This document shows positions 1 to 61,334 of a stretch of DNA of 61,334 nt, piece by piece. The DNA lies in assembly GCA_030265395.1 (NCBI GenBank), contig JARFYF010000059.1:17263676-17325009 (forward strand), written 5' to 3'. The position numbers and the translations under genes were made by a program. Numbering within the stretch: position 1 is the first letter of the stretch; every line of letters starts with the position of its first letter. Below the pieces are notes generated by a model. The model was not told the DNA's origin, did no database searches, and saw only the letters and a list, made by a program, of their open reading frames with translations. Source of the DNA: Rhina ancylostomus. Its lineage: Eukaryota.

Positions 1-19
1 GGGAGAGATCTTTTATCAG

Positions 20-155
20 AGTCCTGACCAATGGTCTTGACCTGAAACGTTGACTATCCATTTCCGTTCATAGATGCTGCCTGACCCGTTGAGTTCCTCC
101 AGCATTTTGTGTGTTGTTCCAGATCTCCAGCATCTGCAGTCTCTCTTGTATCTTC
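20..155 (+). mobile_element. Short Penelope-like terminal-repeat element with degenerate hammerhead core
   Basis: AGTC-CTGACCA-A-TGGTC-TT-GACCT-GAAA-CG-TT-GACT followed by the family body AGATGCTGCCTGACCCGTTGAGTTCCTCCAGCA...CCAGCATCTGCAGTCTC. Confidence 0.7.
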
Positions 156-309
156 AGTGGTGGTCATCGTGCAGATATTGGACACTAGAGGATGCTGCAA
201 TATCACAAAGCGGAAAAAGGACCAAATACTCTACAATTCCCTTTGTGAAGTTCTCTGGTCTCATATCTTCCTCCTTCACTACAACTACATTGATCATTTC
301 AGTAGCTTA

Positions 310-635
310 GTTCCCAAGTTACTAGACTAGATCCATGGATCTCTGATTTAGAGACGAGAGTTTGAATTTCAAGGTAGCTGAAGTAACCAAGTAAATCTGG
401 AATTTTAACAAAGTAAGTTTCAGAAATGGAACAATGAAACTTTCAAATTGCTGTAAAAATCCATCTGGCTCACCAAGATCATTTAGGGGAGGAAATCTGT
501 GAAATCCAGTATGGCCTAAATGTTACTCCAGATGCAGGAAACTTGTTGACTCTCAACTGTTTCCTCTCGGAGGCAGTAAGGCATGGACAATAAATGTGGT
601 CACTGTCCCTGACATCCACATCTTGTGAATAAATA
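310..635 (+). mobile_element. Degenerate SINE-like repeat with LINE-derived tail
   Basis: Body (AAAAATCCATCTGGCTCAC...TTTAGGGGAGGAAATCTG) and tail (GGACAATAAATG...CCACATC) recur at ~9990-10200, ~40010-40170 and ~55120-55440. Confidence 0.55.
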
Positions 636-2419
636 GATGGAAACAGAAATCCTTCCTAATATCCCTGTTGAATGTTGTTTTTCTCCTCTTTGGCTGGTTA
701 CTCTTCCGTTTGGTAATTGGAAGTCACTTTAAAGTTAAGTATACTGCAGAGATGAAAATGCTCAGCAGTAATGAATAATTATGTTACTGTGCAGTTGATG
801 GAAACTGGGTGCTGTTTGGATGTTACTGTACAGATAATGGACAATTAGATGATGATGTAAAGTGATGGTGAAGAAAATAGAAATTGTCTGTGGCCACATT
901 GGAAGAATGGGAAAAGTCTTGAAGAATTTCCGGCATAGTGGTCTGTTACGAGTTTAAGAATTGCTGTGGATGACTCTTTTGTTCGTTTGTATCAGTGGCT
1001 CCTGTAAGTGCATCTTTCCTTCTTAACATTTCACTGTTAACTCACTGTTTGGTATCCAATTATAACAATATATCTCTCACTATTGCCCTTACACCAGCCT
1101 TTATTCTCTGGAGTTTGCCTCTCCACACCCCCAATCATTCTCAACCAGTGCAATTATTTTCTTGTTCTTTGTTTTTAAAGCATCAAGTACCTCAAAACTC
1201 TTAACTCTGATCCTTGGTCACCAGGTTTCTGTAATGACAGTTGGATCAAACTCATCTAACTTTGAATTGGACAGCTTGAGTTATGAGATTTGATAGACTG
1301 GGACTATTAGCTCTGGAGCGAAAGAAGCTGAGGGCTGATTCAATACTAGCACTTTTAACATATTAAACAAGTTCCTTTTCCCACAGACATAGAGAAATCC
1401 CAAAAGTGAGAGTGCCACCCAGATGGCAGAACACATATAAATGTTTATAAATGAAGTACGTTGGGCTCCCCAAAAATATTTACATAATAACTTGCTGACA
1501 TGAAGTGACCCATTTTGCACCACTTGCAAAATGGTAAAACATCCAGTACAATGATTGGGAAAAATGATTGTGGAAGCAATAGGCCATGATATATGCACTT
1601 ACCAGATCAACTTGTTTCTTTAAAGAACACTTGTCAGTCAAGATTCCTGTTGATTGTAAATGAATAAAAATGAAAGGCTAGAACGAGGTTAATGGCATCC
1701 AGAGGGTGCTTCGTTTCAAGCTATTTATAGATTAGTTGGGCTGGGGGATGATGGAGGAATGTGGGTGACATGATTCATTAACAGGTGATGCTGGTTTGAT
1801 ACTTTAGGACCACCATGAGAGTGACATATGGAAAGGGGGTATAGTCTGAGGATAAGGCAGAGCAGGAAGAGAATAGGGGTATCCTATTACTATTTCCTTA
1901 ATAATAGACAGTAGCATTTTCATAACACATGTTAAGCTAACTGGTCTGTAAGTCTCCTCCTTTCTTGTCCTCTTTTCTTGAACACAGCCATTTGCAGTTT
2001 CCCAATCGACTGAGACCTTTCCAGAATGTAGGGCACAAGATGTGTACCCTATTTCCTACTAGCTTACCTAGTACCTTTTTTACTACTGATCTTTATTATT
2101 TTAAGTTCCTCTCTATTTTTTACCTCATTTACTATTTTCTGTTTGCTTTTGGTGAACTATGAACACAGATGCAAAATGTCTGCCGTTTATCTAGGAAAGT
2201 GTCTTTTTTTAAATTGAAGACCCTAGTACAGTACATAATCTTTCAAATAACCATTTTCCATAAACTACTATGAGTCATCAATTAATCCCATTAAAGTATG
2301 ACCAAGTCTAAAATAATCTGCATTCTGATTGGATCTACTTTGTATTGTTCTAGGACACTTACCTTGAATGAATTTTAGGAAATTGACCTCGACTGCCTTT
2401 GAAGATTAAAAAATAAACC

Positions 2420-2650
2420 TCAGATGCTGGAAAGCTGAAACAAAACCAAAGAAAGTTGGGAATAGTCAGCAGGTCAGGCAGCTACAGTGGAGAGAGAAAT
2501 CTTTCAACAGAACTGAGGATTTCTAACTTTCCTCAATTCTTTTGAAAGGTCACTAACCTTGAAATGTTAACACTACTTCTTTCTCCACAGATGCAGCTTG
2601 ATCTCCTATTTTGAGAATTGTTTTTGTCTAGAGTCACTACAGTTTTTGCA
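2420..2650. mobile_element. Old head-to-head pair of the Penelope-like terminal-repeat element
   Basis: Minus copy (CAGATGCTGGAAA...CAGCAGGTCAGGCAGC...GTGGAGAGAGAAA) followed by a plus copy (TTTGAAAGGTCACTAACCTTGAAATGTTAAC...TCTCCACAGATGCAGC). Confidence 0.6.
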
Positions 2651-3107
2651 TTACCTTTATTTTGAAACCCCTTTTGTGATTGATTTTATGTCCACCGTCT
2701 ATGACCAATAGACTATTTGATTGCAAACCTGTTGTTTTACCAGGATTTTATATAGGGAATCAACATTGTTAATTGGTCAAATTCTGTACCAAAATCTCTA
2801 AAGCTGTGTATTCATTAGATCTGTCAGTGTCCAGTAAGGTGACTCAAGTAGTTTGATTACTTCCACTAGTGATTTCTTTCCTTTGTTAGCTATTACGTAT
2901 CCAAACTATGTACTGATTTTCTGAGCTAAGACAATATATCACTATAATCTTAATACCATCCTCTATGATCAGAGGAACCCAACCTCTTTTCCCATCTAGG
3001 TTATCTTTCTGAAACATCAGATATCCTGGAACATTCAATTCCCAGCCTTGGTCATCCCAAAAAAGCAAACTTTAACTTTTTGCCAATCTTCCCTACTTTG
3101 ACCCTTT

Positions 3108-3318
3108 ATGTTTTCCCCAGGTTATGGCAGGGTTCCATTCCTGTGAAGTGTCTGTAACTCAAACAGTTCGCACATCGGAAATGTGGCCACAAACTTTGTT
3201 CTCACAAGGCAGAAGATGCCTGCAACAGCTGTCATATCCATCCCACTGGTCTCCCAAACATTTGTTTGCATGTATGGGCTGCACATAAGTCAGATATTCG
3301 TTAATTGGGGTGGATCTG
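3108..3318. mobile_element. Non-autonomous Tc1/mariner (pogo/Tigger-like) DNA transposon relic
   Basis: Both ends are homologous to the 9373-9896 element (CAGGTTATGGCAGGGTTCC ... GGGGTGGATCTG|TA). Confidence 0.5.
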
Positions 3319-3577
3319 TACATGTTGCTTCGCTTCTTTTGCTTTGTCCCTTCTTGTTATACTCTATTTATTATTACCCATTTCAATGCAGTTATATTTT
3401 CCCTTTCTCTTTAACTTTCAATACTTGCCCTAGTCTGAACTTACCTCTCATGACAACCGCCCCCTATGTCCCACCCATCTAATTTCAATGAATTTCATGT
3501 CATTTAAGTCAGTGATAATAAATCTGACTGATTCTGATTTATTTAGTTTAAATCCCAATCTACAACATTTGTTATTA

Positions 3578-4325
3578 AATTCAGATAAATGAGAAGTGTT
3601 GTGTTTTGGTTAGACACAGCAGGGTAGGACTTCCATGGTATATGGAAGGGCCCCGGAGGGTGTTATAGAAGAGACCTTGGGGTGCTGGTACATAGTTCCT
3701 TGAAAGTGGTGACACAGGTAGACAGGGTAGTGGAGAAGGTGTTTGGCATGCTTGCCTTCATCATTTCGGACACTAAGTACAGGAATTGGAATGTCATGTT
3801 ACAGCTACACAGGATGTTGGTGAGGCCACACTCGGAGTACTGTGTACATTTCTGGTTGCCCTGCTATCAGAAGGATGTCATTAAACTGGCAAGGGTGCAG
3901 AAAAAGATTTACGAGGATGTTACCAGGACTGGAGAGTCTGAGTTATAAGGAGAGGCTGGTTAGGCTAGGACTTTTTTCCCTGGAGCATAGGAGTTTGAGA
4001 GGTTTATAAAATCATGAGGGATATAGATAAGGTGAATAGCCACAATCTTTTCCCCAGGGTAGGAGAGTCTAAGTCTATAGGGCACAGGTTTAAAGTGAGA
4101 GGGGAAAGATTTAAAAGGGACCTGAGGGGCAACTTTTTCACACGGTTGGTCCATGCATGGAATGAGCCTCCAGAGGAAGTGGTAGAGGTCGAAATCTACA
4201 GGTACATCAGTAAGAAAGACTTAGAGAGATATGACCCAAACACAGACAAATGGGACCAGCTCAGTTTGGTGTGGACAAGTTGGGTCAAAAGGCCTGTTTT
4301 CCATGCGGCACGGCTTTATGACTAT
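3578..4325 (+). mobile_element. CR1/HER1-type LINE, 5'-truncated RT C-terminus and 3' tail
   Basis: ORFs 3682..3948 (LVRPHSEYCVHFWLPCYQKDVIKLARVQK) and 4014..4334 (GHRFKVRGERFKRDLRGNFFTR..HAWN) are typical CR1 ORF2 C-terminus, broken by frameshifts. Confidence 0.92.
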
Positions 4326-5334
4326 TTGCCATGACTCTGGTCTCAAAGTGAAGCCAATTCCAATAGAACAGCTTCCCCTTTCTCAGTACTGGTAGCAGTG
4401 CCCCAGAAATTGAAACCCCTTTTTCCCAAATCACCCTTTGAGCCAAGCATTCAGACCTCTGTTTAGTTTGACTCCCCTGCCAATTTGCATGTAGGTCCAA
4501 GACTGATCCATCAATGCTTTGTGATTCTGCTTGTTGACTTATGGCTGTCGTACTTCCTCAGAACAACTTTTCTTTTTGGCTTCACCCATATGGGCAACAA
4601 CACACTCCACACTCCAAATCTTCCTGTAATCCTAAGGAGATCACCTTAACCCTGAGGCTGGGTAGACAACAGAGCTTTTACATTACATAGCTGCACAGAA
4701 CAGCTTCTAACATGAATTCCCACATGGTAAAACTCTGATCATCCAGTATCTGCTTATTCAAAAATTCTTATGGTTGAACATTTGGCTCACTCATTAGGCT
4801 CTTATTTCCTTTAAACATGTTGGATTCACTGGAAAATTTATTATGCTACTGTATATCATGTAAAAATAGTGAAATAAAAATATGTTGGGTAATAATAAGA
4901 GTAGCATCCAATGGTCTAAAATAAATTTCCAGTCCACCACTGTCAAAAGGCCCAAGGGTGCTGAATTTTTATTGGAATATCAGAATTTTACTGTACTCAC
5001 CATATTCCTGACTTTTACATTCACTTGAACTGTACACAGAGTTAGTACAGTCATGATCCAGTGACACTGTTGAAATGAAACTTGAATACTTGAAGAACTA
5101 ACATTGGCAAATGGCATGATGTAATTTCTGATGATCCTTTTAATGAATATCAGGTGAAGAGTAAATTCTGCTATGATTCCCGTAAGAGTTGAATGATATA
5201 TTAGAAGATGTATACTTAGGTGAGGGTTCAAGGGGAATGTTTGACAAACTGAGTTAAGCTGTTACATTGAGAAGTCATTGAACTCTATCTGTGAGTTCCT
5301 GAGTCAGCTTGTAAGATGAGAAGAGGATGAAAGC

Positions 5335-5530
5335 TGGAACTGGATACAAAGAGGGCATCAAGAAATAAATTATCTGGTCATTTTGTCACATACTGTTAAG
5401 AAGAGTTTGATTATGCACAAATTAGTTTCCACTCTATACCAGCAACCACATTTTCAAATCAACTGTAAAGTACTTCAGAACAGCCAGTGGTGGTGAATAG
5501 CACTCCGTATATGCAAGTTCTTCTTTTGAC
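5335..5530 (+). mobile_element. DeuSINE/SacSINE1-like 3' fragment
   Basis: ATTATCTGGTCATT...CACA...GCACAAATT...GTAAAGTACTT...ATATGCAAGTTCTTCTTTT aligns by eye with 49505-49870. Confidence 0.5.
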
Positions 5531-5879
5531 CTAATACATGCTTAGTAGAAGGAATGAATTATTTTCTTTCACCACGTTCAGCTCATATGTGTGCATTTCA
5601 GTCTCAGTTCCTGTACATCTGTAGACACCAAGCAAGAGGGAACAATTGACTCCTGTGCAGCTGGCTTGTTTTAAAGGGCCACCCTAGCACAACATCTGTA
5701 ATTCATTGCTGTCACTGCTCTTGCCTTCACTTAAGCTACAAGAGAACAGAAAGGCTATAAACCCGCCCCAAGGGAGCTACTTTTTGTGAATCGTTTACAG
5801 GTCAAAGTCAGAGCTTGAACAGTGTGTAGGTGTATTCCTGATCATGCATTGAGTTTACATTAGGTTGTCACAGGAGCAA

Positions 5880-7870
5880 GTTTATCACCAAATTATGTTG
5901 GGAAAGCAATTGTATGTTGGTAGAAATCAAAAGCTCTTACAAAACAATACAATTTAAAATAAAGACAGCCAAGATTTTTTAAAAAATAAATGTAATAATA
6001 CTGCACAGACCCCAGAAACATTGTTCTGGAGCTTTTCAACAAATATTATAGAAACAAAATATGTTACAGCCAGTGAGTATACAAGAGCAGAAATATAGGC
6101 CTTCATTTATGTTACATACAGTTAATTGGTTTCTGACATGTAAAACCTTTCAAACAAGTAACTGCATGATTCTTCATGTAGGTTCCTAGTCGAGTCCTAT
6201 ATCATGTAAACTAGCTTGTAGGTTAGTATCGAACCTCTTACCATGCTTCCTATTACTCAATTTTTTTTTGTTTCAGAACACAAGCTGGTTTTCTCCAAGT
6301 TTTCCCTCAATACACTCATATTTGAGGAGGGGTAAGAATATTCTTTTCATCTCTGATTGAAGCTTCCTTCCTTTTCACTGGCTTTCAGAAGGGAGCTTTG
6401 TTAGAGTAGAAAGGCCCAACACCCTTCTATCACTGATTTCCTGAATAGCTTTTCTTGGTCCTCCTTCCTCGTCCCCCAATTCCAGATGATAGAGTGATTC
6501 TAATTACCAACTTGGAAGAGTCCAAGGCTTGAATCAGTAAGGGGCATATGTAACCCATAGATAGAAATTGTGTCCCTCAAAAAAATAGTACTCATTTTGG
6601 ATGGCAAGAACTCCTGGAAAGTAGCTATTATGAACCTGTGTGGCTCTGGCTCAAAATCCAGTGTCTGACCCCAGACACCATATGTATACAAGGGCAGATT
6701 TGGGCTGTACTCATTCATGTCTTTCATGATCCATTTTATATCATCACTTAGAATGGGCACTTGTACAGTGTATGATACCAGAGGGTAGCTTGTCAAAACC
6801 ACACCTCAGTTCTGGACCTAACAGGGCCTTGATTGCAACAAATCCTGTTAAACCATCAGTGATCATCTGCATTTTTGTTTACTAAGTGCAGATCATATTG
6901 TGCATTGCATTGGAATGGTGTAGAACAGGCAAGCTTCCAGTGCCAAAATGCAGTGAATGACAGATGGGGAGTAGACATCCAGTGATGAGCCCTTCCCACC
7001 AGCAGCCCCTACCCACAGCATGCCCTCCTTCCCCCAACCTTATTCATAACTGACTTTGGTTCCACTCAAAACAAGGGGGGAAAAATAGAGAAAAAATAGC
7101 ATGCAGATTGCTAACCTTTGGGATAAAATGGATTACCCAACTCCATTCCTTCTGAAGTTTAGGATTTTCCATCAATTTCCACAATGCTGCAAATTATTGG
7201 GTAGATGGGAAGGGGGAAAGAATTTGTGGCAGTTCTGTGCTTAAAAAGACTTTTAATTCTATCCCTTCACTTGAACATAATACTTTTTCACTTAAATAGC
7301 CATTAAGTGAGAGGTGACCTTCATTGAGCATCCCTGAGCTGAATTGACACCAAGTATGATCATTTGTACACTGCCCTGTAACAATTGCCAGTTTCTCAAC
7401 CAAAAGGATCTCTGAACAGTTAGATAAAAAAGGTTATGGCCAGAGAAACTAATCTTTTCTCTGCTGGTTTTTTTTTTAAATGAGGTTCATGGTCAATGAA
7501 GGGCCAAAACAGATACTGCACCTGCCAAAATATCAAAGAGCATTGTGACCATGCCCAATGTCTAGTTCACTGTTCTTTGCAAAGTTCAAAAGTAGATAAA
7601 GTGCAATAAAAACAACTGAGACATCCTGATGAAAAAGGTCACAAATTATACAGCAAAAACCTAACTAGGCATCCTGTTCACTGTGGATTGTTCCAGAACT
7701 TCTGGTTTATTGATAATGGTCAAGTCATATTCCACATGTATATGTAATATGTGGAATTTAGCTGAGGTTTTGGGATCACATTCTGCAATTCTGTTTACTT
7801 TTTCTGTAGATCCTGCAAACCAGGAGCCTTGATAAGACTGGGATTGTTCTTTGCTACTTTTTCTTTGTTG
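5880..7870 (-). other. ERRFI1: Probable ERRFI1 3'UTR (end uncertain)
   Basis: Stretch without recognisable repeats after the stop codon. AATAAA at 7711-7706 (proximal). Distal AU-rich block at ~5940-6130 with ATTTA motifs, a CAGTATTA site and a GATAAA variant signal at 5886-5881. Confidence 0.5.
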
Positions 7871-9144
7871 CTACTGAGGAGAGTCCACATTGGAAACAAG
7901 TTTTTGTTTTACTGTCACTGGTTTGGTTATTGTAAGTGTCTTGAAGCTTTCTGTTGTGCAATCGTTCGATTCCTCTGAGGCTTGGGCTCCCTCAAAATAC
8001 TTCTGAAATTTGTCAAGATAGGAAGGCCTCTCAGGAAGCAGGTAGTAATGTGTGGAGCTCACCTTCTTCCCATCTTCAATGATAGGTAAAATGCATGGTA
8101 CCCGTGTGGTTGCCCCATCGCTTGCCTGCCGCTGGAGGACTTTGTTGCTGACGTATTTGGGATCAGGTGCAAAGCTTCGTGTTGGGGGCATCACCCCATT
8201 GAGGTAGGNNNNNNNNNNNNNNNNNNNNNNNNNNNNNNNNNNNNNNNNNNNNNNNNNNNNNNNNNNNNNNNNNNNNNNNNNNNNNNNNNNNNNNNNNNNN
8301 NNNNNNNNGTAGGCCGGGAGACTTTTGGGACTTGGGGTGCGTGAATTGCTTCTGGACATAGGTTCTCGTGGAGGAACCTTTGGTGGTCTGTCCTCATCAG
8401 AATGCATGGCTGACATTACCTCTGCAGACCATCTTCGGTAGTCATGTTTCACTGGGCGTGGGGGTATGGGTACTCGAGGGGGAATCTCAGGCTTCACCTC
8501 ATTGGAATTTGGCGATGAGCTTGATAGGCAGCTTGCATTTTTCAACATGGTGGGCTTGTTGTAGGATCCAGCTGGGCCTGAATGTGACCTCCGTAATTTG
8601 CGGTGGGGCCGAGCAGGTTGTTCAGAAACCTCTTTATTTTCCAGTTTACTATCTTTTATAACATGGTAATTCTCTGGCAATCTATTCTGACCAACACCCT
8701 CGGAGTAAGCATAGTTGGTCTGCCCACATCCGCGGAAGCTCCTTCTGCTGGGAGCACCATATCTGAAGCTCAGTGGTCTGTAGTCCTGCAAAAGCAAGTC
8801 AGTTTCAGAACTTGTAATGGACTCGACCTCACTGTCCACATCATCAAAGGGCACATCACCAGAGAAAGGCAGAGGGGGAAGTGGCTTAGAGCTTCGGTCA
8901 CTGGAACATCCAGTATTAATTAGTGCAGTTGCTCCCTTCACTGGTGTTTGAGGTGGTGACAGCACATTGCTGTTCACTGAGAGTTTTTTAAATTGAGACA
9001 ACAGCTGATCCTTCTCCAGCTGTACAAAAGACTCCTCACAGTTTTGCATTTTCAGAGGTGGTGGTCGCAGCTTGTGGAAGGATGATCTGAGGCAGCTTCC
9101 AAAACAGCAGTGTCTATTCAGTCCAAGTGGCTCTGTTTCTTGTC
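7871..9144 (-). CDS. ERRFI1: ERRFI1 large terminal coding exon (proline-rich/SH3-binding region, 14-3-3 site, EGFR-binding/ACK-homology region)
   Basis: Acceptor TTCCTTCCCTCCCTTCAAATAG| at 9145 extends ORF 7871..9049 by 95 nt in frame. Hallmark motifs: [124 protein letters not shown]. Stop TAG at 7873-7871. Interrupted by an artefactual N gap at 8209-8308. Confidence 0.98.
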
Positions 9145-9372
9145 CTATTTGAAGGGAGGGAAGGAATTTTTTTTAAGTGTTATATGCGCATCACAATTTT
9201 CTCCCTCCCCTTCGAAAATCCTGGTGACTTGCTGAGGTCTGTGTTCGAGAGCCACTGGTCATCTCTGTACCTCACTCAAGGTGCCAGAGACCAGCTAAGA
9301 ATTATTGTAATTAAACAAAATTCAAGATAAGGAAAGAGTTTACCAAACTGATACACAAAGGAACAAACCAGA

Positions 9373-9896
9373 CAGGCAGTCCTNNNNNNNNNNNNNNNNN
9401 NNNNNNNNNNNNNNNNNNNNNNNNNNNNNNNNNNNNNNNNNNNNNNNNNNNNNNNNNNNNNNNNNNNNNNNNNNNNNNNNNNNGCAGTCCTCAGGTTATG
9501 ACAGGGTTCCAGACCCTGCAAGTTGGAAATGAACAAAAACACTGTTTAGGAAAGGATCATGGAAACAGTTGCAACAGGAGAGCAAACAGGTGAGGAAAAG
9601 GCAGCTGCCGGCCAGCCTCTGTCTCAGTGAACGAGTGAGTCTGCTCAGTGTTCCCAGTTATGCTTGGCTCAACCCAGCTCAATTGTTGTGGTTTGAGTGT
9701 GGTGTTGAGTGGTGGGGGGGGGTTGCTGGTTGGATGGGCAGTGTTGGTAGGAAGAGAAGGCATGTGGAAATTATGATGCTTGCAGCCCCGGAGAAGCCAG
9801 CAAATCCGTCCCCATCCATCTTGCCACTCTCACAAATGCTTATCTGTATGTGTGGGGTGTCCGCGAGTCAGGCATTTGTAACCTGGGGAGGACCTG
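9373..9896. mobile_element. pogo/Tigger-like non-autonomous DNA transposon in ERRFI1 last intron
   Basis: Imperfect terminal inverted repeats CAGGCAGTCCTCAGGTTA (gap collapsed) and TAACCTGGGGAGGACCTG followed by TA. A second copy lies at 3108-3318. Confidence 0.55.
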
Positions 9897-10299
9897 TAAC
9901 TGCCTATCCCTGGTTGTCATAAGTCATCTATTTGAACCAGTAGTATCACATTTTGATAAGTTGGCTTACTAGGTCATTCAAAACACAGTTAAGAGTCAAC
10001 CACTTTAAAGTGGTGAAGGAGTCATATTTAGGTACGATTCCCAGGCAGGAATTCCCCCACCCCCACAGGACATTAATCAAACTGTTAGTTTTTACAGCAA
10101 TATGATTTGACTCTTTAACTGCCTAGTCAGCTCAGGGACATTTGGAAATGGACAATAAATGCTGGCATTGCCAATCACACCCACATCCCATGAACAAATA
10201 ATTTGATGAAATACTTGTTATAGTTCCTTTTACAAAACCAATTTCTTTATAAAACAGGTAAATTCTCAAACATTGAGCCCATTGAGGTGAGATACGTAC

Positions 10300-10385
10300 G
10301 GTTGGTTGAAGGTACCATATAGGACTGTTTATGGGGGGCAGCATTCAAAGCACAGGTCACGGCTGCAGCTTCTGCAAAGTAGATG
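10300..10385 (-). CDS. ERRFI1: ERRFI1 second coding exon, (N)IYFAEAAAVTCALNAAPHKQSYMVPSTN(R)
   Basis: Poly-T tract plus TAG acceptor (AG at 10387-10386). 86 nt open, phase 2 in and phase 1 out, GTACGT donor at 10299-10294. It joins the flanking exons in frame. Confidence 0.85.
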
Positions 10386-11135
10386 CTAAAAAAAAATCAG
10401 AAAAAAAAACACATTTGTCAAGAATGTCTGAATAAACAGCCCATCAATAGAACACAAAGGTCTTACCCTTTAGATTTCTTTTGATCCTTTCCTTCAAGGA
10501 CAGCAATCCCCATCTCCCTCTTCCCATATGAGATCCAAGTTGTTCCTCAAATGAGTCCTGGGATATCTGATGGTATTGATCAGCTTTACTTCTCAAAGCT
10601 GAGAAGTAAACCAAGGGCTTGAAAGTGCCTTCTCAACTAATCCCAGAGATCAGTCCTATTATTTTACTCTGCACAGGAAGACCCAGTATTGGTGGAGGTG
10701 TAACAAGATCTTAACCTACTAGTCTGAACCCTGACTGGGGTCCTTCAGAATATCAGCAAAACTTGCATAGCAATATTACTTTATTGACATGTTTATTGTA
10801 TTATTGATGAATCAACCCTAAAGCTCTCTATTTTCCCTATGGCCAAGTTTTATCCTTGTTGTGGAATGTCATGCTTCCCATTTATGATACTGTTTACAGC
10901 ATTTGCAGTGAATTTCATCTATTCTCAATCAACCCAGATGTAATCTCAACACAGACCAAACACCACTGCACTGGGGTCTTATTCTGATAATTACTCAACT
11001 TGTTTGCTAACAAATCTCACTATTTTCACAGAAAGGTTTGATGATAAAATCATGCTACACACCATGTCACATTGCCTCCCCTATCAATGGAGATGCAACC
11101 TCCCAAACCAAGTAGTGCACTGTTGAGCAACTCAC

Positions 11136-11257
11136 TTGTCCAAGGTACTTGATTGATTCCAGCAGTTTTTGTTGTTGATGACACAATGAGTGCCATGCAT
11201 GAAGCAGTTACTCAGTGGGCTGCTGATCTCCTGTGCTGCCAGTCCAGCGCTCGACAT
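11136..11257 (-). CDS. ERRFI1: ERRFI1 (MIG6) first coding exon, MSSAGLAAQEISSPLSNCFMHGTHCVINNKNCWNQSSTLD(N)
   Basis: ATG at 11257-11255 in AAGATGT context. The translation resembles the vertebrate ERRFI1 N-terminus (MS.AG.AAQEI..PL...F.H). It is 122 nt and ends in phase 2 at a GTGAGT donor (11135-11130). Too short for the ORF track. Confidence 0.93.
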
Positions 11258-11330
11258 CTTGGCAATTTAGGGAAGACACCAATCCTTTAAAGTTTGTGTG
11301 CTGTCTTCAAGTTAACAGAGTCATGCATTC
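11258..11330 (-). other. ERRFI1: 5'UTR part of ERRFI1 exon 2
   Basis: Pyrimidine tract and AG (TTGTCTTTTGTCAAG|GAATG) end 73 nt before the ATG. An alternative CTACAG acceptor at 11374 cannot be excluded. Confidence 0.6.
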
Positions 11331-11964
11331 CTTGACAAAAGACAATTCTTGAATTATTCATTTGCTCATCCTCCTGTAGCCACAGCCAAAAGGCTGCAAT
11401 ACTCACCACACCCCATCAAGGGGGGTCAGTTAACGAAACCCAGAAGTACAGTACTTTCTCATTAACAAGATTTTTCTGATTTGAGAAGATACATTAAAAC
11501 CAAGGACATCCAGGGGAGCCAGATGAACCAAAACAAGGGATAACCTTGACTTCATCCTCTGCATTTCACTTCTGGCAAACACATTGTCAATAATAGTATT
11601 GGTAGAAATGGCCACCACATAACCCTTGTGAAAACAAGTCTGTCTTCACACTTTGGACAACATCTATCATGTTGTATGGCAATACACAATCATGCTAAAT
11701 GGAATAAACTCAGAATATATATAGCAGATCTAAACTGGACATTCATGAGATGTTACAAATCATCAGTAGCAGCAGAATTGTAGATTACCATAATTTGTAA
11801 CCTCGTGGAATGGCGCATCCTCACTCAACCATTTCTGTCAAGCCAGAGGCTCAATCCTGGTTTAATGAGTATACAAGGACATTCTAAGAGCATTGCCAGA
11901 CACACTCAAAACTATAAACTCTGTACTATATGCTCATTAAATAGTAAAAACAGCATGCAATAGA

Positions 11965-12178
11965 TCCCAAAGGCATGTGGGATGGGGTTAATTGGCCATT
12001 TTAAATTGCTCCTAGTGTGTAGGTGATTGGTAGAATGGGGGGGGGGGCAAATTGATAGAGGTGAGGAGAATAATAAAATAAATAGGATAAGCATCCGATT
12101 AGTGTAAATGGATGCAAGATAACGGCCAATCCTGGTGGGCCAAAGGACCTTTTCCATGCCTTGTGACTCCATCATTCT
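11965..12178 (+). mobile_element. HE1/V-SINE-like element, 3' half
   Basis: CCCAAAGGCATGTGG...GTTAATTGGCCATTTTAAATTGCTCCTAGTGTGT (V-domain-like) followed by a CR1-type tail GGTGGGCCAAAGGACCTTTTCCATGC. Confidence 0.7.
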
Positions 12179-15100
12179 AAATTCCTTAACGACTGGAATT
12201 TCCTTGGGTAGGTGCTGATCACAACATGCACAGACACATCGGAAACATCCTTTATTTGTTATAGGTATTGACTAAGCTGTTCTGCATTTCCAGAATGTTT
12301 ATCTTATTTGAAGGACTATGGTCATTTACATTTTGAGAGGTGGGTTTTTCAGGGACAGATTTCAACAAACCTGTGCTGTGGGGTGGAGAGAGGGCAAAAA
12401 CTTTCTTCTAACAATGCCATTCATTGTGTACCCCAATAAGTGTTTTCTAACATGCACAATGGCACCCCTTTGAACAATGATATTGGTCATTGAAGAGGTG
12501 AGAAAATTTAGAGAATAAAAATAGTTATGACATTGATCATTCTTTAGTACAGCAATTGGAAAACACAGATAAAGTGAATTACTGTCAGAAGTCTAGAACA
12601 ATAAAATATTTAAAAGACCAGAACTCCCATTAGAGTGAGGCTTCATGCTGATATCCAGTATTTTCTCTTTTGATTTAGCATCTAGTATGCAAAAATTCTT
12701 CTCAAAATAAAGGGATATATCATAGGTTTGAGATCCTGGAAAGTGTATTGTAGAAGGCATGAGCTATGACTTCAATAAAAGGTTGACTGATTTGGATCTC
12801 AGGAAAAGGAAAATTCAACACTGATGACAATAATATTGATACAAACAAAAAGGGAAGTAGAAAGAGAGAAAGGCATATCACAAAAAAAAGGAAAGTTTTT
12901 TTTCCTCCCCTGACACATCTGTGACATGAACAAGGTCCAACTGTGCTGTAGACTGATGTCCATATTTCAATGTTTGAAGTAATCAGATGCTAGTTCAGGT
13001 AGCCAAGTTTACAAGGTTTTCTATATTATCCTAAATACTAAATTGTCTTTACTGCTGGGAAGTCTTTAAATACAAGTTATGGAAACCTCAGTTACAAAAG
13101 GACCATGCCCCCTTTCTAAGACAAGGAACAAACTTCAAAGTACTACATTTCAAAAGACAATGAATAACCTTTTTTTAAGAAAGGGCAGTGATGTCAAAGG
13201 GAGTGGCAGATTACAGTAACACTACTCACCCACACTTGAGAAGTGAACTCATTTCCTTTCTGTCAGTTGCATTTGCATTAAAGTATACCAGCTAAAAATG
13301 ACATTGCTGAGAGAAAGAAGGACTTTCAGAAGAGTGGCTGTTGTGGGATAGAGAGTGTTGCATTTGTGAAATAGAGTAAGGTGGAGGGCAATACAACTGG
13401 AATCAAGGGATACTTTGAGTATTGGGTATATGTAGTGCACAATTGACATGGTGCCTGACAACCTAATCCTGCTGGTCACAGTACCATAACGGACCAAGTC
13501 CAATGCACTGAGCCAGTATGGCAGACTTATCATAGAATATAGATGGAACCTCCACAGGAAAATGAAAACAGGTGCCAATAAACTGGAAAACAGCATTATG
13601 ACTTTCAGCTGCTGCTCCCTTCCTGCCAGGAGAACAGCAATGAGGACCAGAGTGTCAAAAAGGCATTCCCAAAGATCCAATATGCGCATCTTCAAACAAG
13701 CTAAACACTGCATGCTCTCCTCATACATCCTATTATCACCAAGACTGACAGGCATAAATGATATATATAGTCTGGGCCCTGTCCCAATTTTCTTTTTAAA
13801 CCTTTCCCTAACGCAGGGTGCTTTGAACAGATATCAGGGTTAACTTTGCGTGAAGTGGAGAAGGAAGCAGAGACCGATACCTGTGGACATAGATATTTCA
13901 GTAATTTACTTTTCAAGTCATTTTATGTACCTGAGGGTGAACATTTAAGGTTCTTGGGCAAGAGGAGGGTTTGAAGTTTCAAAATACACATCAATATCAT
14001 TTAATTAGATAGAAAAGAACAGTGACTTAGGATTACAAAGATGGGCAAGAGTTCTTTCAGATCAGGGAACATATGAGCATTTTTCCCCAGCCCTGTTATA
14101 ACATGGCTTTATAATGGCACACAGCTCTTTCTGGTTAATATCTGGACACAGTTTGATCAATTCTGAGTTTAAACTGCAAAGTTAGGAATAGATGATATTT
14201 ACAATTTTAAACAAAAGAGAAAATTAGCTGGAGATTTAGGCAGCAGTTAAGTTTTAGAATTAATTATCAGGATTTAGACACCACTGGTGCCTTAGGGATA
14301 AGGCCACCATATTTTATCCATCCTGACTGAGTTGCTCAGAGAAAGAACAGTCACCATGGTGATGAGAATTCAGTAGTTAATGTAAATAAGATTGCCAGTT
14401 TCTTTCCAGGTAAATAAAAATACATTTCTTTGATATTTCTTACACTCAAGTTTACAATTTAAATTGCCAATACTAGTGGAGAGAGGGCAGAGAAAGGAGT
14501 GATGGTACCAGAGACCAACCAACCAATGTCAGCAAGGGAAGGGAATAATTCCTCGTCAGAGTTCTTGTTCCACATTTGACAATGACTTATGTTGGATTTC
14601 AGGTAAAAAGAATCACGTTTTAAATTGATCAAATAGCTTGCTTACAGTGTCTCAGTTTACACATTAAATATGTCTACTTGGGCAAAGTTCCAGAAGAGAC
14701 CAAGCAGCATTCCGTGATTGGAGGAGACAAAATGGGCGAGGAGAAAAATTCCACAAGTGCAAACCACAAAGCTTAGAGCACCCTAAAGATCCAGATACAT
14801 CCCTTCAAACTAGCTAAACACTTTTTCTCATACATTCTATTACTATCACAGACACTAATAATAGATTTGTAATCTGGACCAAGCATTTCACCTAACTCAG
14901 CAAAGTCAGTGTAACCCAACTGGGAGAGATCTCCAAAGCCGGCAGCAGCTACTCAGTGTAGAAAGAAACATGGTTACAGGCAAAGAGCACAATGCTTAAT
15001 TCTGGAGCTGAGATGCTGCCAGCAAGAGATTTAACTTTATTAATTATAACTTCAGAAAAATCCAGAAATGTTAAACCCTCTCCCCTCACTCTAAAGTACC

Positions 15101-15747
15101 CTGGATGCAGAAATTCATGCAACACGGAAGCCAGTTCATCCTGATTGCTTTGTTTGTATCCAGGCTTGTCTCCATTAATTCAAATACAATAGGAGCCATC
15201 AGAGATGGAAAAAAACTGATGACACTGGGCGATCTGTCACACCTGAGTGAGAAAGAAAGCTTGCAATTTCTTAGTATTGAATACGTCTTTACAATCTCCA
15301 TTACATTGGCTAAGCACTGCTTTCTTATGACTGATCTTGATGAAGCAATAACAGAGTGTGAGTAATAGCACCAATAATGTCTTACATTTCCAATGTGGGT
15401 GTTGCAGTTTATTGATACTAACAGGAAAAACAAAACCCAGATGACAAACACGGAGCTGCTGATTGTATCCATAAACGAGATTTCCTCTCAACAGAAAGGT
15501 TTTAGCCATCAACCATAAACCGACAGAAGGATAGAAATACAATAATCCACTTCAAAAAGATATTGGATAGGAAAATTCAATTTTGTGAAATTGAATTGCA
15601 AAGGAAAAATTTGCAGAGCTGTAGGAAAATGTCATGGAATGGGATAATTCATGGAATTATCATGGAAAATATCATAGAATTGAGCTGTAAATCTCAAAGA
15701 TCTGTTGCAGTCATGGCAAGGTAACAGACAGACCCCTTTTATTCTGT

Positions 15748-15830
15748 TCCAGATGCTGCTCGACCTGCCAAGTTCCTCCAGCAGATAGTTTATCACTTTA
15801 GATTCCAGCATCTGCGGTCTCGTGTATTTT
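15748..15830 (+). mobile_element. 5'-truncated Penelope-like terminal-repeat element with 13-bp TSD
   Basis: Family body flanked by direct repeats CCTTTTATTCTGT at 15735-15747 and 15831-15843. Confidence 0.75.
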
Positions 15831-17430
15831 CCTTTTATTCTGTCCTAATCTTCAATACCCTTTAGTAATGGTAATCAATTTAAGTACTGCATTACCCCCT
15901 CCCCAAAGTATATAGTTTGTCATTTATTACATTGCTTTATTTTAAAAGAATTCAACTTAAAGAAAAATTCTCAAGATACCATTGGCAAGGTAATTTTAAT
16001 TTGTGTTTTTTGGATTATTATTCCAGAAGGATAGCCACTATACATCCAAAAAGGTTAGTGATGATGTTTGAAACCAGTCTATGTTCCTATATTTCATTAC
16101 TCTCCTACCCCTTACAAGAAATGTTAGACAAAATTGAAAAGAATTGTGATGCTCCACTCACTCCACCAGTTGGACCTCTGCTGATATTTGCCGTTTACAA
16201 TCCCACATGAAAATTATTGACTCATTTGAGATATTGGAGAGAGGAGCATGGGGGCAGTGAGCAACAGGAGGGCTGTATCCAGCAGAGAAACATATGTTTG
16301 TAGGATGGTCAGGCTCTACGCCACTGCCAGAACACATACTGCTCTACCCAAATATTCTCCATCCAGTCAGTACTCGAGCGTTTCCTCAGGGGACCCTGGG
16401 AGGACCATATATGGTTTGTTATCAGTTTTTAAATGTACTTATGCCATGTGCTCAAAACTAATGTATCACGGGATTAGTAAAATTGGTTACCATCTTAAAA
16501 TTGAATGTATTTAGCTATGTTGGAACAGATCCAATAAAAGCACTGCGCAGACGGCTTAGACTATATCGTTTGCCTCCTGTAAACAAACTTCTAAAAAGTG
16601 GGCAGCTGCAAGAAACGGGTAGAGGCGAGTAGGCCGCTTTAAATCGTTATTCATTGGACAGTTTCCAAGCCTGGATACCCCTTCTACTGGAGAGAAAAAC
16701 TGATTTTAAATACCTGTGTATACTCCAGTAGGGAGAATCTAATCATGAATTTCACTAACCTATAATATCTCAAGTCTGCAGCAATCGCTGATAGATTTGA
16801 ACATTCTACCAATTGCTAATTGAAAACAATCGGTAGGGGGACCCGATGTGAGGAGGAAGCACATAGATTTGGTTGGGCAGACCCTGTTAAGTCTGCAGGC
16901 TCCAGGTAACAGGTCGAGTCATTTTACTCACTGTAACTCAGAAACTGATCTTAGATTCAACTCAGATGCAAAGAATGTTAAGGTCGGTAATAGCCGAAGG
17001 AAACAAAATATTCTTATACAAAAAGTCCCGTATTCAATACTAAACCAGGTTTAATAATGCTAATTTTAAAAATTCACTTGCAACATTTTTGCAATAAGTT
17101 TTTCCTTTCGGAAAGAATATTCAAATGGTATAAAGCACTTGCAAGTTCAGGTTATATATTAAACAGATTGGAGTAGCTCTCGGCTAATGATTTATAGGGT
17201 ATTTTGTTCATTTGGCAGCGCAATAAACACGATGTTGTGTCGTGTTTCTTGGAAAATATTGTAGTTATAACAAAGGAATTTGCAGCAAATTGAGTAGAAG
17301 CCGGAGGGGGTTAGTAATAAAAGGATGAGAAAGAATTTTAAAAGGGAATTTATGAGTGAGCTTTTCCGACAAATATATCTGGAGCGAGGGAACTGAGACA
17401 ACAGAGAACAGTGAGTGGCGAGAAACTTAC

Positions 17431-17580
17431 CTACCTCCTGATGGGTTTCATGGGGAAGGAAATCCGGCGTAAATTCTCCAATCGTCCGGCTCACTGCAGC
17501 AGTGAATACATCAACATTTCAGCAGACTGCATTCTATTTCTTCCTCGCTGAGGCTCCTCACTCTAATTAAATGTTTCTCT
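17431..17580 (-). other. ERRFI1: Probable non-coding exon 1 of ERRFI1 (start approximate)
   Basis: Consensus donor AG|GTAAGT at 17430-17425 inside the locally CpG-enriched, repeat-free segment. It lies just downstream of TATA-like and GC-box motifs. Vertebrate ERRFI1 has a non-coding first exon. Confidence 0.6.
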
Positions 17581-17680
17581 GTTGCAATATGCCCCGCAGT
17601 TTGCTTAATAAAGGCGGGCTCTGAATCCTGATGTCATATCAGGACGTCTTCCTCCCGCCCACGGCTTACAGTCAGCACAC
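17581..17680 (-). promoter_or_regulatory. Candidate proximal ERRFI1 promoter
   Basis: Minus-strand TTTATTAA near 17605-17612, GC boxes (GGCGGG ~17612, CCCGCCC ~17654-17660) and a CRE/ATF-like TGATGTCA (~17629). CpG density is visibly raised over ~16540-17880. Confidence 0.55.
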
Positions 17681-18029
17681 TTACTTACCTCTACCTTAAA
17701 GTGGAATTATCTAACAAAAGGCGGAGATAAAAACCTAAAAATTAAATCTGTGACAACTTGTCTTTCAACTTTATTTAATGGTACATCTGAAAAAGTCGCA
17801 GGGAAGAGATGAGTGAAATCAGTTTTGTTTAGAATTTAATTTGGTGGGGCCCACCAATATCCATCAGAACGGCTTAAGCCTTGCAGAAGCCAAATTACAA
17901 AACAAAAACGAGTTTAAACAACATGCCTTAAGTTGCTAGGTATTTTAAATTTTAGAGTGGTACAAGACAGTAACAGTTAGTACATTAAATGTTTTGTCAG
18001 CTGGATACTATTCAGTTAAAAATTTGATT

Positions 18030-18270
18030 CATAGAGTCATGGAATTGGACAGCAAAGGAACAGGCCGTTCGGCCCACCACATCCATGCCGATCTTTTTGT
18101 CCATCTATACCAATCCCATTTGCCTGCATTAGAACCCCATCTTTCTATATCTCATCTATTTAAGTGTATGTCTAAATGTCTCTTAAAGGTAGTAATTGTA
18201 TCTGATTACACTACCTCCTCTGGCAGCACTTTCCTGATATTAACCATTCTCTCTGTAAAAAGTATTTTCC
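18030..18270 (-). mobile_element. CR1-type LINE 3' end
   Basis: ACAGGCCGTTCGGCCCACC...ACCTCCTCTGGCAGC is the reverse complement of the CR1 tail seen at 4140-4325 and 54150-54380. Confidence 0.85.
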
Positions 18271-20823
18271 ATGAAGGGTTATTTTAAAATTTGAAAAATT
18301 AGTCCAAAAGGACTTGAAACATGTCTGCAATATTGCCAAGGAAAGTGTGTAAACTAACATATATTTGTATAGGTGTGTATGCATTTAAAGAAATGTCTTC
18401 ACTCTCTCCTTGGCTCCTTTCATGAGAAACCATTTTCTAAATTCTTTCTGCCAACTATCTTTGTCTTTAACAGTGACAACAAGTGTGAAAAGCTAATGGA
18501 TAGGATTACCACTAAAGCTAAGTAAATGCAATTTGTTATGGATTGTGTGTGGGTCTGTGCATGAGTGTATATTTATCTTTGTATCTGGACAATTGTATAA
18601 ATATGTAAATCTATGCACTGATGTATCTGGATATGAGTTGTTATTCAAATACCAGTGCTTTCAAGTGACAAGTGTCTGTGTTTACCTTTCTTCAAGTGGC
18701 ACAATTAATTATAAACTTCCAAAAAATATTTGAATGGTAATATCATTTTCCAATCTACCAAAGCCTCCAATCCTGGAAAATACTGTATTTTCTCTCCTGT
18801 ATGATCCAGATGTGGATAGATATGGAAGAAAATCGGGTAACATGAGGAAACATAGCTTGGCTTCCTGGATCAGGAATAAGAGACAGATGTCATGGGTATC
18901 AAAAAACGAGGGAAAGAAACGGCAAGGTTGTTTGTCAAGGTTTGCATTGGGGGAAAAAAACAAAATCTATAAATTCACTTATGCAAAGAAAATTAGTTAA
19001 ACTTCTAAAAATCCAATCGTAATGTATAATGTTAATAGGATCTGATGGGATTTTAATCCCTGTGTTATTGCACAATGAGCTATCTATCTTCAGTGGGAGC
19101 AATGCTGTACATGGATGAAACATTATTACCTCCAATTGATCAGTTGTTATCTGTTTTAAGTAATGGTACTTGGACAATATTTCCTAATATATCCCAGATA
19201 TTTCCAGTATGTGATTTTAAAAAGCTAATATAGACCTGTTCCTGCATTTAAAAAGTCATTCTTGTGATATAGACATTGCCATCAGCAACATTATTTATTG
19301 GTGCCTTGTTGCTTTTGGGAAGGCAATGGAGAGCAACTTCCATCCATGTGGTGAATTTACTTGAACAAAATTGTTGGGTAGAGAGTTTCAAGGTTTCAGT
19401 GCCAGTGAAGTAAGTTGATATCAGTTCAAATCAAGATGGTTTGAGATGTAGAGGTAGTGTTCCTATAAACCTTGTGCCCACACCTTTGGAGATACTGGGC
19501 TTGGAAGTACCAATGAAGAAGCCTTGGAGAATTGCTGCAGTGTGTTCTGTAGATAGTATGCACTGCACACATGATGTTCTAGTTGTTGAGGGAATGAATA
19601 TGTAAACTAATCGATCAGGCAGGCACATAACAAGGATTTGACAGGTTAAGTTTTAGAAAGTGCTCAGTGGACTTGCAGATCTAGGATGCAACTGATTATT
19701 AGTGTGAGAGATGATGATGTATCAAAATGTCAACAATTAGGGAATAATTTATCCATGGATTAGGAGTTCCACAAACTGGCGAGTGATTTAACTGATTGGA
19801 ATATTTGGTGATGAGACCAACATTGCATTGCTTATCTTGGAGCTGTAATCTATAACACTGATGTATGTTCTGATATATATTCTGTTGGAATTTAAAATTA
19901 AACAGGAAACATCCATCTCTTTATCATGGACCTTATCCATTGACTCATATATCCTATTTGTTACATAATTCTACCTACTTTCTACCCAATCACAGGAACT
20001 TTGTTTTTGCTCTTTCTACATCCTCCAACCCTCACCACCCCACCTTTACTGCATTATAAAATTTGCTTGCTTAGAAATTATATTCTACCTTCTTTTGGTN
20101 NNNNNNNNNNNNNNNNNNNNNNNNNNNNNNNNNNNNNNNNNNNNNNNNNNNNNNNNNNNNNNNNNNNNNNNNNNNNNNNNNNNNNNNNNNNNNNNNNNNN
20201 NNNNNNNNNNNNNNNNNNNNNNNNNNNNNNNNNNNNNNNNNNNNNNNNNNNNNNNNNNNNNNNNNNNNNNNNNNNNNNNNNNNNNNNNNNNNNNNNNNNN
20301 NNNNNNNNNNNNNNNNNNNNNNNNNNNNNNNNNNNNNNNNNNNNNNNNNNNNNNNNNNNNNNNNNNNNNNNNNNNNNNNNNNNNNNNNNNNNNNNNNNNN
20401 NNNNNNNNNNNNNNNNNNNNNNNNNNNNNNNNNNNNNNNNNNNNNNNNNNNNNNNNNNNNNNNNNNNNNNNNNNNNNNNNNNNNNNNNNNNNNNNNNNNN
20501 NNNNNNNNNNNNNNNNNNNNNNNNNNNNNNNNNNNNNNNNNNNNNNNNNNNNNNNNNNNNNNNNNNNNNNNNNNNNGCTCCGAGATTTTCTGTGAGTGTT
20601 CAGTGAAAGTTGGAGGTAATACACAAAAGCTCCATGTTATGTCAATAAGGGAGGATATGTGCACTATGTCACCTGTGACATTATTAGGTGGGTAACTGAC
20701 AATGGGGAAATGTCAGCCTTGTTAAAGTGAGTTGCATATGGAAGCCCAGTGATCAACATCTTGGCAACATGACCATGATTTCAACAAGAAATGAATGCTT
20801 GCTTTTTTTCTCTAACCCTTTTC

Positions 20824-20920
20824 AATTCTGACAAAAGGTCATCAGCTGGAAACATTAGCTCTGTTCCTTTTCAGGTGTTGCCTGGCTTGCTGAATGAGTT
20901 CAATGTTTTCTGCTTTTACT
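20824..20920 (+). mobile_element. Degenerate Penelope-like terminal-repeat element
   Basis: TTCTGACAAAAGGTCATCAGCTGGAAACATTAGCTCTG...GTTGCCTGGCTTGCTGA. Confidence 0.5.
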
Positions 20921-21050
20921 ACACATCTCCCATTAATACTTAATCCCATTTGTCCACCTTCTCCCTATATCACTCAATCATTTTGCTATACAGTGAAGAC
21001 ATCTTGACCTCATTTTGCTTTCAGTGCATTCCCTGTTAATCAATTCCATT

Positions 21051-21194
21051 TGAGACACAAGAGACCACATATGCTGGAATCTTGAGCACAAACAAAAAGT
21101 CCTGATACAGGGTTTCAACTCAAATTGTTGATAATTCCTTTCCTCCCACAGATGCTGCTTGACCTGCTGAGTTCTTCCAGCAGGTTGTTTGCTG
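21051..21194 (+). mobile_element. Penelope-like terminal-repeat element with 5' inverted end and 14-bp TSD
   Basis: Starts with the inverted terminus GAGACACAAGAGAC, then AGTCCTGATACAGGGTTTCAACTCAAATTGTTGAT and the family body. TAATCAATTCCATT at 21037-21050 and 21195-21208. Confidence 0.75.
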
Positions 21195-22219
21195 TAATCA
21201 ATTCCATTCTCTATAGCCTCAACTTTTCTGATTAGTAATCAAAAATCAAAAAACACAAATCCTGGAAAACTAAAGTAAAAATAGAAGATGCTGGATAAAG
21301 ACAATAAAAGAGACTTTTCACCTATCACTTTATTTTCCCCCAGTGGGATTTAAACTCTATCCCCTGGCTCACATTTGTTGACTCTGTTCATGATCTTGCA
21401 ACCTTGCAAATACTAGGCAGCCACATATAAAGCTGCCTAGTGCCAAGTTACCAATCTCCAATCAATTAGGCATGTCATGAGAAGGAGATAGAGAGTAATC
21501 TCTGGGGGGCTTAATTGAGTGAATTTGGCTCAAGAAAGGCTGGGGTTTGCCATTTGCCGTTTTGACTGTGACCGATGAAGAAATCAAATAGGGACAATAT
21601 TTATAGAAGCTACAAACCTAAAGCATGGTGGTGAGGAAGGGGGGCGGAGGGGGGCAGTATTACATCATAATACATCACAGAAGCACAAGCTGTTAGAGTA
21701 TTTCTGAAGAGAATCCAATTAGGCTTGTGCTTCCTTTCAATTTATAGGTTGCACTCTTGGAGGAAAAGCAACTTTATTATCATTAAGCATTTCCAAGTAA
21801 GCCATAGCTCAGTTTAGATGCTCTCTTTTCTGTCCCCTCAAAATGCTTTATATCTAATTTTATCAACTCAATGTATATCAGGCCATTTTAACATTCTTTT
21901 TCTGACTATTTATGTTTGTGTCTTCTTTGAATTAGATTGGCAATTAATCATGAATGTTTATTTTTTTCATTATTCTGTAAACCAATAACTGTTGAGAATG
22001 ATCCATATACTGAACCTCAGCCATCAACCACACAATGTGTCCTAAAGGCCTCATCTTCTCTCCCGTGTCAGTCTTACAAATGCTGAATATTTAACTTGGA
22101 CTTGTCAGAGTTGAACTACTGATTGACTACTGGGTAGATAAAGGACTCCAATGGTAATGTTGGTCATTTTGTTTTGTTGGTCCTATACATGTGTACTTGC
22201 AGTTGGTAATATGTTGTGT

Positions 22220-22333
22220 TTCCTTCCTTCCTTCTCCTCCCTCCCTTCCTTTCCCTCCCTCCCCTTCCTTCCTTTCCCTCCTTTCCTTTCCCTCTCCCTC
22301 CTTCCTTCACTCCCTCCCTCCCTTCTCCCTCTT
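22220..22333. repeat. Polypyrimidine (CCTT/CCCT)n low-complexity tract
   Basis: About 110 nt almost exclusively C/T. Confidence 0.95.
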
Positions 22334-22723
22334 TTGAAAATAACCACAAACCACTCTTTAATATTGCAGAAGAATGTTTGTGTCCAGATGTATGAATGCA
22401 CAATCTAGCCACAGCTTTGAGTGGCGGGGGCAGAGGGGGATTCACACTTCTCTACAATGTAACAGAGGGATTGATTACCCTTTCCCATCTTCTGGCTGCC
22501 AGAACTTCTATGAACTTTGAAGGGAATTCACAGTTGTTTGGGCTGTGGTAAAAGTATGTTTTATTATGCTTCCAGCTTTTTGATTACACTTTGCAGCTGT
22601 TTTGGATTTTAAAAATATTCAAGTGTACAGAACTGAGACCATTGTACTATGCTCATTTAAAACAGGATCACACACATCTGGGAGAATAGAAAATGTGACT
22701 GAAATCAAACAGTTCTCATGAAA

Positions 22724-22908
22724 GGCAGCCAATGTTTCAGGTCAGGACCTTCTTCAGGACTCCTGAAGAAAGGTCCTGAAGAAGGGTCCTGACCCGAAAG
22801 GTTACTGCCTGCTTTTCTCCACAGATGCTGCCTAGCCTGCTGAGTTCCTCCAGCATCATAGTGTTTTTCATCTAGATTCCAACATCTGCACTCCTTTGTT
22901 TCCCCTGT
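22724..22908. mobile_element. Head-to-head Penelope-like terminal-repeat pair with two near-intact hammerhead cores
   Basis: Minus 22727-22761: AGTC-CTGAAGA-AGGTC-CT-GACCT-GAAA-CA-TT-GGCT. Plus 22773-22807: GTC-CTGAAGA-A-GGGTC-CT-GACCC-GAAA-GG-TT-ACTG, then the family body. Confidence 0.8.
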
Positions 22909-23379
22909 TTTTTTAACAGTCATTAATGGAAAAGCTCCAGGACCCTTTAAGTCAGCGCATGATACNNNNNNNNNNNNNNNNNNNNNNNNNNNNNNNNNNN
23001 NNNNNNNNNNNNNNNNNNNNNNNNNNNNNNNNNNNNNNNNNNNNNNNNNNNNNNNNNNNNNNNNNCTTTATTTCTCTAGTTCTCATGAAATGCAGCAGCA
23101 AAAGGGTTAAGGCCAGACGTGTTGCAGGGGAATTGAGAGCCAAAGACTGAGAAAAACTTTCTCTTTAACATTATTAGTTTACCCCTCAATATAAAGTCAA
23201 CATCTCTGTTGGGAGTATTAGTGACTCCTTTAAAAACAAACCTAACCAAAACAGAACACAACAGCATGTTCTTGCAAAGGGTAAGGTGTGAGGTTGTAGC
23301 TGGGTTTTGCTTGGGGCAGCTCAAAGGCAAGGGAGGGAGTGGACTGGTACAACTGGTTTAGGGAGAGGAAGGACTGATA

Positions 23380-23645
23380 GGAACAAAGATAGTAAAAGAC
23401 AAAAATACCTACAGCAGATGTATCAGAAAGAGAGAGAAAATACCAGCAAAAGAAAAATAGTGAGAAGGAAAAATAGAAGACAGGAAGGGAAATAAAGAAA
23501 AGACAGGGAGAAGGGAAAAAATAGGGGAGATTAAGAAGAAATAGAGTACAAGATAAGGAGAGTGTGAAAAGGAAAAAAATAAGAGATACAGAGATTGAGG
23601 GTGACTAAAATCGAGGAAGCCAGGGGAGAAAGGAAATAAAAAAAC
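23380..23645. repeat. Purine-rich (GA-rich) low-complexity tract
   Basis: Strong A/G strand bias, no fixed period. Confidence 0.85.
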
Positions 23646-24187
23646 ATATGGACAAATGCACAAAAGTTAAGATACAGACCCCAAAGCAGAAGATCCAAAA
23701 AAACTGCTGAGGAGAAATCAACTAATCACAATCAACAACAAAAGCTTATTTTTGTATAGATAGTAAAACATTCTTAGATTTCCAAAATGGCAGAAAAATC
23801 AGAAAAAAATACAATGGATAGACTTATAGAGTGGACATGGAAATTGCTTACCTATCTGGGAATCATGTTGGGGAATTTAATATTAATTGGGCAAGTGCTA
23901 TAAATGGGAAAATAAGTGCTTAACTAAGGGAGATGTAGGAACACAAAGCTCTTGTCTGATATTAAGTCGCACTAGTCTTACTTTTAAGATCATAATATTT
24001 CTTCACAGTTGGTTATTCTCAGTCCAGGAATATTGCCCTTTTTATGTACAGCTTGAAGAGCTTATATTTTAAGCATCAAATCTGGGTGTGCATGCCTCAC
24101 TCACTGCTGATTGCAAATAATTAAAGCAAAGGCCTTTATTACCATAGCACAATTTTTCAGAAAATTTGAAGGTGTTTTTTTGGCAAA

Positions 24188-24545
24188 TTAAGTGCTTTTG
24201 AAGTGTAGTTACTGTAGTAGGAATAGAACAGTTAACTTGTGCAACAAACCTCTACAAACACATTGTGATTATGACCAGGCAATTTTTTGTAATGATATTG
24301 TGTGAGGAATAAGTATTGGCCAGGACACCAGGGATAATTGTGCTTCTTCCAGTTTGTGCCCTGGGAATATTTATATCCACCTGAGAGACTAGACAGGAGC
24401 TGGGTTTAGTATCTTATCTGAAAGATAATGGCAACACATCCTCCATCATTACACTGCAATGTTAATCTAAATTTTTCTGGTCATGTCTGTGGAGAGGGTT
24501 CTTGAACCCACAACTTTCTAACTCTAAGACAAGATTGCAACTAAG
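24188..24545 (-). mobile_element. DeuSINE/SacSINE1-like element
   Basis: AAGTGCTTTTGAAGTGTAGT...GGAATAAGTATTGGCCAGGACACCAGGG...CCACCTGAGAG...CTTGAACCCACAAC. Related copies at 34310-34550 (-) and 49505-49870 (+). Confidence 0.7.
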
Positions 24546-25014
24546 TAGTATCATGCTAGCTGATTCATATTTAATTCCCTGTCCTTTAAGGAGAAAACCC
24601 TTTGTTGGAACTGAAATTAAAAGAGTATATCCATTATTTGAAAAAGAACCAACACAAGGAATTGAATTGAAACAATGGAGGAATTGTGTAGAGTACGCCA
24701 GTCAACTAGAGTGCTGAAGGGAGTCAACAGAAAGGAGTGACTTGCAGTGCAGCACGTTCACTAACTGCTGCTGTATCATGCTGCTGCAGCAAGCTAGAGT
24801 AGACTCAGAATTTTACTTTATTTGTTTAAAATTGAGTAAGTGGCTTTTTATGGTGTGTGCAGTTACAAAAGTCATCGATCCTGCTCAATTGACTCAGTTT
24901 GGAATCTAACAGTTCCTTGCCTTGATATCCCATAACTGCAACTTAAACAGGTGTTGTGCATCCTGTCATTCTTAAAAATCAGAACATTCTTTACAAATTA
25001 CATCAGTTAAAGTA

Positions 25015-25295
25015 CAATGTTATATTGGACAATATATTGTAATATAAACAAAATTATTATTATAATAGTCAGCATATTGTAATATTAATCAGGCTGAAGT
25101 ATCAGTATGACTATTGTAACATAAATAAGGCTATTGTAATCAAACTATTGTAATTTCACTGAGTATATGAACATTTTGATTGGTATGTTATAATATTTGT
25201 CAATGTAAGTAATATTAGCCAGATGACTGAAATATTAAACTGTGTATTGTAATGTACTAAAATAATTTAATACTATAATATTAATCAAGCCTTTG
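25015..25295. repeat. AT-rich degenerate tandem repeat (ATATTGTAATAT-containing, ~22-nt unit)
   Basis: TATTGTAAT recurs many times. A similar patch occurs at ~29215-29270. Confidence 0.65.
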
Positions 25296-25309
25296 TGATC
25301 TTAGTTGTC

Positions 25310-25960
25310 ATAGAATAATACAAAGGAGAAAAGTATATTTGACCCATCATTTCTGTGCTAGCTCTTTGATAGAGCTATCTACTAAAAAATGTGTCATTAT
25401 TGGTAGTTTACCAATCACTTTAAATCTGTGGCCTCTGCTTACTGACTTTCTTTTATTATTATTTAACAGAAATTCATGATTTTGAATACTTCTGTCATTG
25501 CAATATTGAGTTAAAATACTTTGCTGGATGCAAAGTGCTTTGGGATATTCTGAAAGGAATGTGAAAGGTGTTGTATTAATCCAAATCATTCTTTTATCAA
25601 ATATCTCCTCATGCTTTCTCACTGTAAATGGATCAACCCATGTTCTCTATTCTCTGCATAACTGAAGTCCCTCATCTCTTCAACCATTCAAGTAATTCAC
25701 TTGTAAATCTACTGTAAAATCAGTCAGAATTCTATAATACAGAGAGTGGTGGGTGCCTGGAACGCACAGCCAGGGTTGGTGGTAGAGGCTGATACAATAG
25801 GGATTTTTAAAAGACTTATACAGGCACATGGATGTCAGAAAAATGGAGGGTTATGGGCTGTGTAGGAGGGAAGGATTAGATTGATCATGGAGTAGATTTA
25901 TATAGATCGGCACAACATCGTGGGCCGAAGGGCCCATACTGTGCTGTACCGTTCCCTGTT
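25310..25960. mobile_element. Old minus-strand CR1 3' fragment adjacent to a younger plus-strand CR1 3' end (25740-25960)
   Basis: ORF 25347..25622 contains SRGHRFKV. The plus part is CAGAGAGTGGTGGGTGCCTGGAACG...GTGGGCCGAAGGGCC. Confidence 0.8.
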
Positions 25961-26679
25961 AAGAAGGTGCACCATCAGTGGCTTCTGACTTCACTTTGCC
26001 AACATGATTTCATGTGCCTTGTAGCCCTTTGCCTCTAGTTGGAGTCTGGTGTTGTCACACAAAAAGTATGCCTCTTGTTCAGATAAGACCTTGGATACAA
26101 TGGTGAAAGCTGTAGGAGCAGGTTCATTATGTCCATTTATCACATTCCTAGAGGGGCTGCCTTTATTATCTTATCTGCACAAACCAGATCTGATATTTGA
26201 TGGAGTGAAAGAACACTTTTGTTTCGCACTATGCTTTTAAGGTATAGTACACAAATTAATGCTACACAATATTTTTCCTGTGTCCATAATTGTATCGCCT
26301 CATTCCTTTGCAACACCTGGGACAAATAGAACCTTGTCACTTAGTGGCATGTGGTGTTTGTGTTCCCTAGAGTACGCAAGGAACTTAATGCAGCTGCACA
26401 TGAGTTAGCTACTGAGATCAAGGCCACTTTGTGTATATTTTTTCCTCCTTTTTGTGTGAAGATTTGAACATTGCTTCCATGCTCCATTTTTGGATCACTA
26501 GATGAAATGGAAAATGGTTCAGGTGACTGATGCAGCTTAGGAGCAGAGTATAGGCCACACCTACATCACAGACAGCAATGGAAAGAACACCTTGCACCTG
26601 ATAACCAGGTTATTTATCACAACTGAGAGGCAGTGCCACTTCCATATTTCTAGTGTCTGCTTTACCTTGGCTATGAGTT

Positions 26680-28031
26680 CTTGGTGCATTGTCTAGCTCC
26701 TCTGAGCCACATTCCCAGCTTTCTGCAGCATACCAGTCTCTGACCTGGTACTGTAGTTGAAGTAATTATGTACATAATCCAATTAAGATTCTATTTAATG
26801 ATGATCCTCAGTTTGATAATGGTAGGGAAATAAATACGAAGTTATTCTCTTGGTTGGAGATGAGCATTATTTGGGATCTTTGTTGGTTTGATATTACTTG
26901 CCACATAGGTCCATGCCTAAGCATGAAGGTTTTATCAGGTTTTGTTGCATGGAAGCACAAAATACACAATTTTCTGTAGGGCTGTGAACAGAATCCAGTC
27001 ATGGACACAATGTAATTGTAGCAAGTATTCCTATTTCTTGCCTCAGAATGGGGGTGAGGTCATTTATGAAACAACTGAAGGTGATTAGGTTCGGGATACT
27101 GCCTTGAGGATGTCCATGAACAATGTCCTGAGACATGACTGACCTCCAACCACAACCTTCTATGTGCTAATTATGACTCCAGTTGAGTTTTCTTCTTGAT
27201 TCCTGTTGATTTTAATAAGACTCCTTGATACCACACTTGGTCAAAATCTGCCTTGATTTTGAATACAGCCACTCACACTTTGTGATCTAGTGCTAAGTGG
27301 TCCTGTCAAAAACTAAACTGAGCAAGTCATTGGTGAGTAAGTGCCACTTTTTAAGCACTGTTGATAACACCTATTGCTTTGCTGATGAATGAGTAGACTG
27401 ATTAAAGAGAAATTAGCTGGATTGGATGAATCATGTATTTCATGAGTAAGATGTGCACACTTTCCAGTTGTTAGGTTATTAGCAGTATTAGAACAGCTTG
27501 GCTGAAGATGTGACTAGTTCTAGAGCACAGTTCTTCAACACTGCTTCAGATATGTTGTCGGAACCTATAGCCTTTGCTGCATCCAATACATCAGCTAATT
27601 TTTGATATATGGAATGAATCAAATTGTCTGAAGACTGGTTTGATGCTGGGGTCCCTCAGAGGAAGCCAAGATGTATCAACCACTTGGAACTTTGACCAAA
27701 GATATTTACGAAAACTTTGGCCTTTTTTGTTTGTGTGTATATGCTGGGCTCCTCCATAATTGAAAATCAGGATGGATTTTGAGCTAGATCCTCTTTGTTA
27801 ATTGGTCAATTGTCCATCACCATTTAGAACTGGATGCAACAGGATGATTGATCTTTGATCCATGGTTTTGAGATTGCATTAGCTCTATCATTGACACATT
27901 GCTTCTGCTGTTTAGCTCACTTGTAATCCTATGTTGTAGCTTCACCATGTTGCTAACTCATTTATCTGGTTATACTTCTGTTTTGCTGTTTGGTTGTTTT
28001 GAGCTAGGATTGGTGGTAATGGTACAATAAA
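26680..28031 (-). mobile_element. Degenerate CR1/L2-clade LINE (second family), RT region
   Basis: Reverse-complement similarity to 40190-41900 (GACTCCTTGATACCACACTTGGTCAAAATCTGCC versus GGCAGCATTTGACCAAGTGTGACATCAGGA; AFD.VWH-like RT motif). Confidence 0.6.
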
Positions 28032-30849
28032 NNNNNNNNNNNNNNNNNNNNNNNNNNNNNNNNNNNNNNNNNNNNNNNNNNNNNNNNNNNNNNNNNNNNN
28101 NNNNNNNNNNNNNNNNNNNNNNNNNNNNNNNATCCTCCTTGGCCTCATCCAAAGCTTCCCAGATTGGGATATGCACTAATGACTGTCAAATGTTGGTTTT
28201 GTGTTAGAATGAGCTGGAGCACAATAAAGCAATCACTATCTCTGCAGGGGTAGCTGGTGAGACACTGACAAGCTTATTTCTGATGGTGAAAATGTGAAAA
28301 TGAAATCCCTCTTCCAGTTTGCCTCTCCAGACAAAGGTGAATCCACCAGCTTGTTCTTTAAAATAGCCTGCTTTCATACCGTAATTGGGGCTGAGACGTC
28401 AGTGATGATTTTTAAAAAATTTTGAAGTAAACATTATTCAGAAAAATATATACAAGAAATATAAAATACAAAAACAGTGCATTACTTCCTTTACATTCAT
28501 TGGGTCATTCAATCTATATATTCTTAGAGTTATTGGTTCTATACATTTGCAGTGTGAGCACCATCAGTATGCAGAGCACCATTGTCAGCCATGTGGGGTT
28601 GTTAGTCCCTCCCAGAGTCATCGTGCTCCACAGAACCCCAATGCACCAATGAACCAAGCAATGCCCCTCTCACAGTTGACTGCAACGTGGATGGAATTTA
28701 ACAGAATACATCGCTGTAGTACTGTGGCAAGCAGCCAAACCTTGTTCACTGTTGGCTTATGAAATAGAATTCTAGTGTGCCTAAAAATATTAAATAATAT
28801 TGCAGAATTTAATTTACATTTATTTATGCAACCTGGTGACCTATATTTTTTCTTTCAACTATTCCACATCAGTGTGCTCTCCCAGGCCGACATCCCTAGC
28901 AATGAGGCACTGATTGCTGTTAGTCACGTGGGTTGAGCAAGCCACATCATATGCATGCTCGACACCGTATTCTCTGAAACAGATACAGTATTCCAACCTC
29001 TATTACAGGAAGGGATTACCTTCCTGAGAAGGAGCATTTGGGATGGTACTGAGAACTTGGATACACAGAAGCACACAGAAAAGGACATGGAAGCCCTGTG
29101 TAAATGGCTATAGGACTGTTCCAGCTAACAAATTGTCACATCAATCCACAAAACCAGAATGGAAGCAAACCATCTTCAAATCTAAGGGACTCCTTGAGAA
29201 GAAGAATTTAATATAAATAAACCTGAATATTAATCAGGCACTGTGATATTAATTAGAATATTGTAATAACAGCAGTGTTGCTGTGTACTAGATATTAATG
29301 TCATGATAAAAGTGCTAGTGCTCCATAATAGTATTTTAGTACTCTTTAGTACCAGTTAAGACACTATATTGTCAATCACATGCCGTAGCATTAATCAATC
29401 TACTTCATACCAGTAAGTATTCAATGTACACTATCCACAATTTAGTAGCAAGTGTGGCTGCTTGTTTTCTGTATTTTGCCGGGTTGTTACTGAGTGCAGA
29501 TTTCCTTGCTGATCCCTCTGAGGAAAAATACAACACTTGTTCATTCTAGACTATGAGTTTCTTTGAGTTTCTAAATTCATTCATGAAGCAGCAAACTGGC
29601 CAATCAATGGAACAAAGAGGACTCTCGTGCTCCATTGACATAGTGTAACGTGGGCTGCCAGACAGGTTATGCTACAAATGTTGAATAAATAATTATGGAA
29701 GAGTGATCAGCAGTTCATTTGATACAGACTTTTGAAACCAGATGTTGCTGTCACCTGGTAATTTAGCATGCCACCTCCTACATTTTCAGTCTTGCTGCTG
29801 TCCTGTGTCATGGAACTTGATCCTTAGTCCTAGTCCTTAGTTGGGTTTCACAATTGTGCTGCTAATATTCAGAAGCTGAGGGTGTGTGTGCTTACAGATA
29901 CAATGGAACAGTTGACACAAAGGGCTATATCAGCTGCAGAAGGTGGCAGTGTTGCTGTGAGAGGTGGCTTAGAAAATTCGTTTTCAGATCTGGCAGCAGT
30001 AACATTGTTCTCTGCATCTTTGGTCCTTGAGCAGCAAGGGATATTCATACCAAAGTAGACCTTAGCTGGAGAATTGTGCATCGCTTCTTTGTTAATTAAA
30101 ATGCACCAACTTTATCTGGTGCATATCCAGGTAATCCAAGGCATTGCTCTTGCAGTAGATAGATCCTCTTTAAGAATTTTACTTGGTATTTGCGTTCATC
30201 ATCACCTGTCCCTCAACTCACTGTTGATGTTGTTTGGGCCTATGTTCATATCTCCAATCTACCCTCCCCCCCACCGAAAACCTTGATGCAATTTCACAAC
30301 TTGGCCTCTTCTCAATAACCTGATTATGTCTCCAGCCGGCTTCTCCACTTTGTCCCCTGTTGATGTTGCCCATTTCATTAATGCCCTCCATCTCCAACTC
30401 ATCTCCAACTCTGACTGATTAGCCATATCCTCTCTGTCCCTCTTGAATTTCCCTTTGCCACCTCCTCCCTCATGATCCAAGAGCTCCATAGTTTCTTTAT
30501 CTTTAGTGTATATTTTTTGTGTGTCAGCCCCTTTTATTGTAGATGATATCTCTGCCCTCATGCACAGTAGAATATTGCTGCATGTGGGCTTGCACAAAAC
30601 TACTGCTAAAGCTTTTGCAAACCTAGTTGTACCTCAGGAACATGCACAGCTATTAGAGCCATTCAATAAGGAAGAAAGAAAAACTATCATTTATGTAGTG
30701 CATTTCAAATCTTCAGGATACATCGGCAAGTAGTTATGCGTGGTTTTAAAATGGTGGAAGCAATATCCACATAACAAGATCTCACAAGAGTACTAATGTC
30801 ATAACCAGGTAATGCACAACAAAATAGCAGATGATCAGTAGGATGGTGA

Positions 30850-31290
30850 CATAAGCAGGGACATTACAGATGAAATTCAATGCAGAGAGTTGTGAAGTAG
30901 TTCATTTTGAAAACTAAACTGATGAGAATAATCTAAAGCATACAAGTATAAAAGAGGTGCAGGACAAAGAAATCAGAGAAGGGTAGTTCACATGCATGGT
31001 TTTGAGAATGAAAATGATGAAGCTGCTTAAAATGCACACAATATTCTTATCTTTACAAATATGCAGACATGGGTCAGTTGCATATTGGAGCTCAACTGGA
31101 GTATTTTCCAGTTCCAGTTGAAATTCAAAACCATGCTGGAAGTCCAAATAAGTTCTATCAGAATGTTATCTGTAATAGGCAACTGTTATGTGAAGAAACT
31201 ACTAAGGCTAGTACTGTTCCCTGAGAAAAAAGGTTAATGGGGCATGTGAAAGAGGTATTCAAAATTATGACTCAAAAATAAACAGGCTGC
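30850..31290 (+). mobile_element. Degenerate CR1 RT fragment
   Basis: CAGATGAAATTCAATGCAGAGAGTTGTGAAGTAGTTCATTTTG (QMKFNAE.CEVVHF-like). Confidence 0.6.
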
Positions 31291-32424
31291 AAAACTTGAT
31301 TGCATAGGGTTCAGTGCTTGGGTACTTTGGGTGAGTGATTGGTTTCAGTGAATACTTGTAGAATTTATTGTTCCATCTGCCATATTGGGAAGCATTTAAG
31401 CACATGTGATTATCCTGCACACCAAAAGTAGATGGATCAGGATTCAAACAATGAGCAAACCTGCCAAAATGTAGCTAATTCCAGATTGCATTAAGGCTAC
31501 AGCAAGAACCATCCCTTTCTTTTCTATTAAATGGGATCATCAATTATTTGCAGGTTACTTACTGATTGACTTGTGAAGTGTTGGTTAGAGTAAGTTACTA
31601 TTTATGTTTCTGGACCTAGCTATAGATTATGAAGTATAAAGAGCGAAATATGGCTAAAAAACAGAGTCTATTTTCCCTTCAAAGCTTCAGCAAAGCCCTG
31701 TTATTGTCAAACATAGGTACTATTTGTCAGGATTGCAATGTAATAGGGAAATGATGAGAAAATACCCAGAATAGAGCAAACCAATAGAAGGAAAAGGAAG
31801 GAGAGGCGGGCAGAAAGTTCTATCCACCAAGAGAGTTCAGGAAAAAGAAATGTATGAGGTGACTGCATTGGGAAGGAGGTCGCATTCTGCTGCATATGTC
31901 ACATCCCGCACCCATAACATAACCACAGAACAGGGTCAGAAATACGTAGCTGGTGTCTGTATTTACATCACTGTTGTCCAAACAACATTTGCTCATCTGG
32001 CCTTTTCCAGGCTTAAGCTGCTGATATTTGCAAAAATTCATAGTTTCCAGTGTACTGAGAAGGTCAGAGACATCTCTCCACAAAAGCAGAATTCAACTTA
32101 TTCTCCCTTAGCAGAAGCCGCATTGCTTTCTCTTGATTGCAGCTTTCCAAAGTGCAAGGTGTCAGCAGCATTCATCCTGTGTTGCTGCCATTGTAAGTAA
32201 GCTACAAGACACACAGCAACCACAAGGTCTTCCCATTTCTAAATGTATAGCTGGTGTGCGACCATACTCAAGCATCTTGGTAGCAGCCAGGAAGATGTGG
32301 TGATGCTTTTAGTCTACTATGTCCAACCAATTTGGGTCACTGTGCCAAACTAAAGATGGCTGCTGGGAAATAAAGGTGATTTTCCTAACATTTGGGAGTT
32401 TTGCAATTTAGAATAGAGCCAGTC

Positions 32425-32615
32425 TCAAGATTAGAACTCTTAATCTCCTAATCTACCTCGCTGTGGTCCTTGCACTTTATTTGTCTACCTGCACTGCACT
32501 TTTTCTGTAACTGCAACACTGTATTCTGCATTCTGTTTTATTTTTGTTACCTTGATGTGATTATGTATGCAATGATCTGTCTGGATGGCATACAAAACTG
32601 TATCTCAGTAAATGA
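32425..32615 (+). mobile_element. Rex1/Babar-type LINE 3' tail
   Basis: CCTGCACTGCACTTT..CTGTAACTG..ACACT...ATGATCTG..TGGATGGCAT, shared with 38860-39010 and 44950-45075. Confidence 0.75.
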
Positions 32616-32820
32616 ATGAAAGATGCCATACAAGTATCAACTAATGACTCTTGTGCATACCTTTGCCTGTGCTGGTACTTCAGCGCAGGGCTCCCTTAGT
32701 GTCTGTTGTATGACTGGCGGAAAGCCATTGAATTTCAACAAAGAAAATGCAGGATTATATTAGAAGAAAGTTTTTGGCCATGACACCATATGACTTTTAA
32801 CACAAGTTTCCATCACCATT

Positions 32821-32883
32821 ATGGAAGCATTTTGACCTTGCATGGCAGCAAATTGAACTTGCATGGCAGAGTTCTGACCTTGT
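32821..32883. repeat. 21-bp tandem repeat, 3 diverged units
   Basis: ATGGAAGCATTTTGACCTTGC / ATGGCAGCAAATTGAACTTGC / ATGGCAGAGTTCTGACCTTGT. Confidence 0.8.
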
Positions 32884-34309
32884 ACCACTTTACTTGGATG
32901 TTGATGGCAAATTCTTGTGGGGCATTGGAAAGTGGACATGGGCCATCCAATGTTGAACAAAAGTTTGGCCTACAGTTGTTGAAATCAAGGTAACCATCAC
33001 TTCTATGCAGGAAAGGATTGTCTCTCGGCTCCTGGACTTTGCTTGTATTACATTAAGCATTTTATTGTATACAACCATCAGCCTTCTTCTGTACCCTGGC
33101 TCATCAGTCCCATTCTGAGTCCTTTGCTGTCAAAGAAGCTTTAGTGAGTGGCTGTAGTACATTATTGTAGCCATAGTGTGCCATTGGTGGAAAGAGTAAA
33201 TATTTAGTGTGTGGATTGGGTCCCGACCAAATAGGCTGATTTGTACTGAATAATGTTGAGCATCTTGAGTATTGCAGAGTAGCAGTCATATATGCAAGTA
33301 GGAAGTATTCTCTATCACTTTATATTTGTACCTTGCGGATGAGGGGGGGCGGGTGTGGTAGGACTCTTTGGGGAGTTACTCATTGCAAGATCCTGGCCTG
33401 ATCTTGTAGCCACAAAATTTATGTGACTGGCTCAGTTATGTATCTGTTTAATGATGCCCCCAGATTGTAGAATATACTGTCATCTTTAATGGTTTCTTAA
33501 TGTTTAATGGCTGTTTCAGTTCTGGCTAGCTTGCTGTTCGCTGGTGCTAAAACACATGAACTGTTGTTTCCCCACCAATTGTTTACTTGCATGCTCCCAC
33601 TTGTTTTTGTCAGGATAACTGATCTGTAGTTTCTTGTTTATCTCTTAAATTTCTCAGCCAAGGTGCTTTCTCTGTACTGTACCATCTTTATCTCATGCTT
33701 TATTCTCAGGATTACCCCTCCTCCATTTTCCCTATCTTTCCTAAAAATTTAAGTATCCTGGAATATTTAAGTATCCTTGGTTACGTTGCAAACAACCTTC
33801 ACACCATTATTTAGTTTAAAACTTTACCTATAGCCCCAGTTATTCAATTTGCTAGGGCATTGGTCCCACCCCATGCAAAGCTTGCCATAATGGAACAACT
33901 TCCACTTTCTTGCCATCACCCCAGCTATTGAAACCCATTTCTTCCACATCAGTCTTTTAAGCTATGCATTCAACTGTCTGATCTGATTAACCTTATGTCA
34001 GTTTGCATGTAACTCAGGTGGTAATCTACAGATTATTACCTTTATGCTTCAGCATTTTACTTTGGACTGTAGCTGCTGGTGCTTCCATAAAACCATGCTT
34101 GGTCCTAGAAATTGCAAAAAACATTTTATAGCCATAAGAGGATCAGTAATCAAGAATGGCAAAAAAAAACAATGAAATAATAAGGATTTTTTTGAATGTG
34201 GTGATTTGTTATGATCTGGAATTGACTGGCTATTTTCAGTGAGATAGCCCAGGAATGATCGACTGTATAAGTTCGTATGTGCTTAAATATTCTATAATCT
34301 GTTTATTTA

Positions 34310-34555
34310 GGTGTTAAATATTGACCAGGACGCTGCAAAGAACTGTTCTTTGAAATGCTATAGGACCTTTTACATTTATTGGAGAGGTCCAACAGGTTTT
34401 TGGTCAACATCTCATCTTAAACATAGCACTTCCAATGGTGTAAAACTCTCTCTATAATACTATGGAGTATCAATCTATGTTATTAGTTAAAGTCTATAGA
34501 ATGGGGCTTCAACCACACTGCCTTCTGACTTAGAGGGAACAGTGTTACCTGGCTA
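34310..34555 (-). mobile_element. DeuSINE/SacSINE1-like element
   Basis: TAAATATTGACCAGGAC...ACATCTCATC...GGGGCTTCAACCAC...CTTCTGACTTAGAGG, similar to 24300-24545. Confidence 0.6.
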
Positions 34556-35134
34556 ACATTAACTATTCAGAATTTCATGCTGACCTAGTGTTTCATGTGT
34601 CAATGAACAGTTTGCCTTCCTCTGACCTCTCAAAGCACAGCTTGCATAACAGCTTTGGACTGTTGCCAATACACAGTTCAGTCACCCAATAGATATGTTG
34701 CAATAATTAGTTCGTAAAGTGAGACATCAATTATATGCAAGGTACAGATCACATGTCATACTTCCTTCAATATTGAAGTTTCTCAGTCAGGAAGAGCCTT
34801 ACAGTGACTAATAACTTACTCACTAAATCTTGTTTTGATTCCAGCTTCCTTCTGTGATTAGACACACAGCCATTAGAACTCAGAGTACATTTTCATACTT
34901 TTAATTTATTAACTTATTTTTTGGGAGGGTTGGGTATCATTTATTCTTTTTTGTCTCCTTGGAGCTCCTGTTCCCATGTTTTAATTGTCTGATGTTAAAG
35001 CAAATGACAATGTAAACAAAACAAGATGCAAAATGTTGAAGGACAGGTCTGCATCCAGTTTACCAGCTGCTGCTTTAAATTAATTTATCAGTTGACAAAT
35101 TTCAGAGCAGGTCCTTTTTTTCCCTTTCTCTCTT

Positions 35135-35450
35135 CCTGGAAAGGAGCTGGCTCTTTCTGAATTCAAGACCAAATAGCCCCTGAAGGTGCTCTCACAGGGA
35201 CTCAAGACCCCCACCTCCATTGAAAATGCTGAACTACTGGGATTCAGGACTTCTTGTCCCCGGAAGGTGCTAATTCTCATTGAAATTCAAGTGCCCTTCT
35301 GTTCTGAAATTGCTAACTCTCAGTGAGGATCAAGGACTATCCTAGCCTGAAAGTGCTGTCTCACTGAGGTTCAGAAGCCTTCCTCTCCCAACGGTCCTGA
35401 TTCTTAAAGGGGTTTATGCCCTCACTTCCCCAGAAAGTTCTGATTTCAAG
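35135..35450. repeat. Degenerate ~40-bp minisatellite
   Basis: Recurrent ...TTCAAGAC...CC(T/G)GAAGGTGCT..CTCA... motif, about 7 units. Confidence 0.65.
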
Positions 35451-35999
35451 TCATCTTCTAAGCTGAAGGCACAGACAAAATGGTACATTTATATTACTGC
35501 TTCTCCAACACTTTCATTTTCACTACCTCCCACTCCCTTTTCATTCCTACTCTCTGAGACCTAGTCCCTCAGATAATTCCATTTGCTTGGTGAATCCCTC
35601 TCTATCTTCTTGATTAGATATGATTTGAAGTGAGGCTTCGGTTATGAAAAATTTTACTCATTTACAAAGATGGGTGGGATCAGATAAAGCCCTGTTGAGA
35701 GTAGGATCGATTTCAAAAATATTTTTAAAGTCAAACAGTCATAGCATAATTTTTAATGCTTTAGTCACTCATTTCCTGCCTTCAGACTTGCCTGTTTTTC
35801 ATGGAATTATAATCTTGGAGTCTGGAAAATAAATATTGTTTGAGAATAGCAGCAACATGACTGACCAGGAGGAGAGGGCCATGTGCAAACAGATCAAAAA
35901 CAGACACCGCTTCAGAGAAGGCAGTAATTTCTTCCAGATAACTCTGAAGAAACCAATGGGTCTTTAAGTCATACTGATAATGAGTGACAAAGTGTGATG

Positions 36000-36122
36000 A
36001 GACAGAAGGAAGAAAAAGGAAGAAGAAATAGGAAACGAGAGAGAAGGGAAAAGGGAAAAAAATGAGAGAAAATGAGGGAAACAAATAAAACCCAATTTAA
36101 AAAAGGAAAAGGGAAGAAAAAT
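36000..36122. repeat. Purine-rich low-complexity tract
   Basis: A/G-rich run. Confidence 0.85.
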
Positions 36123-38673
36123 ATAAATGTTGCAAACTGGATAAGTTTGTGTGACAAGTTTGTTGAGCATGTTATATCAATCTTTAAAATCTTTCTCGAA
36201 CAACCAGAGGAGCTTGTTTTGCAGAAGATCAGAGTATCTAGCACTGAGGTTATAACCATTTACTTGAATTTAGTAGGATGCAGAAGAATGAATTTTATTC
36301 TTGGCTCTCCAAGCATGGAACAGGTATTGAAATGTTGTAGCTACAATCACCTAATCTCATTATTTCCATCCATTAGTTTAAAATGGTGGTAAAATGAGCA
36401 TGGACTATGCAAGAATTCCATGTGCTAATATAAGCTAATATATAAAGGAGTATTATGTCCAGTTATACAAAGCATTTATTATATTGAGATGCTGCGTCAA
36501 ATAATACTAGGCGGGTTTTTGTTTAACATATAAAGATCTGTTAAACTTGGTTTAACATACATTATGTTACCATACAATGCATACAGGAGCATCTTATCCT
36601 GAATTATAAAACATATTGTCACATGATGTATATAGGGACTTTACACTTGCTTAGGTAAAGTCTGCTTTTATAATGTGAGTACTAGGTTGTTTTTCCTGAT
36701 TAGGTATGCTGTATTCTATACCTGGAAATGTGTGATCCATTTGTTAGGTGTAATGTATACATTACTGTTACCATGCACACTTTAGCTCACCTAGCACCTC
36801 CTATCACTATCAGTCCATAGTTCCACACAGGCCAGAAGTTGGTGATGTTTATCTTGTGCCAGAAGTAATCTGTGAGCCACACACAGGAAACCAGGCCCGA
36901 ATGTTGTCCAGATTCATCTATGTTCAGATATGGACTGACTCTTAACATTATTCATTAGGGTGGATGCTTAGCTAAACTGGAGGTTGGTCAAGCACCAGCT
37001 GTCAGCACATCCAAAGAGAACCTAACATCAGTTCTTATCTTGTTCCAACTCCCTTTTCCTCCTCTTCCACTATCTATTGCAGTGCCACAGACAAAACAGT
37101 GCTGGCATAATTGTCAAATTCTGGAGGATACAACAGTTGACAATTAAATGGAAGATTATCATTAGAGTGTACTACAAAATGCCCCCAGCCCTATCCAGGC
37201 ATCTAATTATTGATCAATGATACCACTGATTCTCTTGATTTTTTCCTGGGAAGCGTATGGCTCTCAATTTGCAATCCTTCAAGGAGCGAGAAAGCATGGA
37301 ATCAAGGATAGTCCTTATTCCCCAAAAAACAGCCATTGTTCTGGCATGGCAGCTGAAAAACACCACAAAGAGCAGACTGCTTCAGAGCGAGAGTTGTCTG
37401 AGCTCCCTGAGTGCAAATTGATGAGTATCAATATCAAGACTTACAGAAGCTGTACATTCAGCAAGTAATAACCCTGTCTGCTCATAAACAGATTGAGTTC
37501 CTTTGTGGAATGTATAATATATCAGTCTACCACTTTATGAACCAAGAAGAAACATGGTAACTGCAAATCCACATGCCCAAATCTTCTGCTTGTTCTAATT
37601 TACACTTTTCTTGAATAAAAATCTACTGTGAAGTTGCATATGCAATGGTGAGGTCAAACCACACATGGGGTATATCTACTGCCAGAACCTGAAATGATTT
37701 GGAGCCTAAGAAGTTTAGGATAATTGTGGACTTTCACTGTTGCAGATGCAGAATTCAAGGAGTTCTGCCTTTAGGTTATGAAAGATTTGTCACCACTTCT
37801 TCTAAAAAACATAGGGTCCAGACATGTTACATTTCTATCAAGTAAATATTGTAGTTTTACTCACAGAAAACCCTTGGGGAGAGACCCTCCTAGTCAGAGA
37901 TATTTCCCCCCTTCCATCTCCACTGACAAGGAGGTTTTGACTTCACATCCTCCTGCTTCTCATGGTCGTGTTGGAAGTCTAGCTTTTCCAACTCAGTAGC
38001 TGGGAGTTATTACATATCCCCTTGCAAATGGATCTTTGACTTCTTGACCAANNNNNNNNNNNNNNNNNNNNNNNNNNNNNNNNNNNNNNNNNNNNNNNNN
38101 NNNNNNNNNNNNNNNNNNNNNNNNNNNNNNNNNNNNNNNNNNNNNNNNNNNNNNNNNNNNNNNNNNNNNNNNNNNNNNNNNNNNNNNNNNNNNNNNNNNN
38201 NNNNNNNNNNNNNNNNNNNNNNNNNNNNNNNNNNNNNNNNNNNNNNNNNNNNNNNNNNNNNNNNNNNNNNNNNNNNNNNNNNNNNNNNNNNNNNNNNNNN
38301 NNNNNNNNNNNNNNNNNNNNNNNNNNNNNNNNNNNNNNNNNNNNNNNNNNNNNNNNNNNNNNNNNNNNNNNNNNNNNNNNNNNNNNNNNNNNNNNNNNNN
38401 NNNNNNNNNNNNNNNNNNNNNNNNNNNNNNNNNNNNNNNNNNNNNNNNNNNNNNNNNNNNNNNNNNNNNNNNNNNNNNNNNNNNNNNNNNNNNNNNNNNN
38501 NNNNNNNNNNNNNNNNNNNNNNNNNNNNNNNNNNNNNNNNNNNNNNNNNNNNNNNNNNNNNNNNNNNNNNNNNNNNNNNNNNNNNNNNNNNNNNNNNNNN
38601 NNNNNNNNNNNNNNNNNNNNNNNNNNNNNNNNNNNNNNNNNNNNNNNNNNNNNNNNNNNNNNNNNNNNNNNNN

Positions 38674-39015
38674 ACCCACCCCAGACATTCTCTCGTCTCC
38701 CCCCCCCCCATCAGGCAGAAGATACAAAAGACGAAAGCACATACCACCAGGCTCAAGGACAGCTTCTATCCCGCTTTTATAACACTATTGAAGAGTCCCC
38801 TAGTATGATAAGATGGACTCTTGAACTCACAATCTACCTCATTATGACTGCACCTTATTGTCTTCCTGCACTGCACTTTATCTGTAACTGTAACACTTTA
38901 TTCTACATTCTGTTATTGTTTCTCCTTTGTGCTACCTTAATGCACTGTGGTAATAAAATGATCTGCATTGATGGCATGCAAAACAGTTTTTTCACTGTAC
39001 CCCTGTACATGTAGC
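38674..39015 (+). mobile_element. Rex1/Babar-type LINE, ORF C-terminus and 3'UTR
   Basis: Translates across a frameshift as HPRHSL.SP.PSGRRYKRRKAHTTRLKDSFYPAFITLL, typical of the Rex1/Babar C-terminus. The 5' part is lost in the gap. Confidence 0.8.
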
Positions 39016-39024
39016 AATTCTAGG

Positions 39025-39567
39025 ACATAGAATAGTATAGCACAGAACAGGCCCTTTGGCCCACGATGTTGTGCTGACATAGCTAATGCCTCCTACCTAC
39101 AGAATGCCTATGTCCCTCCATTTTCCTCTCATTCATGTGCCCTTCCAAGCCCCTCCTAAAAGCCTCCACTGAATTTGCCTCCACCACTCTATCAGACAAT
39201 GCATTCCAGGCATCTACCACTCTCTGAGTAAAAAATTTACCCCTCATGTCTCTTCTGAACCTACCCCCTCTCACCTTGAATGCATGCCCTCTGGTATTAA
39301 ATCACTCAAAAATGGGAAAAAGATATTGCTTGTCCACCCTATCTATGCCCCTCATAATTTTATACACTTCCAACGGATCATCCTTCAGTCTCTGCCACTC
39401 CAGAGAAAAGAGCCCACGTTTGTCCAGCCTCTCCAGATAGCACATGGCCTCTAATCCAGGCAGCATCCTAGTAACCCTCTGCACCCTCTCTAAAGCCTTG
39501 ATATCCTTCCTATAGTGAGGTGACCAGAATTGCATGCAATACTCTAAATGCGGCCTAACCAGAGTTC
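39025..39567 (-). mobile_element. CR1/HER1-type LINE 3' portion
   Basis: ORFs 39302..39535 (QFWSPHYRKDIKALERVQR..TRMLPGL) and 39083..39274 (RGKFFTQRVVDAWNAL). Confidence 0.93.
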
Positions 39568-40189
39568 NNNNNNNNNNNNNNNNNNNNNNNNNNNNNNNNN
39601 NNNNNNNNNNNNNNNNNNNNNNNNNNNNNNNNNNNNNNNNNNNNNNNNNNNNNNNNNNNNNNNNNNNNNNNNNNNNNNNNNNNNNNNNNNNNNNNNNNNN
39701 NNNNNNNNNNNNNNNNNNNNNNNNNNNNNNNNNNTAGAGCAGGATAAAATGTCAGCACAACACTGTGGGCCAAAGGGCCTGTACTGTGCTGTAGTGTTCT
39801 ATGTTCTATGAAAGATGGGGAGTAAGTGGTGAATACTTAAACCATCTGCATCTTGTAAATGAGAAGAGATTATGAGATGTAGATAAGGGGGATATGTAGA
39901 GAGGGATTTAGTATGCATTCCATTGTTGGCCCCAGTCTCTGTGCTGTCTCTGACCACAACCTCTGTGGCAGCCATTTAAATGCTCTAGACCTCTATGGAT
40001 TATGAACATCTTTTAGGGAAGGAAGTCTGACAACCTTCGAGTCTGGGCCTATATATGGTATGTGACTATCTAGACCCACAGCAATATGACAGACTCTTAA
40101 ATGTACTCTGAAATGATCTAGCAAGACACATTTCAGATGAGTTGACCTGCTAAAGTCCACTTCATGAATATTTTGGACTTCTGCCTAAA

Positions 40190-41900
40190 ACTGGAATGTC
40201 ATTTCTCGCATTAGTCAAAGAACAGTCTGACTTAGTTGTGCTCATACAATCATACCTTTCAGTCCACATTACAGTGTCTTTCACAATCCATGAGTACATT
40301 TTGGCCCACTGTCAGGACAGACCTACTAGAGGCAGCAGCATTCTAGCATACAGTTGGGAGGGAATGACACAGAGTGACAACATTGACACTGAAGCCTATG
40401 AAGTTCCATGGCAACAGGTCAAACACAACAAAAGTATTTCCTGTTGATTGCTATCTACGCTATCTACTTCCCTCAGATGATGAATATGTACTCCTGCACA
40501 TTGAACATCACTAAAGAGAGGCACTGAGAGTAATATGGGCACAGCATATATTTTAGTTGGGGAACTTGGCCAGGATTGGCTAAGATGCACTATGATTGAT
40601 GGAGCTGTCTGAGTTCTGAAGAACAGAACTACCAGATAATTTAAAGGAGCTGGTGAGAGAACTAATATGAGGGTTAAATCGACTTGACCATCCCATTCTT
40701 CATGAAATCAAAAACTATCTGAGAACACTGGATACACCAAAAACCATGATAAGATGCCACTGTAGTTCTAAGGACATGCTCCACAACAAGCAGTACCTCT
40801 GGCCAAGCTGGTCACTACAACTTTCACATCCACCTGATAATGTGGAAACTTACCTGGGTATGCTATGTCCATAAAAATCAGGACAAATGCAATATAGCAT
40901 TTAATTGCCCATTTGTCTATATTAATCAGTGGAAAAGTGATAAAAACTATAATTGTCAATGCCATCGAGAATATTTACTCAATGATAACCTGAGCACTGT
41001 TATTCAGTTTGGGTTTCCCCAGGACCACTTGGCTCATAAACCACACTGTAGACCTCAGTGAGCTGACTTCCAGAGGCTAAGTGAGAGTGGCTGCACTTCA
41101 CAGAAAGGCAGCATTTGACCAAGTGTGACATCAGGAAGGTTAAGTGTCATTGAAGTCAATGGGAAATAAGGAAAACATTGGTTGGAGTCACACCTAAAAC
41201 AAGTAAAGATGCTTGTACACTTACTGATAATCTGTTGGATGGTTGAAGGTCAATCATTTCAACTTCAGGACATCAGAGCAATGTTCTGCAGCCAATGATC
41301 TTCAACTGCTTTATCAATGCCTTCAAATGTAAGGTCAGACCTTGGATGCTTATGATGCTAGTGGAATATTCAATTTAATTCACAACTCTTCAGAAAATGA
41401 AGATCTGGACAGCATTCACACATGGACTGATAAATACCCAATAACATTTATATCACACAATTACCAGGCAATAACCACCTCCAACAAGAAGGTTTAACCA
41501 CCTATATGTGACATTCAGAGAGATGGAGAATGTTGAATCCTTTTGAGGGTTACCACTGTAATTGGCCAGTTGCATAAATAATGAACCTGAAATAAGTCAT
41601 TTCTGTGTATCCTATTTGGACTGACTCACCTGCTGATCTTTCAAAGTCTTTCCACTATCTAAATGGCACACTAACAGTGTGATGAGATACTCTACACTTG
41701 TGTATACTGTTCCTATAAAAACAATAAAGGTCAATATTATCCAGGGCAAAGCAGCTACTTAATCATCACCTGACTCTCCACTCTAGATACTCACTCCCTT
41801 CACCCTGCTGTACCTTAGTTGTGGGGTACTGTAGCAAATTTTCATGGCTTGTCAGACAGAACTTCACAATCCTGTGACCCCTACTATCTGGAATAGGAAA
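40190..41900 (+). mobile_element. Degenerate CR1/L2-clade LINE (second family), endonuclease and RT remnants
   Basis: QDRPTRGSS-like endonuclease remnant (ORF 40196..40447) and an AFD.V.H-like RT motif near 41110. Many stops. Confidence 0.6.
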
Positions 41901-44669
41901 CAAAGGTAAATTAAGAACAAGTGATAAAATGACTTTTAAAAACATGTTTATTGCATACAAAAGCCCAATGGCTCTCAATTCCCAGTAATACAGTCCAGTT
42001 AAGTAATACAGGAAGAAGTAAGTTAAGNNNNNNNNNNNNNNNNNNNNNATGCAGTATTGTTTGTTACTGGTAAAGGTCACAGAGGGTGTCTAAATTTCAG
42101 ACTATTCTAAACAATGACATTGAAAAGACAGGGAGGGATTTTAAAAAAATAGAAGTGCTGGAAGGCAGGAGCCATCAGAGGTAGTGTGATATGTTAAATT
42201 CCAAACCCAATGTGCTTGTCTGAGATTTTCTTGAAATTATGTGGACAGTCTGGTTTTTGGAGCTGACATTCCTCAGAAGTGGAGCGTGCACCAGAAGCAA
42301 AGAGGCTGCTGNNNNNNNNNNTGGGCCAGAAACAATGAAAATATTCATTGATTGTCTGGGTGTATCTGAATTAAAGAGGGTGTATATGGCAGGAACCTAT
42401 CAATCTGATGCTTTATTAGGTGTGTCCAATATGGAACATACTTTAGGCGTGTTTGTTCTCACAATAGTTTTTTTTTGTTCATCTCCTGCCCACTCTAAAA
42501 TTGCTGAATTTTATGGCTCGGTTAACTCTGCACAGTGCTTCACTGTAGTGGGGTTATTTATTTATTGGGGGAGGATCACAGTTGATCCCAATTCTGCTCT
42601 GATTGAATGTTCTAAGACAGTCACTTTCCATACAGAATAGTGACTAGATTTAGAGAAGCTGACTGATCTTACTTCCACCAGCTCTGAGGTGCCAAATCCA
42701 ATGCTATTGACCCAGTGACATCTTGAGAATAAGCCAACTCCACAAAGACTCGAAGTCTGACATTAATTCCTCATTACCTGCTATGTCTGGGTGAGTTGCC
42801 TGCTTGAATTATAGCAGTCCCTGCTGTGGTGCTCACATTTTAAGTTAAGGAATTCCTGGATTTTGACCAGCCATGATAAAGGAACAGCAATGTTCATCCA
42901 AGACTGGATGATGTGTTGATATACTTAATAATGAGTCTTGAGTTTTTACTGTTTGAGCTTCAGCACAAATCTGACAAAAATCACTTAGGATTTTTGCACT
43001 GTACTATCTTTTGGGTATTTTTCACCAGATCCAATCAAATCAGGCTTATCCTCTGCAATTTCTAATTGAAGTAATAATTTGGTACATAGATTTTATGTTA
43101 ATCCATGTTCATTCATGATATTGACAAAAATATTAATAATAGTGGAATAGTGGAAATTCTACTAGAACAATATTGATCAATGAATATCTCAACACTTGGT
43201 GAGATATCCCATTTTGTGTCTAATACTTTAAACAAAAATAAAACAATCAATTAATTAAATTACTGCATGAATTAGACCTATGCCCAAAAGTACCTTTGAT
43301 AAAGTTAAACAACTAACAATTTTTATATCTGAAGAGAAAAAGCAGTCCTTCTTTCTTCATCCTGCCAGAAGTACGTTTTGGTGAAGTGTGGGAACCCAAG
43401 ATACCTGAGATTATAAGGAAATTTATGGCAGTGTCCTGCACATTCATCCCAAACTGAAGAGTATGAGGTGGACCAAAATTTTATTTGTCTGTTTTCTCAG
43501 GCATGCTGTTCATGTTCTGTTCTGGAAATGTGGATCGTTTTCAAAGTCACAGTCAAGTTTATTGTCATATGCACAAGTACATGTATACACAGGTCTAATA
43601 AAAAACTTACTTGCGACAGCATCACAATATCATTGGGATAAATTACAAGTTCTTTTTCACTAGTGACAAGCATTGGGCTCAGATGCTGGGGNNNNNNNNN
43701 NNNNNNNNNNNNNNNNNNNNNNNNNNNNNNNNNNNNNNNNNNNNNNNNNNNNNNNNNNNNNNNNNNNNNNNNNNNNNNNNNNNNNNNNNNNTGGGGTGTA
43801 TTAAATAAAGCAGGATGGTGCAGATGGGGACATTGTAAGTTGATCAAATAAAAATTGTTCAAATTATCTTGTTCTTCAGAGGGGAATTTGCAGATAGTGA
43901 TGTTCCAATGAAACTACTGTCTTCTTTTCCAGGTGGTCGTGGTAATTGGTTCTGGAGGTGCTCTTCAAGCAGCCTTGGTGCGTAGCTGCAGTGCATCTTG
44001 TAGATGGTACGTATTGTAGCTAAGGAAGTGAATGTTTAAAAAATACTGGATAGAGTAACATTCAAGTAAATTGTTTTAATTTGGTCAATGTTGAATTCAA
44101 TGTGGAGAGCATTCCATCCCACTCCTGATTTGTGCCTTTATGTAAGCATTTTGGGTCAGTGGTGCCTGCAACAATGTTGATCTTTGGGAAATCAGCAATT
44201 GTAGTGTCAAAGAATGATAGTTAAAAGATATTCAATGATTGGCATTGTGTGACATGAATACTACTTGCCACAAAACTCTCCTCATTCGTGGAACCTGACC
44301 CCTTTCCATCCAACAAGCTGATAATTTCCCTTCCTTGCCAGAACACACAAAACCCATTCTTAGAACCTAAGCCAGAGCATAGTGGCTCACATCAGTTATG
44401 TCTGAACAAAAGGATTAATACAATCCAGGGGGAACTAATTTGACCTATACATTTAATAGTAAGTGGAAAAGACAAAATCGTGGCCTTCAGCACTCATCAC
44501 AAGTTTATTCCTTAGCCATAGGTTACATCTCTGATCTGACAAATGTTTGAAAGTGGGCCGGACTGCACAATATCGGTAATGCATTTGATACTGAGCTGAG
44601 TTTTCAGCCTCAAAGCTGTACTATCACAAAGATACTGTTCTGTCCCCTGGTTCTGCCTCAGCTTTTCTT

Positions 44670-45385
44670 CAGAAACCTTCACCCATTCTTTTGTTATCTC
44701 TATACTTAACTATGCTAATGCACTCCTGACTGGTTAACCTCATTCCATTTTTGGAACATTTAAACTCTACCGCCTTTTGTTCTAATTTGAACTCGCCCAT
44801 CATCTCTCTGCTTGCTGGCCTACACTGGCTCCCAGTTAAGAAACACCTTGATTTTAAATTTTCATCCATGCTGTTCAAATTCCATGATATATCTCTCTAA
44901 TCTATGGCAGTCCTATATTCTCTGCCTAACTCTGCCTATACCTCTGCCTATATTCTTCATTCTGTTATTGCTTTTCCCTTGTACTAGCTTCATGTACTGA
45001 TGTGGTGAAATGATCTGTATAGATGGCATGCAAAACAAAATTTTTCACTATATCTCAGTACATGTGACAATTATTTACTAATTACCAGTCCATTAACTCA
45101 GAGATATCTATGCTCCTCTGCTTCTGGCCACTTGATCTTCTTTGAATTTATTCAAATGAAAGCCATACCTTCAGATGCTTTTGCAATTCCCTCTCCAAGT
45201 CTCTGTGCCACTCTATTTCTATTTCCTCTTATAAGTTCTTCCTTAAAATCTATCTCTTTGATTAGGCTTTTTGTCATTTGTCCTTGTACATTTGCCATCA
45301 TTTTGTTTGCTAGCATTTATGTGAAGCACCTTGGGATATTTTTGCTACTTTAAGTGCACAATATAAATGGAAATCATTGATGTTG
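44670..45385 (+). mobile_element. L2-type LINE 3' end, interrupted by a Rex1/Babar tail (~44950-45085)
   Basis: CTACACTGGCTCCCAGTTAAGAAACACCTTGATTTTAAA = LHWLPVKKHLDFK, the L2 C-terminal motif. Tail GTGAAGCACCTTGGGA...TATAAATG...TGTTGTT. Confidence 0.7.
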
Positions 45386-45859
45386 TTAGAATTGCACCAT
45401 TCAAAACTTCCTGCACAAATATTAGATGTGTTATCTTTAGTGGTTTCCAACCTACATCACACAGATCATATGTTGTAGATCCATTTGTTGTGTAGGGTTT
45501 AAGAATTTGTGATTGTCATATTGTGGATTCCTTACAAACTTATGCTCTTCAATTGAAGCCCAGCCATTCAATGACATTAATGCTTTCTGTGAGACAGAAT
45601 TTGTACAGTGAATTCATCAGACTGTAGCATGTGCCTTTGGAAAATCAAAACTGAAAATACGTTTCTAAATTCCTGTCTGATTTATTGACCAAAAAGTGAA
45701 CTCCGTCTGAATCTTCTCGCAGGAGTAGGTCTAGCTCGGGGCCTTACAAAAGAGATAGACATCAAAGCACACAAATTTAGTAAAGTGGTGGGGGAGAGGG
45801 TGAGGTAGGGAATAGGAGAGTAAGGGTTTAGCTTAGTAGCTACAGAAATACTTGATATA

Positions 45860-46310
45860 TTTGACTACGGCCTGGAAACTAATTGATGGCTTCTTTTAAT
45901 TTATATAAAGAATAAAATAAAGAGTGAGTTTTATAAACTGGAATTATATTGTGAAATGAGTGGTTTAAGCACAGAAAAAAGCTACAGACTAGAATTTAAT
46001 CACGGGGCTTGGAAGGTTTATATGTAGAATAACTGATATCTGGAATAAGCTATAGACTGAAATCTAATCAACAAGTCTGGATGTTTTATATATAAGATAA
46101 TGAATAGCTTGAATTACCTGATGAAACCTAATCATGGGGCTTGGGTGGTTTATACATAGAATAATGGATATCTGGAATGACTTATAGACTGGATTCTTAA
46201 TAAGGAGTTCATGCAGTTTATACTTAGAATGAGTTGATTTCAGGATGGAAACTAAGTGAGGGATTTGGGTAGTTTATACACAGAATAATACACCAGAAGT
46301 GAATTACTGG
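45860..46310. repeat. Degenerate ~65-bp satellite/minisatellite
   Basis: Unit about GGTTTATATATAGAATAA..GATATCTGGAAT...TATAGACTGGAATCTAATC..GGGG, 6-7 diverged copies. Confidence 0.75.
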
Positions 46311-46589
46311 TTCTCCCAAATAATATTACTGAATTGCAGCTGATTTAGACTAAGTTATTTTTTAACTGGCGCATTTTATTCTTGGTATTCATGTCTTGGT
46401 ACACTGTATTTATGGTACAGGGCACATTTGTGTTTGAAGCCATGACACTGTGATATGTCCATTAGATGCACTGCAGTAAGGCTGAAGTGAGTGTGTTCTA
46501 TCTTCACACCAGGTGATGTCCTGCTGAAATCTTAATGGTTCAATCAAATAGTTTCAATCTTTGTAAAATATTAGGATGTGGGTGGGGAA

Positions 46590-46955
46590 TTGGGTTTCAG
46601 CAGGGCTACCGTACCCCTGGGACTTTCTTGAGTAGAGTTCCTTTGCGTTTGGACCCGGGCTTTAATCAGAGACCTTCACTGGGACTGGATATAGTGCAGA
46701 GCCTATTAATGTCTTGGACTGGGATTTGATCTGAACACATTCACTTTGGAACTGGGTTTCGAGCAGACCTCTATCACACCAGGGCCTGGATGTTGAACAG
46801 ATCAAATTCACCTTTTGGACAAGGCCACAAGCAGATCCCACTTACCTCTGGCTCTGGGCTTTGACTAAAGCCCTTTCACCTCTTGGCCTGAGATTTGAAC
46901 TGAGCCCATTCACCTTTTGGATGTTTTTTGAGCAAAGCCCATTTATCACTGGACC
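46590..46955. repeat. Degenerate ~33-36-bp tandem repeat
   Basis: TTGGACTGGG..TT.GAGCAGA.CCCATTCACC-like unit repeated about 10 times. Confidence 0.65.
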
Positions 46956-47060
46956 TGGAAATATTGACTATCCCTTTGCCTCAACAATGCTGCTTGACCT
47001 GCTGAGTTGCTTCAGCAGTTTTTTGCTCCCAGTTCCAGCACCTGCAGTCTCTTGTGTCTC
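46950..47060 (+). mobile_element. Penelope-like terminal-repeat element, 3' part
   Basis: GACCTGGAAATATTGACTATCC...ATGCTGCTTGACCTGCTGAGTT...CTGCAGTCTCTTGTGTCTC (family terminus). Confidence 0.7.
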
Positions 47061-48523
47061 TACGTCTTTACTAGTTCTGTCTGAGTTTGGGATAATCATA
47101 ATACAGTTACTGGGAAATATGACTGAGAAGTGAGCTCACAAGAAGTAAATCCTAGTTTATCATCTGATTTAGACAGGCCATAGGAATGCTTGATGTGGGA
47201 ATCAGAATCCCTTGCAATTGCATGTCAAGTTCAAAGTGGCTATTGTTGACAAATTCAAATGGTCTGGGTCCTCTTTTATCTGAGCCCAGACCTTTTCTTT
47301 CAGTAAGGAATCATTCTCTGCTTATTGACATACATCTCCTCACCCTCATTCTGGAAGTGCAACAGCTGAGCAAAACATTTGGGAATATTGTCCCTGCATT
47401 TATGGTTTAGTTCTAGTCACCAGAAATTCTGACAGTGTCTCATGGCATTTAACAGCCCTGGCATTGCCTTCTGATTACTCTACCCAAACACCAATCTACT
47501 TATAGTTTCAGGGCTCAAAGATTTCACTTTCAACTGATTTGAAAAACAAAAATAAAACACCCAAGGACGATGAATAATATTTTTTATAATTTATATTGAT
47601 AGTCTCCATACCAGCAGTAAACTTCAACATGCAAAATTTACATTTTCATTCATGTTGTCTCAAGAATGCTGTATATATAGCTCTCAAAATATTCTTATAG
47701 ATTATTGACCATATTTGTAGGATATGTTGGTCAGTTGATGTGACTGAAGTGAAAAAGACCAGAAGATTTAATATGCGAGAGAAAATAATGCATAAAAGCA
47801 CAACATGTTCATAATGATATAAAAGTAAGGGAAGCTTTTGCCAAAGAAATAATTAAGGTAAATTCTGAACTAATCTGTAATTGTCATTATTGATTTAGTT
47901 GCAATTTATGGAGACTGAAAGCTTTTGCTTCTCTAAAGTGAACTTCTTTTATAACCAAATATACTTGATTTTGGCAAATGATAATAAGAGCAATAAAAAC
48001 ATTGATCCACAAAAGGAATTGATCTACAAAAAAATCACAATCTGCTTATAGTAAGGCTAGCCAAGGGTTTCATGGGAAATGGGTAATCATATGCTATAAA
48101 TGTAAGAATACGACTTGGCCAAAGGAACTGTTTCTGTGCTGTATCTCTCTATGAATATAACCCATGCCCAGTTCAATGTAGGATTACTAACTGTGAACGT
48201 ACCTTTAGAGATTCCATCATCTGGTCACTGACCTTCAGTTGTGTATAGCAGCCAAATGGCCTTCATTCCTCTCCTGTAGGGAATAAATATTTTCAAAGAA
48301 AATAGGGAGAAAAAATCATTCAATCTCTCAATGAATTTCATCTCAATTATTTGCAGCAATACCTTGGAGATTAATCTGTAATTCTGGAAATGCCACCAGA
48401 ATTGGCATCCCTTCTTGATGTGAAACATATTATGTGGAAGTGCTCAACTGGCTAGAATGGAGCTTAGGATCAGAAAATGATGCAGCAGAAAGGAATCAAT
48501 TAACCCAACCTACCTGTTCTGGA

Positions 48524-48803
48524 GACACAAGAGACAGCAGATGCTGGAATCCGGAGCAACAAATGACCTGCTGGAAGAATTCAGTGGGTTGAGCAGCATC
48601 TGTGGGAGGAAAGAAATTGTCGACATTTTGGGTTGAAAGCCTGCACCAGGTCTGAAGTTGGAGAGGTGAGAAGGCATACTAGCCGTCTCGCCTCTCTACT
48701 TTCAGTCCTGATGCAGTGTTTCAACCCAAAACATTGACAATTTCTTTCCTCCCACAGGTGCTGCTCAACCTACTGAGTTCTTCCCACAGATTGTTTGTTG
48801 CTC
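48524..48803. mobile_element. Fold-back (head-to-head) Penelope-like terminal-repeat element with 11-bp TSD
   Basis: Arms 48553-48675 and 48682-48804 are inverted repeats around loop ATACTA. CCTGTTCTGGA at 48513-48523 and 48804-48814. Confidence 0.85.
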
Positions 48804-49259
48804 CCTGTTCTGGACCTTTTGAGGGAATAATCTGATTAATCCTACCTCTGTATTATGTTTTATTCATTCAAGGAATGTCAGCATTACTGGCAAAACAACT
48901 ATTTATTTTTCATCTGTAATGTCCTTGGTGTTGTTGAACAACATTACACCACTGCAGTCCATGTGGTGAAGTTATACCCATTGTACAATTGGGCAGTAAT
49001 CCTAAAACTGATCACTGGGAAGGACAAATACATACTTCCAGCCCGAAAAACAATAATTCTCCAACATCTCTGCTTCCACTTCAACAGCTTGAATCAGGGT
49101 GTCAAAGCTGCTTTAATCCTGATTTGTAATCTTGCGTACTATGCAGAAATTCATCAACGTTTTGAAGTTCCATATGCAGAAATGTAATCATTTACTTCAT
49201 TAACCCTCTTCATTGAGTGAGCAAGGAACACAATCAATTAAATAGATTTTGCTTTAAGC

Positions 49260-51330
49260 AAATCTGGATTTTAATGTATTAGCCCACTCCTTTCCACATT
49301 CCCAATGATCTTTCCTTGATTTATGATGCTAGAATGTACCTCACCCCCACTATGAGGCTAACTTGTCTAGTTATCCCTACCATTTTTTAATGAGCTTGTA
49401 ATATTTGCATTTCTGTGGATCAAGGGAGGACTGGAAAATTATGGCCACCGCTTGCTCAATTCTCATCCTTACTTACTGCAGTAATCAAGTTTCATCTGTG
49501 TATTAGTTAGCAGTACTCTTGAACCTGGGTCATAAGATTGGAAATGCAAGACCTCCACAAAAAACTTGAACACAAGTATAAAAGCTAACATTTCAGTGCA
49601 GTATGGTCCCACTTATAAGATAAGACATTAAACTGAGGCCCCATATGACATTTTAAAAAAGAACAGTAGTGTTCTCGTGGCCAACATATCCCTCACTCAA
49701 CATCACTGAAACAATTTATTTGATGATTTATCACATTGCTATTTGTGTGTGCTTACTGTGCGCAAACTGGCTGCTATGTTTTCTAAATGCAGCAAGTACG
49801 AGAAGAGTACTTATCTAGGTATAAGCCACTTTGGGATGTCCTAATGTAGTGCTATGCAAATACAACTTTTGCATGCTTCCTTTTAGGTCACGAAACTTAT
49901 CTCTTTGACATTTGCCAGCCTTTTGAGTAACCATTCTTGATTTTTATCATGTCCAGTATCTCTGCAATGTTCCATACTACTGCATTAGTATTGAATTGCC
50001 TTTTCTTGTCAAGACAGATGTAAATCACATATATCATAACCAGAAATACTCTTTGCCTCCCTTTTTTAGTCCTATTGATTGCTAACTTTCCTTTGCTTAT
50101 TCTTTCACTATCCATTGACTTATCAACAACTTTTGCATCTCATTTATTTTAGCCACTATCGTATTTTCTCCCTTTGCCCCAGTTATTTCTTTATTTTAGT
50201 CCTCAAATCTCCTAAATTCAGCTTGTTTTTGCACTGTTTTATAATTGTTCCATTTGTCACAAGCATCATTTTCTAACGTTTTAATCTCTAAGTTGTTAGC
50301 TAACTAAAGAATCCCAGATCAGTATGCTGTATCCCTTCCTCCTCAAGGAAATATGCCTATTTTGTACCCAAATTATGTCCTCTACAAAGGCTTCCCACTG
50401 TTTAATTATTGTTTAACTGAATACATTTTGATTCCAGTATACCATGACTGGGTCCTTTTCTAACTCATTGAATTTAACTGGTCGTCAGTTAAATATTTTT
50501 AAACTCAATTGTTCCTATTCTCCCATCTTTCTCATAACTTTTATAAAGCAAATAACATTGTGATCACTCTTCTCCAAATTCTACACCATATGCTCCATTT
50601 CATTTTCTAAAAATGGATACAATTCTGCTTTCTTCCACACTGGGCTGGAAACTCAGACTGAGAAAGTTTGTATGCAGTTCAGAAATTCCACCCCTTTGTT
50701 CTTTGCAGTCTTTATTTAGAACAACTGAAGATTTCCGTTATCATTACTCAGTAGGTTCATAAATCTTGCTGACATTTGTCTGCAAATTAGCAGTCATTTT
50801 ATCTTGATCTTCGGTATATTATAGTATGATCTATCTAGGGTGATAACTCCTCTCCATTCCTTAATTCTGACCAAATAGATTCTGTCTTTGACCTCTCNNN
50901 NNNNNNNNNNNNNNNNNNNNNNNNNNNNNNNNNNNNNNNNNNNNNNNNNNNNNNNNNNNNNNNNNNNNNNNNNNNNNNNNNNNNNNNNNNNNNNNNNTGT
51001 CTTTGACCTCTCAATTATTTCTTCCTACCAAACCTCTTTGATCATATGTGGCATCCCACCCCCTCTTTCCTCCAATCCCAATTTTTCTAGAATGCTTTGT
51101 AATCAAGAATAGCAAACTCTTGTGGCAACCTAATAACCATACAACGTGCATTCACTCAAAACTCATCTTAGCCAGCTTTACATTTGGTTCTTGTATCCCC
51201 TCCCACTATGATCCCTACCATATTGGAACTGTTTTTGTTTTTGTCTTTCTCTGTCTCATTTCTAAGGTCACCTCAGAACTGATCCCACTGCTGCAGGAAT
51301 CTAAACTTTTCCATTCTGCATCATTTTTCT
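49260..51330 (-). mobile_element. Highly degenerate CR1-type LINE ORF2 remnants
   Basis: Scattered CR1-like segments (SLVVGG/NYRPVSL-like at ~49340-49370; endonuclease-like at 50560-50880). No intact ORF. Confidence 0.5.
49505..49870 (+). mobile_element. DeuSINE/SacSINE1-like element nested in an old CR1
   Basis: TAAGACATTAAACTGAGGCCCC...GGCCAACATATCCCTCA...ATCACATTGCT.TTTGTG...GCTTACTGTGCGCAAACTGGCTGC. Confidence 0.7.
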
Positions 51331-52464
51331 AGATATGCTTGAACCTAACGCAGAGATGAGTTTGCTACCGCAGAGGACAGGCTGCCTAAAGCAATTTCCA
51401 TCCTCCATCTCAAAATCATTGCGCAAAATGAAATAAACTGCTCAAAACTTGGCTAAAACTAAACAAGCTTGTAGGTACAATTGCAAAATAAAGACGAAGA
51501 ACACAAAGGAGGAAGTCAGAAAACTAAGGGTTAAAACACAAACACTTGGTTGCTTGGTGACAAATACCAAAAAAAGAAAGAGAAAATCCCATCTTTTGTT
51601 GATCCAGTAATACCAGTATGGCCGGAACTGAGGCAAGGCATAACAGCGCTTCTAGGTCTTGTTGCACAAGTGTTTTTTGGAATACAAACAAGTCCAGCAT
51701 GGCCCAGCCACCTACCATTTGCATCTGAGGAGCACGCCACACGGAAACAAAAAAACCAAGCAATAGAAACATTTGGCAGCATGCCCCAGACACAGAATAA
51801 CCTGCCACACCAGTCTCTTTGTTTGTACAATATACAGGGGTGTTCTGCTGTAAATCAGCCTTGACTGCTCAGTCTTTATCAACTCTTGTCTGCACTGATA
51901 AACATGCACCTATTTTTGTCAGGTGGTGACTCCAATGTGTGTTTGTATATACCCTCTGACAAAGAAGCAGCCAAAGGCCTGCTTGTGCTAAAATTCTTTC
52001 ATTGTCAGTCTACCACTGGAACCTCAGAATTCCATTACAGAAAAGGGAAAGTATGACATAGTTTTGAGTAGGTCAGCCTTGTCAGGGAATTATCACTTCA
52101 GTACAATGGCTAGATTTCATTCTTGTACCATTGGGTTATCTACCTAAATCTATAGCTTGGCTTCTTGTAGCACCTGTCACGCAAGGAACTGTCAGAACTG
52201 AGAGAAAGGGTATCAAACAATATTGGGAGAGATGCCCAACAATCTGCTCTGTTGGTTAGCAATGAAGGGACGGCCAGATTATGAAGGTAATGTAATGAGG
52301 CAGGGTCAAGAAGAGGGAAATAGAGCAGAAGAGGGACATATTGAAGACAGTGGTGGATGAAGGAAAGTGTAAAATTAGATGTTTGGAAGGGGATCACAGT
52401 TCAGGGGAAGGTAGTTGAGTTGGCAGATCTTGATCACAGTAGAGAAAGAGGTGGAGACGCAGAT

Positions 52465-54985
52465 TAGAGAATCATAAAATGGTTAGAGCACATCATATCT
52501 GGGCTGGCTCTCTAACAGATCATTTCCACTCCAAGGCCCTTTCATGATAACCTTGTAAATTTTGCTCCACTATATTTTCTCTCTTAAAAGCCTTACCTCC
52601 ACTGCATCTGCAGGTGGTGCACATGAGATTCCAACCACTTATTGCATATTAAGAGCTTTTCTTTATAATGAATTCTCTTCCCTTTTATTTTATACCTGTG
52701 ATCTCAAGGTCTCAACTATTCCATCAAAGAAAACAGCCCCTCACTATCTATTCTGTCCAGATTCCTCATCATTTTATATATTCCCATCAAATCTCCATTG
52801 AACCTTATTTTTCCCAAAGGAAACTGTATCAGCCTCACTCGTAGTCCTTCATCCTATGAACAATTCTCATATATCTTTTGTGGACCCTCTCTAATGTTTT
52901 TGTATGCTTATGGTGACCAGGATTGAACCAAATACTCAGCTTAAGGCTGGACTAATGTTTTATGAAGGTTCAACAGGACTCCCCGGCTTTTTTCTCTTTA
53001 TGCCTCTATTGTTAAAGCTCAGAACTGTGTATTAATAACCGCTTTCTCAACCTGTCCTCCCTCTTCCAATGATCTGTGCACATAGGTCCCTCCGCTCCTA
53101 TGCTCCTTTTATAACAGTATTCTAAATTGCCTCTCCTCATGCTTGCAACCAAAATGTGTCACCTTACCTTTCTCTATCGTAAATTCATCTGCCTTGTGTT
53201 TGCCAATTCCACCAGTCTATTTGTATCCTGATGCAATCTATCACTATCCTTTCCTCAGTCTTGCATCATCCTCAAATTTATAAATTGTGGCTTACACCCC
53301 AAGTCTAGGTTATTAATATAAATTAAGAAAAAGCAACAGCCCTAACACCAATCCCTGAGGAATGCCACCATTTACCTTCCTTCAATCTAAAGAGTATCCA
53401 TTCACTATGACTCTCTGTTATTTGGTCTTTAGCCAACTTTGTATCCATGCTATGAATATCCCTTTATGCCAACTGCTTCAGCTTTACTGATAAGCCTGTT
53501 ATGTGACACCTTACAAAAAGCCTTCTGGAAGTGTATGTACACTTGGTTGACGGCATTATCCTCATCAACTCTATCTGTTCCCTCTTCAAAAACATTCTGT
53601 CAAATCGGCTGAACACAATTTGCAGTTAATAATCTGAAACATTCAAGCTGAAATTTACTCACATCCATAGAGGCGTCATTTTCAGTGGCCTTAATGGTAT
53701 CTGTGTTATCCACAGAAAGTCTGTAACCTTAAACCTTACAAATAATGAAGTGTACTTCGCTGAGAAGCGAAGTATGAATCCCATCTGGTATTGCTTTAAA
53801 ATGAGTTAATTTTTCTTATACCTCCAGAGATTCAGGGTGAGCTAGCCAACTGGATACAAAGTTGGTTTGGTGGTAGGAGGCAGAAGGTGGAAGAATGTGA
53901 TTCCAACTAGAGAAGGTGCAGAAAAGATTCACAAGATTGTTACTGGGACTGGAGGGCTCAGTTATAAGGACAGACTGATGGGCTGGGTCTGATTTCCCTG
54001 GAGCTAAGGAAGATGAGGGGTGACCTTATAGAGGTATATAAGATTATGAGGGGCATACATAAGGTTGTTTTTCTCCAGGGTATGGTAGTCTAAAACTAAA
54101 GGACATAAGTTTAAGGTGAGGGGAATTTAAAGATGATCTGAGGGGCAAGTTTTTCATACAGAGGGTGGATATATGGAACGAACTGCCAGAGGAAGTGGTA
54201 CAGGCAGGTACAATTACAACATTTAAAAGAAATTTAGACAGGTACATGGCTAGGAATGGTTTAGATGGATATGGGCCAAATGCAGGCAAATGGGACTAGC
54301 TTAGGTGGACACCTTGGTCAGCATGGGTGAGTTGGACCAAAGGGCCTGTTTCTGTGCTGTTTAACTCAATGACTGTTATGATTCTTTGTTATAAATTTTT
54401 TAAAATATCCATTGCCTCAACTATGTCCTCCTTCACTATTACTTTGGAAGCATCTTCTTTCCAATGAAGAAATATGCACTCATTTATTATTTTAACAGTT
54501 TCCTTAGTATCCACGAACAAGTTCATATTTTGTCATTGATAAGTTCCACTCCTCCGTGTACTACTACTTTATTATTTATATACTTATTGAACAATTTTGG
54601 ATTCCCACTTAAGTTGGCAGCTCTTTATTCCCACATGTTCTCCTTGTCCCACTTGTTTTAATTTTCATTTCGCCCCGATCAGCCTGGTTCTCACTGGTAT
54701 TTTGAACCTAACACGTCATAAGCAGCTGTTGTTTGCTTTATCTTCCTCTGTATCTCTTTCATTATTCAGGGAGCTCTGGATTTGTATGTTCTTCCTTTGC
54801 CCCTTGTGAGCATATGCCTCAACTGTTCCTGAGCTATATCTTCTTTAAAGGCAGCTCATTGTTTTTTTGCAGTTATGCCTATCAACTTTGAATCCAATTT
54901 ACCCAGGACAGATCCAATTAAAATCAGCCTTCCACCAATTAATTATTTTTAATTTTGGTTGCTCCTTCTCCTTTTCTATAGTCAA
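52465..54985 (-). mobile_element. Old CR1-type LINE with a younger opposite-strand CR1 inserted
   Basis: Reverse complement of RT motifs at 53340-53540 (GIPQGLVLG, YTLPEGF/DFQKAF-like) and a tail at ~52470. It resumes after 54390. Confidence 0.7.
53810..54385 (+). mobile_element. CR1/HER1-type LINE 3' portion
   Basis: LEKVQKRFTRLLLGLEGLSYKDRL...GDLIEVYKIMRGI...RGKFFIQR and tail GGACCAAAGGGCCTGTTTCTGTGCTGT. Confidence 0.92.
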
Positions 54986-55549
54986 CCTATATCTCCCTCA
55001 TGCTCAGACCTTCTCAAATTTGGTTGGGTCTTTGGCATTGTAGTTACTTATTGATCTGAAGAAAGCATGACATCCTGACTTCACTCACTGTTGACTTTTT
55101 CTCCTTATTCATTTTTCAGGAATTGGGAATTCAGTATTTATTGCCATAATTGCCTCTGAGAAGGTGATAGTGAGCCACTGCCAAGCCCTTCCGGTGACAT
55201 AGAAGTTATGTTAACTAAATCGCTTACAAGGCCTTCTTGAGAGTTAAGTGCTGTGGGTATGGAGTCAAATACAGGCAAATACAGGGTAAGCATGGCAGAT
55301 TCCTTCCCTCAATGAACATTAATGAACTAGATGCTTTTATTTGCAAAAAAACAACTTTTTTGTTAAATTCCAAATTATTTAATTAACTGAATTTAATTTC
55401 CATTGTTGCTTTTGTGTGATTTGAATATGCATTTCTGCAGTTTAATTAATGGTCTATCAGCACACTTGTGCCCCTATTTTCATAGTTGATTCCATATCCA
55501 CTTCAGGAATAAGTTTGTCCAACAAATTTCTTCAACATGTTACATGTCT

Positions 55550-56975
55550 CTCACTTCCTCCAAGTTCCACAAGATAATTGTTTACTACTGCAAAATTGAA
55601 TTTTCACCATTATCCCAGTTTTGTATATTATATTTGCTTGTCAGTCTTAATATGCTCACATCAACAGCACTGTTAGTATTAATTCTAATTGATAGAATGT
55701 GTCATTGTACGATATTTGAATAAAAGTCAGTTGACCAGTGTCCATGGTTGAACTTGAACAACCTTGGAAAACACTTCTCTTCAAGACTTCCTTCAGGATA
55801 CATATGGCATATGGACCTTTCAGTGGCCCCACTGTAGGTAAGATGGCATGAGGGAATTTAATAAATGATTGATACAATTTCCGTCATGAAGTTTGTAAAG
55901 AGATATGTGAATTCAGATCCAACATCTAACATCAACTCTTCAAATATACAATGTGTCGCAAAAATCAGGCACAGTTCAATGTTCTGCTGTTGGGAATGTT
56001 ATATTAGTAAATATATAAAGAAGTCATGAACAAGTGATGTAATGATATCATCATATGTGTGACACAAACACCATTGATTGTTGATACCGCCACTAAATCA
56101 AGTAGTGATGAAGAAATTCACATCAATGAATCAATAATTACAAGAAAGTTTCATTGTTTTTCTGGTAATAATTGATGTTAACTCTCCGTAATAATTGTGT
56201 TGACTATCTTCATGTCTGTAGAGTTATCTAGTGGTTTTGATATGTACTCTTCACTGACATATTAACTTTCAAAATCTTAATCAAGACCTGGCCAGTATTG
56301 GAAACTTCTGGCATTAACCTTCATATTAAAATGCCAGTATGGTCTTGAAGAACTGCCTTCACGTCACATTGGGTATGACTGTTCTATGTTGCCACTTTAG
56401 ACATTCTCAATCAAAGAGCAGTTTGTATCTTCTATTGTAACTTGGCTGCATATCCAATTCTAGATACTCATCTGAACTGGTCCTACTTTTGAGAGTGCTG
56501 TCATAGACTTGTTTAGAAGCCTAATCTGTTGTTCTAGATTCTGAAACAATTACTGAAAAGACATCGCCCACTAATTGTGAGGCAGAAATTATTCTCTCGC
56601 TAACTATATCAGAATCTTCATGGATCTCCTGAATGATAAATAACTTTGAGCAATGAATCTCTGGTCTTCTTACCCAATCCTTGCTTAGTAATGTCATTTG
56701 CTCTGTGTAGGCATCTACAGCTGTTGGCAATTATAATTTTTGGCTGTCGTAACACACAGTGCATTGTATATGACCTAACACCTTTGATACTTCACCTGAG
56801 TATGTTTTAAGATTAACTGTACCTTCTATCAAGGATAGTTTGCTGTATTTCTTGCTGTAAGCATCTCTACCTGTGATTGAATAATCATCTGATATATCAA
56901 TATCCATTTTTACAGCCTGGTTATTTACTTGTACTTTAATTCTGAAATCTTACCATTTCTTTCCATTTGCTCCCA
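55550..56975 (-). mobile_element. Degenerate Ty3/Gypsy LTR-retrotransposon pol remnant (protease and pre-RT region)
   Basis: Minus-strand fragments IKVQVNNQAVKMDID (~56935-56893), LKTYSGEVSKVLGHIQCTVCYD (~56810-56745), TLLSKDW (~56695-56675) and VGPLKGPYAICILKE (~55835-55790), in the order expected for Gypsy protease to RT. Confidence 0.55.
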
Positions 56976-58021
56976 TGGTATAGATTTATTCAGGTTGGTA
57001 TTGATCTGAAGCACACTCTTGCCTTAATTAAGTTTCTTTGGCAAATTCATGAGTCTGGAAATCAGCTAACTCAGCATAAACTAGGGAAGGAAACTGGGAC
57101 TTACTTGATTCATCGAGGTTAATTGCCAAATATGCCAGGAACTGTTTTGAAATTAAATCCTTATTATCCAAAGTGAGATTGAGATCATCCATGTAGTGCC
57201 TCTACTGCTTCCTCTCATGTCCTGAGCCTTCTCAATAATTTTTTGACAGAAGAAGTTCAGTTCATCCAGGTCAGGGGAACTCTTAAGAAAATGAAACACA
57301 AGGCTACAGTTTACAGTAATCCAAAAGCAAAATTCTGCAGATGCTGGAAATCTGAAATAAAAAAACTCAACAGGNNNNNNNNNNNNNNNNNNNNNNNNNN
57401 NNNNNNNNNNNNNNNNNNNNNNNNNNNNNNNNNNNNNNNNNNNNNNNNNNNNNNNNNNNNNNNNNNNNNNNNNNNNNAAAGGGGAGGGCCTGCATTAGGG
57501 TGGAAACCAGGAAAAAATTGAATTGATATGAATGGTGATTGTGCTGCACTTCATCAAATACACATTCCCTTTCTCAAATCGCCTTTCAATCCAGAAATGC
57601 AATATCTGCCGATTTTTATTCATTATTCAGTGGGGCAAACATTCTTTCCTGGTGATTTACTTGAACAGTTTTCAGGTTAGAACACTGCAATCAGTGCTCA
57701 TAATGTTGTCTTTTCTATTCTAAGGAAACCAAACAGAGATTGGGTTACCACTGGCAGAACAACTTAATTCAAAATATAACATGACCTTGACCTTGTAGTT
57801 TCCATTTGCTCGTCATTTAATTCTCCATCTTATTCCAACTCTGATCTCTGTTCCAACAAATTTCAATTTAAACTCAAGGAACAGTATCCCTTCCACTAGC
57901 TTGTCACATTATATCCTTCAGGGCATAACACTGAATTTAACAGTTTCAGATTATCCACCATTCCAGTCCTGTTTTTCACATTTCCAGCATTCAATTTTTT
58001 ACTTCTGGTATTTCAAAAAAA

Positions 58022-58305
58022 CTGTATGCTGGAAATGTGAAAAATGTGAACTTCTATTTACACATTCTCCAGACCCTTTGTTATTCACTAACTTTTACCA
58101 TCGTCCTTCAGCATGACTTGTGTCCCTGAATCAGTCCTAGTCTCCACCCTATGAGACATTCCCTTTTGTTCTCTCTGCTCCTCCTCTTTTCTCTGTAACT
58201 TTAAAATTGTTTCATTTCTAACTCTTCCCAATTCTGATGAAATGTTCACTGTTTCTGTATGGCTGCTGTTTGACCTGTTGAGCGTTTCCTGCATTTTTTT
58301 GATTT
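58022..58305. mobile_element. Old Penelope-like terminal-repeat remnant
   Basis: CTAACTCTTCCCAATTCTGATGAAATGTT...GCTGCTGTTTGACCTGTTGAGC, preceded by an inverted ATGCTGGAAAT. A further minus-strand end lies at 57330-57374. Confidence 0.5.
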
Positions 58306-59069
58306 TACTGCAGCTTACAAAATTGGCAGAGGAAAGAAGCTGTCATTAGGATCACTGTTGCCACCTTTGACCTCCTGGGCAAAGGTGTTATTTTTATAAA
58401 ATGGGAAGTCCTTGTTTTTTGGCAGAAGTTATGACTATTTTCTGTTTTGTGATTTGATTGACTGAAATAAATCTCTGTGCATTCCTTAATGGGTGGGTAT
58501 TGGCGAACGTACGTCAGAGTGTTCGTGTCTTGCACGTGCCAATGCTCCTTTATTTTTACAGCTGCTAATAATTGTCAGTAGCCAGCCCCACCTTTGTGCC
58601 AGTGTTAAAGGGCAAAGCAGCATGTAAGCAGCATCAATTTCCCACACAATAACTTGGGATTTATGGTGTTGTTGATGGTTGGAAACAATGCAAGCTGTCC
58701 TTTTTCAGAAGACTGCTATCAACTTATGTTTGCCTTTCATCCTTTTCTGTGCCGAGTAGTAGGTTAATCCTGTGTAATTGGATAGAGAACTCAGTTTTAC
58801 TTGTAGCATTGATTCTATGTGGTGAGTTTATTGACTGAGCAAAGCATCATCCTGATTGCCAGGGTAACCCACTGCTGCTTTGCTCCGACTAGAATTAAAG
58901 TGTAGGGTCATGTGACATTTGCATGAAGCATATTATTGGGTTCTAAGTCCAACATACTGTGCACAGCTCCTTATGTTCTTTCTGACCCCTCAGCCAAATT
59001 TTATTTTACAAAATTATATACCTTACTTCATGAAGTATATACATTCGCATGCGTCAACAATTCATGCAA

Positions 59070-59108
59070 AGTAAACTGCTCCATCAGTATAGTAAACTGC
59101 TCCATCAG
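59070..59108. repeat. Local tandem duplication (21-bp period)
   Basis: AGTAAACTGCTCCATCAG at 59070-59087 and 59091-59108. Confidence 0.9.
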
Positions 59109-60991
59109 ATATACTTCTGGCTGTAAATAGTACAAAACCTTAATTATAGACTAAAATCTTTAATATATTACAAAAGGATTAAACAGTGGGCTTGTATAAT
59201 AGACTTTCGCCACTGGTCTTTTGAGTAGGAGACACCCTACTTTAAGAGTGTCCTGCAGGATGCACCTTGGAGCTTAGAAAATACCAGTTAGAAAGAAGCA
59301 TAGACAGCTTCTTCAGCTGGAAGATCAGTGGATTCTAGCCAAGCCACAAGGATGCTTTGAACAAGCTGATGATCTTCTGCTTCTGTTTAGTCACAATGGG
59401 CAGACCTAGTTTTCCTAATGGGGGAGAGAAACAGAATCTCAGTAGTACCACTCAGTACTGAGGCTCCACACAAACCCCAAGGCAACTACACATAAAAGTG
59501 GCCAACAGGGTCATTGCTGCACTGGGAATAGTCTTCCCTCTTTATCTGGAACCTCGTACATGATGTTTGCATAATTTTCCTCTACACTGTCCCACCAAAA
59601 ACTGCTGGGGACTGTGTAGCATGGTGTAGATATAAAGAAAGCCACTTTCTTCACTGACGCATTGAACACTTCCAGGTCAATTACAGCACTTGTTGCACCG
59701 ACCCATTAATCTGATTTAGCTTTCAGTTTTGGTTTATTCATGGTTTCCACATTTACATTTTATGCTATAAATGATGTGTACTGTGTAAGAGACCCAACCT
59801 CCTCCAGTTTCTACCAGTTAGTGCTGTGTACTTGTGTCTGCTAGATTGGTGTTGAATTTATCCCAATTGCTTTAAGTACTGTGTTTTTACCATTGGTGAT
59901 ATTGGAGGGATTTGCACCAATGTGCAGGGGAGTAAATTCATGTCTCAATGTCTCTGCATTTGGCTGCTAAACAACGATTGTTGCATGTCTTGTGGCCTAC
60001 TGCTTTCCTGTGATTTTATTGCTGCCAGTTTGTTCCCGTTTACTATTTCTGTCTCCTGTGCATTAGTAATCAGATATCTTTCAGTCCTATTGCATTTTTG
60101 GGTGTGTTTTCAGTACTCATTAATTTAGTTGGCCTCTGACCACATTTACCATATTCTGATTACATTGCTGTTTACATGGAGTATATGAAGGTAGTATTCT
60201 GCAGATAATGGTCTTAAAGCCATCTATGTACAAAAGATTGGCTGTTACAGCATATATGTAAAGAGACATGTACTTAAAGGCTCAAACCTACTGATTTAAT
60301 GGGAGGAGACAAAACATAATTGACTTTTCCTAAAGAATGATATTTCTTGACTTTACTCATAATTACGCACTGTCTGCAAATTTGAATAAAATCAGTTGTT
60401 GGTATTCTTAGAAATGAGTACTCTTGATGGGCCTTTAGTCTTCTAGTTCCGCACCCAACGAATCAATTATCACTTGCAAGCCTCGACAGGGATTGTATCA
60501 CGCTACTCAACAGTAACCACAGCTGTTTGAATATCAAATACTTGCAACTATATAATTCTTAAAAAACACCTAAAACCACTCTATGGGAGTGACATTGGAA
60601 TCTGGTAGCAAGACACATAAGCAGCTGGAACAAATGACCAAAAACAAAGCCGAAGTGAGAGGTTTTATAAGGAGATCCTTAAAGGCAAGGAAGGGTAAGT
60701 TAGAAAACAAGAAGTGACCTGCAACCTACAACAGGGCAGCTAGTTTGATGAAAATCAGGAATGGCTAAGGTCCATAACTGGAGGAGTGTAGAAGTCTTGG
60801 AGAGTTGCAGGGCTAGATCATATTATAGAGATGAGGAGAAAGAATGGCAACTGATTTGAAAATAAGTTTGGACAAGGGTATGGGAAATGGGTGAATGGGA
60901 CCTGATCTAATCAGTAACTATTAATTAGGGGAACTTTCTAGCAGAAGTCACAGAATAGTAATTAGCAACACAAACCTAGAAATAAGATTTA

Positions 60992-61334
60992 ACCATAGAA
61001 TCCATAGAACAAGACAGCACAATACAGGCCCTTCAGCCCACCATGTTGTGCTGACCTTTAAACCACACCAAATACTATCTAACCCCTTCCTCCCACATAT
61101 CCCCCTATTTTAAATTCCTCCTTATGCTTATCTAACAATCTCTTGAACTCAACCAATGTACCTGCCTCCACCACTACCCCAGGCAGCGCATTCCATGCAC
61201 CAACCATTCTTTGGGTGAAAAACCTCCTTCTGATATCTCCCTTGAACTTCCTACCCGTTACTTTAAAGCCATGCCCTCTTGTATTGAGCATTGGTGCCCT
61301 GGGAAAGAGGTGCTGGCTGTCTACTCTATCTATT
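60992..61334 (-). mobile_element. Young CR1/HER1-type LINE 3' end, runs off the window
   Basis: ORF 61079..61291 (NTRGHGFKVTGRKFKGDIRRRFFTQRMVGAWNALP) and a terminal (TTCTATGG)2 repeat. Confidence 0.93.

Follow-up and report, generated by a model that had tools for sequence, protein, structure and literature searches.

The window studied here, a stretch of 61,334 nucleotides from Rhina ancylostomus, contains two hammerhead ribozyme cores that lie side by side upstream of the gene ERRFI1. The locus raises the question of what these motifs are, how they came to stand head to head and whether either of them can still cut RNA. An earlier note, made from the sequence of the window alone, had described them as two near-intact minimal hammerheads of Penelope-like retroelements. 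We found that they are very probably mutated and likely inactive minimal hammerheads in the pLTR of a Penelope-like element, and that the inverted pair came from one old, truncated insertion.

Sequence and state of the two cores

Both cores (22723-22805) were confirmed letter by letter. On the minus strand, positions 22761-22727 read AGUC, CUGAAGA, AGGUC/cu/GACCU, GAAA, CA, UU and GGCU, and on the plus strand, positions 22776-22799 read CUGAAGA, A, GGGUC/cu/GACCC and GAAA. The cores are divergent, lying on opposite strands and reading away from each other. Positions within the ribozyme follow the common hammerhead numbering. The CUGANGA and GAAA core, with U16.1 and H17, is present in both copies and in the majority sequence of their subfamily. 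The extra nucleotide before 10.1 and the G10.1-C11.1 pair are also found in the subfamily majority and in the right copy; they are altered in the left copy, where the loss of a G and a C>T change left an A-U pair closing stem II in place of the family's extra A followed by G10.1-C11.1. As claimed before, stem III is mutated in both copies, and the ACGU palindrome is lost left and right. In the right copy, C15.2 has changed to G at 22800 and G1.1 is missing. Therefore, its stem I is broken, besides the lost palindrome.

The pair ranked as the best kept among the 12 pLTR fragments in the window, as the earlier note had said. The description "near-intact" fared less well, since a near-functional or special status was not supported: the mutation load of the left copy is average, neither copy keeps core and palindrome together, and the two lie on opposite strands. 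Compared with the subfamily majority over the 34-nt motif, the left copy had 4 differences and the right copy 2, and the mean over 41 copies was 4.0. Two or fewer differences, the class of the right copy, were seen in 12 of the 41. Core and palindrome were both kept in 11 of these 41 copies and in neither copy at this locus.

Scanning the window with a descriptor of the core plus stem II gave two matches, which were the pair itself. On 100 Markov shuffles the same descriptor gave a mean of 0.42 matches and a maximum of 2, and it is by itself weak evidence for hammerheads. An Rfam covariance-model search of the window, the check first proposed, did not recover the motifs: no hammerhead family was among its 7 matches at E<=10. 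In folding, the isolated motifs did not stand out from shuffles (z 0.0 and -0.65), and an intact copy gave no signal in this comparison either. We judged the two motifs to be real because they match a large repeat family, in which the intact 34-nt motif has 483 exact matches genome-wide and none in the reversed control.

As the two cores are on opposite strands, each transcript would hold one sense core, and a dimer in cis is therefore impossible. Either strand was predicted to form a single long hairpin that takes in both cores (z -4.7 and -5.5). Judging from their sequence, both copies are probably dead, because the palindrome is lost in both, a base of stem I is lost in the right one, and the cores lie on opposite strands in a hairpin fold.

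The family ribozyme

The subfamily majority was taken from 44 copies chosen on the downstream part only, 41 of which covered the motif. It was a complete type-I minimal hammerhead, with a 3-bp stem I, CUGAAGA, an extra A, the G10.1-C11.1 pair, stem II, GAAA, the ACGU palindrome and a GUU triplet. It lies in a pLTR linked to an RT/GIY-YIG gene (see below), and the assignment to the type-I minimal hammerheads of Penelope-like elements thus stands. The palindrome attributed to the family is likewise real, both in the majority of the 41 copies and in the 483 exact genomic copies. For this subfamily, the consensus kept CUGANGA, GAAA, stem I and stem II among copies picked outside the ribozyme, which bears out the consensus predicted by the earlier note. 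At the palindrome, the C was kept in 24 of 41 copies and the G in 33 of 41, and the remainder was mostly CpG decay. A looser pattern with an intact core had 2,261 matches genome-wide and none in the control. If about 3 in 41 copies are exact, the subfamily would have an estimated 7,000 or so ribozyme-bearing copies.

We found changes at 21 of 405 core positions and at 212 of 3078 other non-CpG positions (P = 0.24); at CpG positions there were 148 in 407. The core change rate is not distinct from that of other non-CpG positions. Therefore, there is no sign of selection on the copies, and we infer that those at this locus decayed neutrally.

For the grouping of copies, a core-biased pattern was replaced by an anchor outside the ribozyme, which found 95 copies in a random sample and none in the reversed control. 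There were 239 copies in all, 172 of them in six groups and 67 unclassed. Among the 186 copies with U17, the stem I pair 2.1-1.1 was C-G in 123, U-A in 36, U-G in 12, C-A in 8 and something else in 7, which makes C-G or U-A in 159. This compensatory change probably arose once, in a master lineage, rather than many times. Three of these groups have an altered core in their majority, either C at position 9 or A at position 4, so that the core is not strictly conserved across the family.

The arrangement is of a kind known since 2014 (PMC4209133), where paired motifs on opposite strands were already noted. As described there, the minimal hammerheads (min-HHR) of metazoan Penelope-like pLTRs resemble those here in being type I, with a short stem I, an extra nucleotide before G10.1, a G10.1-C11.1 pair and palindromic positions 15.2-16.2, and also in their place in the pLTR, their dispersed truncated copies and their opposite-strand pairs. 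They differ from the present ones in stem II, which has 4-5 bp here and 7-8 bp in the Schistosoma form, as far as the accessible part of PMC4209133 goes; further differences from that part are the cartilaginous-fish host, the decayed copies at the locus and the sister subfamilies with C at 9 or A at 4. In the open literature, a scope that covers open papers without Repbase, Dfam and supplements, we found no description of this pLTR family or of its variant with C at position 9 (C9).

Linkage to a Penelope-like gene

A query of 191 bases around the pair yielded, at first look, 2,440 genomic candidates. Among the 40 of these that were scored, the dispersed copies had 83-94% identity to the right arm. 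In half of 30 loci examined, the similarity extended upstream into a pyrimidine-rich stretch, and longer copies continued further upstream through the 3′ UTR into an endonuclease and RT frame. Pfam gave RVT_1 in five of six frames (E 2e-6 to 0.035) and GIY-YIG in the sixth (E 0.017), all below the curated cut-offs, and no match in 4 other short frames. A protein search found 44 longer homologues with RT-type domains, the best at 54% to a bamboo-shark (Chiloscyllium) protein. The natural copies have CxxC..H..H around the YIG motif. The CX4CxxC linker between RT and endonuclease is present at L047, L056, L032 and L049 and altered at L036 and L070. In 40 loci around RT matches, where assembly gaps were frequent, we found truncated, frameshifted copies and no full-length gene framed by two direct pLTRs. 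Therefore, the link between pLTR and gene rests on truncated copies.

By these motifs, the element would be an endonuclease-positive Penelope-like element of the Neptune type, an assignment in which Neptune and Nematis are not told apart; the linker and CCHH marks are given for both (PMC8557442). The Neptune-type elements of Craig et al. 2021 (PMC8557442) are alike in the order of RT and C-terminal GIY-YIG with CCHH and in the CX2-5CxxC linker, and also in 5′ truncation, in the inverted 5′-truncated copy and in an optional tail of 30-40 bp. Unlike those elements, as the available text of PMC8557442 presents them, the family here had no intact full-length copy among those examined.

The abundance of the family was measured in 659,448 non-N bases, sampled as eighty 10-kb pieces from set positions on 20 large contigs. 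The sample held 201 pLTR fragments, which made up 2.9% of its bases, with none in the reversed control. If the sample is typical, there would be an estimated 5 x 10^5 or so pLTR fragments genome-wide. Neighbouring pLTR pairs were divergent in 35 cases (one locus counted twice), convergent in 5 and tandem in 8. The 3′ ends fell into two classes about 30 nt apart (69/201 and 81/201), which match the optional tail of PMC8557442 and PMC3846280. In both sources, the inverted 5′-truncated copy, the optional tail and the head-to-head inversion are typical.

Structure and age of the insertion

The insertion occupies 22711-23090. It is bracketed on the plus strand by two exactly matching 13-nt direct repeats (22711-22723 and 23078-23090), likely the target-site duplication of the whole insertion, and each repeat copy touches a pLTR end. 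The two cores form the 5′ ends of two truncated pLTRs. The first element is an inverted short pLTR arm on the minus strand (22723-22761) consisting of the hammerhead only, with the stem I 5′ strand at 22761-22758, CUGAAGA at 22757-22751, GAAA at 22738-22735 and the triplet AUU. The junction between the arms (22762-22772, plus strand) holds a third, partial CUGAAGA at 22763-22769 and is a short duplication of the start of the right arm. The right hammerhead (22773-22805, plus strand) has CUGAAGA at 22776-22782, the extra A, stem II and GAAA at 22796-22799. It is followed on the same strand by the remaining pLTR, including a 3′ tail of about 30 nt (22806-22905), which differs from the subfamily majority at 5 of 94 positions. 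The arms are thus unequal in length (39 vs about 133 nt). Single-copy DNA (22906-23065) then runs into a gap of N (22966-23065), from which the 3′ end of a second pLTR emerges (23066-23077, plus strand), in the same direction as the right arm.

The insertion was found at the same site in two other organisms. In run X3, contigs pass from the left flank into the left arm, and in both X3 and X6 the pLTR end is continuous with the right flank; the flank divergence for X3 was 14 differences in 397. Runs X1 and X2 did not cover the left flank, which speaks neither for nor against the insertion there. The insertion, present at the same site in runs X3 and X6, is therefore older than the divergence from organisms C and D. 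The X3 and X6 contigs have 14-15 further pLTR-end letters before 23066 and extend 2016 and 1966 letters past the pLTR end, with single-copy depth.

The 100-N gap at 22966-23065 corresponds to at least about 2 kb in these relatives, and distances across it are therefore understated. The 13-nt repeat encloses the inverted arm, a pLTR, single-copy DNA (about 2 kb in the relatives) and the end of a second pLTR. On this sequence layout, about 2 kb of DNA was possibly captured between two pLTRs. Such capture is known from the Adineta vaga Penelope (Arkhipova et al. 2013, PMC3846280), which is similar in having one inverted and two direct pLTRs around unrelated DNA and a target-site duplication outside, with head-to-head inversion being usual. 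It differs in that the inner DNA here is mostly in an assembly gap and no donor or empty site was found. According to the accessible part of PMC3846280, DNA capture between pLTRs has so far been shown in rotifers; if confirmed here, it would mean that Penelope-like elements are able to mobilize host sequence in a vertebrate. A genome search for the donor of the stretch that follows the right arm found the self-match only, and a mismatch-rich or unassembled donor would escape this search. A target-site duplication directly after the first pLTR was also considered. It was rejected, as the match there is only 6 nt and is absent in the relatives.

Origin of the inverted arrangement

Among 50 insertions of the family, 14 had flanking direct repeats of 7-13 nt, compared with none among 50 controls. 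We also surveyed the 5′ breakpoints of 30 copies that had been chosen by the intact motif alone (L174-L203). Six were within 0-3 nt of the 5′ edge of the ribozyme, none was at 4-15 nt, and the other 24 were further up or cut by gaps. In the mechanism that we propose, reverse transcription would start at the 3′ end of the pLTR, cDNA synthesis would stop at the 5′ edge of the ribozyme, and a template switch would then produce the inverted arm. The inserted copies would afterwards decay neutrally, and for any transcript through the locus, a single long hairpin and no cutting are predicted.

It may be that the ribozyme fold itself is where the Penelope RT stops and switches template, which would explain both the piled breakpoints and the head-to-head pairs, that the insertion brought some 2 kb of host sequence, enclosed by two pLTRs, to a site upstream of ERRFI1, and that the extra nucleotide of minimal hammerheads lies between G8 and A9, as the hundreds of natural C9 copies with an invariant A after the C may show. 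We put this combined proposal forward as speculation and consider it rather unlikely. Splicing as the source of the breakpoint pile-up was unsupported, the 6 copies being without shared upstream exon-like sequence.

In most subfamily majorities, a pyrimidine tract ending in CAG lies directly at the 5′ strand of stem I (L006:1470-1503). This tract is a possible 3′ splice site, and in the D. virilis Penelope an intron end was mapped at the corresponding place (PMC4209133).

Alternative origins and a possible role for the pair

Could the pair instead belong to a non-LTR retrozyme, a unit spread through circular RNA? Such units derive from pLTRs, have a type I hammerhead and occur in one chondrichthyan (bioRxiv 10.64898/2026.07.22.740005). 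However, they form head-to-tail, tandem arrays, and the pair here is inverted, in a family where tandem neighbours are rare in the sample (8, against 35 divergent). This origin is highly improbable.

A host role would mean that the pair was kept for cutting or shaping RNA made upstream of ERRFI1. The gene was identified by the Mig-6 domain in a minus-strand exon (7871-9172), and its likely first coding exon, as we presume from resemblance, starts near 11257. The only CpG-rich stretch in the window, at 16501-18000, would likely hold the ERRFI1 promoter and a non-coding first exon. The earlier placement of the pair at about 5 kb upstream of ERRFI1 agrees with this inferred promoter but not with the likely start codon, which is about 11.5 kb away. 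Apart from this distance, we found no link of the pair to ERRFI1. That the copies are the best kept in the window, that the right arm ranks with the less diverged copies and that the insertion is common to two other organisms would fit a role near the promoter. The losses in the palindrome of both copies and in stem I of the right one, the ordinary mutation load and a hairpin fold that hides both cores speak against it. Moreover, at about 300 pLTR fragments per Mb, every gene has some nearby, and a comparison of 41 subfamily copies within this genome gave no conservation above neutral decay, as would be expected of a host-domesticated hammerhead. We therefore give a host role hardly any credence.

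Another possibility is that transcription of both strands would let the two copies cut as an intermolecular dimer even now. Minimal hammerheads are reported to cut weakly as dimers (PMC4209133): two motifs in one transcript, or a motif with the element protein, pair through the ACGU palindrome and cut slowly after the NUH triplet (PMC4209133, PMC11167929). In the Anolis element, the ribozyme cuts only with the protein present (PMC11167929), and 1 of 9 Xenopus dimers cut (bioRxiv 10.64898/2026.07.22.740005). At the present locus, CUGANGA, GAAA and stem II are intact in both copies, and a stem III between left and right would keep 3 of 4 pairs. Against this, transcripts of the two strands would pair with each other into a duplex, each alone is predicted to form a hairpin, and the right copy has a broken stem I; in vitro, cutting is poor even for intact minimal hammerheads (PMC4209133; bioRxiv 10.64898/2026.07.22.740005). 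Continued cutting is scarcely credible. Lunse et al. (PMC5785218) are said to have observed dimer cleavage of minimal hammerheads (review PMC6765202). When we folded dimers by minimum energy, stem II swaps and no double hammerhead were obtained, a result that weighs on neither side.

Finally, a MITE or another derivative of a DNA transposon, with terminal inverted repeats that resemble a hammerhead by chance, would fit the short inverted structure, the very high copy number and the lack of a gene at the site, but it can be dismissed almost entirely, as the arms are unequal, most fragments are single, target repeats vary from 7 to 13 nt, subfamilies differ in both bases of a stem I pair, and above all homology continues into the RT/GIY-YIG gene, which largely refutes it.

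The cores are therefore best regarded as parts of a Penelope-like pLTR: they originate from it, lie in an inverted layout and have decayed. The locus as such matters little: it is a decayed pair, and pairs are estimated to number in the tens of thousands. As a modest resource, the family offers at least 2,261 core-intact motifs, spread over several subfamilies.

Amplified core variants

Two core variants have been amplified. C at position 9, with an almost invariant A after it, had 667 otherwise intact matches genome-wide and occurred in 23 of 86 random copies (L205-L234). Either the extra nucleotide lies between G8 and A9, or the elements spread with a weak ribozyme. A instead of U4 was the majority in another subfamily (L110, L114, L116, L130) and occurred in 13 of 86 random copies. 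Both variants bear on whether Penelope transposition needs cleavage; for the Anolis element, cutting was unnecessary for insertion in vitro (PMC11167929).

The C9 subfamily also forms a second, longer inverted pLTR pair in the window (48527-48808). Its arms, at 48703-48808 and 48654-48527, are 84% complementary. Elsewhere, a minus-strand open frame at L076:6880-7500 resembles what we take to be the TIR domain of a Toll-like receptor.
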